Of a DNA stretch of 64,000 nt, positions 1 to 64,000 are shown piece after piece. Numbering within the stretch: the first letter of the stretch is position 1; each line of letters starts with the position of its first letter. Both the position numbers and the translations under genes were made by a program. The notes below the pieces were generated by a model. That model was given only the letters and a program-made list of their open reading frames with translations, did no database searches and was not told the DNA's origin. The DNA is from Pseudobdellovibrionaceae bacterium. Its GTDB lineage: Bacteria; Bdellovibrionota; Bdellovibrionia; Bdellovibrionales; Bdellovibrionaceae. The stretch is taken from NCBI GenBank assembly GCA_016719575.1, contig JADJYV010000008.1, positions 15,440 through 79,439 of the forward strand. Direction: 5' to 3'.

Positions 1-260
1 AGTTCTGCTAAACGAGAGTTGATAATCGCAGCATTTTCATGTCCGGCGGTCATTGAACTTATAAAAAAGGGAGCTGAAAGTTTGTGCGAAAAAAAAGAGG
101 TCGAACAATCAACCTCTTTAAAATCGAAATCTGGCAATGCTTCATGAATAAGTTGAATGTCATCGAGTCCAGAAAGACCCTCAGCCTGAGAGCGTGGATC
201 CAGAGCGATTCGAATATGATCCATTTTTCTCTTTTCGAATTGCTGTGTGGACTCTGACAT
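1..260 (-). CDS. fni: Type 2 (FMN-dependent) isopentenyl-diphosphate delta-isomerase, N-terminal part; gene runs off the left edge
   Basis: Absent from the ORF track because it is open at the window edge. Hand translation from the ATG at 258-260 gives MSESTQQFEKRKMDHIRIALDPRSQAEGLSGLDDIQLIHEALPDFDFKEVDCSTSFFSHKLSAPFFISSMTAGHENAAIINSRLAE. This matches the remembered IDI-2 N-terminus (RKxxHI..AL, GLDDI..H..LP, P.FI..MTGG). Confidence 0.65.
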   Translation of the reverse strand, partial: MSESTQQFEKRKMDHIRIALDPRSQAEGLSGLDDIQLIHEALPDFDFKEVDCSTSFFSHKLSAPFFISSMTAGHENAAIINSRLAE

Positions 261-282
261 TTTAGTTCTTACTCAAGCAGGC

Positions 283-630
283 TTATTTTAAAGCGTGCTT
301 GCAAAGAGCAGAGAACGCCGCCGCATCAGTAATTGCAAGATCTGCCATCACTTTGCGGTCAACTTGAACTCCAGCTTTGATCAATCCGCCGATCAAACGA
401 GAATATGTGGTTCCGTTCAATCGAGCTGCTGCATTGATACGTTGATTCCAAAGAGCACGAAAGTTACGTTTCTTCATTTTGCGATGACGGTAGGCGTAAG
501 CCATACCACGATCGTTTTTCTCTACCGCATGAATGTAGCAGCGAGAACCTGCTGAATAGTAACCCTTTGTTCTCTTTAAAACTTTTTTGTGACGAGCACG
601 ATTTGTTTTTCCACTTTTTACACGAGCCAT
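283..630 (-). CDS. rplT: 50S ribosomal protein L20
   Basis: The 115 aa ORF begins MARVKSGKTNRARHKKVLKRTKGYY, a canonical L20 N-terminus. A GGAG Shine-Dalgarno lies upstream. It is the last gene of the infC-rpmI-rplT order. Confidence 0.97.
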   Translation of the reverse strand: MARVKSGKTNRARHKKVLKRTKGYYSAGSRCYIHAVEKNDRGMAYAYRHRKMKKRNFRALWNQRINAAARLNGTTYSRLIGGLIKAGVQVDRKVMADLAITDAAAFSALCKHALK

Positions 631-680
631 ATTTTACTCCGCTTATCTGTACTTTTTAACTATACTTCGAGAGGTTGACG

Positions 681-872
681 TTAGAATACCAAGCATCGTC
701 TTGCTTGCAGCAAGTTTGCTTTTTCTACGTATGAAGTTTTACCCAATTGTCTTTTTGTTTTTGAACTCATGTGGGAGTTCAAGTGACGAAGACGTGTGCT
801 TTTCTTTTTGATTTTTCCGCCAGGAAGCAGTTTTAGACGTTTTTTTGCCCCTGAATGCGTGCGCATTTTCAT
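681..872 (-). CDS. rpmI: 50S ribosomal protein L35
   Basis: An internal ATG at 872 gives the 63 aa protein MKMRTHSGAKKRLKLLPGGKIKKKSTRLRHL... (L35 signature). GGAGG lies about 9 nt upstream. The longer 97 aa ORF-track version is an upstream over-extension. Confidence 0.93.
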   Translation of the reverse strand: MKMRTHSGAKKRLKLLPGGKIKKKSTRLRHLNSHMSSKTKRQLGKTSYVEKANLLQARRCLVF

Positions 873-1040
873 AATGTACCTTCCTCCGATAAGGCGTCCC
901 AGGAGATGTCCCGAGTTCTTGTCAAAGCCTTTACCAGCCATAATGAGGAACTGTTTTAGGCTGTACTGCGCCAAAAATCAAGTACTTATAAAATGTTTGT
1001 CGTTTTTTGCTTCTTTTAAATTCGATTTGGCTGAATTTCA

Positions 1041-1073
1041 GGGCCGGCAACTCACCAACCCTTAGGCCGGCCC
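1041..1073 (-). promoter_or_regulatory. GC-only 8-bp stem-loop in the infC-rpmI leader (candidate L20 operator or attenuator element)
   Basis: gggccggc (1041-1048) pairs perfectly with gccggccc (1066-1073) around a 17-nt loop. It lies just after the infC stop, inside a roughly 208-nt leader before rpmI. No U-tract follows it. Confidence 0.3.
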
Positions 1074-1080
1074 CCCGTGT

Positions 1081-1764
1081 CTACTCTTCGTCAGTCTCGC
1101 CAGAGTCGTCCTCTTCGAGGGCTGCAAGCTCTTTAGTATCTTGTTTAGATTTATTCGGATGAGCCCTCATATATTCTTTGATCTTAAGTGGATCAGGGGC
1201 CAACAATAAAAACAATTGCTTACCCTCCATTTTAGGATTGGTCTCCACCATGGCCAAATCTTTAGTGAACTCAATGCACTTTTTCATGATTTCCAGCCCA
1301 AGCTCTTGGTGGGCTAGCTCCCGACCCATAAATCGCAGGTTCACCTTCACTTTGTCGCCATCTAAAAGAAAACGCCTGGCATGGTTCATTTTAGTTTCAA
1401 AATCATGCTGGTCCGTGCGTGGGCGCATCTGAACTTCTTTAATACTTACAATAACTTGTTTTTTGCGGGCCGCAGCGGCCTTTTTCTTATTCTCGTATTT
1501 CCACTTACCGTAATCCATGATTTTACAAGTTGGAGGAGTCGCCGTCGGAGCAATTTCTAGTAGATCGAGATTCCTCTCTTCGGCAATTCTGAGTGCCTCA
1601 GGAACAGTCATTACTCCGAGCATAGTGCCGGCATCATCGATCACTCGAATTTGAGGGGCACGAATCTCGCGATTTACTCTCAATGAGTCTTTAGAGTCTT
1701 TTTTTCGGTCGCGGAAATTACCGGCACCACCTCTAAAATCATTTCTGCCTTCGAACTTGCTAAT
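1081..1764 (-). CDS. infC: Translation initiation factor IF-3, probably initiating at ATT
   Basis: The ORF body reads RVNREIRAPQIRVIDDAG...PPTCKIMDYGKWKYE, typical of IF-3. The frame stays open 27 codons upstream of the TTG at 1683, up to an in-frame ATT (1762-1764, minus strand). That ATT is preceded by GGAGG (1772-1776) with a 6-nt spacer, and sits 21 nt after the thrS stop. Confidence 0.9.
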   Translation of the reverse strand: MSKFEGRNDFRGGAGNFRDRKKDSKDSLRVNREIRAPQIRVIDDAGTMLGVMTVPEALRIAEERNLDLLEIAPTATPPTCKIMDYGKWKYENKKKAAAARKKQVIVSIKEVQMRPRTDQHDFETKMNHARRFLLDGDKVKVNLRFMGRELAHQELGLEIMKKCIEFTKDLAMVETNPKMEGKQLFLLLAPDPLKIKEYMRAHPNKSKQDTKELAALEEDDSGETDEE

Positions 1765-1785
1765 GGGAAACCTCCAGGGTTTTGT

Positions 1786-3759
1786 TTATGTTACAGCCTT
1801 CTGCATTAACGAGGGCTGCAAACTTCTTTCGCTAATATCTTTTAAAATCATCTCTTTAAGCTTCTCAACGGAAACACCTTTGTGTTCCGATCCATCTCGT
1901 AGGCGCAAGGACACCGTTTTCTCTTCTGCCTCTTTATCGCCGACAATCACCATATAAGGGACCTTCTGCATCTGAGCTTCGCGAATCTTAAACTTCAACT
2001 GCTCATTGCGATTATCAAACTCAACACGCACTTGATTGTCCCTAAACATCTTTTGCAGATCCTCGCAAAAGATGTTCACTCGATCGGTAATATTGAGAAT
2101 TGTAACCTGCACGGGAGAGAGCCAAGGAGGCAAATGCCCTGCGGTGTGTTCTAGATACACGCCAATAAATCTCTCTAGCGATCCAAGAATGGCCCGGTGA
2201 AGCATGACTGGCCGATGCTCTCGATTGTCCTCTCCCACATACTCCAACTTGAAAGCTTCAGGCATATTGAAGTCGACCTGCAAAGTTCCTAACTGCCAAG
2301 GTCGATTTAAAGCATCCACAAACATAATATCCAACTTGGGTCCATAGAATGCGCCATCACCAGGATTTACAATGAATGGCAAACTCAAGCCATCAAGGGC
2401 CTTCGCTAAAGCCCCTTCGGCCTTATCCCAAACTTCATCACTGCCCATCCTGTTTTCTGGACGAGTGGATAAATAGACTTTGTAGTTGTCCATCCCCAAC
2501 TGGCTATAAACCCTATTGAGTAGTTTCATAAAATTTGAAATCTCATTTTGCATCTGCTCAATCGTGCAAAAAATGTGAGCGTCATCCTGACAAAAAGTTC
2601 GCACACGAGTAAGGCCGTGCATAGCGCCAGATTTTTCGAAACGATGCAATCTCCCAAAATCAGCCATCCTAAGAGGCAACTGTTTGTAAGAATGCGGCTC
2701 CGATTTAAACAGCAAACAGTGAGAAGGACAGTTCATGGGCTTTGACGCGAAATCTCTTTCGTCAATACGAGTGAAAAAAATATTCTCTTTGTAGTTCGCC
2801 ATATGACCTGAAGTCACAAACAAATTGGCATCAAAGATTTGAGGCGTAATTACTTCCTGGTAGCCAAAATCAAAGTACAGCTCCCGCATATACGTCTGCA
2901 GCTGAGTGTAAATTGTCGCCCCTTTACCGGTAAAGAACGGAGACCCTGGAGCCGACTCATTAAAGTGAAAAAGACCCAGCTCTTTTCCCAGCTTGCGGTG
3001 ATCTCGTTTTTTCGCTTCTTCAATATTCAGTAGATACTGCTCAAGATCTTTTTTGTCGCCAAAGGCGGTTGCGTAAATCCTTTGAAGCATCGGGTTTTTT
3101 TCATCGCCACGCCAGTAGGCGCCCGCCACCGACAACAATTTGAAGGCTTTGATCTGCCCGGAGCTTTGTACGTGTGGCCCCTTACAGAGATCAAACCACT
3201 CGCTTTTATCAGGTGTTCCATTGAAGTAGATGCCAACTTCACTCTCGCCTTTTTGCGCAAGCCCCTCAATAAGCTCAACCTTAAAGCGTTCTTTTTTTTC
3301 TTTAAAGATCTCAATTGCTTTAGTGATGGGCCAGTTTTCTCGCACGATGGGTAAATCTTTACTCACAAGCTCTGCCATCTTTTTTTCGATGACAGCAAAA
3401 TGCTCCTCTGTGAACGTAAAAGGCGAGTCAAAATCGTAATAAAAGCCATTTTCTATTACCGGACCAATTGTTACTTTTACCTCAGGCCAAATATGCTGTA
3501 CGGCCTCTGCCATAATATGAGCCGCTGAATGTCGGATCACCTCGTTGGCTTCCGGCGACTTCGTTGTAATAAGAGAAACCTTTGTATTGTTTTTGAGAGG
3601 GACACGAAGGTCCTCAATCTCTGAAATGCCATTAAGCTTAACTCCTAAGGTTTCTCGCGCCAATCGGGGACCGATCGCCTGAGCCACCTCGAGCGCAGAG
3701 GGTTCGTGATCAAACACCTTCGTCGAATTATCCGGCAGTATAATTGTAATCTGTGACAT
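1786..3759 (-). CDS. thrS: Threonine--tRNA ligase
   Basis: 657 aa from the internal ATG at 3759: MSQITIILPDNSTKVF... (TGS domain), then class II core motifs. It lies upstream of infC as in the canonical operon. The 30 extra N-terminal codons in the ORF track look non-coding. Confidence 0.95.
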   Translation of the reverse strand: MSQITIILPDNSTKVFDHEPSALEVAQAIGPRLARETLGVKLNGISEIEDLRVPLKNNTKVSLITTKSPEANEVIRHSAAHIMAEAVQHIWPEVKVTIGPVIENGFYYDFDSPFTFTEEHFAVIEKKMAELVSKDLPIVRENWPITKAIEIFKEKKERFKVELIEGLAQKGESEVGIYFNGTPDKSEWFDLCKGPHVQSSGQIKAFKLLSVAGAYWRGDEKNPMLQRIYATAFGDKKDLEQYLLNIEEAKKRDHRKLGKELGLFHFNESAPGSPFFTGKGATIYTQLQTYMRELYFDFGYQEVITPQIFDANLFVTSGHMANYKENIFFTRIDERDFASKPMNCPSHCLLFKSEPHSYKQLPLRMADFGRLHRFEKSGAMHGLTRVRTFCQDDAHIFCTIEQMQNEISNFMKLLNRVYSQLGMDNYKVYLSTRPENRMGSDEVWDKAEGALAKALDGLSLPFIVNPGDGAFYGPKLDIMFVDALNRPWQLGTLQVDFNMPEAFKLEYVGEDNREHRPVMLHRAILGSLERFIGVYLEHTAGHLPPWLSPVQVTILNITDRVNIFCEDLQKMFRDNQVRVEFDNRNEQLKFKIREAQMQKVPYMVIVGDKEAEEKTVSLRLRDGSEHKGVSVEKLKEMILKDISERSLQPSLMQKAVT

Positions 3760-3849
3760 TATATATGGGTCGTCGCGATCGTAAAGGCGACACTTGTGTT
3801 GAAAAATAATGAAGTAGCTGATTTCTCGAATAAAAATAGCATCTAACAA

Positions 3850-3878
3850 TAAATAGAATGCTTGAACGAAAGCGTCAA
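3850..3878 (-). promoter_or_regulatory. Candidate sigma-70-type promoter for thrS
   Basis: On the minus strand: TTGACG (3873-3878), a 17-nt spacer, then TATTTA (3850-3855), about 90 nt upstream of the thrS ATG. Confidence 0.25.
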
Positions 3879-3969
3879 TAATATTCGCTAAACAGCTCTC
3901 TTATAGAATTCGTAACAAAGGCCTGGGATGAGCGGGGCAGGCAATGCTGCGTTGCCCTGGTACATTGAC

Positions 3970-4191
3970 CTATTCACGAATTGATAGTCCAGAAGCCTCC
4001 CCTGGATTTCCGACAGAAGCAGGAGATCTGGATCTTCCTCTTTGAGAATCGCCCGCAGGAGCGTTGATTTTGGCTTGATCCTGACCAGAATCTTCACTGA
4101 TTAGCTTGTCAGAGGTTTCCCATGGTTTTAGCAAAAAGATCATGACTGCCATTACAAACAAAAAAAGAAAAATCTTAATGCTGTTCTTCAA
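3970..4191 (-). CDS. Small single-pass membrane or secreted protein, hypothetical
   Basis: 73 aa with a TTG start preceded by AGGAGG at 8 nt. The N-terminus is hydrophobic (IKIFLFLFVMAVMIFLL), followed by a charged low-complexity tail. Confidence 0.45.
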   Translation of the reverse strand: MKNSIKIFLFLFVMAVMIFLLKPWETSDKLISEDSGQDQAKINAPAGDSQRGRSRSPASVGNPGEASGLSIRE

Positions 4192-4289
4192 GGGGAACTC
4201 CTCCTGTAGCTAGGACACTCCCCTTATTCTATGGAATATATTTTTAATAACAAGACCAGTCCAACCTCAAACTGGCCCGTCGACGGGCT

Positions 4290-4315
4290 AAAAAGAGAGC
4301 CGACAGCTCTCTTTT
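4290..4315 (-). terminator. Rho-independent terminator after actF
   Basis: Minus-strand sense AAAAGAGAGC-tgtcg-GCTCTCTTTTT: a 10-bp stem running into a T-tract, about 35 nt after the actF stop. A second palindrome, ggcccgtcgacgggc, follows at 4274-4288. Confidence 0.55.
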
Positions 4316-4347
4316 GCCGCGTCGCATCCCCAAAAGGAAGGCCGTAC

Positions 4348-5553
4348 CTAATAAGAAACGTGGTGGTGGCTGGCTTCGTGGAGGCGTGGGTCTTTGATGG
4401 CTACGAGGCTGTTTTTGCTGAAGAAATTCAATAGGACTGCTAAAAAGAGGCCCGCAAAACCTAAGAAAATTCCGATTTCCCAGAAGCCGAAGGTCAAATG
4501 GCCTTCAAAAAAGTTCGGGTAAACCATCCAAAAGATATCCACGTATTGCATAACTAAAATAAGGCCTGAGACCATCAAGAGATGGTTCTCGTCTCGCTTT
4601 AAGGACTTTGGCAACAAAGCCAAGAATGGAACGACAAAGCGAAAAATAAACAAAGCTAGAGAAATGCCCATCCAGCCATGCTGAGCTCGCATAATAAAGT
4701 ACTCAGTTTCCTCGGGAATATTCGCGTACCAAATCAACATAAACTGCGAAAATGCAATATAGGCCCAAAAAACAGTAAAGCCCTTCATGAATTTAGCGAG
4801 ATCATGAAGATGATCCTCCGTCACATACCCTTTCACGAAACCAGACCTTTTCATGAAAATTGCAATCGGTATAATAATTGCGAAAAAGGATTGAAACATT
4901 CCTGAAAAACAATAGATACCAAAAATCGTACTGTACCAAGTTGGCAAAAGTGACATTAAAGTATCAACGCTAAAAAGCGAAAAGGTGACGGCAAAAAACA
5001 AAACAAAGCCAATTGAATAGCCAACATTTTTATGGGTTAAACTCTCATCGCCCGTCTTATCTTGTTTCAAAGAATTGCCAACCAAGATCTGCCTAAAAGC
5101 AAGCATTCCAAGACCGAAAACCGCCAGGCGCACAACCAAAAATCCAACATTTAAGTAAGAAGTCTTTGACTGAAGAAGTGCGCTCTCGGCCACTTTATCA
5201 TGATCTGCCCAAGGATAGAGGTACTTGAGTCCCAAGATCAGGATAAAGCTCGTCACAACCATAACAGGAATATAAGAAGTTAAACCTTCAGCGTAACGGC
5301 GTACCGAAACACTCCAACCGGCCTTCACAAGATTTTGAATGGCCGACCAAAAAAGACCGCCAAGTCCCGCGCAGGCAAAAAAGAAAAAAGAAACCAAATA
5401 AGAAGCCCAGATTCGCTCTTGATTCTTCATAAGGCCCGCAGCAAAGGTGATCGCACCGATAGCAATAAAAACATAGGTTAAATTTTTGAGCTTTGGAGAC
5501 GCCTCAAATTTGCCAACATGAAGTTCTGTGTGTGAATGATTTGATGATGCCAT
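4348..5553 (-). CDS. actF: Alternative complex III subunit ActF (NrfD/PsrC-like polytopic membrane subunit)
   Basis: A 401 aa multi-TM protein, the last gene of the actABCDEF-order cluster. Confidence 0.8.
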   Translation of the reverse strand: MASSNHSHTELHVGKFEASPKLKNLTYVFIAIGAITFAAGLMKNQERIWASYLVSFFFFACAGLGGLFWSAIQNLVKAGWSVSVRRYAEGLTSYIPVMVVTSFILILGLKYLYPWADHDKVAESALLQSKTSYLNVGFLVVRLAVFGLGMLAFRQILVGNSLKQDKTGDESLTHKNVGYSIGFVLFFAVTFSLFSVDTLMSLLPTWYSTIFGIYCFSGMFQSFFAIIIPIAIFMKRSGFVKGYVTEDHLHDLAKFMKGFTVFWAYIAFSQFMLIWYANIPEETEYFIMRAQHGWMGISLALFIFRFVVPFLALLPKSLKRDENHLLMVSGLILVMQYVDIFWMVYPNFFEGHLTFGFWEIGIFLGFAGLFLAVLLNFFSKNSLVAIKDPRLHEASHHHVSY

Positions 5554-5562
5554 AATTCCGAC

Positions 5563-6123
5563 CTACTTTGTTTCTTTCTGCAAGAAACGAATATAGTTAA
5601 CTAACTGCCAACGAAATGCCTGAGGAACGTGGGAAGCGTGGGGCCCCATCACTCCCTGACCTTCTGTAATCACATGATAAATATGACCGTCTGTCCAAGT
5701 TTTGATTTTATCCGAAACCAAAGGAGGAGGCTTAAGGGCCATCTTCTGTACAACATTGGAGTCAGGATTCCCTTCCCCCTTCTGGCCATGACAAAGCATG
5801 CACTGCAATTCGAAATACTTTTGTCCTACGATCAAAACATCAGATTCCATTTTGCCAGCAAGTGGATTTTGCAAATCCTTTGACGCGCCTTCCACATTGC
5901 CCTTGAATTTATATGGAACGAATCCAACCGGAGCAGTGTTCTCAGCTGGAACTCTCATTCCCATTTGATGAGGTGACGTCTCATCATAAGACTGCGCTTT
6001 GATCGCAGGAGTCACCATCATGTCCTGCATCAACTCAATATTCGGGCTGTTCCCCTTCGGCCCACATGCGGACAAAGCCAAAGTTGCAGCTGCAATCAAA
6101 ATAATATTTTTTTGACTTCCCAT
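5563..6123 (-). CDS. actE: Alternative complex III subunit ActE (monoheme cytochrome c, predicted lipoprotein)
   Basis: 186 aa with a lipobox (LALSAC) and a single CxxCH motif (CMLCHG). Confidence 0.85.
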   Translation of the reverse strand: MGSQKNIILIAAATLALSACGPKGNSPNIELMQDMMVTPAIKAQSYDETSPHQMGMRVPAENTAPVGFVPYKFKGNVEGASKDLQNPLAGKMESDVLIVGQKYFELQCMLCHGQKGEGNPDSNVVQKMALKPPPLVSDKIKTWTDGHIYHVITEGQGVMGPHASHVPQAFRWQLVNYIRFLQKETK

Positions 6124-6124
6124 A

Positions 6125-6652
6125 TCAGTACTCCGCCACTTTTTTTACTTCGACTGCGCCCCACTCCTTGAACAGTCTCTCAATTTTGACTTCGTCATAC
6201 CCAACATCATTTTGTGGGACGAAAATCGCAAACTTATGTGAGGTCAAATCTGGATCAATAACAGGTGGATCCATTTTTGGCATTTTGGTAACATAAAAAA
6301 GAGCTGCAACAGAACAGAGAGCTGCAAACAGTACAGTTAACTCAAATATGACTGGAATAAAGGCCGGCCAACTAAACATCGGCTTACCACCGACATTGAT
6401 TGGCCAATTCACGGCCGAAGTCCACCACGTCAACCACAAACCAAATAACAAGCCTGTGAGTCCAGCAACAAAAGTCACATATGGAATCCAAGATCTTTTT
6501 ATTCCACAAGCTTCTTCCATCCCATGAACAGGATAAGGGGTGATAGCATCAAATTTAGAGAACCCACTTTCACGGGTTTTTGCGGCAGCAGTAATAACAG
6601 AGTGCTCCTCTGTCCAAATCCCAGCGATACCACCAATACTACGCTTTGCCAT
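6125..6652 (-). CDS. actD: Alternative complex III subunit ActD (DUF3341-type membrane protein)
   Basis: 175 aa containing ...DAITPYPVHGMEEA... and ...GGKPMFSWPAFIPVIFELTVLFAA..., as remembered for ActD. It abuts actC and actE with 1-nt gaps. Confidence 0.85.
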   Translation of the reverse strand: MAKRSIGGIAGIWTEEHSVITAAAKTRESGFSKFDAITPYPVHGMEEACGIKRSWIPYVTFVAGLTGLLFGLWLTWWTSAVNWPINVGGKPMFSWPAFIPVIFELTVLFAALCSVAALFYVTKMPKMDPPVIDPDLTSHKFAIFVPQNDVGYDEVKIERLFKEWGAVEVKKVAEY

Positions 6653-6653
6653 A

Positions 6654-8018
6654 CTAGTGCCCCCCTTTTGAGTTCTCTCGTCCTACAGGCAACACAGGCT
6701 TCACCTCAGCAATTGAAATCGCCGGGAAAAATCTGAGATACAACAAGAACAAAGTTAAGAACATACCGAAAGACCCTACGAGAATCGCTCCATCAAAGAA
6801 TGACCAGGGGTAGTTTCCCCAGTTGGCGGGCAAGAAGTCTCGGTGCAAAGAAGTGATCGTGATCACAAATCGCTCAAACCACATACCAATATTCACAAAG
6901 ATAGAAACCACAAACATCACTGGGATCGATCGGCGGAATTTTTTAAACCAGAACAACTGAGGTATCAGAACGTTACAGCTAATCATTGTCCAATAAGACC
7001 AAGCGTAAGGTCCAAAAGCCCGGCTATTGAAAAACACATATTTTTCATAGGGATTTCCAGAATACCAAGCAATGAAAAATTCTGATCCGTAAGCATAACC
7101 AACCATCAGACCCGTCGCCATGATGATCTTGTTCATCACTTCCATATGATCGATGGTAATGTAGTTTTTAAATTCAGGCACGCCTATGCGAACAAGAGTC
7201 ATCAGTGTAACCACCATCGCAAATCCTGAAAAGATCGCTCCTGCTACAAAGTACGGAGGGAAGATTGTGGTATGCCAGCCTGGCAAACTCGAAACTGCGA
7301 AGTCGAACGAAACGATCGTATGAACCGAAAGAACCAAGGGCGTTGAAAGACCTGCGAGAAGCAAATAAAGCATCTCGTAATGACTCCAATTTCTAGCGGT
7401 GCCTCTCCAGCCCATAGACAGAGCCCCATAAATTGTACGACGCAATTTATTCTTTGCACGATCTTTGATCGTCGCAAAGTCAGGAATTAAACCCACATAC
7501 CAAAATACCATCGATACCGTCGCATAAGTAGAGACCGCAAAAACGTCCCACAAAAGTGGCGAACGGAAATTCACCCACAAAGGACCTCGCTGATTCGGAT
7601 ATGGAAACAACCAGTAATCAAGCCAAGGTCTTCCGGTATGCAAGAGCGGGAAGAGCCCTGCTGTCATAACAGCAAAAACTGTCATAGCTTCGGCCGTGCG
7701 GGCCACCGAAGTTCTCCATTTTTGACGAAACAAAAATAATATCGCAGAAATCAATGTTCCCGCATGGCCAATACCGATCCAGAAAACGAAGGTGATAATC
7801 ATCGTTCCCCAGGCGTTCGGATGATTGACACCAAGAAGTCCCATCCCTGTCGAAATGATCGTGCCCATTATAATCACATAGAAAATCAACAGACCCAGAG
7901 CTCCAGTAAATAACCCCAACCACCCCTTTGATGGATAAGCTTCAATCGGAGCACAGATATCATCCGTAATGTCCTTAAGACTCTTATCACCTAAGACTAA
8001 TTTATTACGCGTGATCAT
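6654..8018 (-). CDS. actC: Alternative complex III subunit ActC (NrfD/PsrC-like quinol-interacting membrane subunit)
   Basis: A polytopic membrane protein. The likely start is the ATG at 8018, which overlaps the actB stop by 14 nt. The ORF-track start at 8111 lies inside actB. Confidence 0.85.
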
Positions 8019-11000
8019 GAGAACCACCACCTGCTGTTTCTTTATCATTATTGCGGATCTTAGACAGATAACGTACTGCGGGAGCTGCGTTCCACTCTTC
8101 GAGAAGAGCATATGAGCGTGGCTCTGACTTAAACACCTTCGCTACCTGACTTTCTGGATCATTCAAATCTCCAAAAATAATTGCATCTGTCGGGCAAGCC
8201 GTTTGGCAAGCTGTTTTGATATCACCATCTTTTAACTTCGTGCCGGCAAGTTTTGCTTTGTTCTTTCCCTCTTTGATCTTGTGGACGCAGAAAGAGCATT
8301 TTTCCATCACGCCGCGAGGACGAACAGTCACGTCAGGATTCAATGCCATGTGCAATGGCTTTTCTATCAGCTTCACATAGTTGAACCAATTGAAACGACG
8401 TACTTTGTAAGGACAGTTATTTGAACAATAACGGGTGCCAACGCAGCGGTTGTAAACCATTTCATTCAAACCCTCGTCACTGTGAACCGTCGCCAAAACT
8501 GGACATACAGTTTCACAAGGAGCGTTGTCACAATGCTGACACATCACTGGCTGGAACACTGCTAGCGCATCTGCCGGGTTACCAACGTAGTATCTATCAA
8601 TACGGATCCAGCTCATCTCGCGACCTTGCATGATGTACTTCTTGCCGACGACAACAATGTTGTTTTCAGACTGACAAGCCGTCATACAAGCCGAACAGCC
8701 AGTGCAAGTATTCAGATCAACTGACATCCCCCACTTGTGCCCGTTGTATTGATGACCAGACCAAAGACTCCACATCTTGTGACGGTGAACTCCTGCGCCA
8801 GGGTTCTTAAGGTAATCTTTTTGCGTGGCTTCAGCCACAATCATCCGGCCTTCCATCGTGTTATTACCGGCAACTGATACCAACTTATATTTCTTTTTTA
8901 ATTTTTGAAACGTCGCTGCCTGCCCAGAGAAAACCACCCCTTTTGTGAGATTCACAAAAGGATACATGTTCTGACCAATGCCATTCCCCACCTTGCCAGC
9001 AAGGGTGCGACCGTAACCGACGGCGACCGCAAGAACCTGGTCATGCAGACCCGGCTGAATATGAACAGGAAGTTCAACTTTTTTATCGGCCACCTTGAGC
9101 TCAACAACAGAGCCTTCTTTGAGACCCTCTTTTTCAGCGGTACCAATAGAAACCATCACATAATTATCCCAAACAATTTTGGTGATAGGATCTGGTTGCT
9201 CTTGCAGCCAAGAGATATTAGCCATGGAGCCATCCCCTATTTGCACCTTCGGATACAAGACGAGTTCATAGCCTTCAGTCGCAGAGGCCGGCTTAACTAA
9301 GGACAAAGCCTCTGTGCGGAAAGTGCGAGGGCTTGAGTTTTTATCCGTGTCTCCGACAAATCCTACTTGCAACACCTGCCCCCAGAAATCCTCAAAAGAT
9401 TGTCCCTTGGCAAACTTGGGTTGAACTTCTTCTTTCCAGAAGTTTCTCAGATAATCGTAATATGTTTCAAAGCTCTGAATGCGACTAGGCCCCACTTTTG
9501 CGAGATAGGCCCAAGTCATCAAAGACAATTGAAAAGAGCGGGTGTCATACATCGGTCGAATTGTCGGCTGCTGAATCGCGTAGACGTCTTTTGCAAACTC
9601 AGCATCCCCCCAATTCTCAAGTGGATGATTGTCCGGAGCAAGCAAGTGGGCCCAATTGCCCGTCTCATCAATACGATCGCCAGTATAAATAACAAGTTCT
9701 ACTTTTCTAAGGGCCTCTAAAAATCCTAGCTCAGTCGGAAGAGCATAAATCGGATTCACCCGGTGAATGATCAGGGTTTTAACCTTACCCGCATTCATAT
9801 CCTTAACCAGACTTACTAAGTCTGCATAAGAAGATTTAATACCGGGATTGCCATTGCGGCCATCGACAGTTTTACCTTCGTTCTCAAGAACTGAATTCAA
9901 CAAGTTGACCGCTATTTGTAACTCTAAAGAGCGGGTGGTCGCTGTCTGAATTCCCCCAGCAACAACCAAAGAAGCGCCTTTGTTCTCCCAAAGATCGCTC
10001 GCAACTTTTGCGAAAAGGCTTGGTTCTACGCCCAGTTTTTGAGCGCTATTCCCATAAGAAGTAAGGGCCGACTTTACAGTCGCCTGACCCGAGTAAGAAG
10101 AAAGACCCTTCTTGACTACGATCTCATGGAGAAGTCCCATCACCACATCTAGCTGTTGCGATGGCTTTATTTTAAATCGAATGTCCGCGTTTCCGCCAGT
10201 GAGAGAATATGTGGAGTCAAACGACACCAATTTTGACATCGTCTTTGGATCTTTACGGCCTGCCGAAAACTGCCGACTAAAAGCAACAGGGTTCATCCAA
10301 GCACCTAAGAAGTCCGCATCGATTGAAACAATCACTTTTGCTTTATCAAAACGATACTGCGGCTCAACCGCCTCACCATAGGAAGCCTTCTGTCCTTCTC
10401 TTCCGTCTTCATAGGACAAAGGCTCCCAAGTAACATGGCTTGCTTTAAAACCCTGGGAAAAGTCCGCAATAATCTGACGGGTGGACGGAGAAGCCACATT
10501 GCCAGTCAAAACAACTGCATCACCCTTTTTGAGTTGAGCCACAACCTTGTCGTCAAGGTTGTCCCATTTAATACCAACCGTGTCTTTATTGGTTCGGTTT
10601 TCATTAAATAGATTGTTCTTAGGACCTTGCAATCTTTCAGGATCATACAAGCTCAAAATTGAGGCCTGAGAGCGGATACTCAAAGCACCCTTGTTAAGAG
10701 GGAACTGCGGGTTTCCATCTATTTTGATCGGGCGACCTTCTCGAGTCCTAACCAAAAGACCAAGTCCCTCGGCGCCATCAAAATAAGTCGAAGTGTATAG
10801 ATTCGCGATTCCCAAAGTTACTTCTTCAGGCTGCTTGTTATATGGAACAATCTTTTGCACTGGCCGGCGAATACAACCCGCCGTAGCCATTGCCAAGGAA
10901 GCACCCATCAACTTTAAGAAATCTCGACGAGCAACTCCGTCTTCAGCATCGTCTTCACGCAAAGGAGATGATTGAAACTCAGTCTCTGCCAACTTCATAA

Positions 11001-11121
11001 ATTCAGGGTCATTATTGTAGTGCTCTAAAGTGAGCCAATGCTTATTATCTCTTTCGATCTGAGGACGCGCCGCCTTTTTGGCAGCCAGTTCTTGCTCGCT
11101 ATGTTCGTGATCGTGATTCAT
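8005..11121 (-). CDS. actB: Alternative complex III subunit ActB (molybdopterin-oxidoreductase-like domain fused to a 4Fe-4S ferredoxin domain, Tat signal)
   Basis: 1038 aa from the ATG at 11121, with a GGAAGG Shine-Dalgarno. A twin-arginine motif ([20 protein letters not shown]) is present. The C-terminal third is Cys-rich, with repeated CxxCxxCxxxCP-type clusters. Confidence 0.9.
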
Positions 11122-11141
11122 GTTACCTTCCACAAACTCAA

Positions 11142-11666
11142 TTAGTGGTGACAAGTTGTACAGTTCAATGGAGCTTTGTTCTCTGGTTGCCGGTGACAAT
11201 TAATACACCACCCCATTGAAAGATCCTGAACTTGAATTACTTTTTGCATTTTTTCGACTTCGCCATGACATGTTTGGCAATTTACACCCTTCGCAATATG
11301 CGCAGAGTGATTGAACATCACATGGTCTGGAAGCATGTGAACGCGAACCCAATTAATAGATCCACCGCTATCATAAGCCTCTCTCAACTTTTGAATAAAG
11401 GGACTATCTGTCCTAACTTGTAGGTGGCAATTCATACAAGTCGACAAGGCTGGCACATTAGAGTGTTTCGAGCGCTCCACCTGGTTATGGCAGTATTGAC
11501 ACTGAATTTGGTTTTTTCCAACGTGAATAGAATGATCAAAGGGAAGGGGCTGATCAGGAGAGTACCCCTGATTGTAACCCCAGCCTGGCTGGAATTTACA
11601 CGCAGAGAGACCGAGTCCCAAGCTGAGCATTCCCGCTACCGCAATAGTTTTCAAAATCCGATGCAT
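11142..11666 (-). CDS. actA: Alternative complex III subunit ActA (pentaheme cytochrome c)
   Basis: 174 aa with five CxxCH motifs (CQYCH, CMNCH, CQTCH, CINCH, CTTCH). The N-terminus carries a lipobox-like LGLSAC. Confidence 0.88.
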   Translation of the reverse strand: MHRILKTIAVAGMLSLGLGLSACKFQPGWGYNQGYSPDQPLPFDHSIHVGKNQIQCQYCHNQVERSKHSNVPALSTCMNCHLQVRTDSPFIQKLREAYDSGGSINWVRVHMLPDHVMFNHSAHIAKGVNCQTCHGEVEKMQKVIQVQDLSMGWCINCHRQPENKAPLNCTTCHH

Positions 11667-11788
11667 AATCTTCCTTTACCTGATAGCCCACATCATAATT
11701 TTTTTCGATGGTTACTATTTAAGGTCGGAATATATCGGTTGTCTAGTTTGTTTTTGCAAACTTAATGATAATTCAAAAACTTAAGTGA

Positions 11789-13420
11789 CTATTTTTTCCG
11801 CACAAGCCAAGCGTACAACACTAACAAAAAGTGAGCAGCAATAAAAGCAGAGACATATTCAACTCCACCGGCGCCAAATCCATAAGAGTGAAGCCCCGCA
11901 CCAAGAACGAAATTCACTCCATACCACGCCATGATTACAAGACTAAATGTGATGACTCCGCTTGCAATCATGCCAAAATTTTTGAGCCAGCCGCCAAGCC
12001 GCCCATGCAGCACCGCAAGATAACCAAGCAGAGCGATCAGGGCCCAAGTTTCTTTTGGATCCCAACCCCAAAACCTTCCCCAAGAGTAGTCCGCCCAAAT
12101 TCCACCTAAGATAATTCCGGGCGCCAAAAAGACCACACCAATTTGCATAGCTCGATACACAGAGGTGGTGATTGCTTTGATCTTGTCCTGATGCTTTTCT
12201 TCGCCTCGAATATAATAAATAAGACCGATGTCACCCAAAACAAAAGCCAAAAAGAAAGCCGCATAACTGATAGTGATTGTCATCACGTGAACGGTTAACC
12301 AATAGTTACTGCGCAAAACCGGCTCTAGAGGAATGAGCGAAGGGTCTAAAACGGCAGGCGCCGTGTCCGCAACAATCAACGAAACCATAGCCCCCAGAGT
12401 TCCGGCCAAAAGAATAAAGCGAAACTTATAAATCCATTCTAAGATGGCCGAAAAAAGCAAAGCTCCCCAAGACATCCAAACGACGGTTTCATACATATTG
12501 GTAACAGGAGCGCGATCCATCAAATACATGCGAATCACAAAGCCAAAGGTGTGAAGGAGAAATCCCACCGAGGCAAAGGCCCAGGCGGCTTTCATCCATG
12601 TTATTTTATTCATCGACCACACCATCAATAAGACCAATGAAGAAAGGAGATAAAAAATGTAGGCCCAGCGGAAGGGGTGAAAATGATTATAAAAAACTTC
12701 AACATTCACCTTCGTATCGACACTGTAAAGGCCTGGGTTGTTCTTTCTGGCGACTTCGCGGAAGGCAAGGACCGCAGAGTCCATCTCGCTCGCAAGTTGT
12801 TTTAATTCAGACGCTGAAACATGACTTGCCACTCCGCCGATATAGCCAATAAAACTTTTCGTCAAAACCGCAAAGGCCGTTTGCTGCTCGCCTTCGAACT
12901 GCACCACAGACAACCATACAGTCCCTTCTTTGGGAGGAATCAGTCGCAACATATTTCCGCCTGCTATTTCTCGAAAGACAGAAAGTTGATCCTCGAGACG
13001 CTGCAGCGCTTGAAAATAAGGTGTCAGTTTTTCTTTGGTTTCACGTTTAGATTGCAGATCCTGTATCAAACTCCCAAACTGAGGGCTCGAAAAGATTTCA
13101 TCTCCAGAAAAGTAACGTTCGACCGCTGGAAGTCCCAGCGCTTTCAGAACCTCATGATTGCGAACTTCGAAAATTTTCTTGGTTTGCCAAGATTGAGGGC
13201 TCAGCATCCAAGTCATAACAATTTCTGCAGCTCCCCGTCCCTCAAATTTCGATTTGCCATGAACAATTTCGAGCATTTCTTTTGAAAAAGTATCGTAGGG
13301 CTTAATGCGTCCGGCATCCTGAACGGGCAATTTTAAGAGCTCGTCTCCAGCCGCTGCAAAAGCGCCTTTAAATACCATTATAGACAAAAGCAGAACCAGT
13401 ATTAGCTGCAAGCGTTTCAT
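11789..13420 (-). CDS. ccsA: System II cytochrome c biogenesis protein CcsA/ResC
   Basis: 543 aa polytopic protein with the Trp-rich heme-handling motif WADYSWGRFWGWDPKETW. It overlaps ccsB by 4 nt. Confidence 0.88.
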   Translation of the reverse strand: MKRLQLILVLLLSIMVFKGAFAAAGDELLKLPVQDAGRIKPYDTFSKEMLEIVHGKSKFEGRGAAEIVMTWMLSPQSWQTKKIFEVRNHEVLKALGLPAVERYFSGDEIFSSPQFGSLIQDLQSKRETKEKLTPYFQALQRLEDQLSVFREIAGGNMLRLIPPKEGTVWLSVVQFEGEQQTAFAVLTKSFIGYIGGVASHVSASELKQLASEMDSAVLAFREVARKNNPGLYSVDTKVNVEVFYNHFHPFRWAYIFYLLSSLVLLMVWSMNKITWMKAAWAFASVGFLLHTFGFVIRMYLMDRAPVTNMYETVVWMSWGALLFSAILEWIYKFRFILLAGTLGAMVSLIVADTAPAVLDPSLIPLEPVLRSNYWLTVHVMTITISYAAFFLAFVLGDIGLIYYIRGEEKHQDKIKAITTSVYRAMQIGVVFLAPGIILGGIWADYSWGRFWGWDPKETWALIALLGYLAVLHGRLGGWLKNFGMIASGVITFSLVIMAWYGVNFVLGAGLHSYGFGAGGVEYVSAFIAAHFLLVLYAWLVRKK

Positions 13421-14793
13421 GTTGCATTTCCTTTTTTTGCTTTTTGCTTAAAGTAAAAAAGCAAAATAATCCCAATCGACATTATCAGGGAACCCAAATA
13501 TTTTATCCAGCGACCGGGATCTTGATTCACCGAGAAAACCGAAGCCAAGGGCTGTCCTGTTTTTGGATCATCCTCAAAGCTAGCCTGATAAATTGTAAAA
13601 CCCTTGTACTTAAGCGGCTCATTCATCGAAATCTCATGCTCGCCAAAATCTGCGATACTCACATGACTCTTATAGGCCGCAGCCCTCATGGTTCCCTGAT
13701 ATCTATCAACGATAAAGTTTTGCAATACCACTTGAAAACCTAAATCAAGACGGCGATTGCCGTAGGTGACGATGTAAACCGCCTCAGAAGTAAAAAGTTT
13801 TAAGGTGTCATTCAAAAGAATCCAACTCTCTTTACCATCAAACTCAACACGTGCCGCCGAAGTGGTCAGCGGAGTCGGGCTCTCTCGCTCCTGTAAGTCC
13901 CAGGCCTCTTCAGCTTCCGGAAAATATCGAAGCACACGCACTTCTATTGGCATCTTCCAGCCTGGTACAAACATCTCCCCTTCTTTGACCTCACCGGACT
14001 TTAAAGGACGGTCTTGATCTTTTTGAAAGACGACATACTTGAGGCTGTCTTTACCTACCTGGGGAGTAAAAAAGATTTCATTTCGGCCTTGGCCTTTTGC
14101 GGGAGCCTCCCCCAAATGAAGCGCGGCAGGGCCAAAATCATGAGTCGCAAGATCCTTCGCGCGGCGCTGAACAATCCACTCTACCACGTTGACATTGGAG
14201 TTTTGAATTTGAAAGCGAAGCCCCGCACCTCTGCGCCCGTTCGGCTCACGAGCTGCCGTCACCATCCGCTTTGGGATCACATACTTTTTGTAGCCTGTGA
14301 ACTTAATCGCCCCCGTGTAGGTCGAAATTTCAACAGGCTTTTCGGGACTCGGTGGATGTAGAAAAAAATCCACCGGACGCTCTTCGAGTTTAGTGTAGCG
14401 ATCCCCATCGAAGGACGAATAAACAAGAACGTCTGTTTCTGGCACAACCAAAAACTGATTGCCCTGCCCTACCGGGACCCGCAAAGATCCATCAATTCCA
14501 AATTGCAGAGTCATCACCGAACCGAGCAATAATAAAATAATTCCAATGTGTGCAAAGACAAAGGGCGCATGCCGAGTCTTCCAAGGCCAGCGATCGACCA
14601 TCACTGCGACCAAACTCACCGCAAGAGCACCCATAATCGAATACATCCAAACAGTGTCGTACACCCACTTTTTTGCAGCAATGGCGTCGTACTTTGACTC
14701 AACAATAGTCCCTATGGCGATCAAAAACGCGAGAGACAATATGATAACCACCGCTAACTTGAGCGAGGCAAGAAACTTCAAGATTTTTTTCAT
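13417..14793 (-). CDS. ccsB: System II cytochrome c biogenesis protein CcsB/ResB
   Basis: The N-terminus MKKILKFLASLKLAVVIILSLAFLIAIGT is ResB-like, followed by a large periplasmic domain and C-terminal TM helices. The start is uncertain; alternatives are ATG 14808 and TTG 14841. Confidence 0.8.
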   Translation of the reverse strand: MKKILKFLASLKLAVVIILSLAFLIAIGTIVESKYDAIAAKKWVYDTVWMYSIMGALAVSLVAVMVDRWPWKTRHAPFVFAHIGIILLLLGSVMTLQFGIDGSLRVPVGQGNQFLVVPETDVLVYSSFDGDRYTKLEERPVDFFLHPPSPEKPVEISTYTGAIKFTGYKKYVIPKRMVTAAREPNGRRGAGLRFQIQNSNVNVVEWIVQRRAKDLATHDFGPAALHLGEAPAKGQGRNEIFFTPQVGKDSLKYVVFQKDQDRPLKSGEVKEGEMFVPGWKMPIEVRVLRYFPEAEEAWDLQERESPTPLTTSAARVEFDGKESWILLNDTLKLFTSEAVYIVTYGNRRLDLGFQVVLQNFIVDRYQGTMRAAAYKSHVSIADFGEHEISMNEPLKYKGFTIYQASFEDDPKTGQPLASVFSVNQDPGRWIKYLGSLIMSIGIILLFYFKQKAKKGNAT

Positions 14794-14859
14794 CCACTTT
14801 TGCAACATGTATGACAAGTTAATAATCCAAGTTGCAATCAAGGGCTAATCATATCAAAA

Positions 14860-15690
14860 TCAACGCTGCAAGTCAGGAAGTTCCTGGCAAATATACCCAA
14901 GAGCTTTTGCAAGTTTACTTTGCACTGTTTGGGCAAGTTCTGGTTTTAATTTTTTGCTGATCTCATCCATATATAAGGCCCGATTGAGTTCCACCTGAAT
15001 CACATGATGGTTTTTGTGCGGCTCCCCATACTGTTCGCTTACACGTCCGCCAAAGTAGGGCCAATTGTAGGCGACTTTGAATCCGGCAATCGCATAAGCC
15101 GCAATCACCAAATCGCGAAATTTCGCCGAACAACTCGTTCCGTGGCAATCACTGACCACGATATCAGCTCGGGTCTCGCCGGGGTCGCGATGCTCTTTTG
15201 TTCCAACCGAGGGCATACTGTGGGCATCAATATGAAAGATTTTTTTGCGCCCTTGGCTTTCGTAATTTTCGTAGAGTTTTCGCACATTCTCATGAAAAGG
15301 CTCATAAATTAGTTTGACCAAATCCTCGTGAATTTTTGGATCAATCGCGGCCGTCAACAAAGGCTGATTGTAAGTTGTGACTGCCCATAAAAAACCACGA
15401 CGATATTCGCCCTTTGGATTTATATGCCCTAAAACAGTTCCCGAATCGACATCGCTCGGAAGTCGATTCAAGTCACCGGCGTAGCGATGCCATTCGGTCG
15501 ATACAAAAGGAATATTGAGTTTCTTCAGAGTGGCTTCGTACAATACATCCACAAATCGATCTACGTCGCACATCAAAATAGGCTCAGGCAAGGACGCCAG
15601 CCAAGAGGCCTGCGGCGGAACTTTTTCTCCAGAGTGAGGAATCGTCACCAACAAAGAATGGTCTGGCATGCTGGCCGGGGAAAGTTGCAT
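14860..15690 (-). CDS. N-formylglutamate amidohydrolase family protein
   Basis: 276 aa with VTIPHSGEKVP and IFHIDAHSMPS motifs, as remembered for the FGase family (PF05013). Confidence 0.65.
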   Translation of the reverse strand: MQLSPASMPDHSLLVTIPHSGEKVPPQASWLASLPEPILMCDVDRFVDVLYEATLKKLNIPFVSTEWHRYAGDLNRLPSDVDSGTVLGHINPKGEYRRGFLWAVTTYNQPLLTAAIDPKIHEDLVKLIYEPFHENVRKLYENYESQGRKKIFHIDAHSMPSVGTKEHRDPGETRADIVVSDCHGTSCSAKFRDLVIAAYAIAGFKVAYNWPYFGGRVSEQYGEPHKNHHVIQVELNRALYMDEISKKLKPELAQTVQSKLAKALGYICQELPDLQR

Positions 15691-15724
15691 TGTAAACTCC
15701 TTAATGTCATGCTCATCTTAATCT

Positions 15725-16291
15725 ATGAAAACAAAAATTTACACAAAAACCGGCGACAAAGGGACGACGCATTTAGTGGATGGCTCTTGTATCGAAAAAT
15801 TCAACCCCAGAGTTGAGGCCTATGGCTGTGTCGATGAACTCAATTCTTTTCTCGGAGTAGTCAGAAGCTGCCTGCAAAAGCAAAACGAGACTCACTCCCT
15901 GGATCCGCTTTTTGAAAAGATCCAAAATCAACTCTTTAACCTCGGCAGCTTGCTCGCCTGCCCAACTCCGGAAATCAGAAAAAAACTTCCCGCGATTCAA
16001 GAGAATCACGTTCGCGACCTTGAAAATAAAATTGATGAAATGACAAACGATTTGCCAGAACTACGAAATTTTATTTTGCCCGCCGGCCACGAAGCTTCCG
16101 TCCACTTGCATGTGGCCCGCACCTCCTGTCGCCGGGCTGAACGCCGGGCGGCTGAAGCGGTGATGACCGAGGCAGACTACAGTTTGTGTTTACAATACCT
16201 CAATCGCCTGAGTGACCTCCTTTTTGTAGCCGCAAGGTGGGTCAACCTCAAAACGGGCAATGCGGATGTCACCTGGAAAAAGTCAGAATGA
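15725..16291 (+). CDS. ATP:cob(I)alamin adenosyltransferase, PduO type
   Basis: 188 aa. MKTKIYTKTGDKGTTHL is the hallmark PduO-type N-terminus. Confidence 0.88.
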   Translation: MKTKIYTKTGDKGTTHLVDGSCIEKFNPRVEAYGCVDELNSFLGVVRSCLQKQNETHSLDPLFEKIQNQLFNLGSLLACPTPEIRKKLPAIQENHVRDLENKIDEMTNDLPELRNFILPAGHEASVHLHVARTSCRRAERRAAEAVMTEADYSLCLQYLNRLSDLLFVAARWVNLKTGNADVTWKKSE

Positions 16292-17415
16292 AAATCAAGG
16301 TCGCCAGTCCCTCTGACAATCCGCAGCTCCTAGAATTTTACAAGAGCTTTCCGGTCAAGGGGGTCCTCGATCTAAAAGTCGATCGTAGAGGGGATTTTTT
16401 CGGTCCCTATAGGACTGAGTCCAATCAGTATCAAACCTACATCCTCAAAGACGATGACGATTCTGTCCAGGGGCTCGCCTCATTTATCATCAAAGAGGTG
16501 ATGCTCAACGAAAAACCGACAGTCATCGCCTATGGACGTGATCTTCGTGTCAGCCACCATCGCAAAGCCATTCTCGAATGGGGCAAACACTTTGTTCCCT
16601 GTCTTGAAGAAGTTTCGAATAATTTCGGTGTTGAATACTTTTTTTCAATTTTAAATATGATGGAGACCAAGGCTCTGAATGCCTTTGTTCATCCGCGAAA
16701 TCTAAAGCGTCTCTTGCCTCGCTACTATGGATACCGTCGTTTCAATTTGGTGACCATTCATGGGCGATTCCCTTGGGCGAGCAATCCCCTACCTCATATG
16801 CAGATTCGGCACGGCTCTTCGACCAATGCCGATGCTTTGATTTACTATCTATGCAAAAAAAACAGCCAAAAAAACTTAGCGACCTACTGGGATTCCTACG
16901 GTTTTTTTAAACAGCTCCAAAGGTGGCGGGGTCTAAAAATCGAAGACTTCTTAATTGCCTTTGATTCGCAAAACAATATCGTTGGCTGTTGTGCTCCTTG
17001 GAGCTCTGATGGCATTCAAGAGTTCATTCCCCTCGAATATTCACTCAAGGCCCACAATTTTCGGCAATTTTTGAAGTTCGGCAGACTCCTGGGTTGGACC
17101 CGCCCCCTGACAAAGCCCTCGTACCGTCTGCAGCTCGAAGAAAATTTGCAATTTCAGTATTTGACCCATTTGTTTGCCGACAATGAGGACATTTTTGAAG
17201 CCCTCTTGTGGGCCGCCTTCAACCGAGCTCGTTCAAAGGACTTTTTAGTCTACTGCCAGGGACGTAACGAGTTGGTTTACAAAAGGCCTTTGAATTGGGT
17301 CAGCTCCAAACTCCCCCACGGTTTATATTGTATGGTCCCTCCGGACCGCGAAGCTCCGGAGTTTCTGAATCCCTCCAATGAGGCTCCAGTGAGCCTTGAA
17401 GGTTTTTTTGTTTAG
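16288..17415 (+). CDS. Hypothetical protein (375 aa), translationally coupled to the PduO-type gene
   Basis: The ATG at 16288 overlaps the upstream stop (ATGA). The ORF is long and has a protein-like composition. No family was recognised. Confidence 0.6.
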   Translation: MKIKVASPSDNPQLLEFYKSFPVKGVLDLKVDRRGDFFGPYRTESNQYQTYILKDDDDSVQGLASFIIKEVMLNEKPTVIAYGRDLRVSHHRKAILEWGKHFVPCLEEVSNNFGVEYFFSILNMMETKALNAFVHPRNLKRLLPRYYGYRRFNLVTIHGRFPWASNPLPHMQIRHGSSTNADALIYYLCKKNSQKNLATYWDSYGFFKQLQRWRGLKIEDFLIAFDSQNNIVGCCAPWSSDGIQEFIPLEYSLKAHNFRQFLKFGRLLGWTRPLTKPSYRLQLEENLQFQYLTHLFADNEDIFEALLWAAFNRARSKDFLVYCQGRNELVYKRPLNWVSSKLPHGLYCMVPPDREAPEFLNPSNEAPVSLEGFFV

Positions 17416-17866
17416 AATTGTTTTCGAAGCTCTCCGACTCAATACGACTATTGACTAACATTGTTTTATAGACACATTTAACCAAATATGTAGTCCGGCG
17501 GTGGACACTGTTGCAGGCACAGAATGGCCTTGGATCTTGACAACCGTGTTCGTTGCAAAAGATCCGGTCACGTCACCTGCTAGTGATGTAGAACTTGAGA
17601 AAGCCGCGTTTGGACTTTTATCTAAGCGCCAAAACTCATCGTACTGGGCTTGTGATAAGTCGCTGTTGGCGTTCGAAGTTTTATCAACTATCGAATCTAT
17701 TCTTAAAAATTTCCTGTCCCATAACCATTACCTGACTCGCAAAGCCAACTTATCGAAAAAATATTGATTTTTCTAAAGTGATGTCTCTTTTTGAGATGAA
17801 CTCGACGAAGCTCCAGTCCGCAGAGAGTTCGTTAAGTACAAATTCGCAGCTACCGATAAGCAGCTC

Positions 17867-18676
17867 ATGATAGCTCTTTGGTGCGTTATAGGACTCATTG
17901 CTGCAACAGTCAGCGTTTCTGCGTTGGGAGCCGCCTTTTCTGTGATTGGCTTGGCAGCTCTTTTCTCGGGTGCGGCTTTTGCTGTGAGCGCCATGGCGGC
18001 TTCACTCGAACTTGCCAAATTTGTCCTTGCCGCCTATCTCCATCAAAGATGGAACCAAGTGAATCTTATTTTTAAATCGTACCTTGTATCGGCAATTATT
18101 ATTTTAAGCGCGATCACAAGCTTGGGTATATTTGGCTTCTTGTCAGACGCTTACCAGTCCGCCTCTGCGGCCCTGGATGCCGAGGCTGTAAAATACGAAT
18201 CTCTAAAAAAACAACAATCGCTCAATCTTTCTGAAATAAGTCGAATGAACAAAGCAATTGATGAGATTCCCGCCAATCGCATTTCAAAGAGGATCGCCCT
18301 TCGCAAAGAAATAGAACCCGCCATTCTTGCTCTCACGAAGCAAACAGAGCAGTTAGAACAGGCCGTCACTCAATCAAATCTTCGAACCCTGGAACTTAAG
18401 AAAAAGGTGGGGCCACTCATCTATATTGCAAAAGCTTTCAAACTTGATATTGATACGGTCGTAAAATATTTGATCCTCTTGCTCGTCTCTGTTTTTGATC
18501 CCCTCGCAATTTGCCTAGTCATTGCTACGAGCAGCGCTCTCGAAAGTCGGCGCCAAGGAGTGAACACCACTCCGAATACAGCTACTCCAACCTCTTCCCC
18601 TCCACCTCCCCCAGGTGAAGACGATGAAATTATTCAGATGCGTTTTGTTGAAAACAAAGATCTAAAAGCAGGCTAA
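17867..18676 (+). CDS. Hypothetical membrane protein with a central coiled-coil and a Pro-rich tail
   Basis: 269 aa. N-terminal TM helices (MIALWCVIGLIAATVSV..., AAFAVSAMAASLELAKFVLAAYL, LVSAIIILSAITSLGIFGF) are followed by a heptad-like segment. Then come another TM helix (YLILLLVSVFDPLAICLVIA) and a TSSPPPPPGEDD tail. Confidence 0.6.
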   Translation: MIALWCVIGLIAATVSVSALGAAFSVIGLAALFSGAAFAVSAMAASLELAKFVLAAYLHQRWNQVNLIFKSYLVSAIIILSAITSLGIFGFLSDAYQSASAALDAEAVKYESLKKQQSLNLSEISRMNKAIDEIPANRISKRIALRKEIEPAILALTKQTEQLEQAVTQSNLRTLELKKKVGPLIYIAKAFKLDIDTVVKYLILLLVSVFDPLAICLVIATSSALESRRQGVNTTPNTATPTSSPPPPPGEDDEIIQMRFVENKDLKAG

Positions 18677-18678
18677 CC

Positions 18679-19479
18679 ATGATTCTCGTCAAAGTTCTTG
18701 AAAAAAAGAACGTTATTCGGGCTTTTGGAGTCTGTCTTGTCCTCGCCCCCATCATCAATACCCTTGTAAAGATGAGTCTTCTGCCTGAGCTCAAAAATCG
18801 CTGGACCCTGGAAATATTTTGGAAAATCATCAGGGTTGGATCGACATTCAATCAGATTCTCTACGTTGCAACTCTTGTTATTGGTTTCATTATGCTTCGC
18901 GGAAATGCAAATGCTTGGAAGGCCGCACTCATGCTCCTCGCTGGCTATATCGCGCTGCAAATTTCTGACTTCAGCCATGTCAAAACCAATTCGATTACCT
19001 GGCTCTTTTTTATCACCAATATTCTTGTGTTTTTATTTATCGCTGATCAACTCGTTTGGAAAGTAAAGGCCGCACCTCTAAGCGCAACCGTTCAAAAACC
19101 AACTCCCGCTTTGACTCCCGCGCCAAACACCATTTTAACTCCCGTGCTAACTCCCGTGCTAACTTCGGTGCCAATTCCCCTCTCGCCACGGGCCCCAACT
19201 CAGCTCCGCAAAAGAATCCTTATTCAATTTACCGACAAAGGTCCGTGGGCTCAGCTGCTTGGAATTTCGAGCAAAGGCCTTCATGTAAAATGCCTTACCG
19301 AGCCCCCAGCGAATATTAAAAACCGCGAACTCGAAATCTCACTTAAAAATGGACTGACATTAAAGACTCGATTTGCTCGAAATATAAATCAGGATTATTA
19401 CTTTGATTATATTGAACTCAGCACTGAAAAAAAACGCTCTCTAAATCAGTGGATTAGATCTCAGTCCAAAGCCGCCTAA
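18679..19479 (+). CDS. Hypothetical membrane protein with a degenerate PilZ-like C-terminal domain
   Basis: 266 aa, starting 3 nt after the previous stop. It has about 4 TM helices, then a Thr/Pro-rich linker (LTPAPNTILTPVLTPVLTSVPIPLSP). The C-terminus reads LRKRILIQF...LLGISSKGLHVKC...ELEISL...TRFARN...YFDYIELS, resembling the PilZ RxxxR...[DN]xSxxG layout with substitutions. Confidence 0.55.
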   Translation: MILVKVLEKKNVIRAFGVCLVLAPIINTLVKMSLLPELKNRWTLEIFWKIIRVGSTFNQILYVATLVIGFIMLRGNANAWKAALMLLAGYIALQISDFSHVKTNSITWLFFITNILVFLFIADQLVWKVKAAPLSATVQKPTPALTPAPNTILTPVLTPVLTSVPIPLSPRAPTQLRKRILIQFTDKGPWAQLLGISSKGLHVKCLTEPPANIKNRELEISLKNGLTLKTRFARNINQDYYFDYIELSTEKKRSLNQWIRSQSKAA

Positions 19480-19496
19480 AGCATTTACTTAGGATC

Positions 19497-19997
19497 TCAC
19501 GCCGAGAGCTTCGCTCCTTGCATGATCGTGGGCCAGAACCAATCCAGCATGGGGTCCTCAGAAATCACTTCGTGTAAAAAAATTTGCGGCGGGGATTTGA
19601 ATCGTATTTTACCAATTTCATATTCAAGATCGTCGAAGCCCGGACCCAAAACATAAAAATGGAACTCTTTTGATTGCTGAAGTAACTCATTTAGACTCTT
19701 GCGCCAATCTTCTAAAATCTCAAATCTTCTTCGTTCAATAACTGCGTCGCACTTGACTGTGCTCATTTTCCATCTCTTATAAAGAGCCTCCTGCAAAAGC
19801 TGAGCTAATTTTGCGCGGAACTCCATTGGCGTTTTTAGAAAAAGCTCCTGAGACCCCATCAGAGAAACTAAATCAACGTTGGAAATTGCATTCTGCGCTA
19901 ATTTCAAATCCGCCATAACCTCTGGAATGCGCAGCAGTTGTGCACGAATTTCAATATCCTGAATTGATTCACCTCGGGTGAAGTATGCGATATTCAT
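19497..19997 (-). CDS. Hypothetical protein (166 aa)
   Basis: The ORF is convergent with the PilZ-like gene and divergent from gspC. Its N-terminus, NIAYFTRGESIQ...VDLVSLMGSQELFLKT, faintly recalls the FabD acyltransferase N-terminus, but no GHSxG motif is present. Confidence 0.45.
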   Translation of the reverse strand: MNIAYFTRGESIQDIEIRAQLLRIPEVMADLKLAQNAISNVDLVSLMGSQELFLKTPMEFRAKLAQLLQEALYKRWKMSTVKCDAVIERRRFEILEDWRKSLNELLQQSKEFHFYVLGPGFDDLEYEIGKIRFKSPPQIFLHEVISEDPMLDWFWPTIMQGAKLSA

Positions 19998-20148
19998 ACC
20001 TTTAAGCTAACAGATAGCCGCAGAAGGACCGAGTCCTGACAGACCAAAGGTCTAGGTCCAAATTTCTTCGTGCCCGAGATCAAGCCTTTTGTTAGGATGA
20101 TGTCTAGATTTGAAGGATTCAAATCCCTGATATGACAAAGGAATGTAA

Positions 20149-21078
20149 TTGGCTTTAGACAACAAAAAGACAAACCCAAAAAGACCTTTTTTTGAGAAGT
20201 TGCTTTCGTACCTTCTTTTTGTATTTCTTGGCTATGTTATAGCTGATCTTTTGATTTTAAATTACCGCGACTTGATGCTTCCGAACCAATCCCCGCCTTC
20301 TCATCCTAAGCGCTTGAACACAGATGGCCAAACTTCGCGCGGAGCATACAATACTCTTATTTCGCGAAATATTTTTTCATCAGCTGGAATTATTCCTGAC
20401 CCCCTCTTCGCAAAAGGTCAGGATCCAAGCAAGATGCACGAGGCAGATCCTGTCCTCTCTCAGCTGCCACTTAATTTGATAGGCACTCTGGTTCACTCCA
20501 ACCCCGAAAAATCCATTGCTGCTGTTGAAATCAAAGGAAAGAATCTAGTTATTTCTTATACGCCCAAGAGAAATATCGAAAGCTTAGCGACTCTTATTCG
20601 AGTTGAACGGCAAAGAATCGTCTTTAGAAATCTAAACACGAATGTGCTTGAATACATCGAAATGAAACCCTTTGGCAGTACCAAGGTCGCTTTCGGCACT
20701 AGCTCGCCCGCTCCAACGGGCGGAGGAACTGGTGACGTCAAAGCCGTTGGCAACAATCGTTTCGTTATCAAGCGTTCTGATTTGCAAAAATATTTGAACG
20801 ATCTCTCGAGCATTCTGATGCAGGCTCGCGCGGTTCAGGCCCGAGACAAAGTCACCGGCGAAGTCATCGGCTATCGCATAGTCGATTTTCAACCCAACAG
20901 TATTTTTTCACAGCTCGGAATTCAGCGCATGGACTTAATCAAGACTGTCAATGGCGAGTCCGTAGATACGCCACAAAAAGCGATGGAACTATTTAATATG
21001 TTTAAATCCTCTCCGAACGTCAAATTGACCGTCGATCGCGGGGGATCTACAGAAACTTTAGATTATAATATTCAGTAA
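20149..21078 (+). CDS. gspC: Type II secretion system protein GspC (PDZ-containing)
   Basis: 309 aa with an N-terminal TM helix (LLSYLLFVFLGYVIADLLIL) and a PDZ-like C-terminus. It is the first gene of the gsp cluster and uses a TTG start. Confidence 0.7.
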   Translation: MALDNKKTNPKRPFFEKLLSYLLFVFLGYVIADLLILNYRDLMLPNQSPPSHPKRLNTDGQTSRGAYNTLISRNIFSSAGIIPDPLFAKGQDPSKMHEADPVLSQLPLNLIGTLVHSNPEKSIAAVEIKGKNLVISYTPKRNIESLATLIRVERQRIVFRNLNTNVLEYIEMKPFGSTKVAFGTSSPAPTGGGTGDVKAVGNNRFVIKRSDLQKYLNDLSSILMQARAVQARDKVTGEVIGYRIVDFQPNSIFSQLGIQRMDLIKTVNGESVDTPQKAMELFNMFKSSPNVKLTVDRGGSTETLDYNIQ

Positions 21079-21108
21079 TTTTTAATCTGCAAAGGAAGGT
21101 GGATTAAG

Positions 21109-23346
21109 ATGAAAGTTTACAAAAAAACCGTTCTCGGAATAGCTTCGATGCTGACAACTCAGCAGCTTGCGCACGCGCAAAGCTTTCCGCCGCCTCCTCC
21201 GCCGCCCCCACCACCGCCGTCAATGCCTACGATGTCAACACATCTCGATGTCAGTGGCTCTCTGCCTGAGGGCGGAAGCAAGCTTTCAGGCCTAAGTAAA
21301 AAACAACAAGAAAAATTTGCCAAGGCAGGTCTTGAGGACATCACCAACGAAAATTTTCCGGAAGCCATTGAGTCTTTCGACTTTCCAAATGTCGAAATTA
21401 CCGATGTTATCAAAGCGATTGGCGAGCTGACAGGAAAAAACTTTATTATCGATCCTGGAGTTCGCGGTAAAATCACCATCATTGCGCCCACCAAGATCAC
21501 TGTGGCCGAGGCCTATAAAGCCTTTTTATCGGCTCTTGCTATCAATGGATTTACCGTCGTTCCAAGCGGCAGCTTTATGAAAATCAAATCTGCTAGAAAC
21601 GCTCAGCGCGACAGCATCGAAACATATTCTGGCACCTACTATCCCAACTCGGACCAGATGATCACTCGAATCATCCACCTCAAACACATTCAAGCAGAGC
21701 AAGTCAATCGCGACCTCCGAGTTTTGACTTCAAAAGACGGCGAAATGTCTGTCTATCCAGCGACAAACTCTTTGATTTTTTCTGATTATGGATCGAACGT
21801 GGATCGGGTGATGAAAATCCTGAGTCAGCTTGATGTCCCCGGATTCGAAGATCAAATCGAAGTGATCAACGTTAAGTATGCGAAGGCAAAAGACCTAGCG
21901 GATTTGGTCGACAAAATCGTCAACAAAGGAAATAAATCCACCGGCACTGCTCCTGGCTCTTTTTCAGCAGGCGTTCCCCGCTTCACCCGCTCATCCGGGG
22001 CTTCAGGACAACAAGGGACCAGCTTTTTTATGGCTATCCCTGATGATCGCACCAATTCGATCATTGCCATGGGCAATAAATCCGGAATTTTACGTTTAAA
22101 AAAACTCATCGCTCAGCTCGATTTCCGGATTCGCCCAGAAGATTCTGGTGGTGTTAACGTTTATTATGTCAAAAATGGAATCGCAAAAAATATCGCCCAA
22201 ACTCTGCAAGGAGTCGCTAAAGACGCAACTCCAAAACCCGGTGGTGGTGGCGGTGGACTACTCGGCGGCATCGGCGGCAATCCGGTTGCGGTTCAAGCCA
22301 CAGAGATTTTTGGTGGAGATGTTAAAATACAAGCGGACGAAAGCACCAATAGTCTTGTGATCACCGCCAGCAAGCAAGACTACGAGCAAGTTTTAAACAT
22401 TCTTAAAAAGATCGACATCGCTCGCGATCAAGTTTTTGTCGAAACGGTGATTATGGAAATGGCCTCCAGTGATGGCAACAACTGGGGAATTGGCTATTAC
22501 AAGTATGGCGACTCAGGTTACGGCAAAGCCGGTTTCGTCAGCAGCGGATTTGAGTTGGGCACCCTGCTCAATCCCGTTGCCGGTAGCGGGGCCACCCTTG
22601 GCTTTGCCGACGGCAAAACTGTAGACGTGACCGATCCCCTGACTAAAAACGTCTTGAAAATCCCGAACTTAATTGGTTTTATCAACTTTATCAAAACCCA
22701 CACCAAAGCGAATATTTTATCGACGCCTCAGATTTTGGCACTTGATAATCAAACAGCAGAGATCGAAGTCGGAGACCGTGTCGCCACCAGCATACAAAAA
22801 AATGTGGGAGCTAATGGTCAAGAATCATACACCCCGAACTTCGAAGATGCGACCATCAAACTCACGATCAAACCTTTTATCAGCCCAGCTTCGGATACCA
22901 TCCGCATGGAAGTCGATCAGAAAATTGCACAACCCACGCGAGTGACGAACTTGCCAAAGGCCATACAGGACAACTCTCAACCCTTAGCTAAGAGAAATAT
23001 CAAAACCACTCTCGTCGTTAGAAACAAAGACACGGCAGTTCTTGGTGGTTTGATGAAGGACACCGAGTCTGAAACAGTCTCAAAAGTTCCACTGCTGGGC
23101 GACTTGCCTATCATCGGCTGGCTCTTTAAGGGACGAGATTCGCAAAAATCCAAAACCAATTTGCTGGTTTTCCTAACACCCAAAATCGTGCGTAATCCGG
23201 CAGATCAAAAAGAAAATGTAGACAGCGCCCTTGACCGGCGTCTCAAGTACATCAAAGCCCAAGGTGGCCAAGATCCTTACGGGGAAACCATTGACCGCTT
23301 AGCTAAAAAACCCGTCAAGCCCGTTGATGACAATCAAGAGGAGTAA
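21109..23346 (+). CDS. gspD: Type II secretion system secretin GspD
   Basis: 745 aa with a signal peptide, N-domains (ITDVIKAIGELTGKNFIIDPGVRGKITI) and a secretin C-domain (...VPLLGDLPIIGWLFKG...TNLLVFLTPKIV). Confidence 0.93.
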   Translation: MKVYKKTVLGIASMLTTQQLAHAQSFPPPPPPPPPPPSMPTMSTHLDVSGSLPEGGSKLSGLSKKQQEKFAKAGLEDITNENFPEAIESFDFPNVEITDVIKAIGELTGKNFIIDPGVRGKITIIAPTKITVAEAYKAFLSALAINGFTVVPSGSFMKIKSARNAQRDSIETYSGTYYPNSDQMITRIIHLKHIQAEQVNRDLRVLTSKDGEMSVYPATNSLIFSDYGSNVDRVMKILSQLDVPGFEDQIEVINVKYAKAKDLADLVDKIVNKGNKSTGTAPGSFSAGVPRFTRSSGASGQQGTSFFMAIPDDRTNSIIAMGNKSGILRLKKLIAQLDFRIRPEDSGGVNVYYVKNGIAKNIAQTLQGVAKDATPKPGGGGGGLLGGIGGNPVAVQATEIFGGDVKIQADESTNSLVITASKQDYEQVLNILKKIDIARDQVFVETVIMEMASSDGNNWGIGYYKYGDSGYGKAGFVSSGFELGTLLNPVAGSGATLGFADGKTVDVTDPLTKNVLKIPNLIGFINFIKTHTKANILSTPQILALDNQTAEIEVGDRVATSIQKNVGANGQESYTPNFEDATIKLTIKPFISPASDTIRMEVDQKIAQPTRVTNLPKAIQDNSQPLAKRNIKTTLVVRNKDTAVLGGLMKDTESETVSKVPLLGDLPIIGWLFKGRDSQKSKTNLLVFLTPKIVRNPADQKENVDSALDRRLKYIKAQGGQDPYGETIDRLAKKPVKPVDDNQEE

Positions 23347-23354
23347 TTGAGCTG

Positions 23355-25049
23355 ATGGCAACGATGGATATCTCTAGCATTCTGCAAAAGAGCACATCCC
23401 TGAGCGCAGACCAGATCCGTTCGGTTTTAAAAAACCCCTCGGTTCTGAGGCCTGTGACCATCGGCGAAGCTTTGGCCCACAAAGAGTATTCAAATGCCGA
23501 GGAGCTCGTCTGTGATCTCTGCAAGGAGATGGGTCTTGATTTTATTAAGGACATTCCCATCGGCGATATTTCTGCAGATTTGGTTCGTAATATACCTATT
23601 AACTATGCCAAGCAAAACTCGCTTCTTCCATTTAAAGAAGAGTTAGAAGTCGTCACGGTACTCTCTTCGAATCCCTTAAACCTTAAGGCTCTCGATGATC
23701 TTCGCGTTTTGTTTAGCAAAAAAATCCGCCCGCTCATAACGACGAATTCTAAAATTCAAGATGCCATCAATCGCGTTTATGAAAAAAGCACTGCAAATCT
23801 CTCAGGCCTCGACGATCTTGAAAACGAAGATTATGACCTCGAAGAATCCACAATTGATCTTCTAGAGGCTGGTGACGATGATGCTCCTGTTATCAAACTC
23901 GTCAACAGCTTGCTCTTTCGAGCTGTCAAAGAAAAAGCTTCAGATATCCACGTTGAGCCCTACGAAAAAGATCTGGTCGTTCGCTTCCGTATTGATGGAA
24001 TTCTATTTGATATATTTAAGCCACCCAAAAAATTTCAAAACGCCATCACCTCTCGTATCAAAGTTATGGCCAACCTAAATATCGCTGAAAAACGTTTGCC
24101 ACAAGATGGCCGCATCCCTCTTAAGGTCGGCGGCAAAGATATCGACATTCGTCTTTCAACCGTCCCCACAGCCTTTGGCGAGCGTTTGGTCATGCGTCTG
24201 CAGGATAGATCCAACGTGGTTCTCGAGCTCACACAGCTCGGATTTAGCGAAGAAACTCTGCACAAGCTCGATGATGACCTGCTCACGCGCACCTACGGAA
24301 TTATCCTCGTAACTGGCCCGACAGGCTCCGGCAAATCGACCACGCTTTATGGTTGCCTCAGCAAACTCAACCAGCCCGATGTGAATATTCTGACCGTCGA
24401 AGACCCTGTGGAGCAACGAATCCACGGCATCGGGCAAGTTCAGGTAAACTCTAAAATCGGCCTCACCTTTGCCTCTGGTTTACGTTCTTTCTTGCGTCAA
24501 GATCCGGACATTATCATGGTTGGAGAGATTCGTGACCTTGAAACCGCCGAACTCGCCATCACCTCTTCGATGACGGGCCACTTGGTATTATCAACCCTGC
24601 ACACCAACGACTCAGCCGGAGCCTTTCCTCGGCTTTTTGACATTGGCGTCGAACCCTTTCTCGTTGCAACTTCAATTCTCGGCGTGATTGCTCAGCGTCT
24701 CGTGCGGGTGCTGTGCCCTCACTGCAAAGTTCCCTACGATCCTTCGGATTTTGAACTCAATGCCCTTGGCATTTCCCGCAAACAAGCCACCTCTGGAAAT
24801 GTCTGCAAGGCCGTTGGCTGCAACAACTGCAATCAAAAAGGTTATGTGGGGCGAAGCGTGATTCAGGAACTGCTAATCGTCAACGACGACATTCGTTCTC
24901 TGATTTTGCAACGAAAAGACGGCAATATGATAAAGAAACAAGCGATCGCAAATGGAATGAAGACCTTCCGCGATCACGGAATAACAAAAGTTCTTGCGGG
25001 CATTACTTCTATCGAAGAGCTCAACGCCAACACCCAACTAGATATTTAA
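23355..25049 (+). CDS. gspE: Type II secretion system ATPase GspE
   Basis: 564 aa with Walker A GPTGSGKSTT, the motifs VGEIRD and HLVLSTLHTND, and a tetracysteine motif (CPHC...CNNC). Confidence 0.95.
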   Translation: MATMDISSILQKSTSLSADQIRSVLKNPSVLRPVTIGEALAHKEYSNAEELVCDLCKEMGLDFIKDIPIGDISADLVRNIPINYAKQNSLLPFKEELEVVTVLSSNPLNLKALDDLRVLFSKKIRPLITTNSKIQDAINRVYEKSTANLSGLDDLENEDYDLEESTIDLLEAGDDDAPVIKLVNSLLFRAVKEKASDIHVEPYEKDLVVRFRIDGILFDIFKPPKKFQNAITSRIKVMANLNIAEKRLPQDGRIPLKVGGKDIDIRLSTVPTAFGERLVMRLQDRSNVVLELTQLGFSEETLHKLDDDLLTRTYGIILVTGPTGSGKSTTLYGCLSKLNQPDVNILTVEDPVEQRIHGIGQVQVNSKIGLTFASGLRSFLRQDPDIIMVGEIRDLETAELAITSSMTGHLVLSTLHTNDSAGAFPRLFDIGVEPFLVATSILGVIAQRLVRVLCPHCKVPYDPSDFELNALGISRKQATSGNVCKAVGCNNCNQKGYVGRSVIQELLIVNDDIRSLILQRKDGNMIKKQAIANGMKTFRDHGITKVLAGITSIEELNANTQLDI

Positions 25050-25062
25050 GGAGCACTGCTAA

Positions 25063-26287
25063 ATGCCAATTTTCGAGTACAAGGGCCTTTCCCGCGACGG
25101 ACGAAATGTCAAAGGAACTATCGACGCTGAAAATCTGCGTTCGGCCCGCACTCGTTTAAAAAAGGACAATATTTTCGTCGTAGAAATTCGCGACAAAAAA
25201 AAGGGAACGAGCTCGGGTGCCGGCAAAAAGAAAGCGGCACGCAAGGGTAAAGTCAGCGTGCAAGAGCTCTCGTTGATGACTCGCCAGCTCGCGGTGCTGG
25301 TGAAGGCCAACATCCCCCCTTGTTGATTCTCTGATGGCTGTTTCAGAGCAGGTTGAAGATCCCGTTCTGGCTGAAGCCATTGCCGATTGTAAAAATATGG
25401 TCAACGAGGGCAGTCCCTTCTATAAAGCTCTCAGCAAGTATCCAAATCTTTTCGATAAGATTTATATTTCAATGGTCGAAGCTGGAGAAATGTCAGGCAG
25501 CTTAGATGTTATTTTGGTGCGCCTCGCTGAATTTACTGAAGCCGCTGCCGAGCTTCGCTCGAAGGTTAGCAGCGCTATGACCTACCCAATCATCATGTTG
25601 GTAGTCACCTTTGGCTTACTCTCGTTGATGTTTGTTTTTGTAATTCCTAAAATGGTGGTGGTCTTTGAATCCGCTCCCAACTTGCAACTCCCGTGGTACA
25701 CCCTTGCCTTGATAAACATCAGTACTTTTATGGTAAATTATTGGTATCTTATTTTCGGCAGCATGGTCATCGCCTATCTGATTTTTAACAACTGGAAGAA
25801 TTCTCCGACGGGGTCTCAGCAGTGGGACAGCATAGCGCTCACACTGCCAATCGCAGGCCCTGTTGTTCGCATGGTCGCTGTCTCTCGCTTTACCCGGACA
25901 CTTTCTACCTTGCTTACGGGCGGAGTCCCCATGCTCAACGCCCTCGATATCGTTCGCAATGTTGTCAACAACCATGTTCTTGCTCTCGCCATAGACGACG
26001 CCCGCAGTAATATTAGCGAGGGGGAATCTATCGCAGGGCCCCTTAAGAAGTCCGGACAATTTCCACCGATCGTGATTCACATGGTCAACATTGGAGAAAA
26101 AACGGGAGAGCTCGAAAATATGCTAAGTCAAGTTTCGGATGCTTACGACTTTCAGGTCAAAAACAAAGTCGACGGTCTCACTGGACTTATGGGCCCCGTG
26201 GTTATCGTCATTATGGGTCTTGTTATTGCGGTGATCGTCTTCTCTGTGATGATTCCGATGTTTGACATGACAAGTGCCTTTGGCTAA
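25063..26287 (+). pseudogene. gspF: Type II secretion system platform protein GspF, interrupted by a +1 frameshift in a C6 run
   Basis: ORF 25063-25326 (MPIFEYKGLSRDGRNVKG...LSLMTRQLAVLVKANIPPC*) and ORF 25334-26287 are the N- and C-parts of one GspF. Deleting one C from the run at 25314-25319 gives the continuous reading ...LVKANIPLVDSLMAVSEQVEDP..., about 407 aa. Confidence 0.88.
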
Positions 26288-26319
26288 GGTAGATTTCTAC
26301 CTTAAGCGGAGGCAAACAG

Positions 26320-26757
26320 ATGCTTAACTTCAAAGCTAAAAATATCACAGGTCAGAATAGACTTTTGAAAAATCAAAAAGGTATGACGCTTATTGAAATC
26401 ATGATTGTGATTGCAATATTGGGTGGCCTTATGGCCCTGCTTGCGCCAAAGTTTTTGGGACAAAAAGACAAAGCGAACGTTGGCCAAGCTAAGATCCAAA
26501 TGGGACAAATCGCCAATGCGATTAGCATGTATTATAACGACTGCGGTAAATTCCCCGCGTCTTTAGACAATCTAGTTACTCAGGATGCGGGTTGCACAAA
26601 CTGGGGGCCTGAACCATACTTGAAAAAAGCACCCATCGACCCTTGGAACAATCCCTATGCTTACGAGGGCGGCACAGAGTATTCTTTAAAGTCCTTTGGT
26701 AAAGATGGTCGCGAAGGTGGCTCAGGCTACAATGCCGATATCCCTTACGAACAATAA
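26320..26757 (+). CDS. gspG: Type II secretion major pseudopilin GspG
   Basis: Prepilin leader ...KNQKG/MTLIEIMIVIAILGGL, with the GspG-typical DPWNNPY. GGAGG Shine-Dalgarno upstream. Confidence 0.92.
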   Translation: MLNFKAKNITGQNRLLKNQKGMTLIEIMIVIAILGGLMALLAPKFLGQKDKANVGQAKIQMGQIANAISMYYNDCGKFPASLDNLVTQDAGCTNWGPEPYLKKAPIDPWNNPYAYEGGTEYSLKSFGKDGREGGSGYNADIPYEQ

Positions 26758-26766
26758 TTGAGGTTT

Positions 26767-27354
26767 ATGAAAAGAAACGGCTTCACCCTTATTGAAGTCA
26801 TGATCGTTATCGCAATTATTGCTGGCCTTATTGCCGTCGGAGCTCCCCGACTTTTAAAAAAAGATGCCAACATGAAAACCACCGCAAGACAACTTGCGGT
26901 CTTGGCCAAAGAAATCAGAAATCGCGCCAAGTTATTTAACTCCACCTACCGCTTGGTCATTCGCATGGACAAAGGGGACGAAAGTTATTGGGTCGAAAAA
27001 GGCAACGGCCCACAAATGGTAGAACCAGAAAAAATCGCCAAAGAACTTGAGGATCGTGACAAACCCAAAGAAGAAGGTGCTCCGCCCCCTTTGTTTGCTA
27101 TAGACAAAGCACTTACAAAAAAGGAACGCAGCCTCCCTTCTAACATGAGCTTTGCCCAGGTCGAAACTGCCAACATGTCTCAACCACTCTCCTCGGGAAT
27201 TGCTTATATTCACTTTTTTCCGCAAGGAATTATGGAAGCCTCAGCCATTCAAATTACTGATAAGAAAAACACCTGGACACTTGTTTTTAATCCCTTAACA
27301 GGTCAAGCTGATATCATTGAAAAGGCCGTGAACTTAAAGGACTTGAGTCGGTGA
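26767..27354 (+). CDS. gspH: Type II secretion minor pseudopilin (GspH-like)
   Basis: MKRNG/FTLIEVMIVIAIIAGL prepilin N-terminus; its position after gspG supports the call. Confidence 0.75.
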   Translation: MKRNGFTLIEVMIVIAIIAGLIAVGAPRLLKKDANMKTTARQLAVLAKEIRNRAKLFNSTYRLVIRMDKGDESYWVEKGNGPQMVEPEKIAKELEDRDKPKEEGAPPPLFAIDKALTKKERSLPSNMSFAQVETANMSQPLSSGIAYIHFFPQGIMEASAIQITDKKNTWTLVFNPLTGQADIIEKAVNLKDLSR

Positions 27355-27863
27355 AACAAAACAACAAGGGTTTTACTCTACTTGAAACGCTACTCGCCGT
27401 AGTGATTCTTTCGGCGGGCATCTTGCTTTTGACCCAATCTTGGAGTGGCAGCTATTTGCGACTTCGAAAAACTCAACTCAATCAAGAAGTCGCTGCTCTC
27501 CTTGAGCGAAAAATGGCCGAAATAGAACTCGAGTACCGTGGCAAGCCGCTTGAAAGCATCAAAGAAGAAGACGAAGACGACTTCGGGTCTGAATATCCTG
27601 ATTACCGATGGAAAATGACCTCCAGAGAGTTTCAGTCGCCAAACTTAAGTTCCATCATGACAGACAAAGACGGTGGTGCAAACCAAATGCTCCTCACCAT
27701 CATTCAGCAACTTACAGAGCACCTGTCAAAAACTATCAAAGAGGTCAAGGTCAGCGTTATCTATACCAAAGCGAAAAAGCCTCTCGAATTTTCCATCGTT
27801 ACTTATTTCGTTGACTACAATAAAACACTGTCCATTGGCGGAGCTGGGGGCGCCACACAATGA
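27351..27863 (+). CDS. gspI: Type II secretion minor pseudopilin (GspI-like)
   Basis: KQNNKG/FTLLETLLAVVILSAG prepilin N-terminus. A GTG start overlaps the gspH stop (GTGA). Confidence 0.75.
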   Translation: MKQNNKGFTLLETLLAVVILSAGILLLTQSWSGSYLRLRKTQLNQEVAALLERKMAEIELEYRGKPLESIKEEDEDDFGSEYPDYRWKMTSREFQSPNLSSIMTDKDGGANQMLLTIIQQLTEHLSKTIKEVKVSVIYTKAKKPLEFSIVTYFVDYNKTLSIGGAGGATQ

Positions 27864-28672
27864 GTGATCAAAAGGGCTTCACACTCATTGAAGTTTTGAT
27901 CACAGTTGCTATCTTGGGGATGATGACAATACTTGCGACTCAAAGCATCCAACAGGCAATTAAGTCCAAAGTGAAAATTCAGGATCAAATCGACGATGTT
28001 TCTCGCATGCGCGATGCACTCAGGCTTATTGAAAGCGACGTGAATCAAGCCTTCCACTACCGCGATGTCGAAAAAGAAATATCTGATCTTCTTAAAAAAA
28101 AATCAGCCCCCGCAAATCAGCAGCTCCCAAATCAAGACGCTTTCACTCCTCCGCCCGAAGCACCACGCGTTGATCCCACAACCCACTTTATGGGAAGCAA
28201 CGAAAGAATGGATTTTGTCACCATGAATAACGCCCGCATGGTACGCAACATGAAACAAGCTGATTTTATCGAGATCGGCTATTCTTCTAAATCATGCAAA
28301 AGCCTGACTGGCGAGATGGGAAGTTCCCAATGTTTGTGGAGACGCAGCACGACCTGGGTGGATGAAGATGTGACCAAGGGAGGCGACGAAGTTGTGCTTC
28401 TTGAAAACGTCTCTGAGTTCAAACTTCGATTTATTGGCAAAGGAAAAGACGATTGGGTCACGGATTGGCGCAGCGATACCGGCGGTGATGCTGTTACCAG
28501 GAATAATTTTCCGTCTGCTGTTGAGGTTTCTTTAACTGTTGAGCGCAAAGATCCAAAAACCTCAAAAATAAAAAAGTATTCAATGCAAATTGTGGCTCAA
28601 ATTCGATTTCCAAACAATGAGGAAGCAAAGGATGCCAATGCGAACTCCGGTAGCATTAAAACTACTCAATAA
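27860..28672 (+). CDS. gspJ: Type II secretion minor pseudopilin (GspJ-like)
   Basis: MSDQKG/FTLIEVLITVAILGMM prepilin N-terminus. ATGA overlap with gspI. Confidence 0.75.
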   Translation: MSDQKGFTLIEVLITVAILGMMTILATQSIQQAIKSKVKIQDQIDDVSRMRDALRLIESDVNQAFHYRDVEKEISDLLKKKSAPANQQLPNQDAFTPPPEAPRVDPTTHFMGSNERMDFVTMNNARMVRNMKQADFIEIGYSSKSCKSLTGEMGSSQCLWRRSTTWVDEDVTKGGDEVVLLENVSEFKLRFIGKGKDDWVTDWRSDTGGDAVTRNNFPSAVEVSLTVERKDPKTSKIKKYSMQIVAQIRFPNNEEAKDANANSGSIKTTQ

Positions 28673-29873
28673 CAATCGAGGGATGGCCCTCATAATGGCG
28701 ATCACGACAGTTGTTTTGATTAGTTGGATTGCCATGGAGGTTTCCTACGACTCCTTAGTTGAATACAATGTGAACTCGGCCTCTCTCAATCGGCTCAAAG
28801 CCTATTACGCTGCTCGTTCAGGGGTTGAACTGAGCTTATTAAGAATAAAAACATATCAGCAAGCTCAAGCACAATTTGGCAAGCAACTTGGATCTGCTTC
28901 GGGTATGTTGGACCAAATTTGGAAGTTTCCTTTCGCCTGGCCGGTGCCTGTTCCTCCGGACCTCAATGCTATCGATAAGGATGCAATCAACAAGGCTGTC
29001 AAAGAATCGGTGATGGATGCTGCCTACACAGTCACCATCGACGATGAAGGGTCTAAAATTGATCTCAATGATTTAGTTTCTCCATCCAAGGCCCTCAGAG
29101 AGGCCGCACGCCGCCGACTTTTGCAAATCTTCGAGGGTAAATTAAAAAGCGATGAGACCTTTCAGAAAAAGTACGGAGGTTTTGCTTTTGAGGAGTTGAT
29201 AAATGCCATTGCAGACTGGCAAACAGACAAGCGAGGCAGCGTCGGCGGAAGCGGCGATAAACGAGGGGCTTACCGAGATTATCCCGAAAAATTTCCTCCC
29301 AATCGCGCCTTCCGGACTCTGCAAGAGGTTCGCATGGTGCCAGGCATGGTCGAAGACTTTTTTGAAATTTTAGAGCCCTCGATCACTATCTATGGAATGA
29401 AAGCCATCAACCCTAACCAAACGACTAAAGAAGTTCTAAAGAGCTTGGACGCAGGCATCACTGATGAAATTGCCGAAGAAATTCTCAAGCGACGAAACGA
29501 CACAAACGCAGGTGGTCCCTTTAAAAACAAGGACGATTTCTGGGGCTTTGTTGTGCAAAAAGGAGCTCGCCTTGGAGACAAGGCCGAAGAAACTCCTTTG
29601 ATATTCGATAAGGTTTTCAATTTTCGCATTCGAAGCATCGGCGAATTTGCGGGGGCTTCGCGGGAACTTGATGTTGTTGTAATGGATCTTCAAAATGTAG
29701 CCACAACTCTGAAGGACTACATCGAAAAAGAAAAACAGCAGGAGCAACAAAACAACAATCCGAACCAAAATCCGCAAAATAAACCTGCGAGTGGTCAACA
29801 AAACCCAGCCCAAGGTCAGACCCCTCCGCTTCCCAAAGGCCCTCCGCGGATTGTATACTGGGGCGAGCGTTAA
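28632..29873 (+). CDS. gspK: Type II secretion minor pseudopilin GspK
   Basis: ...NNNRGMALIMAITTVVLISWIAMEV is a GspK-type N-terminus lacking the Glu at +5. The body is large, with a Q/N/P-rich tail. The start is uncertain (28617, 28632 or 28638). Confidence 0.72.
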   Translation: MPMRTPVALKLLNNNRGMALIMAITTVVLISWIAMEVSYDSLVEYNVNSASLNRLKAYYAARSGVELSLLRIKTYQQAQAQFGKQLGSASGMLDQIWKFPFAWPVPVPPDLNAIDKDAINKAVKESVMDAAYTVTIDDEGSKIDLNDLVSPSKALREAARRRLLQIFEGKLKSDETFQKKYGGFAFEELINAIADWQTDKRGSVGGSGDKRGAYRDYPEKFPPNRAFRTLQEVRMVPGMVEDFFEILEPSITIYGMKAINPNQTTKEVLKSLDAGITDEIAEEILKRRNDTNAGGPFKNKDDFWGFVVQKGARLGDKAEETPLIFDKVFNFRIRSIGEFAGASRELDVVVMDLQNVATTLKDYIEKEKQQEQQNNNPNQNPQNKPASGQQNPAQGQTPPLPKGPPRIVYWGER

Positions 29874-29891
29874 ATCGACAAAGGGCGGGAC

Positions 29892-31559
29892 ATGAGATCT
29901 ATCGGAATTGATATCGGCAGTAGTAGCATCAAAGTTGTCGAAGTCTTATCAACCAAAAGAGGCTTTCAAGTCACTCAATGCCAAGAAAGACCCTTAGGCC
30001 TGAACCCCGCACATGACTCCGAAATTGAAGTCATTGAATTTTTAAGAGAGCTTTCTTCTAAATTTGACCCGGCCCACACTCGGTACTGCTTCTGCCTCCG
30101 ACAGGATCAGGTCAGTGTTCGCCACAAAGCATTTCCGTTTAGCGATCGTCTCAAGATTCTTAAAAGTTTGCCTTTTGAACTCGAAGAAGAAATCCCTTTC
30201 TCTGCAGAAAACTCTATCTTCGACGCAAAGATTATTCGCACGGTGGGCCCCACTGCCGAAGTGTTAGCTTGCGCTGCCCCCAAACATCACATTCGAACTT
30301 TATTACAGCGCTGCGCAGATGCCGGCATTGATCCCGTCATTGTATCTTCAGAGGGAACCGCCTTCGCGAATATCTATGAACGTTGGGATGAACCCCCGCC
30401 GGCTCTTCCTGCGGAGTTAATTTTACAGGACAGCCAACCGAAAACAGAGCGCCATGTTCAATTGATTCTAAATATTGGTCACACCAGAACTTTGGTTTGT
30501 GCTTTTGAAGACAAATCCTTGATTGGTGTTCGCACCATTTTATGGGGGGCTAAGAATGTCGCCGACAGCGTCGCACGCAAGTATGAAATCCCCTATTTAG
30601 ATGCAATGAAGGAGACGCAAGCAAAGGCCTTTATTTTAACAAACAAACAAGGCGCCACCTTTGACCAGATCACTTTTTCCGAGACAATTTCGAAAGCTGT
30701 TCGAGAAATGGTCAGGGATTTGCAGCTCTCGATTCTTGAGTTTAAAAGTGAGTTCAATGCAAGTATTGTTCAGATCGGCCTTACCGGAGGTGCCTCCGGC
30801 ATTAAAAACCTTGGTCCCTTCCTCACTCAGCAATTAGAAATTCCTGTAAACAAAACGTCTCCTCTAGATTTGATTCCAAATGTCCTCTTTGAACGAAATG
30901 CTAAAAATGACTCTATCTACGGCCTGGCAATCGGCCTTGCTATCGAAGGTCTCAAAAAGCCCCGCAACCCCGCCATTAACTTTCTTCGCAATGAATTTGC
31001 AAAACAGAACAATTCTATGCGCAATCTATGGGACAAGTGGGGTCCCACTGCTCGAGTTGCGATTGCGGCCCTTGTGATCTTTTTTGGTTACTCTCTCATT
31101 CGCGAGGGATTCACATTGGCATTGGCAGAGCGAGCCGATGAGGCCCTAAGAACTCAGGCCAAAAACGTTGCAAAATTGAGTGCGAGCAAGGCGACAGATA
31201 CCAATATAAAAAAATACATTCGCGAAAATAAGAAGCGGGCTTCTGATCTTAAGACTTTGGCAAACGTAGCCGCCATGAACTCAGCCATGGATATCCTAAA
31301 AAAAATTAACGACACCACTCCTGCAAAAAACATTCTGACTCTCGATGTGAAAGGCGTACAAATCAAAGACTCACAGGTCTCAATTTCTGGGTACGTCAAC
31401 AGCCCGAACGAAGCAAACGCTCTTCGTCTTGCCCTCGTTAATATGGCCATAGACGGCCGAGTGACAAGTCAGCCAACAACGATGGCGACGATGAGTGGCA
31501 AAACTAGTTTTTCATTTAATTTCAAAGTTGATCGCGGCATCACAAAAAGTATTCAATAG
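29892..31559 (+). CDS. gspL: Type II secretion assembly protein GspL (PilM-like actin-fold N-domain, TM segment, periplasmic domain)
   Basis: 555 aa. MRSIGIDIGSSSIKVVEV is a sugar-kinase/actin-fold phosphate-1 motif. A central TM helix (VAIAALVIFFGYSLI) is present. Its position between gspK and gspM supports the call. Confidence 0.7.
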   Translation: MRSIGIDIGSSSIKVVEVLSTKRGFQVTQCQERPLGLNPAHDSEIEVIEFLRELSSKFDPAHTRYCFCLRQDQVSVRHKAFPFSDRLKILKSLPFELEEEIPFSAENSIFDAKIIRTVGPTAEVLACAAPKHHIRTLLQRCADAGIDPVIVSSEGTAFANIYERWDEPPPALPAELILQDSQPKTERHVQLILNIGHTRTLVCAFEDKSLIGVRTILWGAKNVADSVARKYEIPYLDAMKETQAKAFILTNKQGATFDQITFSETISKAVREMVRDLQLSILEFKSEFNASIVQIGLTGGASGIKNLGPFLTQQLEIPVNKTSPLDLIPNVLFERNAKNDSIYGLAIGLAIEGLKKPRNPAINFLRNEFAKQNNSMRNLWDKWGPTARVAIAALVIFFGYSLIREGFTLALAERADEALRTQAKNVAKLSASKATDTNIKKYIRENKKRASDLKTLANVAAMNSAMDILKKINDTTPAKNILTLDVKGVQIKDSQVSISGYVNSPNEANALRLALVNMAIDGRVTSQPTTMATMSGKTSFSFNFKVDRGITKSIQ

Positions 31560-31567
31560 GTGGCAAC

Positions 31568-32245
31568 ATGAATTTGGACGACATAAAAGACAACTTCAAA
31601 TCACAGTTTAGCCAAATTTTCGCTCGCATTGAAGAGAGTTCTTTCTATAACCAAATGAAAGATCGCTTTGAAAACCTCTCCCCTACTAACCAAAAACTCA
31701 CCCTCATGGCAGCGGGAATGTTTGCGGCCCTCTTTGTTATCTCTATCCCCTATTCTTACTACTCCACTTCCGATGATTATATTTTCGAATTCGAAGAAAA
31801 ACGACATCTGATACGAGAACTCTTAAAAGTCAGTCGCGAGTCTTCTGAGGTCCCAGACATTCCGACCGCACCCAGTGGAGATACTTTACGCAGCACAATT
31901 GAAAATCAGCTTAGAATGGCAAACCTCTTGCCCGAACAGATGAGAGGTCTTGATGTCACATCTGCAGAGACTAGCCTTGTGCCCAAAAATCTTCTCGAAA
32001 CGGGTTTGCGTGTTAGCCTTGCAAAGCTGAACCTTCGTCAAATTGTCGATATCGGCTACAACATCCAAAACATCAGCTCTAGCGTTAAAATGAATGACGT
32101 TCTTATTTCAGCAAACAACGAAGATCCACAGTATTTTGATGTCGAATTTAAGCTATTCACTCTTGCCGTCCCACGTTTTGATAGAGAATCACCACCTGAA
32201 GAAAAACCCAAATCAAAAATGCCCTTCAATAGAGGAGATCGTTAA
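31568..32245 (+). CDS. gspM: Type II secretion protein GspM-like
   Basis: 225 aa with a single TM helix (LTLMAAGMFAALFVISIP), assigned by position in the cluster. Confidence 0.55.
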   Translation: MNLDDIKDNFKSQFSQIFARIEESSFYNQMKDRFENLSPTNQKLTLMAAGMFAALFVISIPYSYYSTSDDYIFEFEEKRHLIRELLKVSRESSEVPDIPTAPSGDTLRSTIENQLRMANLLPEQMRGLDVTSAETSLVPKNLLETGLRVSLAKLNLRQIVDIGYNIQNISSSVKMNDVLISANNEDPQYFDVEFKLFTLAVPRFDRESPPEEKPKSKMPFNRGDR

Positions 32246-33210
32246 TGCCAACTTTAAAAAAGGTCATTAGCGCTCTGCTTAATTCAAAACTGAAAATCCT
32301 AGTGATGTTTTTTTCCGCGCTGGTTTTTCTATTTGTTCTCTTTCCATTCAATGACTTGGGAGATCTTGTTTCCTCACAAGTCTCTCGCCTGACTGCAAAT
32401 AGATTATTTTTACAATTTGAAGAATTGAAAATGTCTCTTTTTCCAACCCCAGGAGTGAAGTTTGAGCAAGTCTATGTAGAAGCCGCCGGTTTATCTGGTG
32501 TCTCGGCTAAAGAAATCAAATTTGCTCCCTCTATTTCGGGAATAATTGCGCAAAAACCCTATGGATCCGTAAACGCAAAAGGACTTTTCAAGGGCGACGT
32601 GCTCATCAGTGTTAAATCTGGCTCGCGAACTGAGGCTGGTCTCGAGAGACAAAAACTTGAAATCAGCGCACAAAAAATTAGCCTGCAAGACCTTCACGAC
32701 ATGACCCGTTTGCCAGTGATGATGAAAGGAAACTTAAACTTAGAAACTATTGCCATGGTTGACTTGACTCTGTCGGAGCAACCCGATGTCGATGTAAATT
32801 TAAGTGTTTCGCAATTCGAATTGCCACCTGCGAATGTCATGACACCAATGGGTCCCCTCACGATGCCAGACCTAAGACTTTCGAGTATCGAAATCAAGGG
32901 ACGACTCGCCGGTGGCAAGCTTATCATCGAAAGTGGCCAAATTGGCAAAGATGGCGATGAATTGCGAGGGACTGTCTCTGGAAATTTAGATCTTTCTCTA
33001 ACCAATGTTGGAGGCGCAATAACTCCGATACTGGGAGGCTATGATTTCAAATTGGATTTGCGCGCAAAAAGAAATTTTCAAGATCGAGCCGCCCTTTTCT
33101 TATCTTTTATAGATAACTATAAAACCGCCACTCCCGATGGCGCTCAATTCAAATTTCGAGTTTCTGCCGCAAGCACAATGATTCCACCTACAATAGGCGC
33201 CGCGCGTTAG
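32245..33210 (+). CDS. gspN: Type II secretion protein GspN-like
   Basis: 321 aa with an N-terminal TM helix. TAATG overlap with gspM. It is the last gene of the cluster. Confidence 0.55.
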   Translation: MPTLKKVISALLNSKLKILVMFFSALVFLFVLFPFNDLGDLVSSQVSRLTANRLFLQFEELKMSLFPTPGVKFEQVYVEAAGLSGVSAKEIKFAPSISGIIAQKPYGSVNAKGLFKGDVLISVKSGSRTEAGLERQKLEISAQKISLQDLHDMTRLPVMMKGNLNLETIAMVDLTLSEQPDVDVNLSVSQFELPPANVMTPMGPLTMPDLRLSSIEIKGRLAGGKLIIESGQIGKDGDELRGTVSGNLDLSLTNVGGAITPILGGYDFKLDLRAKRNFQDRAALFLSFIDNYKTATPDGAQFKFRVSAASTMIPPTIGAAR

Positions 33211-33392
33211 TACGATTGCTGGAATAAAGTTTCGTTTTTTGGATACCGCTCCTCGCTATTTTAATAAGGCCTCAGAATCACCATGGTTCTCTCTTTGCTT
33301 AATTGCCAGGCAAAGTGGGAAGCTTTTTGAAGTCTTTATTGACAAGGCTCCCTCTAACTACAAAAACAATAGTGTCTATCATGGGAGGGACT

Positions 33393-33836
33393 ATGTCTGG
33401 TGTAAATAAAGTGATTATCGTCGGCCGCTTGGGTGCTGATCCTGAAGTAAAGGCTGTTGGGCAGGGCAGCACGGTGACTCGCCTGAATGTTGCGACAAGC
33501 GAAAGCTGGATGGGAAAAGATGGCCAAAAACAAGAACGTACAGAGTGGCACCGTATTGTTGTTTGGGGCAAACTAGCAGAAATTTGCGGCAAACACCTAA
33601 GCAAGGGCCGACAGGTTTACATTGAGGGACGTTTGCAAACTCGTCAGTGGGAAGACCAGCAAGGGCAAAAAAAATACACGACTGAAATTGTCGCTAACAC
33701 TGTTCAATTCTTAGGTTCTGCTGGTGAGCGCACAACTGATAACAGTTCCAAGGCATCCTCTAGCGCCGAAGATTTTGGCTTCCAAGATTTTGGACCAGAA
33801 CCTAGCTTCAACACAAACGACGACATTCCTTTTTAG
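33393..33836 (+). CDS. ssb: Single-stranded DNA-binding protein
   Basis: 147 aa from the ATG at 33393, preceded by [27 protein letters not shown] is an OB-fold N-terminus. A Gly/Gln-rich linker and the acidic tail NDDIPF follow. Confidence 0.95.
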
Positions 33837-33875
33837 GACTTTCGAACATTTTTTTTATAAAAGTCCTCTTTTTAC
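33835..33875 (+). terminator. Candidate terminator after ssb
   Basis: aggacttt (33835-33842) pairs with aaagtcct (33860-33867), followed by ctttttac. The loop is long (17 nt), so this is only moderately convincing. Confidence 0.35.
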
Positions 33876-33895
33876 TAAATCGGACTTTTATTCTG

Positions 33896-34318
33896 ATGAT
33901 GAATAGGCATAGAATTCCCTCTATGCCTCGTTTTTTTATACTTTTATATCTAGCCAGCCTATTACCCGCCTGTTCGGTTTATAGCTCGGCTGGCCGCAAA
34001 CAATTCGAAGAAAAAGCACCAAGCAATATCCTCCAGCCCTTTGCTTTTCTTGGCTGTCGCGAGCTTAGTTTCAGCGAGACCTGGCTAAAAGAAGAATTCC
34101 CTTCGACAACAAGTGAGCTGATAGACATGACTCCCAACTACGAGGTATGGCTTAGGCTGGTTAAAAACTCCTCGGTAGAAATCACTGTCTTATCAAGGCA
34201 AGACCCTAGCGACCAGAGCAGTGGCACTCAGAGCTGCCTTTATGAGTTTTCTTCAACTGCGGAGTGGAAGTCTCACAAGAAATCATTTCTTTCAGATTTA
34301 TCTAACTCTCTTTACTAA
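33896..34318 (+). CDS. Hypothetical lipoprotein
   Basis: 140 aa with a signal peptide carrying a lipobox (LASLLPAC). Confidence 0.5.
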   Translation: MMNRHRIPSMPRFFILLYLASLLPACSVYSSAGRKQFEEKAPSNILQPFAFLGCRELSFSETWLKEEFPSTTSELIDMTPNYEVWLRLVKNSSVEITVLSRQDPSDQSSGTQSCLYEFSSTAEWKSHKKSFLSDLSNSLY

Positions 34319-34401
34319 CTCGACCGAAGTCAGTAGCTTCGTTGCCATGGCTCTATTTATGTTGGACACTGTAGGCAAGTTTTCAACGGGAGCTTTCACG
34401 C

Positions 34402-35292
34402 ATGAAAAGTTTAAAGAAGTCCTTAGTCTTTCTTATTCTTGTTATATCCAATTCGGTTTTTGCAGCTTCCGTCACTGCTGTCAAAAATAATAAAATTGCA
34501 ATTAATCTTGAAGGACAAACCGCCTCACCAGGGACTGAGTTTTTTGTCGTCAATAAAAGCAGTAAAAAAGTTGCCATCGTCCAAATCACCCAAGTAAAGG
34601 GCGATAAAGCTATTGCAGAAATTAAAAAAGGCTCAGCACAAGTAGGATACTCTCTTCAGCCACGCAGTGGCGGGACCAGTTCTGGAGCTGCTACTGCTAG
34701 CACTGATAGCTACTATGATCAGAAGCTCAACTCTCGGGCACACACTGGAAACTCCTTCGGTCTTGTGGGTGGATATCTAATGAATTCCATGACGGCAACA
34801 TTCACCGGGGGACCTCTTGGGGCTCCCTACCCCGTTACGGCAAGCATGTCTGGATCTGGCTTTGGCGCTTTAGGTTTTTATGATTACGCGCTTTCCCCGA
34901 GATTTATCCTACGGGGTATGGGCGGTGTTGAGCAGTTTGATGTCGCCGGATCCATCTCAACGGCAGACTGCTCCGCAACATCAACGTGTAACGTTAAGTT
35001 GATGTATCTCTCGATGTATGGATACGGTCGCTACAATGTCACCGAGGGTGATTACAAGTGGTGGGTTGGGGGTGGCTACGGCTATCTCTATGCCCTGAGC
35101 AAAGCCAGTACCGTTCTAAGAGCAGAACAAATTTCGGCCAACCAGATTTTTGTCTTCTCAACAGGTATAGATATCCGTCTCTCCACAAAAAGCTACGTCC
35201 CCGTCTCGATAGAGTACGGCATGTTCCCGACTTCTGACTCCGTAAAAGCTTCGATCATTTATCTCCGTGCGGGCTATGCTTGGAATCTTTAA
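34402..35292 (+). CDS. Putative outer-membrane beta-barrel protein
   Basis: 296 aa with signal peptide MKSLKKSLVFLILVISNSVFA/AS. The C-terminal half alternates aromatic and Gly residues (GGGYGYLYAL..., YLRAGYAWNL). Confidence 0.6.
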   Translation: MKSLKKSLVFLILVISNSVFAASVTAVKNNKIAINLEGQTASPGTEFFVVNKSSKKVAIVQITQVKGDKAIAEIKKGSAQVGYSLQPRSGGTSSGAATASTDSYYDQKLNSRAHTGNSFGLVGGYLMNSMTATFTGGPLGAPYPVTASMSGSGFGALGFYDYALSPRFILRGMGGVEQFDVAGSISTADCSATSTCNVKLMYLSMYGYGRYNVTEGDYKWWVGGGYGYLYALSKASTVLRAEQISANQIFVFSTGIDIRLSTKSYVPVSIEYGMFPTSDSVKASIIYLRAGYAWNL

Positions 35293-35576
35293 TCGCAAAC
35301 GGTTTTTTTCGCTTGATAAGCTCTGCTCAAATAGCTCGGCAATTCTGAGAGTTTGATAACTTTATCGATGAGGGGTACTTTAGGGCAGGCCTCATCATAA
35401 GGTTTAGGATTCGGCTTATGATGATAACGATCTCGGTGTGCCATTTGGAGGCGAACATGAGGGTTCATACCAAAATCGCCAGCGACCACAACGTAAGCAC
35501 CTTGAAGAGAACGCTCTGACGAAAATATCAACATCGGCGGTTTAAATTCACTTTTGCCTTCTACAACTTGCACCAT
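35289..35576 (-). CDS. Hypothetical protein, probably the C-terminal part of the preceding frameshifted gene
   Basis: This 95 aa ORF overlaps the previous one by 16 nt. Its frame stays open upstream through ...FEYPPPPGVGNEWHAYNTIST, before its first Met. Confidence 0.35.
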   Translation of the reverse strand: MVQVVEGKSEFKPPMLIFSSERSLQGAYVVVAGDFGMNPHVRLQMAHRDRYHHKPNPKPYDEACPKVPLIDKVIKLSELPSYLSRAYQAKKTVCD

Positions 35577-36154
35577 AGTTGAAATAGTGTTGTAAGCATG
35601 CCACTCATTCCCAACTCCCGGCGGGGGAGGATATTCAAATTGACGGATGGCATTTCAAACAATGAAAAATCAAACTTGGTCTTATCAAGAACCTTTTGAT
35701 CCAAAAGATAATAGACATTTTCATCTGAAATTCTGAAAACGCGGTAGAATCCGCCTTTCTCTGTCACCAAGGCAATTCTAAAGGAATAGCGATTTAGATT
35801 TTTACTTTCCAAAAATTGCATGTCGGGCACAACAAAAACGCCATTCTTATCTAATTTCCCTCTAAACATTTTCTGTCCACAGTCTATGGTTGAATAGTTC
35901 GGTTCTCCACCCCAAATCTGACCGAGAGAAGGTGAGCTGGTGGGCTGAATACAGCGAAGGCTTACTTCTACCAAAAGATCTTCACTCGAAAAAGAATTTG
36001 AATAGTTATGAATAACAACTTGAAATGATTTTTTAGCAACTTTGCCCTGGCGTTCATTTTCAAACGAATTCAAACTGTTGATCTCTTCTGAAAAACATTG
36101 CAGAGAAAACAGTCCAATTGCAAAGAACAACATATACAATTTCATACAAAACAT
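35561..36154 (-). CDS. Hypothetical secreted protein, probably the N-terminal part of a frameshifted gene
   Basis: 197 aa with a signal peptide (MKLYMLFFAIGLFSLQCFS). The adjacent ORF's frame is open back to a C5 run, so the two may be a single gene (see findings). Confidence 0.5.
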   Translation of the reverse strand: MFCMKLYMLFFAIGLFSLQCFSEEINSLNSFENERQGKVAKKSFQVVIHNYSNSFSSEDLLVEVSLRCIQPTSSPSLGQIWGGEPNYSTIDCGQKMFRGKLDKNGVFVVPDMQFLESKNLNRYSFRIALVTEKGGFYRVFRISDENVYYLLDQKVLDKTKFDFSLFEMPSVNLNILPRRELGMSGMLTTLFQLWCKL

Positions 36155-36514
36155 TTCCCTTTTTGGTTTTTAAGTAAAATCAATCCACCTGATTGACAAT
36201 GCTATACCTATGCCACCTTGAAACTAATTTATTTTAAGATGAGGCCACCGTGAGTGCCTAAGTTCTTTACATGTGATGCTCGTGTTTGTCTAACCTTTCA
36301 AAATATCATGAATTTTCTACCTCGATATGGCTTCGATTTTTGAGGGAATCTGGGCCAAGAATTGCTTACCGCCCAAAACTTTGACAGCGTAGACGTAATA
36401 ATTTCGTTTCTATCCTGGTCTCCGGATTGCTGATCTAGTCGTTATGGATTCCGTAAAATTGGAATAAAGGGAAATCAATCCCACCAAATTCACGGCCTTA
36501 CAGGAGACACTGTT

Positions 36515-37713
36515 ATGACTATTTATAGACTTGTTCTAGCAGCATCACTTTTAGCCGCCCCTTTTTCGACATTTGCCTCTGCACAATTGAAATGTCACGA
36601 GGCTTTCCAGGTTGGGAATAAAAGCTATAAAGATTACCTTCGACCGGTCCCAGAGGATGATTTTGTTGTTTATATGCGGTCCAATCCTGCCGGAAGTCTT
36701 GCGTGGTTCAATGAAAAGATTATGCCGAATTTAGCTTCTGCTGAATTGAATTCCATTGCGAAGAAACAAGGTTACATTGGCGGCGATGTTAAGCCGGACA
36801 ACGTAGATATGGTTAGCACAAAGGCAAAAAATCCATCGCTGTGATCGATTTGGATGACGGAGGTGTTGGACCCTTTGTTGCCGATTTTTTTCATTCCTTG
36901 GTATACAACCGGGTTTGGCCGGTTTCAATCAAGTTCAAAGATGCAGTGGATGCCTATCAAGATGGATTAAAAGGAAAAAAACTTCGTGATATCGTTGATC
37001 TTAATGATATTTGGAAAGAACGCAGCGATGAGAAAATAAACCACGAAAAAATGGAAAAGTCCGAAAAGGATTTCTTAGAAATGCTGAAACTAACTTCCGT
37101 GAAGGAGGCCGAACCCAATGTTCGGGCTCTTTTCGAGCGCAACAAAAAACTCATTCTGAAAAAAGCCGAATCATTTGGTGACATTGTGCATTTTGGCGTC
37201 CGGGTTAAAACGAGTGGCGGCAGCATGGGTGCTCCCCGATTTTCATTCTTAGTAAAAGATTCCAATAAGGAACTTAAAATTATTGAATTTAAATTCCAGC
37301 CTAGCCCGGCGGTCGCTGCCCTCGGAACCGCCCAACCCCCCCACACCGAAAGAATAAAGAATTTAATAAGGCATTATAAACCTCAACACGAGACTGGAAA
37401 TATTCTCGGTGTATTAGATACAAAACAAGACGGAACTTTTCTTATCCGTGTCAGGGTGCCATCTAATTTTGATGCTGCAAGCATTCCTAAATCTCAAAAA
37501 GACACCGAGGCCTATGACTCTTATATACGCCACATGTTCCATATGATGGGGAATGCTCACGCTCGTCAAAGTCCCGAGTATGTAAGAGAATTCAACGACA
37601 ATCTTCATAAGATTGAAGGCGAACTTGAAGCCCTCGTCGAAGAGCAAGTAAATCTATTTAGATCGGAATTCGAAGCTTCAAAAGCCAAAGCTCTTGTGGG
37701 CCCCGCTCGTTAA
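36515..37713 (+). pseudogene. DUF2252-like secreted protein split by a frameshift
   Basis: ORF 36515-36844 ends ...YIGGDVKPDNVDMVSTKAKNPSL*. ORF 36841-37713 begins (V)IDLDDGGVGPFVADFFHSL. Together they resemble the remembered DUF2252 core GD.H..N.G...(n)...FD.NDFDE...GP..WD. Adding one A to the A6 run at 36826-36831 fuses them into about 399 aa. Confidence 0.55.
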
Positions 37714-37798
37714 TTTTTATTAAAATTAACGCTACGGGCTCTTCGTATCGAAAATTTAGTTTGGAATATAAGTAAGCGACTGGTAAGAGTTGATTTAT

Positions 37799-38324
37799 AT
37801 GGATTCACACTACTACAAGGTTATGAAAGCCCGCGAAGACATTAAAGAAACTGGAAGTCGATTGTATTTTGCATACTCTGGAGTTCTTGATCGAAATGCC
37901 TTTGAACAATGGCGACAAGAACATAGCTATCACTTTTTTGAACTTCCAGAGGGCGACATCGCGGTTGCACGCGATTATGATTTGATTTTTGATTTTCCGT
38001 CCCGATGGTGGGGCGGCAGAGTGGCCGGGCTCGTCCAGAAAAAGGGATCCTCCGTCTTTGGCCGCCTTTATGAAGTCCCTGTTGAAAACTGGCCTGTCGT
38101 TCAACACAAAGAGGGTGTCATCACCGGCATGTCCATAGAACTTAAAATAAAAAATTGAAGTAGAGGGCAAAGAGGTTGAGGCCTTCGCCTTTACCACATC
38201 ACCTGAGCGAGCAAACACCACTGGTCCCGTTAGCGAGCGTTACATTGAAGCATTGATCGCTGGCGCAAAACAAGCCGGACTTCCAGAAGATTACGTCAAT
38301 AGTTTACGCTCAAAGGCAGTTTAA
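37799..38324 (+). pseudogene. Gamma-glutamylcyclotransferase/AIG2-like protein split by a frameshift
   Basis: The ORF ending at 38158 contains LYFAYSGVL...GRLYEVPVENWPVVQHKEG. The next frame continues (I)EVEGKEVEAFAFTTSPERANTTGPVSERYIEALIAGAKQAGLPEDYVNSLRSKAV*, ending at 38324. Removing one A from the A6 run at 38149-38154 joins them. The start is uncertain (37790, 37799 or 37823). Confidence 0.6.
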
Positions 38325-38918
38325 GGCTTGGTCTCGCAATGAGTTTGTACCACGTGACTTAAGATACTGAGTCCCATCCCTATTTTATGTAAAAATGAAT
38401 GATTATTTGGAACAAAGTGAAACTCTGGATGCTGCGACCATAAAGACTTTAATTTTTGGTCAAGGGCAATGGCTTCACCGAGAGTTTCGCTACGAACGGG
38501 ATTTCCTCCTTCGATAGAAATACCTCCGACTGCAGCTGTTTCGAAAAAAACAACAGAATCGTACCTATTGAGTTCTGCTTCAAGGGTTGTTCCTATATGC
38601 GAAAAACTCCTCCGCAGGGCCGGGCCAATAGGCAGCGCCATCAACAGTACCTCGGTCACATAAAAGGATTCGACTTTTAAACTCTTCAGCTTTAATGGTT
38701 TCCAAATTTCTTTGCACATGAAAAATCGCTTGTTGGATGGAGCGACGGATAGTTTTATCTTCAGAGCGAGGAAAGCCTCCGGCATACAAAATCGTGGCCG
38801 CTTCGGGCACCACAACGACTTTTTCTCCGAGCTCACGTCGAAACAAATCTGCTGCCGTCGTTTTGCCACCTCCAGGCCCTCCGGTTAAAACGACTCGATG
38901 ACAATGGTTTTCTGACAT
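38321..38918 (-). pseudogene. AAA_28-type P-loop NTPase split by a frameshift
   Basis: The N-part, from ATG 38918 with a GGAG Shine-Dalgarno, reads MSENHCHRVVLTGGPGGGKTT...CDRGTVDGAAYWPGPAEEFF. The C-part, in another frame, reads SHIGTTLEAELNRYDSVVFFETAAV...FVPNNHSFLHKI... and ends at 38321. Removing one base from the A5 run at 38602-38606 (T5 in gene sense) joins them into about 198 aa. Confidence 0.6.
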
Positions 38919-38946
38919 AAGCACTCCTTACAGAATTTAGATCCCT

Positions 38947-41169
38947 CTAATGGAGAACGCGTGTAACCCCTAAGATACCTTTGATTTTTTGTAACTCATA
39001 GATCGCATTGTTGAGCTGAGTGGTGTCTTTGACACTGACCTCGAAATTGCAAATCGCTTTTTTATCTTTGGTCGTGCGGATTTGTGCAGACTCAATATTT
39101 ATTCCTTGGACAGAGAACACTTCGGACATTGATTTCAACAAACCTGGCACGTCGTGACTGACGACCCTCACCCGTACCATTCTCTCTTGTCCCTCTTTCG
39201 CCTGCGCTCCTGTCCAGGCCACATCGACTTTGCGAAGTTGATCCATCTCAAAGGCCTTCGGGCAATCGGCTCTGTGAACAGTGATCCCACGACCTCGCGA
39301 AATAAAACCGCTAATGGAGTCTCCAGGAATAGGATTGCAACACTTTGCAAAGTGAACCAAGACATCATCCATACCATCCACGCTGATCAGCGAATTGCTC
39401 TTGCGTGTTTTTTGCGCAGCGGCCTTAACTACTTTTTCCATAAAAGTAGCTTCTTCCGTTTTCGCGGCTTCTTTTTCGGCAGATCTTGGGGACACTTTGT
39501 TCACCAAGTGGCGTGGCTCTAATCGACCATAGCCGACTTTAACATAGAGCTCATCGATATCCCGCAAACCATTCTCTTTCAGAAACAACTCGAACTCAGG
39601 ACCCTTCAATTGCTTCGCGGCTGCCATTCCAAATTTTCGAAACTCTTTTTCGACCAAATCCTTACCAAGGGTGAGCGAACGACGACGCTGTTCCTCTTTG
39701 ACATACTGACGGATTTTCTGTTTTGCCTTATTTGTGACAACGAGCTTTAACCAATCTTTTGTTGGCACCTGAGTTTTTGAAGTCACAATCTCAATGCTGT
39801 CTCCGTTTTGCAGCTGGTACCGCAAGGGAACCATCTTGCCATTGACTCGCGCGCCAACACACTGATTCCCCAGCTGCGTATGCACGGCGTACGCAAAATC
39901 GAGTGGGCTTGCTCCCTCTGGAAACTCGCGAACATCTCCCTTGGGGGTAAAAACATAAATCTCGCTCTCAAACAAATCTGTCTTAACGCTATCCAAAAAC
40001 TCATCTGCACTCTTTACTTGCTGGTGTGAGCTCACTAAGTCGCGAAGCCAATTTGCCTGCTGAAACTCACTGTCATCATCAACCTTACCGCGCTCCTTGT
40101 ATTTCCAGTGGGCCGCAATCCCTCGTTCTGCTACTAAGTGCATTTCTCGAGTTCGAATCTGAATTTCTATTCGCTCTCCTCCGGGGCCAATCACCGTGGT
40201 ATGAAGGGATTGATAATTATTCGCCTTTGGCATCGCAATGAAATCTTTAAAACGACCCGGAATTGGCTTCCACAAAGAGTGAACAAGACCCAAAACGCCG
40301 TAACACTCAGCCACAGAATCCACGATCACCCTAAAAGCAAGAACATCGTAGAGCTGCTCATAATCAATACTGCGTGATTGCATTTTTTTGTAAATCGACC
40401 ACAAGTGCTTTGATCTTCCAAAGACATCAAACTTAAAATTTGCCTTTTGCAATTCGTGGCTAATTTGCAATTTTACGTCGTCGATATAACGACTGCGCTC
40501 GCCTTCGGTCTTTCGAACTTTCTGCACCAGCTGATAATACATATCCGGTCGAAAGTAACGGAAACACAGATCTTCAAGCTCGATCTTCAAGGAACTGATA
40601 CCCATTCGGCCTGCAAGTGGGCAATAGATTTCTAAGGTTTCAAGAGCAATGCGTTCTTGCTTCTCGAAGGGCATAAAGTTCATCGTGCGCATGTTGTGCA
40701 AACGATCACATAACTTTACTAACAAAACTCGCACATCCCTACCCATAGCAACGATCATCTTACGGACGTTCTCCCCCTGCTTCTCGTTGCTATTCTTAAA
40801 CTTCATCTGCGAGATTTTGGTAACCCCGTCCACAAGTTGAGCAATAGGCTCACCAAATTCACGACGGACGTCCTCAAGAGTCGCATGCGTATCCTCAACC
40901 GTGTCATGAAGAAGCCCCGTTGCGATCGAATCTAAATCAAGGTGTAAGTCCGCTAAAATTCCGGCGACCGAAAGTGGATGAGAAATATAAGGCTCGCCCG
41001 AACGACGGATTTGCCCCTCATGAGCCCGCTCGGAAAACAAATAAGCCTTTTCAATAATTTTTAAATCAGCCTGAGGAAAATAAGCTCTAATCTTATTGAG
41101 CAAATCCTCTAATGTTTTTGTGGTCCCCTGGGATAACCCGGTCTCCACTTGTAGGCTGTTTTCGGACAT
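38947..41169 (-). CDS. rel: Bifunctional (p)ppGpp synthetase/hydrolase (RelA/SpoT homologue)
   Basis: 740 aa with an HD hydrolase domain (HPLSVAGILA...LLHDTVEDT), a synthetase domain (...YQSLHTTV...IEIQIRT), and TGS and ACT C-terminal regions. Confidence 0.95.
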   Translation of the reverse strand: MSENSLQVETGLSQGTTKTLEDLLNKIRAYFPQADLKIIEKAYLFSERAHEGQIRRSGEPYISHPLSVAGILADLHLDLDSIATGLLHDTVEDTHATLEDVRREFGEPIAQLVDGVTKISQMKFKNSNEKQGENVRKMIVAMGRDVRVLLVKLCDRLHNMRTMNFMPFEKQERIALETLEIYCPLAGRMGISSLKIELEDLCFRYFRPDMYYQLVQKVRKTEGERSRYIDDVKLQISHELQKANFKFDVFGRSKHLWSIYKKMQSRSIDYEQLYDVLAFRVIVDSVAECYGVLGLVHSLWKPIPGRFKDFIAMPKANNYQSLHTTVIGPGGERIEIQIRTREMHLVAERGIAAHWKYKERGKVDDDSEFQQANWLRDLVSSHQQVKSADEFLDSVKTDLFESEIYVFTPKGDVREFPEGASPLDFAYAVHTQLGNQCVGARVNGKMVPLRYQLQNGDSIEIVTSKTQVPTKDWLKLVVTNKAKQKIRQYVKEEQRRRSLTLGKDLVEKEFRKFGMAAAKQLKGPEFELFLKENGLRDIDELYVKVGYGRLEPRHLVNKVSPRSAEKEAAKTEEATFMEKVVKAAAQKTRKSNSLISVDGMDDVLVHFAKCCNPIPGDSISGFISRGRGITVHRADCPKAFEMDQLRKVDVAWTGAQAKEGQERMVRVRVVSHDVPGLLKSMSEVFSVQGINIESAQIRTTKDKKAICNFEVSVKDTTQLNNAIYELQKIKGILGVTRVLH

Positions 41170-41284
41170 ATCTTAAAATCATATCTTAGAAGGCAAGCGA
41201 GCTCCAAGAAAGAAACTCCAAACTGCCCTCGAAGAAACAGAAATTATTTTGTATTTTCATGTATTTAAGACCTTAGACCAAGTC

Positions 41285-41527
41285 TTATTTCTTTAGATCT
41301 CTTTCGATCTCGGCATGCAAAACTGCAGGATCCATATTGTGGTCTTCATAACCAACGTTCCCAGCAGCGACCTCTCGAAGTGCACTCACAATATATTTAT
41401 TACTTCGAGCAGCGACTGTGCACTCTGAGCCTTTTAACAACTGCTTGGCGCGCTTTGAAACCATCAACACCAATGCAAAGCGGTTAGGAACCTTACTCAG
41501 GCAATCTTCTACCGTAACGCGAGCCAT
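41285..41527 (-). CDS. rpoZ: DNA-directed RNA polymerase subunit omega
   Basis: 80 aa, [30 protein letters not shown]. Confidence 0.93.
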
Positions 41528-41557
41528 GAAAGACCTCCAAAAAGGAGTAAAGTAGCC

Positions 41558-42115
41558 TTAAGCAAGTAATTCTTCAATGATTTTTTTAAACTGCCCATAA
41601 GAGAGGTCAAACTGATCATTTACAATCTGGTAATCAAACTTTGATGCCACTTGAATTTCTTTTTGGGCGTTTGACATGCGAATTTCGATATCAGCCGGGA
41701 CCCTACCATCCCGTTTTTCAATTCGCCGACGCAGCTCGTCAATGCTGGGTGGGAGAATGAATATTGATACAGCATTCGGGTACTTCGCCTTAAAGGTATC
41801 GGCTCCCTGGACATCGACGTCCATGATGACACACTTCCCAATCAGCCAGGCGTCTTCAAGCTGATAATAAGGAGTTCCATAGAGATTGTTATGAACGTTA
41901 GCCCATTCCACAAAAAAATTTTCTTTAATTCTGATTTCGAATTCTTCTCGAGTTACAAAGTGATACGGATGCCCCTGGCTTTCGCCCTTGCGCATAGCAC
42001 GTGTTGTAAACGTCACCGTATCTTCGAGGCGGGAATCCTCGCGGCAGGCACGTTCTACAAAGCTACTTTTGCCAGCACCACTCGGCGCGGCAACAATAAT
42101 CATTCTCGTCTTCAT
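41558..42115 (-). CDS. gmk: Guanylate kinase
   Basis: 185 aa with P-loop APSGAGKSS, in the gmk-rpoZ context. Confidence 0.92.
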   Translation of the reverse strand: MKTRMIIVAAPSGAGKSSFVERACREDSRLEDTVTFTTRAMRKGESQGHPYHFVTREEFEIRIKENFFVEWANVHNNLYGTPYYQLEDAWLIGKCVIMDVDVQGADTFKAKYPNAVSIFILPPSIDELRRRIEKRDGRVPADIEIRMSNAQKEIQVASKFDYQIVNDQFDLSYGQFKKIIEELLA

Positions 42116-42990
42116 TCGGCGTTTTGAACCTGCTCCCTAAGTCTTTCGATAAGTGTTTTTGCTTCTACCACGGCCTGAGTGATCTTGGCTACCTGAGACT
42201 TTGAACCAATTGTATTCACCTCGCGGAGCAACTCTTGGGTGTAAAAATCCAACTTTTTGCCCTCTGCCTGAGGACTCTTAAGCAAGTCTTTGTAATTCTT
42301 TAAATGTTCGGCCAAGCGGACCAATTCTTCATTGATATCCGCCTTCTCAAGTTGAATAACAATTTCTTGAGCCAAGCGATTTGAATCCATCTCGAGCCCT
42401 TTCATGCGTGTTCCGACTTTGAGTTCAAATCGATCCTGAAGTTGTTTGTTAGCTTCTTCCCGTAAAGCGCTAATAATACGAACTTGTTTTTCAAGATCGT
42501 GAACCAATTTTTCTAGTTCTTTCTGTAAAAACTTTCCCTCGCGCTCTCGCTCCTGCGCACAGTCCGCACAGGCCTTTGCAAAGACTGTTTTAAGAAGTTT
42601 CTCTTCGTGGCTGGACACTTCCAGCCGCTCTTCGAGCTGAATAACTTCTGGCATTCGCGCTAAGACTTCCAAATGGATGGGCGTTGATAGTTTTGTCGAC
42701 TTAGAAATTTTTTGAAAGGCCTGCAGATACTTTTTAGCCAGAACTTCGTTAACTCGCACTTCGGCGGCCCCTTGTGCCGACTTATTCCGGCGCACTACAA
42801 AAATATCCACCGTTCCTCGAAGTATTTTTTCTCCGAGAATTTTTTTAAGATCCGCCTCAAAAGGGATAAACTCCCGCGGCAAATGAAATCGCGTGTCCAA
42901 AAAACGCCCGTTCACAGAGCGAATGCTCACTTCTATACTGAGGTCTTTTTGTTGCGATTTTGCAGTGCCATAACCAGTCATGCTTCTCAT
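42112..42990 (-). CDS. yicC: YicC-family stress-induced protein
   Basis: MRSMTGYG N-terminus from ATG 42990 (GGAGAG Shine-Dalgarno), and a C-terminal ...ELLREVNTIGSK motif. Confidence 0.88.
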   Translation of the reverse strand: MRSMTGYGTAKSQQKDLSIEVSIRSVNGRFLDTRFHLPREFIPFEADLKKILGEKILRGTVDIFVVRRNKSAQGAAEVRVNEVLAKKYLQAFQKISKSTKLSTPIHLEVLARMPEVIQLEERLEVSSHEEKLLKTVFAKACADCAQEREREGKFLQKELEKLVHDLEKQVRIISALREEANKQLQDRFELKVGTRMKGLEMDSNRLAQEIVIQLEKADINEELVRLAEHLKNYKDLLKSPQAEGKKLDFYTQELLREVNTIGSKSQVAKITQAVVEAKTLIERLREQVQNAE

Positions 42991-43025
42991 AATTCTCTCC
43001 AGTATGAAAACCCCAACAACTCTCG

Positions 43026-43961
43026 TCAAGCCCAAGACTTGTCTAAAAACTCATTCACTTTTTCAGTAGCTAACGAAAATTCAGTGGCGCCATCAAACCA
43101 AAAAACCTCAGGATCTCTCTGAAACCAAGTCCTCTGTCTTTTAGCGATCCCCATGGTGTTTTTCGTGATTTCCTCAACGAGCCACTCCCGAGTTCTTTTC
43201 CCCTGTAAATACTCGATGACTTCTTTATAGCCAACACCGCTGAGTGGCGCCCAAGTCGCTAGCCCTACGGCCAGCAATCCTCGAACCTCTTCGATTAAAC
43301 CCGCAACGATCATTCGCTCAGTTCTCTGCCGAACCCTTTCGCGAAGAACTTCCCGATCCCATTTGATTCCAATCTTCAGGAGAGGATAGGGAAACGGCTT
43401 TTGATCATCGGCAAATTCGCGGCGAATGGCCGTCAGGGTCTTACCCTCCGCACGAATCAGCTCCATGGCTCGACCCAAGCGGTAATGATCTTGAAAGTGA
43501 ATTTTTTTTGCAGCCTCTGGATCCCTTTGCTGAAACTCTTCATATAAAGCGAGGGCCCCTGCTTCACTTTTAAGACCCTCTTCGATTTCGCGACTGATCT
43601 CGAGGGGGATCTGACGAACGGGATACATTCCTTTTTCAATGGCCTGAAAGTAGAAACCGGTTCCCCCGACCACAAAAGCTGGCCCCACCGGCAATGATTC
43701 AATACATGGAAAAAAATCTCGGGCGTACTTTCCTGCTGTCATCGTTTCGCCCGCCTCAACATAATCATAAAGAAAATGCGGAGCTAGATTCATCTCTTCC
43801 TTCGTTGGCTTCGCAGCTCCTATATCCAGCAACTTATAAAGCTGAACACTGTCACAATTCACAACAGAGCCCCGAAACTGACGTGCCCAACTCAGCGCCC
43901 AACCGCTCTTGCCGGATGCCGTGCTGCCCATTATAAAGACGACAGGCCGTTGTTTGCACAT
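43026..43961 (-). CDS. miaA: tRNA dimethylallyltransferase
   Basis: 311 aa with P-loop GSTASGKS, located downstream of mutL. Confidence 0.9.
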   Translation of the reverse strand: MCKQRPVVFIMGSTASGKSGWALSWARQFRGSVVNCDSVQLYKLLDIGAAKPTKEEMNLAPHFLYDYVEAGETMTAGKYARDFFPCIESLPVGPAFVVGGTGFYFQAIEKGMYPVRQIPLEISREIEEGLKSEAGALALYEEFQQRDPEAAKKIHFQDHYRLGRAMELIRAEGKTLTAIRREFADDQKPFPYPLLKIGIKWDREVLRERVRQRTERMIVAGLIEEVRGLLAVGLATWAPLSGVGYKEVIEYLQGKRTREWLVEEITKNTMGIAKRQRTWFQRDPEVFWFDGATEFSLATEKVNEFLDKSWA

Positions 43962-45772
43962 CAGACAATGCGTCCGAAATCTTTTTCAAGTTTATAGTAC
44001 GGATATTCAACAGATACAGGACGCCCATGAGGACAAAAGCTCGATAATGGAAAATCATCCATCTCTTCCAACAAACTTTTCATTTGCTCAACACTCAGAG
44101 CCTGGCCCGCACGAATCACCGAGTGACAGGCCATCGTTGCGCAGATGTCCCCGATGACTTTTTCCATCCGAAAACTTCCACCCAACTCCAAAGCCTCAGC
44201 GGACATTTTATCTAAAACCGAACTCATAATAGATTCTTTGATAACTGCAGGTGCCGCTTTGACTCCCACTGTTGTTGGACCAAGCACCTCTAAATAGACC
44301 CCTAACTTTTCTAAATCAGAAAACAAAACTGCCAAGGCTTCAACTTTATCTGGAGTTAGATCGATTGCCAGTGGAAAAAGGAACTCCTGAACTTCCATTT
44401 TTCCACCGCGCCAAGCTGCCATTAAACGCTCAAACACAACGCGCTCATGAGCTGCGTGCTGATCGACAAAAACCAACCTGTCACGACTCTGACAAATGAT
44501 ATAGGTCAAATTGGCTTGCCCTAAAACTTCTAAACTCGACCAATACTTTACGCTTGCAACGGATTTAGCGTCGGTTGGTTCTTTCGCCGCTGACTCCGTC
44601 GGAAAAAGCACCGTCGACTGAAAAGTGTCTCTTCGTTCTTCTGCTTGTTTGGCCGCCATCTGAAGTGGAAAATCTTTTTTGGCATACTGAGTGACATGAA
44701 AATCTTGATGAGAAAAAGAAGCCTGCTCCGAGCGAGAAACCACAGGCGATGCAAACTCCGTCGGCGTGGCAACAGCCACACCCTTTGGAACCCAGGGAGC
44801 TTGCTCTAAACTCTCGCGAATAGCTGCGCTGACCGCCCTAAAAACCAAAGAAGAGTTATGAAATTTAACCTGAGATTTCGTCGGGTGGATATTCACATCA
44901 ATGTACTCTGGATCCACCTCCACCCAAACCGCCGCAATCGGATACTCCCCGTGCATCAATAAATTTCGATAGGCTTCCATGACCGCCGCTTGCATGCTTC
45001 GATCTTGCACCCATCTGTTTTGTGCAAAAAGCCAAATATTTTTCGCAGTTTTTGCAACAGTATGAGGATCTGCAAAAATAGCATAAGCTGTGACATTTTC
45101 TCTTTGCGCCTGCCCCTCGTAGAGACTTTTTATCTCGAGGACCTGCTCAGCCCGCTCTTTTCGAGTCGCACAGGGCGGCCAAAAAAACACCAGCTCATTC
45201 TTCTCGTAAATGCGAAAAGCAACGCCCGAGTGAGCGAGAGCCAAAGCCTTCAATGTTGTTTTAATTTGCGTTGCCTCTGCGGCATCCGACTTTAGAAACT
45301 TTAGACGTGCAGGCATATTTGCGAAAAGCTCTTGCACCGTGATCGTCGTTCCATCTGGACCGCCGACGGGATCCACAGAAGTTTTTTTCCCAAAATCACT
45401 CAAGAGCTGATACGCCCTCTCCGTCCCCTTGGGCCGAGAGGTCAGATTGAGCTTGCTCACTGCTGCAATACTAGCAAGAGCCTCTCCACGAAAACCAAAT
45501 GTGCGCAACTTCCACAAATCATCGCTACTTGAAATTTTGCTAGTCGCAAACCTTTCGAGAGCCTTCGGCAACTCCTCCGCAGGAATCCCCTTGCCATCGT
45601 CAGTCACTTTAACATAGCGGCCACCCTCAGAAAATTCGATGGTCACAACCCCGGCACCCGCATCGATGCTGTTTTCTACCAGCTCCTTAACTAAATGAGC
45701 TGGTCTTTCGACAACTTCGCCCGCCGCGATTTGGTCGACAACTTCTGGAGGTAATATTTGAATGGATGACAT
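43961..45772 (-). CDS. mutL: DNA mismatch repair protein MutL
   Basis: 603 aa. IQILPPEVVDQIAAGEVVERPAHLVKELVENSIDAG is the GHKL ATPase N-terminus. Confidence 0.95.
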   Translation of the reverse strand: MSSIQILPPEVVDQIAAGEVVERPAHLVKELVENSIDAGAGVVTIEFSEGGRYVKVTDDGKGIPAEELPKALERFATSKISSSDDLWKLRTFGFRGEALASIAAVSKLNLTSRPKGTERAYQLLSDFGKKTSVDPVGGPDGTTITVQELFANMPARLKFLKSDAAEATQIKTTLKALALAHSGVAFRIYEKNELVFFWPPCATRKERAEQVLEIKSLYEGQAQRENVTAYAIFADPHTVAKTAKNIWLFAQNRWVQDRSMQAAVMEAYRNLLMHGEYPIAAVWVEVDPEYIDVNIHPTKSQVKFHNSSLVFRAVSAAIRESLEQAPWVPKGVAVATPTEFASPVVSRSEQASFSHQDFHVTQYAKKDFPLQMAAKQAEERRDTFQSTVLFPTESAAKEPTDAKSVASVKYWSSLEVLGQANLTYIICQSRDRLVFVDQHAAHERVVFERLMAAWRGGKMEVQEFLFPLAIDLTPDKVEALAVLFSDLEKLGVYLEVLGPTTVGVKAAPAVIKESIMSSVLDKMSAEALELGGSFRMEKVIGDICATMACHSVIRAGQALSVEQMKSLLEEMDDFPLSSFCPHGRPVSVEYPYYKLEKDFGRIV

Positions 45773-45795
45773 ATATGGGATCTACCCATTTTTAG

Positions 45796-46620
45796 CTAAA
45801 AAGGAAAACCAAAAGTGATGCCAAAGCCCCAATACTTGGTCTTTTCCCAATAGTACTTCGTATTAAAACGCAGTGCGTATTTCCCAGTTCTAAAAGCCAA
45901 ACCCAAATCAAAGACAGCCCCCAGTGACATATCATCCAAGCTGTAATTGATCTCTTTGCCAGACTCGGTCAATCCGACTTCGAAGTGGGAGTATTTAAAC
46001 ATGGGTCCAAACCCGTAGGTCACCATATGCCACTTGCTTTGAGGCATTGCCGTTTCAAAAATAAAGTCCGTAATAAAAATCCAACCGCTCGCTGCACGCC
46101 CCGTTGCACTTTGATAATAATCCGGAGCCCCAGAGCGAAATAGAAACTCCGCATCAGTCCTAAAATCACCGGAAAACATAGTGTTAGGTCCCGCCACTTT
46201 AAATCCATAAAATGGCATGTTTTGCGAACGAACCGCCCCCATCGAGTTTTCATTGTAGGTCAAGTAAGAGACGACAGGCCCACGGTATCGCGAAGAATAA
46301 AATGGTTTCAATGGACGAGCTGGAGCCTCGGATTTTTTTTCAGACTTTGAGGCTGGGGTGTTTTCGCCTTTCGCGGTCTTTCCAGGCCCCGCCTGCCCAA
46401 CGGGCGAAGCCACCGTTGATAAACGAACGTCATTATCCGCGATCCATCCAGTGACGCCGGTTTTGATTCTGATTTTATAAAAAGGACCTCTTTTTTTAAT
46501 GGATATGGCATAGGACTGGCCGGCCTTCAGCTCCGCTAAGATTGGGGCATCAAAATCAGCGTCTTTATAAACCAAGGCTCCTTGATTAACAATTTGCGCC
46601 TGCTGAGACTGTGCCCACAA
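45796..46620 (-). CDS. SH3b-domain plus beta-barrel outer-membrane protein; the true start is probably ATG 46673, displaced by a homopolymer frameshift
   Basis: SH3_3-like segment GQSYAISIKKRGPFYKIRIKTGVTGWIADNDV; C-terminal OMP signature ...WGFGITFGFPF. The in-frame upstream sequence KIKIISFLIVFFCGWSLWA/QSQ is a signal peptide lacking its Met (see findings). Confidence 0.7.
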   Translation of the reverse strand: MWAQSQQAQIVNQGALVYKDADFDAPILAELKAGQSYAISIKKRGPFYKIRIKTGVTGWIADNDVRLSTVASPVGQAGPGKTAKGENTPASKSEKKSEAPARPLKPFYSSRYRGPVVSYLTYNENSMGAVRSQNMPFYGFKVAGPNTMFSGDFRTDAEFLFRSGAPDYYQSATGRAASGWIFITDFIFETAMPQSKWHMVTYGFGPMFKYSHFEVGLTESGKEINYSLDDMSLGAVFDLGLAFRTGKYALRFNTKYYWEKTKYWGFGITFGFPF

Positions 46621-46674
46621 ACTCCATCCACAAAAAAATACGATTAGAAATGAGATGATTTTTATTTTTTCATG

Positions 46675-47370
46675 CTATTTAAAACGCATCAACCAAACTC
46701 GATAGAAGGCTTCAATCACAATCCTTAGCGACATTTTACTATGGCCCACGCGTCGATCTTCGAAAACAATCGGAGACTCCACCCCGCGAAAACCCTTTTT
46801 CATTGCCTTGTATTTCAGCTCTATTTGAAAGCTATACCCGTTAGAAGTCACCGTTTTTAAATCAATTCCCAGCAAGACTTCCCTCTTCCAAGCGTTAAAC
46901 CCTCCGGTCCAGTCATTCAGCGGAAACCCCAATATCAAACGGGAGTAAAGTCCGCCGCCTCGAGATATGATCTTGCGCATGATTCCCCAATTTACAGTTC
47001 GCCCGCCACTCACATAGCGCGACCCAACCGCAAAATCGTAACCTTGCAAATTCGCTAGCAAGGTTACCAAGTCTTCCGGACGATGAGAAAAATCCGCATC
47101 CATTTCAGTCAACACCTCAAAACCATGATCGATTCCCCACCTAAAACCTGCAATATAGGCTTTGCCTAATCCTTGCTTCCCCGGGCGTGAGAGCAAATGG
47201 AGACGAGGATTGCTTTTTTGCATTTCTTGAACAATGGCTCCGGTTCGGTCCGGAGAGTTGTCATCCACAACCAATATTTCAACTTGAATGTTTTGCGCGA
47301 AAATTGCCTGCAAAATATTTTGAATATTTTCTTTTTCATTATATGTAGGAATAATCACGAGCGTCTTCAT
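46675..47370 (-). CDS. GT2-family polyprenol-phosphate mannosyltransferase (Dpm1-like)
   Basis: 231 aa, MKTLVIIPTYNEKENI...VVDDNSPDRTG...DADFSH. Confidence 0.85.
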   Translation of the reverse strand: MKTLVIIPTYNEKENIQNILQAIFAQNIQVEILVVDDNSPDRTGAIVQEMQKSNPRLHLLSRPGKQGLGKAYIAGFRWGIDHGFEVLTEMDADFSHRPEDLVTLLANLQGYDFAVGSRYVSGGRTVNWGIMRKIISRGGGLYSRLILGFPLNDWTGGFNAWKREVLLGIDLKTVTSNGYSFQIELKYKAMKKGFRGVESPIVFEDRRVGHSKMSLRIVIEAFYRVWLMRFK

Positions 47371-47422
47371 TGGTCAGCCCAGAGTAAACTTCTGACGCCC
47401 ATTACTCAATCATTATTTTAGA

Positions 47423-47848
47423 TTAGATCTGACGAGAAACAAGAGTACCTCTTTTTTCTTTGTTCTGCAGAGCTTCTGACTTTTCTCTTGAAATTGATGG
47501 TAAATTTAATGGCTTAGCCAATAGATTATTTGGATTTTCCTTGCGACTTTTTAAATGCAACGTGACTTTTTCAACCGCTCGCTCTTGATCTTTGATATAG
47601 AGCACAGGATCAAAACCACACTGACGACAAGGAACAGACATCCGCCAACGCAATTGTATAAAAACTTCAGTCAGCGCCAAAAAAACAGCAAAAACCATAA
47701 GCACACGGGGATCAAATGATTTCCAAATTAAATACATGACAAGAACTGACGCCAACGCAGCATAACTGATATTAATCAGGCCGATATTGCGCCGCTTGTA
47801 AATCCTTCGAGGCGTACGGCAAAAGGCACAAAAACAATTGTTTTTCAT
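47423..47848 (-). CDS. Hypothetical membrane protein with two CxxC pairs
   Basis: 141 aa. CFCAFC and CRQC motifs flank two TM helices. Confidence 0.5.
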   Translation of the reverse strand: MKNNCFCAFCRTPRRIYKRRNIGLINISYAALASVLVMYLIWKSFDPRVLMVFAVFLALTEVFIQLRWRMSVPCRQCGFDPVLYIKDQERAVEKVTLHLKSRKENPNNLLAKPLNLPSISREKSEALQNKEKRGTLVSRQI

Positions 47849-47951
47849 TAGCTCTATTGTGCCAGGAGCCCCCCCCCTGTGAAAGTCCAGACGATGTCGC
47901 CAGCCCCAGGTTTTTTTGCAAAAGTTATTTTTTGTTTGCTACACTCATCAC

Positions 47952-48623
47952 ATGACACACAAAAAATTATACCAATTCGCACCTGCCCTCTTCTTTATCG
48001 CGAGCCTCACACTTTTTACTCCCACCTTAGTCGAGGCTTCTGCTGTCTCGGCGAGCAACTCCTACCAAGAAGTGAGCTATGAAGATCTCGTCAACGAACT
48101 TAACTCAAAACAGTCTAGTGCGGCGTTCAAGCAGAAAGCTCCTCAACAAGCAATGTATCTTGGTGTTGGATATGTGCACACCTACTCTCAAATGAACTTT
48201 AAAAATGCAACCACCGGTCGCTCGCAAAATGGTTTACAGCTTTCTACCACAATGAATTTAGACTCGCCAAATCTGTATGCAGAAGGGAGTTTTAGAAACT
48301 TCTCCGGCAGCACCCTTGCCAATGAAAATCTCCAAGTCTATCAGTTTGATGCACGCCTCGGCTACTTGCGGGACTTGTACGCCCCTTGGAAATACAATCT
48401 TTTTGCTGGTTTCGCTGGCCGCTTTATTGATGTTCATAATTCAGAAAAAAATTACGGCATCAGCGAATTCACCCCTTCATTTGCTGCTGGCTTTGGCGCG
48501 ATTGCCGAAATTCACCGCAATCTAAGGCTTGGCTTCGAAGTCGGGGGGCGCACCTCTATTCTTGGCAGAAATATCGATCGTGACTCCGTCGACTTTGTTA
48601 TCCGCCTGGACACCTCTCTGTAG
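47952..48623 (+). CDS. Putative outer-membrane beta-barrel protein
   Basis: The internal ATG at 47952 gives signal peptide MTHKKLYQFAPALFFIASLTLFTPTLVEASA. Alternating beta-strand-like segments follow. Confidence 0.55.
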   Translation: MTHKKLYQFAPALFFIASLTLFTPTLVEASAVSASNSYQEVSYEDLVNELNSKQSSAAFKQKAPQQAMYLGVGYVHTYSQMNFKNATTGRSQNGLQLSTTMNLDSPNLYAEGSFRNFSGSTLANENLQVYQFDARLGYLRDLYAPWKYNLFAGFAGRFIDVHNSEKNYGISEFTPSFAAGFGAIAEIHRNLRLGFEVGGRTSILGRNIDRDSVDFVIRLDTSL

Positions 48624-48624
48624 C

Positions 48625-49215
48625 ATGTCAGACGGCACCATTGCTTTTTTGATACTTCTGTTCAGTGTCTTTGGCGTGAGTTCAATCACAAATGTCTATC
48701 GCCAAAGGCGTTCATACAAAATACAACTCAAACCAAATTGTCTTCTCACTCGCCACCCTATTGTCTTTGTCACCGGACCGCGAAGTATTTTTTATTTTAA
48801 AAAATACTGGAATGCCTATCCGGAAATTTTAACAGAGCATGGATATGAAGTTTTCACTCTGCATCTCCCTTGGAGCGGCTCACAGCGAGGGGCTGTTTTA
48901 CAAAAATTTATACGCGAACAAGAGATCCTTAAAAAGAAATATCACTTTATATGTGATGAAATCACGAGTGCAGAATTGCATCCCCACTTCGAACAGTCAG
49001 GAGCCGTGGCGAGTCTCACCCAGTTTAAATCTACTAGCCCCAATGATAGGCAATCCAAAAATCTCCTTTTAAACATAGGGTACACTCTTCACACTCTCAG
49101 GTTTATTCACCAAAGGCTTCCGACCTCGGACGACCTTGGAGTTCACTTTCCTATAGGGGCAAGCCCTTTATTAAAAAGAATGCAGGTCCTTGCTGAACAA
49201 GATTTTCTGGCCTAA
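48625..49215 (+). CDS. Hypothetical membrane-anchored alpha/beta-hydrolase-like protein lacking an obvious nucleophile elbow
   Basis: ATG 48625 lies 1 nt after the upstream TAG. After a TM helix comes HPIVFVTGPRSIFYFKKYW...GYEVFTLHLPWSG, which is lipase-like. Where GxSxG would be expected the sequence reads FICDEIT. Confidence 0.45.
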   Translation: MSDGTIAFLILLFSVFGVSSITNVYRQRRSYKIQLKPNCLLTRHPIVFVTGPRSIFYFKKYWNAYPEILTEHGYEVFTLHLPWSGSQRGAVLQKFIREQEILKKKYHFICDEITSAELHPHFEQSGAVASLTQFKSTSPNDRQSKNLLLNIGYTLHTLRFIHQRLPTSDDLGVHFPIGASPLLKRMQVLAEQDFLA

Positions 49216-49261
49216 ACAAAATCGTCTTGCCACGGCAAGTTAATGATGTTGCAATCAAAAA

Positions 49262-49846
49262 ATGAGAGACGTAACCGACAATAAAAATGGCGCTCGAAAC
49301 ATCGCAAACTACATCCTGCAATTTGTAAAAAATCCCATTAGAGAAATCTCCCAGCTCCCCGAGTGGTCTTGGAGAACTGCAATTTGGGTTCAGATCATTC
49401 TCTCAATGATTTCAGGTGTTCTCGCTGGACTTATTAAACCTAACTTCTTTGGTGTTTTGTTTGGCATTATAATGTTGCCAGTCATATCCACCGTCATGGT
49501 GTCTCTCTTGACGGCTTTTCTGTATTACTATTTTCAAGTCTTTGAACAGAGAACAACACCGGCATTGCGACTTTTTGTCCTATCCGTTCTATCAAGTATT
49601 CCCTTTTTTATTTTTCAGATTGCTTCGCCTTGGATTCCGCCGATAACACTGGTCGGCTTCGCCTTTTCGTCAATGCTGTTGGCTGTAGGTCTTGGTGATA
49701 ATTTTCAGGTCGAAAAGAAGAAAGCTATTCGCTTAGCGATTGTCTTATTTTCTATTGTCTTGATTGTTTGGATTGGGAACCAAATAAATAGCTACCGAAT
49801 GGAGCGCTCCGCTGTTCAGCAGGCACGCCCCGACTATGGCAATTAA
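49262..49846 (+). CDS. Hypothetical polytopic membrane protein (Yip1-like topology)
   Basis: 194 aa with about 5 TM helices. Confidence 0.5.
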   Translation: MRDVTDNKNGARNIANYILQFVKNPIREISQLPEWSWRTAIWVQIILSMISGVLAGLIKPNFFGVLFGIIMLPVISTVMVSLLTAFLYYYFQVFEQRTTPALRLFVLSVLSSIPFFIFQIASPWIPPITLVGFAFSSMLLAVGLGDNFQVEKKKAIRLAIVLFSIVLIVWIGNQINSYRMERSAVQQARPDYGN

Positions 49847-50292
49847 GCTCTACCAGTCGAGCCAAAACCACCCACACCACGCTCGGTATCAGACAACTCA
49901 TCAACAATCTCAAATTGTGCTCGGATGACGGGTGCCATTACAAGCTGAGCCACTCGTTCTTGATCTTGAATCAAAATGGCCTCTTGTCCCAAATTTATAA
50001 CGATGATTTTTACTTCGCCTCGGTAGTCGGCATCAATGGTCCCCGGCGTATTCAGGACCGTCAGACCCTGTTTAGCAGCGAAACCACTGCGCGGACGCGA
50101 CTGAATCTCATATCCAAGGGGAATTTCAAAGCTTAGCCCTGTTGGAATCATCGCCCGTTCTCCTGGCTTCAAGGTCATATGTGTATTTAGCTGAGCACGC
50201 ACGTCAAAACCACTGGCTCCCGTCGATTGATAGCAAGGAAGTTCCCCTTTAAAATTTCCTAAAGTCTTAATCTTTAATTTAAGTGTATCCAT
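49843..50292 (-). CDS. dut: dUTP diphosphatase
   Basis: 149 aa from ATG 50292. Motifs GTIDADYRGE and RGVGGFGSTG. Confidence 0.93.
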   Translation of the reverse strand: MDTLKLKIKTLGNFKGELPCYQSTGASGFDVRAQLNTHMTLKPGERAMIPTGLSFEIPLGYEIQSRPRSGFAAKQGLTVLNTPGTIDADYRGEVKIIVINLGQEAILIQDQERVAQLVMAPVIRAQFEIVDELSDTERGVGGFGSTGRA

Positions 50293-50300
50293 AACTCTCC

Positions 50301-51566
50301 CTAAAACTCGAAATTTTTCCACCAACTTGAAAGCTCATCAACCCCGGCTCCCATTAATACGCCAGAAACCTTGTCCGTATTGAATCCGGTTTTGATAAAA
50401 TCATTCACTGACTTACGACTCACTTTTTGAATCTTTTGAATCACAGAATCCACTGAACGATACTCACCAAAAACCATTTCGTTCACAGCTATCGAAGACA
50501 TTCTGTTCTCAATATCATCAGAGCCCAGCAAAATACTACCAATAACTTGAGTCTTAAAAAGATCCACATCCGAGTTCGAAATTCCGCTCTGCTTTAACTT
50601 TTTAAACTCTTTAGAAACAAGCTCTGTCACTTTGCGGCAATTCTTAAGGTCAGTTCCTGCGTAAATCATCATAGAACCCGAATCCACAAAGGTATTGAGC
50701 ATGCTATGAATTGAGTAAACCAAACCTTTTTTCTCTCTGACACTTTGGTAAAGCTTTGATGTCATGCCGCCACCGAGCAAAGTGTTGACTATGTAAGCTT
50801 CAAAACGCTGTGGATCCTGAAAGCTCGCGGTCGGCAATCCTAAAAGCATATGGACTTGCTCAGAAGACTTCTCAACGGCCTCACGGGCTTTCTTCCAACG
50901 CGGTCTTTCCCGCTGATTCTGAAAATTGGCTTTCTTCTTTTTAGAAAGCTTATTTTCAACACCCTTTAAAAAGATTTGATGATCAATATCACCCGCGACA
51001 CTCACGATAATGTTTTTACCGGTATATCGAGATTTGTAATAGTTGGCCACCTTGGTTTTCGACATTTTCGCTACAGATTTAACGGAACCAAGAATGGGGG
51101 CCGACACAGGATTTCCAACGTATGCTTTTTCAAATAGAACATCATAAATTAACTCTTCAGGGTTGTCGTCCGTCATTGCAATTTCTTGTAATATGACTCC
51201 CTTTTCGAGACGAAAATCGTTGTTTGATATCTGCATATTGCTTACCAAGTCACACAAAATATCGAGAGCCTTTTGCCAATGATCTTTCAATACCAGGGCA
51301 TGATAACAAGTGTATTCACGGGTCGTATACGCATTGAGGTCCCCGCCAAGGGCCTCTAATGATCTTGCAATTTGATAGGCTGAGCGCGTCTTTGTACCTT
51401 TAAAAACCATATGCTCAAGTAAGTGAGAGATCCCCTCTTCACCTTCGACTTCATCACGAGTTCCCGTCAACACCCAGATGCCCATCGAAATAGCTCGGGA
51501 ATTAGGATGCTGTTCACTCAGCACCCTAATTCCGTTATCAAGTTCACTTTTTTTGAATTGAATCAT
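50301..51566 (-). CDS. M16-family zinc peptidase
   Basis: 421 aa with the inverted zinc motif HLLEHMVFKGT. It lies immediately after pnp. Confidence 0.88.
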   Translation of the reverse strand: MIQFKKSELDNGIRVLSEQHPNSRAISMGIWVLTGTRDEVEGEEGISHLLEHMVFKGTKTRSAYQIARSLEALGGDLNAYTTREYTCYHALVLKDHWQKALDILCDLVSNMQISNNDFRLEKGVILQEIAMTDDNPEELIYDVLFEKAYVGNPVSAPILGSVKSVAKMSKTKVANYYKSRYTGKNIIVSVAGDIDHQIFLKGVENKLSKKKKANFQNQRERPRWKKAREAVEKSSEQVHMLLGLPTASFQDPQRFEAYIVNTLLGGGMTSKLYQSVREKKGLVYSIHSMLNTFVDSGSMMIYAGTDLKNCRKVTELVSKEFKKLKQSGISNSDVDLFKTQVIGSILLGSDDIENRMSSIAVNEMVFGEYRSVDSVIQKIQKVSRKSVNDFIKTGFNTDKVSGVLMGAGVDELSSWWKNFEF

Positions 51567-53660
51567 CTAGTTAAGAGCAGCTCTTCTTGAAAGCTTAATG
51601 CGTCCGGCACGATCGACTTCTAGAACCTTCACATCAATCACTTCGCCCTCTTTGAGAACATCAGAGACACTGCGAATTCTCTCACTTGAAATTTCTGAAA
51701 TATGAAGCAAGCCCTGGGTGTTTGGCAGAATTTCTACGAAAGCCCCAAACTCAGCAATCTTAACAACTCGCCCTTTATAGATCTTGCCAACTTCAGCCTC
51801 AGCGCAAATATCGTTGATCATCGCGATTGCCTTTTTTGTAGCCTCAGGATCTGCAGACGCAATGTTAATAGTGCCATCATCTTGAATCTCAATCTTCACG
51901 CCTGTCGCCTCAGTAATTCCGCGAATCACCTTGCCGCCAGCACCGATAACTTCACGAATTTTATCTGGCTTGATTTTGATCGTCTCAATGCGTGGAGCAA
52001 ATTCAGAAATAGACCCACGTGGAGACTTCATCACTTTTTCCATCTCATTCAAAATATGAACCCGTCCATCTCTTGCTTGACCAAGCGCCTGTTCCATCAC
52101 CGCAAAAGACACTGAGTCAATTTTAATATCCATTTGCAAAGCCGTGATACCCGAAGTTGTTCCTGCTACTTTGAAGTCCATATCGCCCAAGTAATCTTCA
52201 TCACCAAGAATATCGGTCAAGACCGCAACACGTTCGCCCTCTTTAATCAGACCCATCGCAATACCGGCAACATTGCCCTTGATATGAACACCGGCATCTA
52301 ACATTGCCAAAGTTCCTGCGCAGACAGTTCCCATAGAGCTTGAGCCATTGGACTCAAGGACCTCCGAAACCACGCGAATAGTGTAAGGAAACTTCGCATG
52401 ATCAGGAAGCACAGCCTTTAGCGCGCGCTCCGCTAGATTTCCGTGACCAATCTCTCTGCGTCCCTGGCCACCAAAGCGTCCGACCTCGCCAACTGAGTAA
52501 GGTGGAAAGTTATAATGGAGCATAAACTTACGTGTTTGTGTTCCCATAAGAGCATCAACCATTTGCTCATCGTCAGCTGTGCCCAAAGTCACCGTACCTA
52601 AGCACTGAGTCTCACCACGAGTAAACAACCCCGAACCGTGAGCACGTGGAAGCAATCCCACTTCACAAGCAATGGGGCGAACAGTCTTCACATCGCGCCC
52701 GTCAATGCGAGTTCCCTTATCAAGAATCATATCGCGCGCAGCTTTGTATTTTAAATCTTCTACGATCATGGCTAATTCTTTTGTTCGAGTTGCAAGGAGC
52801 TCTTTATCTGTCATGGTCTCCAAAAGAACAGTTTTCGCCTCTGCATGAGCAGATTCCATAGCCGCATAGCGCTCCTGCTTTTCTTTTACAAGCAGAGCTT
52901 TTGCTACTTTGTCCTTCATCAGTTCTTCAGCTCGCATACGAAACTCTGGATCAATTTGCGGAGGAGTAAAGGCTCTCTTAGATTTTGACCCAACCTTTTC
53001 ACGAAGCTCATCTTGCGCATTCAATAACGGCATCATTGACTGGTGACCGAACTTCAAAGCAGCCAAGGCGTCGGCCTCACTAATAAACTTCGTCTCACCC
53101 TCAACCATCAAAAGACCGTTACGAGTTCCCGCAACGATAATGTCCATGTCTGACTTTTCCATCTGCTGAGGTGTGGGGTTCGCAATAAACTCACCATCAA
53201 CTCGACCGACTTGAATAGCCGCCGTAGGCCCACTAAATGGTATCTCCGACACATGCAAAGCCGCCGAAGCTCCTAAGCTTGCTAGTATTTCAACCGGAAA
53301 AGATCCATCGGCAGACAAAACTGTCGCAACGACCTGAGTTTCATTGCGATAGCCCTCTGGAAACAAGGGACGTATTGGACGATCAATCAAGCGGGCAGTT
53401 AGTACTGCATCGTTGGTTGGCTTTCCCTCACGCTTAAAATAACCGCCAGGAATTTTCCCGGTCGCATAAAATTTCTCAATGTACTCAACAGTTAGAGGAA
53501 AGAAATCCAATGTGGACGACTTCCTGCTGGATACTGCTGTCACGAGGACCATATTGTTACCGCAGGTAACAAGTGTGGATCCATCGGCTTGTTTTGCCAA
53601 ACGGCCTGTTTCGATGGTAATCTGTTTTCCGCCCACCGAAGTAGTAACAGTCGTTTTCAT
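51567..53660 (-). CDS. pnp: Polyribonucleotide nucleotidyltransferase (PNPase)
   Basis: 697 aa with two RNase PH domains, a KH domain (IREVIGAGGKVIRGI) and an S1 domain (GKIYKGRVVKIAEFGAFVEI). Confidence 0.97.
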   Translation of the reverse strand: MKTTVTTSVGGKQITIETGRLAKQADGSTLVTCGNNMVLVTAVSSRKSSTLDFFPLTVEYIEKFYATGKIPGGYFKREGKPTNDAVLTARLIDRPIRPLFPEGYRNETQVVATVLSADGSFPVEILASLGASAALHVSEIPFSGPTAAIQVGRVDGEFIANPTPQQMEKSDMDIIVAGTRNGLLMVEGETKFISEADALAALKFGHQSMMPLLNAQDELREKVGSKSKRAFTPPQIDPEFRMRAEELMKDKVAKALLVKEKQERYAAMESAHAEAKTVLLETMTDKELLATRTKELAMIVEDLKYKAARDMILDKGTRIDGRDVKTVRPIACEVGLLPRAHGSGLFTRGETQCLGTVTLGTADDEQMVDALMGTQTRKFMLHYNFPPYSVGEVGRFGGQGRREIGHGNLAERALKAVLPDHAKFPYTIRVVSEVLESNGSSSMGTVCAGTLAMLDAGVHIKGNVAGIAMGLIKEGERVAVLTDILGDEDYLGDMDFKVAGTTSGITALQMDIKIDSVSFAVMEQALGQARDGRVHILNEMEKVMKSPRGSISEFAPRIETIKIKPDKIREVIGAGGKVIRGITEATGVKIEIQDDGTINIASADPEATKKAIAMINDICAEAEVGKIYKGRVVKIAEFGAFVEILPNTQGLLHISEISSERIRSVSDVLKEGEVIDVKVLEVDRAGRIKLSRRAALN

Positions 53661-53800
53661 TCTTTCTCCTTGATTGTATACATCTCCCTCTTTTTTCTTT
53701 TTTGAGGGAAAGGGCCTTGTTGGCCATTCTTCATTTAGTTGCGCTTTATTTTTACTTTATATTTGAGAGAAGTCTAGTCTGAGACTTGACTAAAAACTAA

Positions 53801-53826
53801 AAAGGCCCGGTTGCCCGAGCCCTTTA
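53801..53826 (-). terminator. Stem-loop plus U-tract immediately after rpsO (terminator or processing hairpin ahead of pnp)
   Basis: Minus-strand sense AAAGGGCTCGG-gcaa-CCGGGCCTTTTT, starting 2 nt after the rpsO stop. Confidence 0.6.
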
Positions 53827-53827
53827 G

Positions 53828-54097
53828 CTACTTACGAATATCCAATTGCTTCAAGAGATTTTCGTACTTTTTAACATCGGTACGACGAACATAGTCGAGA
53901 AGTTTTCTTCTCTGATTAACCGCCGTCACCAATCCACGGCGACCATGATGATCTTTCTTATGAGTAGCAAAGTGTCCCGTTAATTCATTAATTTTAGAAG
54001 TCAAAAGCGCAATCTGAACCTCAGACGAACCTGTATCAAGATCTGATCTTTTAAACTTTTTGACGATTTGTGCTTTTGTCTCTTTTGTGACTGCCAT
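53828..54097 (-). CDS. rpsO: 30S ribosomal protein S15
   Basis: 89 aa, ...[34 protein letters not shown]... Confidence 0.97.
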
Positions 54098-54214
54098 TAA
54101 AGTCTCCTTTTTTAGGTGTTATTGGGGTCCTTAGACTCCGAACCGACATTGGAACGTCATGGCTGTCGCCCCGTCAGTTTTAAGGTTTGGTTCTCCCACA
54201 CCCTCGTAAAGGGG

Positions 54215-55126
54215 TCAATACTTAATCACCCTTTTTATAACAAAACCTCGGTCTTTTTCAATACCTACGAGAGCTAAAAGCTTTCCTGAAATGAGCGATG
54301 AAACCTGAATGATTTCGTCTTCTTGAGGATCAAACATCGTGATGAGAAAAGACCGCAAATCATGACTGATTTGGCCATTAGCGAGGAGAGTCTGATCGTG
54401 ACCCTTGATTCGAACCCTTTTAACCGCTGGCAAAGCATGTTCAAGGGGAATCATCGCTGAGCAGGGGCGATTCTGTTGAATCAAAAGCTCAAGATCTTCC
54501 AATGCAACTGACTGCTCCAAAAAGTAGGGATCCGACCAATATCGAGTCAAAGCACTCATCGTAGCTCCACACCCGAGTTGTTTCCCTAAATGCGAGATCC
54601 ATGAGCGAATATAACTCCCCTTTGAACACTTTAACTTAAATTCGGCCTCTAAATTCTTAAATCCTAAAAACTCAATATCCCAAAACTTCATTTCTTTGAT
54701 TGGAATCTGCACGTCCTGTTCTTTGCGAGCATACTCATAAAGTTTTTGACCCTTAATTTTTATGGCAGAAAAAACCGGAACTTCCAAATTGAGGGTCCCA
54801 GAAAGTGCCAATCCCTTTTCTCGAACTTGAGGCTCGTTCACCATGACGTCAGAACATTTTAAAGTTTCTCCGGTAATATCGAGAGTGTCGGTCTCGACAC
54901 CAAGACGTGCTTTCAATTGATAGGCTTTATTGCCCTCTAATATGTACTGACTGAGTTTAGTCGCCTCACCAACGAGGGTTACCATCAGGCCTTCCGCCAT
55001 GGGATCGAGGGTTCCCGCGTGACCAACAGATCTTGTCTGTAATATTCGACGAACACGAGCGACCACATCGTGACTTGTGATTCCAGCGGGCTTTCGCACC
55101 AAAATCAAACCATGGAATGAGCTCAT
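54215..55126 (-). CDS. truB: tRNA pseudouridine(55) synthase
   Basis: 303 aa, GLILVRKPAGITSHDVV...VGHAGTLDPMAEG. Confidence 0.93.
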   Translation of the reverse strand: MSSFHGLILVRKPAGITSHDVVARVRRILQTRSVGHAGTLDPMAEGLMVTLVGEATKLSQYILEGNKAYQLKARLGVETDTLDITGETLKCSDVMVNEPQVREKGLALSGTLNLEVPVFSAIKIKGQKLYEYARKEQDVQIPIKEMKFWDIEFLGFKNLEAEFKLKCSKGSYIRSWISHLGKQLGCGATMSALTRYWSDPYFLEQSVALEDLELLIQQNRPCSAMIPLEHALPAVKRVRIKGHDQTLLANGQISHDLRSFLITMFDPQEDEIIQVSSLISGKLLALVGIEKDRGFVIKRVIKY

Positions 55127-55494
55127 TTGTTTTTCTTACGTTCTTCTTCGAGATCAGCAAGAATCCTCTCTACTTTAAGGATCTGCTCGGTATTTGAGTC
55201 GGCATGAAAGGTCAATTTAGGGCAGTAACGCATTTTAAGTTCTTTACCAATAAAACTTTGAACTTCAAAAGCTCGTGCTTGTAACAGTTCAATCGCCTCA
55301 TCCAAGTCTTCTTGGTTTCCTAGCAGGCTAATATAAACCTTTGCTGTTCTTAAATCTGCAGGCATTTGCACACGCGCGACCGTGACGAGCCCCGGAAGCG
55401 GCAACTTAAAGCCTGAAATCAAAAACTGGGCGACGGTCTGCTGAACTTCTCTTTCAACCCGAGCGACTCGGCGTCCGTCACCAGTGTTTTTCAT
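55123..55494 (-). CDS. rbfA: Ribosome-binding factor A
   Basis: 123 aa, R(V)ARVEREVQQTVAQFL... Its position between infB and truB supports the call. Confidence 0.9.
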   Translation of the reverse strand: MKNTGDGRRVARVEREVQQTVAQFLISGFKLPLPGLVTVARVQMPADLRTAKVYISLLGNQEDLDEAIELLQARAFEVQSFIGKELKMRYCPKLTFHADSNTEQILKVERILADLEEERKKNK

Positions 55495-58394
55495 TACGGG
55501 TTTGCCTCATGCCTTAACTCACGAGCAACTTCCTCTTTAACAAAGGCTTCAATTGCATCTCCGACTTTTAAATCATTAAAGTTCTCGATGCCGATTCCAC
55601 ACTCAAACCCAGTTGCGACTTCTTTCGCATCGTCTTTGAAACGTTTAAGTGAAGAAATCTTTCCTTCGTAAACAATTTTTCCATCACGAATGAGTCGAGC
55701 CATATTCGAGCGCTGAATTTTTCCGTCGACAACGAAACAGCCACCTATTGTGCCAACTTTAGGCACCGTAAAGGTATTTCGAACCTCAGCACGTCCCATG
55801 ACCTTCTCAACAATATCTGGAGTTAGAAGACCCGACATTGCCTTTTTGAGATCATCCACCAATTCGTAGACGATCGAATAAGTTCTAACATCAACTCCCA
55901 AACGCTTTGCCTGTGTTTGGGCACCGCTGTCTGGGCGTACATTAAAACCAATGATAATACCTTTTGCAGTATTCGCCAAAAGAACATCGGATTCGCTAAT
56001 TCCGCCGACTGCAGAGTGAATAATTTTAGTTTTAACCTCTGCTGTCGCAAGTTTCTGAATCATCCCGCTGACAGCCTCTAAAGAGCCATGCACGTCGGCC
56101 TTCAAGACGATTGCCAGCTCTTTGACGTCTCCTTGAGTTACTTTTGAGAAAATATCCTCTAAAGACATTTTTGAGGCTGGAATATGCTCCGCCTTTTTTG
56201 CCTGCTCTGCGCGAAGCTCCGAAACCTTAACCGCTGTTTCTTCGTCCTTGACCACGTCAAAACGATCTCCCGACGAAGGAGTCCCCTCAAGACCAAGAAC
56301 TTCAACGGGTATTCCGGGACCTGCTGATTGAACTCTCTCGCCTTTGTCGTTGGTTAAAGACCTCACGCGGCCTTTAATAGTTCCAGCAACGATATGCTGC
56401 CCTACTTTAATTGTCCCATCTTTAACAAGAAGAGTCGCAACATTGCCACGCCCTTTTTCCATTTTCGCTTCGATCACAAGTCCCGTGCCCGACCTGTCCG
56501 GATTTGCTTTGAGATCTTGAACCTCAGCGACCAAGTGGATGTTTTCGAGCAATTCTTTAATACCCGTTTTCTTCAAAGCAGAAACTTCGACAAAGATAGT
56601 ACTGCCGCCCCACTCTTCGGGGACGATTTCAAGTTCCGTTAACTGCTGCTTAATACGCTCAGGATTTGCACCCGGCTTGTCGATTTTATTAACTGCGACA
56701 ATGATAGGGACACCCGCTGCTTTAGCATGATTAATTGCCTCAGCCGTTTGCGGCATCATTCCGTCATCAGCGGCAACTACAATCACCGCTATATCCGTCG
56801 CATTCGCCCCCCGAGCCCTCATCGCTGTAAAAGCTTCGTGGCCGGGAGTATCTAAAAATGTAATCAAAGAGCCGTCTTCTAACGTCACACTGTAGGCACC
56901 GATGTGCTGGGTAATTCCCCCCGCTTCGCCAGCAGCTACGTTTGCTTTGCGAATAGCGTCCAACAAGCTTGTTTTACCATGGTCAACATGCCCCATGATC
57001 GTCACAACCGGAGGCCTTGCAATAAGTGCCGCATCAAGATCTCCAAAGGCCGTTTCAGTCGCCACATCCTCGGCTGTTTTAAAGACATTTTGCGCTTCCC
57101 ATCCGAATTCTGGGAGAATCAAAGCGATTGTATCAAAATCTAGCGAAGAATTCATGTTGGCCATGACGCCATTTTGCATCAACACTTTTATAAGTTGTGG
57201 AGCCTTCAAGCCCATTTCCATCGCCATGTCGCTCAATTTCATTGTGCTATTAACCTTAAGCACTCGTTTAAGTGCTTTTGGCGTTGTGATTTGAGTTTTT
57301 AAAGCCTGACGCTCTAACATGCCCTTCTTTTTCTTAGGCTGAAAAACCATCTCGCGCTTACGAAATTCAACAGCATTAAAATTAGCAATTTGTTCTTCTT
57401 GTTCACGTTCTTTAGCTGAAGGCCCCGCCACCGCCGGCGTTGCACTCCCTGCGCCAAAACGCTTCTTTTTGTCTTCGAACTTGCGACGCTCTTCTAGGAC
57501 CGCAGCCTCATCGATAAATTCTGGTTGAGACTGAGCGACAAAACCCGCACGCAGAGTTCTGTTTTGACCCGGGCGTGGCGGACCACTAAATCCACCTGTT
57601 CTAGGGCCCGTACCGAAACCGCGATCTCCAGCTCCAGACGCTTGTCCTCCGCCGCGATCTCCACCTCGGTCACCCTGAGCAGGACGCTGAGGGCCTTGTT
57701 GGGAAACACGAGACAAATCCATACGACCAATAATATTTTTACGTCCAATACTTGGCGCAGCTGTCGCGGCACTTGCCACGCCACTGCTGCCAACCGTTAC
57801 TTCCTTTTTTCTTGCTGCCAGCGGAACTGTCGCGATGGGAGCCGGAGTCGCTGCAACTGGCGCTGGGGGCGGAGTTACAATTACTGACTCTACGGGGGCA
57901 ACTTCGAGGGGCTCCATTTTTTTCTCGAGCGTCTTTGCAGCGGAAACCGTCAGATCATTAATTACCACCTCAACAGGCTCTTCATCTGCCACGACTTTTT
58001 TCCGAACAGCCTTAACTTTAGAGATTTCGATCGCTTCCTCTTCAGGCTCTGGCGTTACTTTTATTTTAACCTCAGCAACGGCCTCTTCTTCTGCCGCTGC
58101 CGCCTTTCGACGTACCACTGTCGATTTGGTTGATGCCGCTGGTGTCGTCACTTCCGCTGTCGGAGCCGCCACCTTTTTTGCGGGCGCCTTGCGAGTCGCT
58201 GCCTTCTTAGGCTTAGCCACATCTGAAGACCGTTCGCCACCACTGAGTTTTATTTTAATTTGCGCCAGAACCTCCGGTTCAATTTCAGACATGTGACTTT
58301 TAATGGGCAGGTGCCATTCGCGGATCTTGTCCATTAAAGCCAAGGGAGTCATTCCGATTTCTTTGGCAAATTCAAAAACTTTTGGATTACTCAA
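55494..58394 (-). CDS. infB: Translation initiation factor IF-2
   Basis: 966 aa with a TTG start after GGAG. The N-region is low-complexity Ala/Pro/Gly-rich. The G-domain carries [14 protein letters not shown] and NKID. Confidence 0.96.
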
Positions 58395-58472
58395 ATTTAT
58401 CTCCTAAATAATATTTCTAACTCACGTTGGCACCACTAGAGGGCCAACTCCTGTTCGCGAAAGATGAGGGAT

Positions 58473-59870
58473 CTATTCCCCTTCTTCTTGCGCTCCTAGT
58501 TTTTGTAGTTCTTCTTTCAAACGTTGATCCGCCTGTTCTTTGGCTGACCCACCAGAGGCTTTGGTTTCTTTCGCCGCTGTTGGAGCTGTTGGAATTGGCA
58601 GGCCTTCGCTTTCGTACTTGGCAATTAATGCCTTTGCATCACCAATCAATTTTTCAGCTCGTTCTGGATCATCGTATCCAGGAATGGTCATAATCTCTTC
58701 GACTGTGGCCGTTGCTACAGATTGAAACGAACCAAAACCAGATTGAAAAATATTTTGCGCCATCGTTTGGCTCATGCCCGGAAGTAACATCAAATTGAAA
58801 ATGGACTCCGCCGTACGAGAGGCTGCTGATGATTCAGAAATAATATCCAACTTCCAAGTTGTAAGCTTTGCCGCCAAACGAACGTTTTGTCCTCGCTTAC
58901 CGATTGCTAAACTCAATTGACTGTCGGGAACGACCACTTCCATTTCTTTATTTGCTTCATCAACGAAGACTCGAGAAATTTCAGCTGGAGCGAGAGCATT
59001 GCAAGCAAAGCGAGTGACATCTTCATCCCAAGATATAATATCAATTTTTTCGCCGCGAAGTTCCTGCACAATATTCTGAACTCGGGAGCCTTTCATGCCG
59101 ACACACGCGCCCACAGGATCAATAGCGCTGTCTTTCGAGCGAACAGCAATTTTAGCTCTCTGACCTGGTTCACGTGCTGCACTCATAATCTCAACGACAC
59201 CGTCGTAAATCTCTGGAACTTCCATCTCAAAAAGCTTCATCAAATAACGCTCATCTGCACGAGACATGATGATCTGCGGTCCGCGAGTTGTTTGTCGAAC
59301 TTCGGAGAGATATCCCTGAATACGATCGCCTGGCTTATAAGACTCACCAGGGATTTGTTCTCGAGGCGGAATATAAGCCTCCGTTCTTCCTAAATCGACA
59401 ACAATTGCGCCCTTTTCTACTCGGCGAGCAATCCCTGAAGCTATTTCACCCTTTCGTTCTTCAAACTCATTAAAAATAATAGATCTTTCAGCATCACGAA
59501 CTTTTTGCATGATAATTTGTTTGGCTGTTTGAGCCGCAATTCGGCCTAACTCACCCGCATCCATTTTGATTCCGATGGAGTCACCCTCTTGAGCTTGAGG
59601 GTCTAACTTCAAAGCTTCATCCATCGGAATTTCAACTTCTTCATCAATGTATTTTTCACGAGGCACAACCTCTTTAAATTGAAAAAGTTCGACCTCACCA
59701 GTGTCATCGTTATAAGTAGCTTCAATCTCGCGATATGTTCCATACTTTTTGCGAGCAGCTACCAACATCCCTTGAGTGATCGCTTCGACCACGACTTGCT
59801 TGTCGATTCCTTTGTCTTTACCGACTTGCTCAATAACGCGACTGAGATCCGTAAACATATTTTCAGCCAT
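58473..59870 (-). CDS. nusA: Transcription termination/antitermination factor NusA
   Basis: 465 aa with S1 and two KH domains (...GACVGMKGSRVQ..., ...AIGKRGQNVRLA...). Confidence 0.96.
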   Translation of the reverse strand: MAENMFTDLSRVIEQVGKDKGIDKQVVVEAITQGMLVAARKKYGTYREIEATYNDDTGEVELFQFKEVVPREKYIDEEVEIPMDEALKLDPQAQEGDSIGIKMDAGELGRIAAQTAKQIIMQKVRDAERSIIFNEFEERKGEIASGIARRVEKGAIVVDLGRTEAYIPPREQIPGESYKPGDRIQGYLSEVRQTTRGPQIIMSRADERYLMKLFEMEVPEIYDGVVEIMSAAREPGQRAKIAVRSKDSAIDPVGACVGMKGSRVQNIVQELRGEKIDIISWDEDVTRFACNALAPAEISRVFVDEANKEMEVVVPDSQLSLAIGKRGQNVRLAAKLTTWKLDIISESSAASRTAESIFNLMLLPGMSQTMAQNIFQSGFGSFQSVATATVEEIMTIPGYDDPERAEKLIGDAKALIAKYESEGLPIPTAPTAAKETKASGGSAKEQADQRLKEELQKLGAQEEGE

Positions 59871-59887
59871 TGCAGTAACCTCTTTTG

Positions 59888-60439
59888 TTATTTCTTTTGT
59901 CCCTTAGTAAGTTCAAAAACAATTTTAGACTTTTCGATGGCGGATAAAGGAATACTCACTTCCATATCCTTAACTTGAAAACTTAACTTCTGCCCATCGA
60001 AAGCCCTTAAAACATCTTCAATTTGCTTCGCATTTTTAAGTTTTTTATCAGCGACGCCATAATTCTCGAATGTCCCCGACGTCTTGACCCAGATCTTTCT
60101 TCCAACAGCCTTCTCAAAATGCCAAGGTCGTCGCAACCAGCGATCTAAGCCCGGCGTGGAAACCTCAAGATAATAAGCCTCTCCGGGGATGACATCCTGT
60201 TCATCGAGAAGGGTGTCTAAGGCTCGAGAGACCCTAGAACAGTCGTCGATACTCACGCCCGTTGGTTCATCACCCTCAACTATTCCCTTGCAAACTTCTT
60301 TATCGATAAAGAGTCGAAGAGTGCGGCCTTTGCCTATACCAACAAATTCGATGTCGTAAAGTATGCAGCCTTCTTGAGCCGCTACTTCTTGCGCCATCTT
60401 TTCAACTCTGTCCATCCATGATGGATTTGATTCGGTCAT
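59888..60439 (-). CDS. rimP: Ribosome maturation factor RimP
   Basis: 183 aa, upstream of nusA, with an ...YLEVSTPGLDRWL motif. Confidence 0.9.
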   Translation of the reverse strand: MTESNPSWMDRVEKMAQEVAAQEGCILYDIEFVGIGKGRTLRLFIDKEVCKGIVEGDEPTGVSIDDCSRVSRALDTLLDEQDVIPGEAYYLEVSTPGLDRWLRRPWHFEKAVGRKIWVKTSGTFENYGVADKKLKNAKQIEDVLRAFDGQKLSFQVKDMEVSIPLSAIEKSKIVFELTKGQKK

Positions 60440-60463
60440 TAACTAAAGTCTTTCGCTAATAAT

Positions 60464-60488
60464 AAAAAAAGGCCCAACTAGGGCCTTT
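60464..60488 (-). terminator. Rho-independent terminator between the GNAT gene and rimP
   Basis: Minus-strand sense AAAGGCCC-tagtt-GGGCCTTTTTTTT: an 8-bp stem followed by a U-tract. Confidence 0.75.
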
Positions 60489-60530
60489 CGATTGCAGAAC
60501 TTAGCAAAAAACTTCAAGGAGAGCAAGGGT

Positions 60531-60974
60531 TTATCGCAAAGTATATAGCCATGCACTTCCTCCCCCAGGATAGTAATTGGCGCGAACCCCCATACGACAG
60601 AACCCTAAAGACTCATAAAGCCCCCAGGCCCCCTTATTTTCGCAATGGACTTCAAGCCACAATTCTTTGTCTGCAGGTTTTATAACGATAATATGACTTA
60701 GGAGGCTCCGCATCAAACCCTGTCCCCAAAACTCTGGGTGGCTTGCGACCACCGATATCTCCCAAGCTACAGGGGTCACTCGGTAGAGTACAAAGTTGAC
60801 CAGGCGTTGACCATGAAAGGTTCCCCAGCCTTCGGTTGAATGAAACTCTGCCTGTAAAGTTTCTGCAGGCCAGTGAAACCCAATCAAATCACGATGACAA
60901 CGGTACAGGTCTGAAACCACTTGCTGAACACGCCCCTCATCTAAAGGCTTTAGGGGGCGCATTTCATAACTCAC
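60531..60974 (-). CDS. GNAT-family N-acetyltransferase (RimI-like)
   Basis: 147 aa. ...VVASHPEFWGQGLMRSLL... matches the acetyl-CoA binding motif (Q/RxxGxG/A), and ...YESLGF... is also present. Confidence 0.75.
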   Translation of the reverse strand: MSYEMRPLKPLDEGRVQQVVSDLYRCHRDLIGFHWPAETLQAEFHSTEGWGTFHGQRLVNFVLYRVTPVAWEISVVASHPEFWGQGLMRSLLSHIIVIKPADKELWLEVHCENKGAWGLYESLGFCRMGVRANYYPGGGSAWLYTLR

Positions 60975-61624
60975 TGAGGCCCAACCTTGTTGTTTGCACT
61001 TTCAGCAAGAATATTCCGTACCTTGTATTTACGTTTGATGATCTCAAACCAGGCTCGGGTTCTCTCTTCGAGTTGCTGTTGGCCCAAAAAACTCTTAACA
61101 TTTTCCTTAAAACCCGAAAAAGAAAGCTCCCCAAATTTCAGTCGATTCTTTTCGTAATATGCCAGAGCCTCACTGTCACTAATGACACCCACCATTGAGC
61201 TGGTTTTAAAGCGAATAAATTCTTTCGCCGACAGTTTTTGCGCCACAAACTTTTTTAACTCAACGGCGCTGACCTCAAGGGACTGCCAAGTCGCCCGCCC
61301 CTCCATCGCTTTTTCTACTTTTCGCATCGCCTCTTGCACCTGATCTTCCGTCACCCGAGCAACGGAAAAATTATCGGCCTCTCTATGAACGACAATCTCC
61401 AAAAGAACTGCGGTGACCTCATTGACCATCGCCGGGTCTCCAAGCTTTAGATCAAAAGACTGAGCTTTCTCTTTTTGCGGAAAAAGCACGCGATCAATCG
61501 CCGCCGATATTTGCACTTCACGGCTAGTTACAACTCGATCACCAACTTGACCCACGGATTGAGAAACTACGTGTGTCGCAGCTAACGAAAAAAATGCCAA
61601 CAAAACAATTAAAACTCTATACAC
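60971..61624 (-). CDS. Periplasmic SurA-N-domain-like chaperone (no PPIase domain seen)
   Basis: GTG 61624 gives signal peptide (M)YRVLIVLLAFFSLAATHVVSQS. The TTG at 61648 in the ORF track sits inside the upstream terminator U-tract. The start remains uncertain. Confidence 0.55.
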   Translation of the reverse strand: MYRVLIVLLAFFSLAATHVVSQSVGQVGDRVVTSREVQISAAIDRVLFPQKEKAQSFDLKLGDPAMVNEVTAVLLEIVVHREADNFSVARVTEDQVQEAMRKVEKAMEGRATWQSLEVSAVELKKFVAQKLSAKEFIRFKTSSMVGVISDSEALAYYEKNRLKFGELSFSGFKENVKSFLGQQQLEERTRAWFEIIKRKYKVRNILAESANNKVGPQ

Positions 61625-61646
61625 AGCCTTAGAATGACACCAGTGC

Positions 61647-61689
61647 AAAAAAAAAGAAAGCCCTTATGAAGATGACATAAGGGCTTTCT
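61647..61689 (-). terminator. Strong rho-independent terminator after the 61714-62883 OMP gene
   Basis: A perfect 14-bp stem: agaaagcccttatg (61655-61668), a 7-nt loop, then cataagggctttct (61676-61689). On the minus strand it is followed by T8 (61647-61654). Confidence 0.85.
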
Positions 61690-61713
61690 GGTTCGAAACC
61701 GAATGACTAAAGA

Positions 61714-62883
61714 TTAAAAATTCACTTTTGCTGCAATCGCGACTGTATAATAATTCAACTTTTCAATTGGAGTTCCGCCGCTAGACTGAAGTCCAGAAGT
61801 AAATACTGGCTGGTTGTTAACTCGGCTAGTAAGATTAAACATATAACGATACTCAAATCCAAGAGCGAAGTTCTTGTTAAACTCCAAATCCACTCCTGCC
61901 GTCACACCCAAGTCAAGGGCGTGTGAATCACTAGACGATCCCTTATACGGTTGGCCCATGTAAACCACATCACGCCAAGTATATTTACGATAACTATAAG
62001 AAGTAAGACCACCTAACACTGGACGAACCATGCCTGACATCAACTGATACTTAGCCGCAATGGCTCCCTGATATTGATCAGCATCAATTAACTTCGGATA
62101 ATAGGGATTGTATGTCGCGTCCACTTGTTCAATCTCGTAATTTGAGAATAAAAATGATCCCTCGACAACCAAAGAGTCAAATTTAGTTCCCATCGCAGCA
62201 CCGAACGAATAATTGCCGCGCACATTTGCGACGTCAGGATAATCACTCACGCCGGCAAGACCACTGAAGTAATAAGCTGATCGCCGCTTTTCAACAACTT
62301 CCTCGGCAACTTTTGCGCGAAGTTCGTCACGAACGATATCACGCAGATTTTCCTTGGGCTCCACAGGCTGCACAACAATTGGCTGTGCTGGCGCAGGCTG
62401 CGTTGACACAACAGTTACATTTGAATTTGTTTGTTCCAACTTATTGCCAAATAAAAGTTCCGCACGACGCTTCTCATCTTCGAGACGGGATTGCTCGAGC
62501 TTCTCGACGATCTTTTGCTCAGTTTGAATCTCAGCATCTTGACGAGACTTTCTCATGACTTCAGCCCGCGACTCCACCAGGGGCGTAGACTCAATAATGG
62601 CAACAGGCTGCTTTTGCACCTGAGATGTCTGAGTCTGAGCATTGGCATTTGAAGTCGGCGTTGCCTGATTCAATATATAGATAGGCTGAGCCCCATGATT
62701 AGCGGTTCCAGCTACGGAACCTGACACGGGAGCGGGAGTCGCAACAGCACTGCCGGCCTGCTTGTTTGCGTACATTTGGTCAAGCTCTTGATCGACTTCC
62801 GCATCGATATTCGCCCCTTGAGCCAAACTCAAATTTGGAGCGACCATCAAAGCCGCAAGGACAGAGAAATAGATACTTTTCAT
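61714..62883 (-). CDS. Outer-membrane beta-barrel protein with a coiled or low-complexity periplasmic N-region
   Basis: ATG 62883 gives signal peptide MKSIYFSVLAALMVAPNLSLAQG. The C-terminus ...YYTVAIAAKVNF carries the OMP terminal-Phe signature. Confidence 0.7.
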   Translation of the reverse strand: MKSIYFSVLAALMVAPNLSLAQGANIDAEVDQELDQMYANKQAGSAVATPAPVSGSVAGTANHGAQPIYILNQATPTSNANAQTQTSQVQKQPVAIIESTPLVESRAEVMRKSRQDAEIQTEQKIVEKLEQSRLEDEKRRAELLFGNKLEQTNSNVTVVSTQPAPAQPIVVQPVEPKENLRDIVRDELRAKVAEEVVEKRRSAYYFSGLAGVSDYPDVANVRGNYSFGAAMGTKFDSLVVEGSFLFSNYEIEQVDATYNPYYPKLIDADQYQGAIAAKYQLMSGMVRPVLGGLTSYSYRKYTWRDVVYMGQPYKGSSSDSHALDLGVTAGVDLEFNKNFALGFEYRYMFNLTSRVNNQPVFTSGLQSSGGTPIEKLNYYTVAIAAKVNF

Positions 62884-63340
62884 AAGAGTCTCCTCATCAT
62901 TCAACTTTTGATCACTCACGGGTAAGAGCAACGCCTGTGCCAAAAAGACCCCAGCTCCTGCCCTCTGTCTAACTAGTTGATATTATGGGATGATCAACAA
63001 AGAGACCCGGAGTGCATTTCGGCCCCAAAATATCGATTTTGACTGCTTTTCAGACAATCACGTGAAAGGATTTCAAAAAATCACAAAAGAATCAGCAATC
63101 CGGGGTCAGCTGAATTTCAGGCAACTGCATATAAAAAGACGTAATCTGTATTCCTAGCCCTAAATTATGATTAAACAGCCTAATCTTAGCGTAGATACTC
63201 TACTTATTGGGACTTATCACCCCTAAATTCCTATCCTTTTTATAAGGTTCGCTTTTTTTCCTTGATATAAATCGAACACGACTCAATAGTCCGTTTCGCG
63301 AAAAAAATTAAATAATATTCAATCACTTGTAGAGGTTCAG

Positions 63341-64000
63341 ATGTTTAATAAAATTGTCATTGTCGTCTCAGCATTTTGTTTTATCAACAATATCCCGAGG
63401 TACGCTCTAGCCACCTCGTCTTCAAGCAAACCTAGCGGCAGCAATCATAGCGGCAGCAATCATAGCGGCAGCAATCATAGCGGCAGCAATCATAGCGGCA
63501 GCAATCATGGCGGCAGCAATCATGGCGGCAGCAATCATGGCGGCAGCAATCATGGCGGCAGCAATCATGGCGGCAGCAATCATGGCGGCAGCAATCATGG
63601 CGGCAGCAATCATGGCGGCAGCAATCATGGCGGCAGCAATCATGGCGGCAGCAATCATGGCGGCAGCAACAACGGCGGCGGCAACAACGGCGGCGGCAAC
63701 AACGGCGGCGGCAACAACGGCGGCGGCAACAACGGCGGCGGCAACAACGGCGGCGGCAACAACGGCGGCGGCAACAACGGCGGCGGCAACAACGGCGGCG
63801 GCAACAATGGCGGCGGCAACAATGGCGGCGGCAACAATGGCGGCGGCAACAATGGCGGCGGCAACAATGGTGGCGGCAACAATGGTGGCGGCAACAATGG
63901 TGGCGGCAACAATGGCGGCGGCAACAATGGTGGCGGCAACAATGGTGGCGGCAACAATGGCGGCGGCAACAATGGCGGCGGCAACAATGGCGGCGGCAAC
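63341..64000 (+). CDS. Secreted pentapeptide-repeat (SGSNH/GGSNH/GGGNN) protein, 5' part; open at the right edge
   Basis: Absent from the ORF track because no stop lies in the window. ATG 63341 is preceded by AGAGG. MFNKIVIVVSAFCFINNIPRYALA/TSSSSKP is a signal peptide, and the 15-bp repeat array follows in frame. Confidence 0.6.
   Translation, partial: MFNKIVIVVSAFCFINNIPRYALATSSSSKPSGSNHSGSNHSGSNHSGSNHSGSNHGGSNHGGSNHGGSNHGGSNHGGSNHGGSNHGGSNHGGSNHGGSNHGGSNHGGSNNGGGNNGGGNNGGGNNGGGNNGGGNNGGGNNGGGNNGGGNNGGGNNGGGNNGGGNNGGGNNGGGNNGGGNNGGGNNGGGNNGGGNNGGGNNGGGNNGGGNNGGGNNGGGN
63434..64000 (+). repeat. Perfect 15-bp tandem repeat array, at least 37 units, continuing past the window edge
   Basis: Units are arranged in blocks:
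- 5 x agcggcagcaatcat (63434-63508).
- 10 x ggcggcagcaatcat (63509-63658).
- 1 x ggcggcagcaacaac (63659-63673).
- 8 x ggcggcggcaacaac (63674-63793).
- 13 x ggYggcggcaacaat (63794-63988), plus a partial unit. Confidence 0.98.

Follow-up and report, generated by a model that had tools for sequence, protein, structure and literature searches.

Private one- and two-nucleotide frameshifts in four adjacent genes beside rel in a Bdellovibrio lineage are probably consensus errors of a draft assembly

The 64,000-nucleotide stretch analysed here (the window) carries four consecutive genes at 35289..38946, flanked by an OMP-like gene and rel, whose stops are at 35292 and 38947, respectively. The initial annotation had reported that all four are frameshifted within 35289-38924. 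Three-frame translation of this interval showed that each gene is indeed divided between two frames, split by an indel of one or two nucleotides. The first gene, G1 (35289..36145, minus strand), encodes a secreted protein of unknown family, for which no match was found in Pfam or NCBIfam; when intact it measures 285 aa, and here it is split into ORFs of 194/197 aa and 95 aa. G2 (36515..37713, plus strand) encodes a DUF2252/APH-like protein of 399 aa when intact, which is present as ORFs of 109 and 290 aa. Its assignment to DUF2252, as originally proposed, stands in that the match passes the cut-off (24.3 versus 22.3 bits), but the match is marginal and APH is equally good. G3 (37799..38324, plus strand) encodes an AIG2-like or gamma-glutamyl-cyclotransferase-like protein (174 aa intact) and G4 (38321..38918, minus strand) an AAA_28 P-loop protein (199 aa intact). 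The breaks in G2, G3 and G4 are spanned by Pfam matches, namely a weak match to APH, AIG2_2 (2e-18) and AAA_28 (5e-21), respectively.

The six homopolymer runs in which the frameshifts had been placed (25314-25319, 35623-35627, 36826-36831, 38149-38154, 38602-38606 and 46665-46670) are all present at these positions. Insertions and deletions both occur, as had been stated, with C5 to C6 and A5 to A6 on one side and G6 to G5 and A4 to A3 on the other. In G1, one nucleotide has been lost from a G run at 35622-27 (G5 at 35623-35627 in the window), which reads G6 in L095, the assembly with the closest haplotype, and GGAGGG in the assembly L081. The shift in G2 does not lie in the A6 run at 36826-36831, which does not vary in length among the assemblies, but in a short A run 7-12 nt upstream, where one A has been lost at 36817-36819 (A4 in all relatives, A3 in the window). 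When this base is restored, G2 is exactly P0013, which lies on a Logan contig; a scan of JGI metagenome contigs with intact G2 yielded nothing. In G3, the run at 38149-38154 is A6 instead of the A5 of all relatives, a gain of one A, and with the single base restored G3 is exactly P0016, which occurs in Logan contigs (three on record, of which L096 and L097 were examined). The lesion in G4 is a loss of two nucleotides at 38600/38601, changing GAGAAAAA to GAAAAA compared to L095 (GAGA5 to GA5) and A7 to A5 compared to L081. It thus adjoins the A5 run at 38602-38606 to which it had been assigned, but is not a pure homopolymer change relative to L095.

The remaining two of the six frameshifts also break genes. 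At 25314-25319, one added C (C5 in L089, C6 in the window) disrupts gspF (25063..26287, plus strand), which encodes protein F of the type II secretion system (T2SS) and is 407 aa long in L089. The second affects the start of a secreted protein (45796..46673, minus strand; 292 aa in L092) whose match to SH3_3 is weak and does not reach the Pfam cut-off. One base has been lost at 46665-46670; read on the gene strand, codons 2-3 now hold A6 instead of A7, and the gene begins ATG AAA AAA TAA, with a stop right behind the third codon. This removes the start codon and signal peptide and leaves an ORF of 274 aa that begins with TTG. Both lesions sit in stretches that are otherwise 99.75-99.8% identical to the compared sequences.

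Window positions 7867-61566 (about 54 kb) were compared with public assemblies that are 99.2-99.8% identical. For the four genes, ten assemblies made independently from different runs (L081-L088, L095 and L097) were available, representing at least two haplotype groups; a full-text search for the SRA run numbers, meant to reveal the type of sample, gave no hits; all four genes are covered by L081-L084 and L095, the gspF site by one assembly and the site at 46665 by four. L095 differs from the window at 64 positions in 17,100 nt. Over the whole compared span, the length differences amounted to exactly six indel events, all private to the window and all changes of 1-2 nt in short homopolymers or other low-complexity runs. 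The run length at each site was uniform across the other assemblies (4-10 assemblies). In the ten near-identical assemblies every covered gene of G1-G4 is intact, and the orthologues are single ORFs of 285, 399, 174 and 199 aa with no conserved frameshift; G1, which is hypervariable among strains, has 285 aa in L081-L084 and L095. All records of the window's broken pieces (109, 290, 194 and 95 aa) come from one and the same NCBI contig. An exact protein look-up returned no record for Rel, the TruB-like protein (303 aa) and RimP (183 aa) of the window, while other window proteins were matched. No nonsense mutations, larger deletions or IS elements were found among the lesions in the 54 kb compared, which consist solely of 1-2 nt indels.

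The four genes had been described as an accessory stretch, and this is partly supported. The three nearest species-level genomes, L001-L003, lack the 3.65 kb at this site, and in L001 about 22 nt separate the stop of rel from that of the OMP-like gene. In addition, when the four restored proteins were searched by tblastn in 80 species-level loci surrounding rel, no match was obtained, indicating absence from the nearest species, which therefore offer no orthologues for comparison. On the other hand, G2, G3 and G4 are intact in the same place beside rel in a more distant relative, in which G2 is 56% identical and G3 and G4 have the same lengths. For the P0002 locus, the comparison rests on gene lengths and gene order. 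The GC content is 0.395-0.436 over 35-38 kb compared to a window norm of about 0.42-0.50, and no tRNA, significant flanking repeats or mobility genes were found at the stretch. The genes also lie within a strain-variable tract (34100..40700) that takes in the 3′ half of rel and diverges by 1-6.6% from the L081 haplotype, compared to 0.1-0.3% in the flanks.

The initial annotation had called the distribution of the frameshifts very uneven, and the statistics agree. Four of the six indels fall in 3.6 kb, which is 6.8% of the compared length, and the probability of at least four doing so is 2.8e-4 by length or 4.5e-4 by the count of runs of at least 4 nt. The indels are thus not scattered in proportion to error-prone runs. 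By genes, four of four are broken in the stretch versus two of 48 elsewhere (an approximate count from gene tables; Fisher P = 5.5e-5). The long genes that had been listed as intact (infB, pnp, mutL, rel, thrS, actB and gspD) are so despite 112 runs of at least 5 nt. A higher homopolymer density was rejected as the cause of the clustering, since the stretch holds 32 of the 454 runs of at least 5 nt (7.0%). None of the ten longest runs in the compared span (8-9 nt) is wrong; the lesions are found in runs of 4-7 nt.

The substitutions in the four genes show purifying selection, and selection is not relaxed. dN/dS was 0.22 for G1, 0.27 for G2, 0.24 for G3 and 0.03 for G4, compared to 0.03 for rel, and all 12 substitutions between G4 of the window and that of L081 are at third codon positions. 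Five substitutions in these genes set the window apart from both L081 and L095, four of them synonymous and one non-synonymous. In a three-way alignment, the window branch carries 12 substitutions and 4 indel events (about 0.07% divergence), whereas the branches of L095 and L081 carry 51 and 149 substitutions, respectively, and no indels. The ratio of indels to substitutions is therefore 4:12 in the window versus 0:200 on the other two branches (Fisher P = 2e-5). In mutation-accumulation studies the spontaneous ratio is about 0.1-0.3. Of the five substitutions in the four-gene stretch that are strictly window-private, three are no more than 20 nt away from a private indel (P about 9e-4), as expected if the consensus is locally poor; most of these neighbouring substitutions are synonymous, which suggests real changes rather than errors. 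A mosaic or chimeric consensus was considered from the three-way pattern and set aside, because the classes in which the window agrees with L081 or with L095 are private changes of L095 and L081, respectively, and so are no sign of chimerism on their own.

Three biological explanations of the frameshifts were weighed. Relaxed selection on a decaying island, one of the two causes originally offered, would be a long-term decay of horizontally acquired accessory DNA with an island-wide pseudogene trend. It would agree with the missing stretch in L001-L003 and with a GC content slightly below that of the flanks. However, the covered genes are intact in ten assemblies of at least two haplotype groups, G2-G4 are intact in the relative with the 56% identical G2, dN/dS is 0.03-0.27, private substitutions are synonymous 4:1, other types of lesion are lacking and neither tRNA, flanking repeats nor mobility genes were found. 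Independent disruptions of the four genes in sister genomes, which decay should have left, were not seen in any relative. Intact orthologues, purifying selection and an indel excess private to the window together refute island-wide decay, which is now a very remote prospect. Functional frameshifts, whether as phase-variable contingency tracts that happened to be OFF or as programmed slippage of the ribosome or of transcription, also seem extremely improbable to us. The lesions do lie in mononucleotide or dinucleotide runs, and as in contingency loci a change of tract length toggles the frame and one affected gene, G1, encodes a strain-hypervariable secreted protein. The tracts are short (3-7 nt) though, much shorter than is typical of such loci, and they keep an in-frame length throughout ten population-level assemblies with no tract-length polymorphism. 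Moreover, the orthologues are single-frame, so there is no conserved recoding site, and a simultaneous OFF state in four adjacent unrelated genes is improbable. In-frame orthologues and invariant tracts led us to reject both phase variation and programmed frameshifting.

The indels may also be real, very recent and private to the strain, an explanation that we consider unlikely but for which there is some room. One hit would have inactivated a linked module beside rel, after which further hits were neutral and slippage proceeded fast; the lesions in gspF and the 292-aa protein would then be recent losses in their own right, and the lineage may have a high indel rate. If this module alone were dispensable, selection would give just such clustering (four of four genes versus two of 48), and absence of the stretch from the nearest species indicates that the genus can do without it. 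G2, G3 and G4 occur together in another species and so may be one functional unit, and every event is of the slippage type in short repeats. In these respects the window resembles known recent slippage pseudogenes in dispensable genes, which likewise affect short repeats in mostly accessory genes whose sister orthologues are intact. Unlike such cases, each of four adjacent genes carries one lesion and the branch counts only 12 substitutions over 17 kb, nonsense mutations, deletions and IS elements are lacking, and the private substitutions are mostly synonymous. The absence of relaxed selection (four synonymous to one non-synonymous; 12 of 12 third-position changes in G4) also speaks against it, and 4:12 is far above both the 0:200 of the sister branches and spontaneous indel to substitution ratios. 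Furthermore, the lesions are seen in no other assembly, mutL of the window is intact, and a broken gspF amid an intact T2SS operon would be unexpected for a viable predator. In its fullest form, which seems quite unlikely to us, a conserved three-gene module beside rel (G2 with a DUF2252/APH-like kinase fold, G3 and G4) and a hypervariable secreted protein would have been silenced gene by gene, by slippage and quickly, in one Bdellovibrio strain, inside a recombination-prone strain-variable tract.

The best explanation, to which we assign a probability of roughly 0.7, is that the six frameshifts are consensus errors of 1-2 nt left over in the draft assembly that supplied the window, through an NCBI contig of 126,299 bp, and not mutations of the organism. 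A low-quality assembly patch had been the other cause originally offered, and it fits best with private 1-2 nt indels in low-complexity runs and the ratios of 4:12 and 0:200. Consensus errors are likelier than gene decay because the indels are private to one assembly and the genes are intact in ten near-identical ones; G1-G4 are probably intact in the organism, with 285, 399, 174 and 199 aa. Homopolymer indels that fragment gene calls have been documented for incompletely polished long-read assemblies and MAGs (PMC9262707). The window resembles incompletely polished long-read, 454 or Ion Torrent assemblies, the target of the IDEEL test (PMC9262707), in having both insertions and deletions of 1-2 nt in short runs, private to one assembly, that split conserved ORFs with no signature of evolutionary decay. 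It differs from them in that the indels cluster (four of six in 6.8%), the longest runs of 8-9 nt are correct and one event removes two nucleotides in a GAGA context; the window's indels, moreover, are known here from assemblies rather than reads.

Several observations go against consensus error. Correct runs of 8-9 nt beside wrong runs of 4-7 nt are unlike raw miscalling on nanopore or 454 platforms. The G4 lesion, a loss of two nucleotides, is not purely homopolymeric compared to the closest haplotype, and the mostly synonymous private substitutions near the indels suggest that these substitutions are real. Random read errors should not cluster and the homopolymer density is not raised, so consensus error needs a local cause, either coverage or strain mixture. 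We infer that read or consensus error is the cause and that strain heterogeneity or local coverage lies behind the clustering. The errors may have gathered in the 3.6 kb because these lie inside the one tract where co-circulating strains differ by 1-7% instead of about 0.2%. There, the consensus would be backed by fewer reads of the correct haplotype, and polishing with mixed reads would be at its worst.

If the indels are real, they would point to local indel hypermutation, linked for instance to recombination, or to strong selection in favour of losing the module, and an unusually fast module-wide inactivation beside rel would be of moderate interest. If they are artefacts, at least eight fragment proteins and the broken gspF in the source record probably do not exist, and residual indel errors can gather where strains vary and take on the look of a ‘decaying island’. 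As about 11% of the window genes are affected, the whole assembly would then call for polishing or caution before claims on pseudogenes, loss of T2SS or gene content are made for this Bdellovibrio lineage.

All six homopolymer runs named by the initial annotation were present in the window where it had placed them. Both the ORF list and three-frame translation confirmed that the four adjacent genes it had reported as split, G1 to G4 (35289-38924, here called the island), are each divided between two frames. These genes are located between an OMP-like gene (34402-35292) and rel (38947-41169). G1 (35289-36145, minus strand) encodes a secreted protein of no known family, while the product of G2 (36515 onward, plus strand) has a kinase-like fold and matches DUF2252 (24.3 bits, cut-off 22.3) and APH (24.6 bits). 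G3 (plus strand) and G4 (minus strand, ending at 38918) match AIG2_2 (2e-18) and AAA_28 (5e-21), respectively, and both Pfam matches continue uninterrupted over the frameshift points.

Orthologues were retrieved by a protein search with frame-restored G2. This identified P0001, an intact G2 orthologue of 399 aa with 99% identity, whose contigs (L081-L088) derive from eight different runs and have the same gene order as the window. Wherever covered, G1, G2, G3 and G4 are intact in these contigs, with lengths of 285, 399, 174 and 199 aa. All four are likewise intact on L095, the contig with the closest haplotype (carrying P0013; run SRR26992862), which is separated from the window by 64 differences in 17,100 nt, with only two in G1; G3 and G4 are also intact on L097, from a different run. 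The closest haplotypes are represented in runs SRR26992862, SRR26992860, SRR26992859, SRR26978870 and SRR33541897. With a single base restored, the window's own alleles of G2 and G3 were found verbatim elsewhere by exact look-up (P0013 and P0016). The fragments of 109, 290, 194 and 95 aa, on the other hand, have a single NCBI contig (126,299 bp) as their only recorded source.

Compared to L095, the window has G5 instead of G6 in G1 (35622-35627), A3 instead of A4 in G2 (36817-36819), A6 instead of A5 in G3 (38149-38154) and a 2-nt loss in G4 (38600/38601, GAGAAAAA to GAAAAA). The G2 lesion had been assigned to an A6 run; this was displaced by about 10 nt, and the A6 is unchanged relative to L095. 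Added contigs widened the comparison to 4186-61566 (identity 99.2-99.8%). Six indel events, at the six annotated sites, were the sole length differences from the near-identical assemblies in 7867-61566, and no indel was found in 4186-7830. Outside the island, a change from C5 to C6 at 25314-25319 splits gspF (25063-26287), which encodes 407 aa in L089, the one comparison assembly covering this site. The remaining T2SS operon (gspD, E, G-N) is intact around it. The sixth event affects a 292-aa secreted protein (45796-46673, minus strand; its match to SH3_3 is weak and falls short of the Pfam cut-off): the run at 46665 is one base shorter, reading ATG AAA AAA TAA instead of ATG AAA AAA ATA as in relatives, and this 1-nt loss in codons 2-3 leaves the protein without start codon and signal peptide. 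Gene callers give a 274-aa TTG-start ORF for this gene in the window. The identical call is made on L081 despite its intact run, and start-site calls are thus inconsistent between assemblies.

The uneven distribution that had been noted was indeed non-random. Just 6.8% of the length compared contains four of the six events (P = 2.8e-4, or 4.5e-4 when weighted by the number of runs of at least 4 nt), and broken genes make up 4/4 in the island versus 2/48 elsewhere (P = 5.5e-5, with an approximate gene count). Homopolymer density does not account for this clustering. As had been observed for long intact genes, eight long housekeeping genes with 112 runs of at least 5 nt were all untouched. Three of the five strictly window-private island substitutions are found no more than 20 nt from a private indel (P ~9e-4), and no such association was seen at 25314 or 46665. 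The three (35642G, 38140A and 38594T) are 6-20 nt from the indels; two are synonymous and one is M109I in G4. They may reflect either poor consensus quality at these spots or complex mutational events.

The island lies in a strain-variable tract (34100-40700). Divergence from the second haplotype, that of L081, is 0.1-0.3% in the flanks, and differences per kb from 34 to 40 kb are 9, 50, 12, 14, 21, 20 and 8. G1 differs by 6.6% of nucleotides and 26 aa changes between the window/L095 and L081 haplotypes, and the 3′ half of rel by 2.2%, nearly all at synonymous sites. The tract, G1 in particular, has the appearance of an allele imported by recombination, or else of a secreted protein that is diversifying. 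The substitutions relative to L081 are biological and not errors: dN/dS values are 0.22, 0.27, 0.24 and 0.03 for G1 to G4 and 0.03 for rel, and 12/12 G4 differences are at third codon positions. In a three-way alignment, the L081 and L095 branches carry 149 and 51 substitutions, respectively, with 0 indel events, whereas the window branch carries 12 substitutions and 4 indel events (Fisher P = 2e-5). Four of five island-gene substitutions setting the window apart from both are synonymous, one of them (38113) common to the window and L097. The genes thus remained under purifying selection essentially up to the present.

Taken together, the four frameshifts are most probably an assembly-error patch and not a biological feature. 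We assign a probability of about 0.7 to the source draft assembly having retained errors in its consensus. This would account for all six lesions being private and of a uniform 1-2 nt type, for their occurrence also in gspF and a start-codon region, for the lack of relaxed selection and for the extreme indel-to-substitution ratio. In long-read assemblies and MAGs, the fragmentation of gene calls by indels in homopolymers is documented (PMC9262707). Against consensus error, all of the ten longest runs compared (8-9 nt) are correct, and one lesion does not consist purely of a change in homopolymer length. The clustering would also require a local cause; the obvious candidate is the island's position in the sole tract with 1-7% divergence between co-circulating haplotypes, in which the right haplotype would have the least read support and polishing would be least effective.

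Very recent pseudogenisation, private to the window's strain, would explain the clustering through selection. We consider it unlikely, since each of four neighbouring genes would have to be hit along a branch of only 0.07% divergence, where private substitutions are synonymous-biased, and this is hard to obtain under the spontaneous indel-to-substitution ratios of ~0.1-0.3 found in mutation-accumulation studies. The small remaining probability is shared by phase variation or recoding and by long-term decay of the island, both of which the invariant, in-frame, intact orthologues contradict. The initial observation is accurate and non-random, and island-wide decay is refuted.

Placed by its Rel sequence, the window belongs to Bdellovibrio/Pseudobdellovibrionaceae. 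Rel identity is ~90% to the closest genomes at species level, L001 (Bdellovibrio sp. HCB337), L002 and L003, in which gene order is conserved on either side of the island. None of 80 species-level loci matched any of the four proteins, and in L001 only ~22 nt separate the OMP-like gene stop from the rel stop, indicating that the 3.65 kb are specific, at this position, to the window's species. In the MAG L002, ~800 bp (12214-13015) lie between rel and the OMP-like gene, where L001 and L003 have ~22 nt; these ~800 bp showed no tblastn similarity to G1-G4. No tRNA, meaningful flanking repeats or mobility genes were found, and the GC content of the island is modestly below that of the flanks. In a more distant relative with a 56%-identical G2 (P0002 locus), G2 (390 aa), G3 (174 aa) and G4 (199 aa) are intact and G1 is missing. 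The trio occupies the same place, between the OMP-like gene and rel and directly downstream of rel. Judged from these comparisons, G2-G3-G4 is a conserved module and not a decaying one. The trio (DUF2252/APH-like, AIG2-like and AAA_28 P-loop proteins) may form a functional module linked to rel. As for the split gspF, it would make the T2SS appear defective in the source record.

Follow-up and report, generated by a model that had tools for sequence, protein, structure and literature searches.

Low-complexity segments that are rich in glycine and repeat every five residues are frequent in secreted bacterial proteins. Proteins of the pentapeptide-repeat family (PF00805/PF13576/PF13599; Qnr, MfpA, Rfr) have the consensus A(D/N)LXX and form a right-handed quadrilateral beta-helix. 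PF01469 (Pentapeptide_2) covers MPTR, and the mycobacterial PE_PGRS/PPE-MPTR proteins are exported, strain-polymorphic, dominated by Gly and Asn, and encoded by GC-rich repetitive DNA. Linkers of the form G3-[N/D]-X, which belong to no curated family, are present in secreted proteins, lipoproteins, and anti-sigma proteins, where perfect tandem repeats lie after export signals or between domains. Low-complexity His repeats are found in metal proteins such as Helicobacter Hpn and Hpn-like, the tails of SlyD, HypB, and UreE, CopI, and mammalian HRG (GHHPH), the last of which is likewise built on a 5-residue unit. CopI, whose N-terminus is His-rich, is periplasmic (PMC13308877). In the prion octarepeat, PHGGGWGQ, the Cu2+ site is HGGGW, with the third Gly replaced by Ser in mouse (HGGSW); the ion is held by the His imidazole and the amides of the next two Gly, and at low occupancy several His share one Cu2+ (PMC2663819).

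The gene described here lies at the end of a 64,000-nt stretch of DNA (the window) from a Pseudobdellovibrionaceae MAG (GCA_016719575.1, JADJYV010000008.1 positions 15,440-79,439, forward strand). Its product belongs to a known kind of protein, the hypervariable, disordered tandem-repeat exported protein, or is the stalk of a larger one. Neither this repeat nor any His-rich protein from Bdellovibrio turned up in a literature search.

The locus and its relatives

The gene next to the repeat gene is the last conserved member of a rimP-nusA-infB block and anchors the locus in related genomes. It and the region that follows it are:

61714-62883, minus strand: outer-membrane beta-barrel protein of 389 aa (Pfam OMP_b-brl, 2e-07), a divergent neighbour given as context only
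63082-63340, plus strand: AT-rich, lineage-specific upstream region (GC 0.355) that holds a promoter-like site and a ribosome-binding site

MBK9322787.1, from a Bdellovibrionaceae MAG, matches the barrel protein with 100% identity, and a search of genome contigs found orthologues in 12 genomes. When the window is aligned with the closest relative locus (L005, barrel 87% identical), conservation extends to about position 63081 and falls to background level beyond it. On this comparison, the repeat gene and about 260 bp upstream of it are lineage-specific. At the same spot, relatives carry a barrel protein of 217 to 219 aa plus tRNA-Leu(CAA), an integrase, or other genes; an integrase adjoins the locus in L003 and L005, and the 219-aa barrel of L001 and L002 is not conserved. 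The repeat gene itself is absent from all related genomes examined. Exact look-ups of proteins from the window lead no further than Logan short-read contigs, which break off within the array; a search of metagenome contigs with the N-terminus of the repeat protein returned only an unrelated analogue (L013, discussed later), and two scans of viral contigs gave no match.

Gene start and predicted signal peptide

The original prediction placed a gene at an ATG preceded by AGAGG, opening a classical signal peptide behind roughly 400 bp of AT-rich non-coding DNA. These features are all present, the non-coding stretch being 457 bp long (62884-63340), with a GC content of 0.39 compared to 0.45 for the window and of 0.355 in the 259 bp closest to the gene:

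63262-63290, plus strand: sigma-70-like promoter candidate, TTGATA-17 nt-AATAGT (9 of 12 positions in a consensus scan)
63331-63335, plus strand: Shine-Dalgarno-like AGAGG, 5 nt 5' of the ATG and invariant in all strains
63341-63343, plus strand: start codon ATG, read from the sequence
63341-63412, plus strand: start codon and predicted Sec (SPase I) signal peptide, MFNKIVIVVSAFCFINNIPRYALA (residues 1-24), with cleavage predicted between ALA and TSS
63413-63433, plus strand: Ser-rich junction TSSSSKP between signal peptide and array, from the translation

The promoter candidate is weak evidence, as the consensus scan yielded 2 promoter-like sites in the region where 1.1 were expected; in one strain (L014) its second hexamer reads AATAAT. 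Inverted repeats in the intergenic region are limited to short, imperfect ones, and no simple repeat was found in the promoter region.

The N-terminus has the properties of a type I signal peptide: a charged n-region (Lys4), a hydrophobic h-region of at least 10 residues (IVIVVSAFCFI), and small residues at -3 and -1 (A-L-A at -3 to -1, residues 22-24). Its best 10-residue Kyte-Doolittle mean is 3.07. It passes a signal-peptide filter, a crude heuristic that is not SignalP, which elsewhere in the window is passed by 9 of 845 ATG-initiated open stretches, all nine of which look like true exported proteins. A lipoprotein was considered and rejected, since there is no lipobox and the sole Cys (C13) follows S-A-F inside the h-region.

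Anatomy of the repeat array

Seven residues past the predicted cleavage site, the reading frame enters a 15-nt tandem array (63434-64000) of 37 full units plus 12 nt, without a single indel:

63434-63658, plus strand: histidine block (SGSNH)5 (GGSNH)10, in which the unit table gives 15 His at exact 5-residue spacing
63659-64000, plus strand: Gly/Asn block (GGSNN)1 (GGGNN)21 + GGGN, open at the window end and containing 22 Asn-Gly junctions
SGSNH, 5 units: DNA AGCGGCAGCAATCAT
GGSNH, 10 units: DNA GGCGGCAGCAATCAT
GGSNN, 1 unit: DNA GGCGGCAGCAACAAC
GGGNN, 21 units in three synonymous DNA variants: GGCGGCGGCAACAAC (8 units), GGCGGCGGCAACAAT (8 units), and GGTGGCGGCAACAAT (5 units)
Peptide expected from the plus-frame product: TSSSSKPSGSNH...

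The order of the repeat blocks, their continuity of frame, and the run of fifteen regularly spaced His followed by a Gly3-Asn2 tract are thus just as originally read. No stop codon occurs in the plus frame from 63290 to 64000, and the three GGGNN variants differ solely at third codon positions of that frame. Read from the His, ten units of the histidine block are H-G-G-S-N. Tandem Repeats Finder (TRF) reports a period of 15, 37.7 copies, 98% matches, and a score of 684; other rows in the 64 kb score 60. In the relatives' loci examined the top TRF row (731) is a 99-nt repeat in L012, and no comparable 15-nt array is present there, apart from short-read copies of this same gene. Weak matches of the array to the RNA families isrG and MIR7526, far below their gathering scores, were rejected as repeat artefacts.

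The visible mature chain has at least 196 residues, including a 75-residue His ladder and a Gly3-Asn2 tract of at least 110. Gly makes up 47% of it, Asn 31%, Ser 13%, and His 8%, and hydrophobic residues are absent; within the histidine block, His rises to 20%. A single-sequence AlphaFold2 model predicts a helix at residues 2-15 and coil without strands, at a pLDDT below 50, for residues 31-220, although a fold cannot be excluded from a model of this type. The composition fits a disordered exported protein, and the predicted coil and the polar composition agree with the earlier suggestion of intrinsic disorder.

Variation among strains

The same gene start is present in seven independent short-read metagenome assemblies (Logan), all with an identical pre-array coding sequence. 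The samples that contain it come from at least 5 SRA accession series; those holding the species include SRR11809815-19, SRR17331997-99, SRR26992859-62, and SRR30303755. Four other strains match the upstream region at about 99% identity; their alignment shows five SNP columns across the 457-bp intergenic region and 0 SNPs in the signal-peptide stretch.

Every Logan contig breaks 21-56 nt into the array, which is expected because assembly with k=31 meets runs of identical units. Within that reach, the first units vary in frame: the window has five SGSNH, six Logan contigs have one, and L014 has two SGSSH followed by SGSNH. The flanks of the array remain about 99% identical among strains despite these differing first units. 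A 15-nt unit (a multiple of 3) with 98% matches, lying inside an ORF and varying among strains, identifies the array as a coding VNTR. As it evolves, the array gains and loses 15-nt units as a whole, through slippage or unequal recombination, and so the frame is always kept. The strain differences are variation in length and sequence, not on/off phase variation. A phase-variable contingency locus was rejected on the same grounds, the unit being a multiple of 3 and the promoter region being devoid of a simple repeat.

Relationship to described repeat proteins

A search for homologous proteins among 5.8 billion clustered proteins gave 0 matches. Pfam gave 0 families at E <= 10, NCBIfam gave 0 families, and the PDB gave one marginal match, to the designed beta-solenoid 4yfo (E = 0.2). 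With phmmer, 1143 matches were obtained against representatives, all confined to the repeats and none over residues 1-7; judged from these alignments, they are compositional and not homologous. The observation that the repeat family was unfamiliar is consistent with the empty family searches. A protein with this N-terminus is also absent from public protein collections, though the neighbour from the same MAG is present, so public annotation apparently lacks a product for the repeat gene.

The name "pentapeptide-repeat protein", applied earlier, holds for the strict 5-residue period (37 units, no indels), a trait shared with the true family, but not for family membership: the repeat is not A(D/N)LXX and has no Pfam match. 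Likeness extends to a small residue followed by Asn (S-N-H here versus A-N-L), with Gly at the remaining positions of the window protein, and true pentapeptide-repeat proteins are among the best phmmer matches. However, the family has Leu or Phe at the centre of the unit and builds a core, whereas the window protein has His or Asn there, no hydrophobic core, and a predicted coil. PF00805 and its clan were rejected, since the central residue is His in 15 units and Asn in 22 and the mature part contains no Leu, Phe, Ile, Val, or Met; a control protein (P0059) matches PF00805 at 1.7e-44.

The G3-[N/D]-X linkers come closest in composition, with units that are identical or nearly so. Among the examples considered (P0071, P0043, P0053, P0064, P0075, P0128, P0041, and P0073) are NNGGG x10 in P0071, NNGGS/NNGGG in P0064, GNHGG/GNQGG in P0075, and GGGDN in P0128. 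Since their flanks and domains differ from those of the window protein, the resemblance reflects compositional convergence and not homology. Unlike them, the window array directly follows a signal peptide, runs to 37 units or more, and is composed of a His block and an Asn block. The analogue recovered from metagenome contigs (L013, 1517-1948 of WPCK01277211.1, 143 aa) also has a signal peptide, G/S/H-rich repeats including HSGSNHSG, and a 15/30-nt DNA period, but it belongs to an unrelated GC-rich genome, contains Tyr and Arg (HYHGG), is short and complete, and has no similarity outside the repeat; by this comparison it is an analogue, not a homologue. Dominance of Gly and Asn, GC-rich repetitive coding DNA, export, and polymorphism among strains are shared with the PE_PGRS/PPE-MPTR proteins, a resemblance offset by the absence of a PE/PPE domain, a Sec signal in place of type VII export, a perfect 15-nt repeat, and the lack of Ala, and PF01469 itself gave no match.

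Further candidates were rejected for want of the required pattern. Functional amyloid or curli Q/N-rich repeats have no Pfam match at E <= 10 and no strands in the AlphaFold2 model; a polyglycine-II or antifreeze-like bundle needs a period of 3 residues, and here it is 5; and an RTX beta-roll needs a 9-residue unit with a hydrophobic position.

Nature of the gene and its product

Taken jointly, these features are best explained by a real, lineage-specific orphan gene whose Sec product is exported and disordered, and this explanation is probably correct. On this view, a Sec signal peptide would direct the product through the inner membrane and be removed by cleavage after Ala24. The mature chain would have no hydrophobic core and remain disordered, in two parts: a 75-residue histidine ladder, with His every five residues and mostly H-G-G-S-N, and a polar Gly3-Asn2 tract. 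Three proposals follow, concerning location, the His ladder, and the G3N2 tract, in decreasing order of confidence. Most confidently, the chain would be a flexible hydrophilic polymer in the periplasm or outside the cell, or the N-terminal stalk of a larger protein continuing past the window. With less confidence, the His ladder may make the charge of the chain depend on pH and let it bind divalent metals (Cu2+, Ni2+, Zn2+) multivalently, each H-G-G unit being a chemical analogue of HGGGW/HGGSW. Least confidently, the G3N2 tract might be a spacer or a gel-forming polar tract.

Whether the plus strand is the coding one bears on all of this. The ORF list gave only two minus-strand ORFs, MIAAA... 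(63422-63658) and PPLLPPP... (63655-63999), and the plus-strand gene was indeed missed, because the ORF lister by design omits ORFs that run off the source. Both minus-strand ORFs exist, and calling them mirror artefacts is plausible, although a minus frame is open and codon usage does not discriminate against it. A gene coming from beyond the window could encode, on the minus strand, a repeat of Ala, Val, Ile, and Met (...IVAAA/VVAAA...MIAAA x15...RFA*) with its end at 63424, leaving the plus ORF as the mirror image. Minus frame 0 (VVAAA/IVAAA/MIAAA...RFA*) runs without interruption from 64000 to 63424, and of the six frames it scores highest on codon usage (0.674 versus 0.215 for the plus frame), a measure that did not discriminate the frames; an independent gene caller also chose the opposite strand on L014. 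On four of the seven Logan contigs (L015/L028, L016, L017, L025), however, the same caller found the plus ORF at the contig end. Substitutions among unit types, compared by hand, are not decisive: 3 are synonymous and 3 non-synonymous in the plus frame, whereas minus frame 0 has 2 and 4, respectively. The high codon score merely reflects the common residues Ala, Val, and Ile, and the minus product would be a purely hydrophobic chain of more than 190 residues, without an export signal, that ends three residues past the array and is followed by no terminator-like site. Nor would it explain why an ATG, a ribosome-binding site, and a signal peptide directly adjoin the array on the plus strand; no other frame has a start codon, ribosome-binding site, and N-terminus. 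Minus-strand coding is very improbable. Somewhat less so, but still unlikely, is an error of assembly, whether in a long-read consensus or by collapse or expansion, that has altered array length or block order and conceals a much shorter gene. The source is a MAG, and short-read assemblies never cross the array, so that independent confirmation is confined to its first 21-56 nt. Yet the array is free of indels, with clean blocks in one frame; the short-read contigs break exactly where they should if several identical units follow; and the differing alleles at the array start reveal a real, variable repeat.

Two other readings accept the plus-strand gene and concern what the repeat is for. A larger exported protein may use the array simply as its N-terminal stalk or tether, with a folded functional or anchoring domain past the window, in which case the repeats would set distance and flexibility and the His would have no special role. 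The ORF is still open at 64000, and such arrangements have parallels: P0071 has (NNGGG)10 between two regions without an assigned domain; the lipoproteins P0128 and P0041 have (GGGDN)n or (GGNDG)n right after the signal sequence, with a C-terminal region behind; in P0064, an RsgI-like anti-sigma factor, (NNGGS/NNGGG) forms the tail; and P0053 has GGGNN/GGGNS ahead of a C-terminal hydrophobic anchor. Nonetheless, the array already spans at least 189 residues and begins only 7 residues past the predicted cleavage site, and a sharp two-block design (15 His units, then none with His) is unneeded for a pure spacer. A stalk of this sort is a real possibility, if one short of an even chance. Rather less probable is a young orphan ORF, perhaps expressed, that carries a runaway minisatellite, its repeat being neutral slippage "junk" with no selected function. 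Such an origin would suit a gene with no homologues that all related genomes examined lack, a location that is variable and prone to islands (relatives have tRNA-Leu and an integrase there), and long blocks of identical units, which point to very recent expansion. Against it, the start, signal peptide, and ribosome-binding site are invariant in four strains compared to five intergenic SNP columns (numbers too small for statistics), the pre-array translation is identical in all seven contigs, every observed variant keeps the frame, and the gene recurs in samples of at least 5 SRA accession series. An exported, disordered product of a real orphan gene remains the preferred explanation.

Possible metal binding

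The metal-binding and adhesive roles suggested at first are both still hypotheses. By analogy, the HGG(S) units could plausibly, on chemical grounds, bind metal. Like the prion octarepeat, the chain would be a flexible, extracellular, N-terminal series of tandem repeats in which His is followed by Gly-Gly(-Ser) and repeat number is polymorphic, and octarepeat chemistry could apply to (HGGSN)10. The analogy is one of mechanism only, as the period is 8 in the prion protein and 5 here, the window protein has no Pro, Trp, or Gln, and organism and ancestry are unrelated. The dedicated His-rich metal proteins share low-complexity His repeats with the window protein, but they have a much higher His density (that of the window protein is far below theirs), often have Cys, Met, Glu, or Asp partners, are mostly cytoplasmic, and show no sequence relationship to it. 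Membership of a known family of this kind (Hpn, HypB, SlyD, UreE, CopI, ZnuA loop) was rejected, there being no Pfam or NCBIfam match and no homologue. In 62884-63340, no Fur, Zur, NikR, CueR-like, or sigma-28 box scored above shuffled controls, the consensus motifs coming from other phyla. No conserved metal-homeostasis gene adjoins the repeat gene, whose neighbours are the rimP-nusA-infB block and the barrel protein.

At its most elaborate, the idea is that a predatory bacterium exports the protein as a multivalent sponge or buffer for metals. Like the octarepeat, the 15 H-(G/S)-G-S-N units would take up Cu2+ (or Ni2+/Zn2+), each unit holding its own ion when the load is high and several His sharing one when it is low, and unit gain and loss would tune the capacity from strain to strain. 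The G3N2 tail, with its 22 fast-deamidating Asn-Gly junctions, would be a water-rich gel or a tether that slowly acidifies, at the cell surface or inside prey. This full scheme is unlikely.

Significance

In itself, the repeat protein is not surprising and falls among the ordinary low-complexity proteins of the cell surface or periplasm. The locus does expose two blind spots: short-read assemblies break at the repeat gene in 7 of 7 runs examined, and public protein collections have no repeat product, yet hold the neighbour protein from the same MAG. As a result, such genes are systematically under-represented. If expressed, the gene would provide a clean natural case of an exported, fully polar repeat protein in two blocks, a His ladder and a Gly3Asn2 tract, whose unit number per block shifts among strains of one uncultured Bdellovibrio-like species. 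The array could then serve as a strain marker (VNTR), and the protein as a simple model for metal- or pH-responsive disordered polymers.

The repeat gene and its array

The ATG at 63341 starts MFNKIVIVVSAFCFINNIPRYALA-TSSSSKP, which leads in frame into an array of 15-nt units, and no stop interrupts the plus frame between 63290 and the end of the window.

Features of the repeat gene and its divergent neighbour
61714-62883 (-), beta-barrel outer-membrane protein, divergent from the repeat gene
63331-63335 (+), AGAGG ribosome-binding site, 5 nt upstream of ATG 63341, read from the sequence
63434 to window end (+), array of 15-nt units without gaps, from the unit table

The units run in the order SGSNH x5, GGSNH x10, GGSNN x1 and GGGNN x21, followed by 12 nt of another unit. 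The GGGNN units occur as three DNA variants, whose differences are confined to third codon positions of the plus frame. Tandem Repeats Finder gives a period of 15, 37.7 copies (the length as assembled in one source), 98% matches, and a score of 684; all its other rows in the 64-kb window score 60. The original prediction had described the last 660 bases in these terms, and its ATG, AGAGG, N-terminus, and unit blocks all stand. It was also right that the ORF track had missed the gene; only two minus-strand ORFs are listed because the lister leaves out ORFs running off the source. Rfam matches to the RNA genes isrG and MIR7526 on the array (63424-63673 and 63840-63922, minus strand) were rejected as repeat artefacts; their scores of 22-32 bits fall far short of the gathering scores, 100-110.

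Among the relatives' loci fetched, no 15-nt array comparable to this one was found, short-read copies of the same gene excepted. The top Tandem Repeats Finder row there (731) is a 99-nt repeat (x5.2) at 6568-7076 of L012, a Bdellovibrionales MAG chromosome. Another such chromosome, L011, carries a perfect 8-nt repeat, GTAACGAT x29.6, at 2498-2734; since 8 is not a multiple of 3, this array could be phase-variable or non-coding.

Strain contigs were found by exact-protein look-ups with NusA and barrel-protein cluster members. The repeat-gene start is present on seven independent short-read Logan contigs, one from each of seven runs, with an identical pre-array translation in each. Across four aligned strains, five SNP columns fall in the 457-bp intergenic region, and no SNP falls in the 93 nt that precede the array. 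All seven contigs stop 21-56 nt into the array, as expected of k=31 assembly at runs of identical units. Six begin with one SGSNH and then GGSNH, the window with five SGSNH, and the seventh contig, L014, with SGSSH, SGSSH, SGSNH, SGS... Thus, the array is real, polymorphic, and varies in frame. L014 also has AATAAT at a candidate -10 hexamer that reads AATAGT in the window (63285-63290), and a second SNP 11 nt downstream; these changes could alter promoter strength between strains.

Coding strand and nature of the product

Since all six frames but one are open over most of the array, the array alone cannot decide which one codes. Only the plus frame combines a start codon with a ribosome-binding site and an N-terminus. 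A crude signal-peptide filter required at least one basic residue within positions 1-6, no acidic residue within positions 1-20, a 10-residue Kyte-Doolittle mean of at least 2.4, and small residues at -3/-1. The repeat-gene N-terminus passes with a mean of 3.07; elsewhere in the window, 9 of 845 ATG-initiated open stretches pass, and all nine resemble genuine exported proteins or lipoproteins. In the Logan assemblies, the gene caller placed the same plus-strand ORF at the ends of contigs L015/L028, L016, L017, and L025. On L014 it picked the opposite strand, where the array would encode a chain of VVAAA/IVAAA/MIAAA. Minus frame 0 also has the higher codon-usage score (0.674 vs 0.215 for the plus frame), although codon usage is uninformative here, since Ala, Val, and Ile are common residues. 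That product would be wholly hydrophobic over more than 190 residues and would stop three residues past the array. Coding from the minus strand is very unlikely. No terminator was found behind the minus frame 0 ORF in the window.

Together, the signal-peptide filter, the polar composition, and the AlphaFold2 model bear out the earlier reading and support a plus-strand product predicted to be an exported, disordered repeat protein. In the single-sequence model, residues 2-15 form a helix and the rest is coil, with pLDDT below 50 over residues 31-220 (mean 41). The 196 visible residues of the mature protein comprise 47% G, 31% N, 13% S, and 8% H, plus a single Lys, a single Thr, and a single Pro; having no hydrophobic residue, this part would be unable to build a pentapeptide-repeat beta-helix core. 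Uncharged polar tracts of this type are disordered yet compact and tend to self-associate. No residues form turns more strongly than Gly and Asn, and Asn-Gly, of which 22 junctions are visible, is the fastest-deamidating dipeptide.

The locus in relatives

The gene's neighbours are the divergent barrel gene and genes for a 210-aa protein, an acetyltransferase, rimP, nusA, and infB. Barrel-protein orthologues (28-87% identity) are present in Bdellovibrio sp. HCB337 as well as in MAGs of the Pseudobdellovibrionaceae and Bdellovibrionales, and MBK9322787.1, from a 'Bdellovibrionaceae bacterium' MAG, is 100% identical. No protein carrying the repeat-gene N-terminus is in either public protein collection; with its barrel neighbour present there, the public record apparently lacks a product for the gene.

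Content of the locus in relatives
L001, L002, repeat-gene position: 217-219-aa barrel and tRNA-Leu(CAA)
L003, repeat-gene position: integrase and small genes
L004, repeat-gene position: 629-aa protein
L005, repeat-gene position: tRNA-Leu-like sequence and integrase-like ORF
tRNA-Leu(CAA) beside the barrel gene: L001 8812-8898; L002 8683-8769; L008 9481-9567
Tyrosine integrase beside the barrel gene, closely related in the two genomes: L003 3266-4660; L005 about 1-340

Aligned with L005, the closest relative, the window is conserved from the barrel gene to about 63081 and at background level beyond. This drop and the differing content of the relatives identify the repeat gene, together with some 260 bp ahead of it (GC 0.355), as lineage-specific. 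By these comparisons, the gene occupies a variable, island-prone spot. The tRNA-Leu(CAA) and related tyrosine integrases adjoining the barrel gene in relatives point to an integration hot spot. With the L003 protein as query, the integrase has 42 homologues (E <= 1e-30), with identities reaching 92%. The 64-kb window holds no tRNA gene.

In L005 (JAMIQD010000143.1, ~410-990, reverse strand of the locus), a tRNA-Leu(CAA)-like 5' half, gccctgtggtggaattggtagacgcgctggactca, occurs in two copies, and some 300 nt past the second lies a tRNA 3' half that ends in ...gggagttcgattctccccggggccacca. ARAGORN called no tRNA there and Rfam gave nothing at gathering thresholds; the stretch resembles a tRNA-Leu, split by an intron or disrupted by an insertion, that adjoins the integrase-like ORF. 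A 55-aa intergenic ORF (MINKETRSAF..., 62990-63157, plus strand) lies mostly within the L005-conserved stretch upstream of the barrel gene. It is probably non-coding, the conservation more likely stemming from the promoter or 5' region of the barrel gene.

Homology searches

A word-indexed search of 5.8 billion clustered proteins returned no homologue. Exhaustive phmmer against 1.84 billion representatives gave 1143 matches, all confined to the repeats and none covering query residues 1-7. Those inspected fall into mutually unrelated groups: genuine pentapeptide-repeat proteins (with units such as ANLSG and TNLAG), secreted proteins or lipoproteins whose Gly-rich linkers have a period of 5, and other low-complexity proteins.

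Linker units in matched proteins
P0071: NNGGG x10
P0043: NSGGG
P0128: GGGDN
P0041: GGNDG
P0075: GNHGG/GNQGG
P0064 (RsgI-like): NNGGS/NNGGG

Neither Pfam (E <= 10) nor NCBIfam (E <= 1) has a family for the protein, which agrees with the prediction that its repeat family was unrecognised. The 'pentapeptide repeat' label holds for the period and fails for the family. Pfam does match the control P0059 (PF00805, 1.7e-44). PDB sequences yielded a single marginal match, a designed beta-solenoid (E = 0.2). On sequence grounds, the protein is an orphan whose repeats resemble, by convergence, a kind of polar linker that is widespread and uncurated.

The sole match in a metagenome scan was L013 (WPCK01277211.1, 1517-1948, plus strand), on an unrelated GC-rich contig. 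This ORF is complete at 143 aa, has a signal peptide and repeats rich in Gly, His, Ser, and Tyr (…HYHSGSNHSGHYHGGHNHSGHYHGG…), and matches no family in Pfam or NCBIfam. There may be a recurrent type of small, G/H-rich secreted protein that has yet to be described.

Possible role of the product

The analysis yields a predicted export signal, a two-block polar repeat predicted to be disordered, and in-frame unit variation among strains. The product would be a flexible polymer, periplasmic or extracellular, or the stalk of a larger protein. A stalk, with its C-terminus past 64000, is possible rather than probable, and is compatible with the other readings. The histidine ladder, ten units of which read H-G-G-S-N, is the sole chemically reactive feature of the visible chain. 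In the prion octarepeat, several His share one ion at low occupancy (PMC2663819), and by analogy, the His block might bind Cu2+, Ni2+, or Zn2+ multivalently; it would turn cationic below about pH 6.5. No metal gene adjoins the repeat gene. The promoter region was scanned for Fur, Zur, NikR, CueR-like, and sigma-28 boxes, and the best matches do not outscore shuffled controls. A metal role, drawn from this analogy, is rather unlikely, and the full 'metal sponge' picture would be quite improbable. The product would belong to a known kind, that of cell-envelope proteins with hypervariable, low-complexity repeats.
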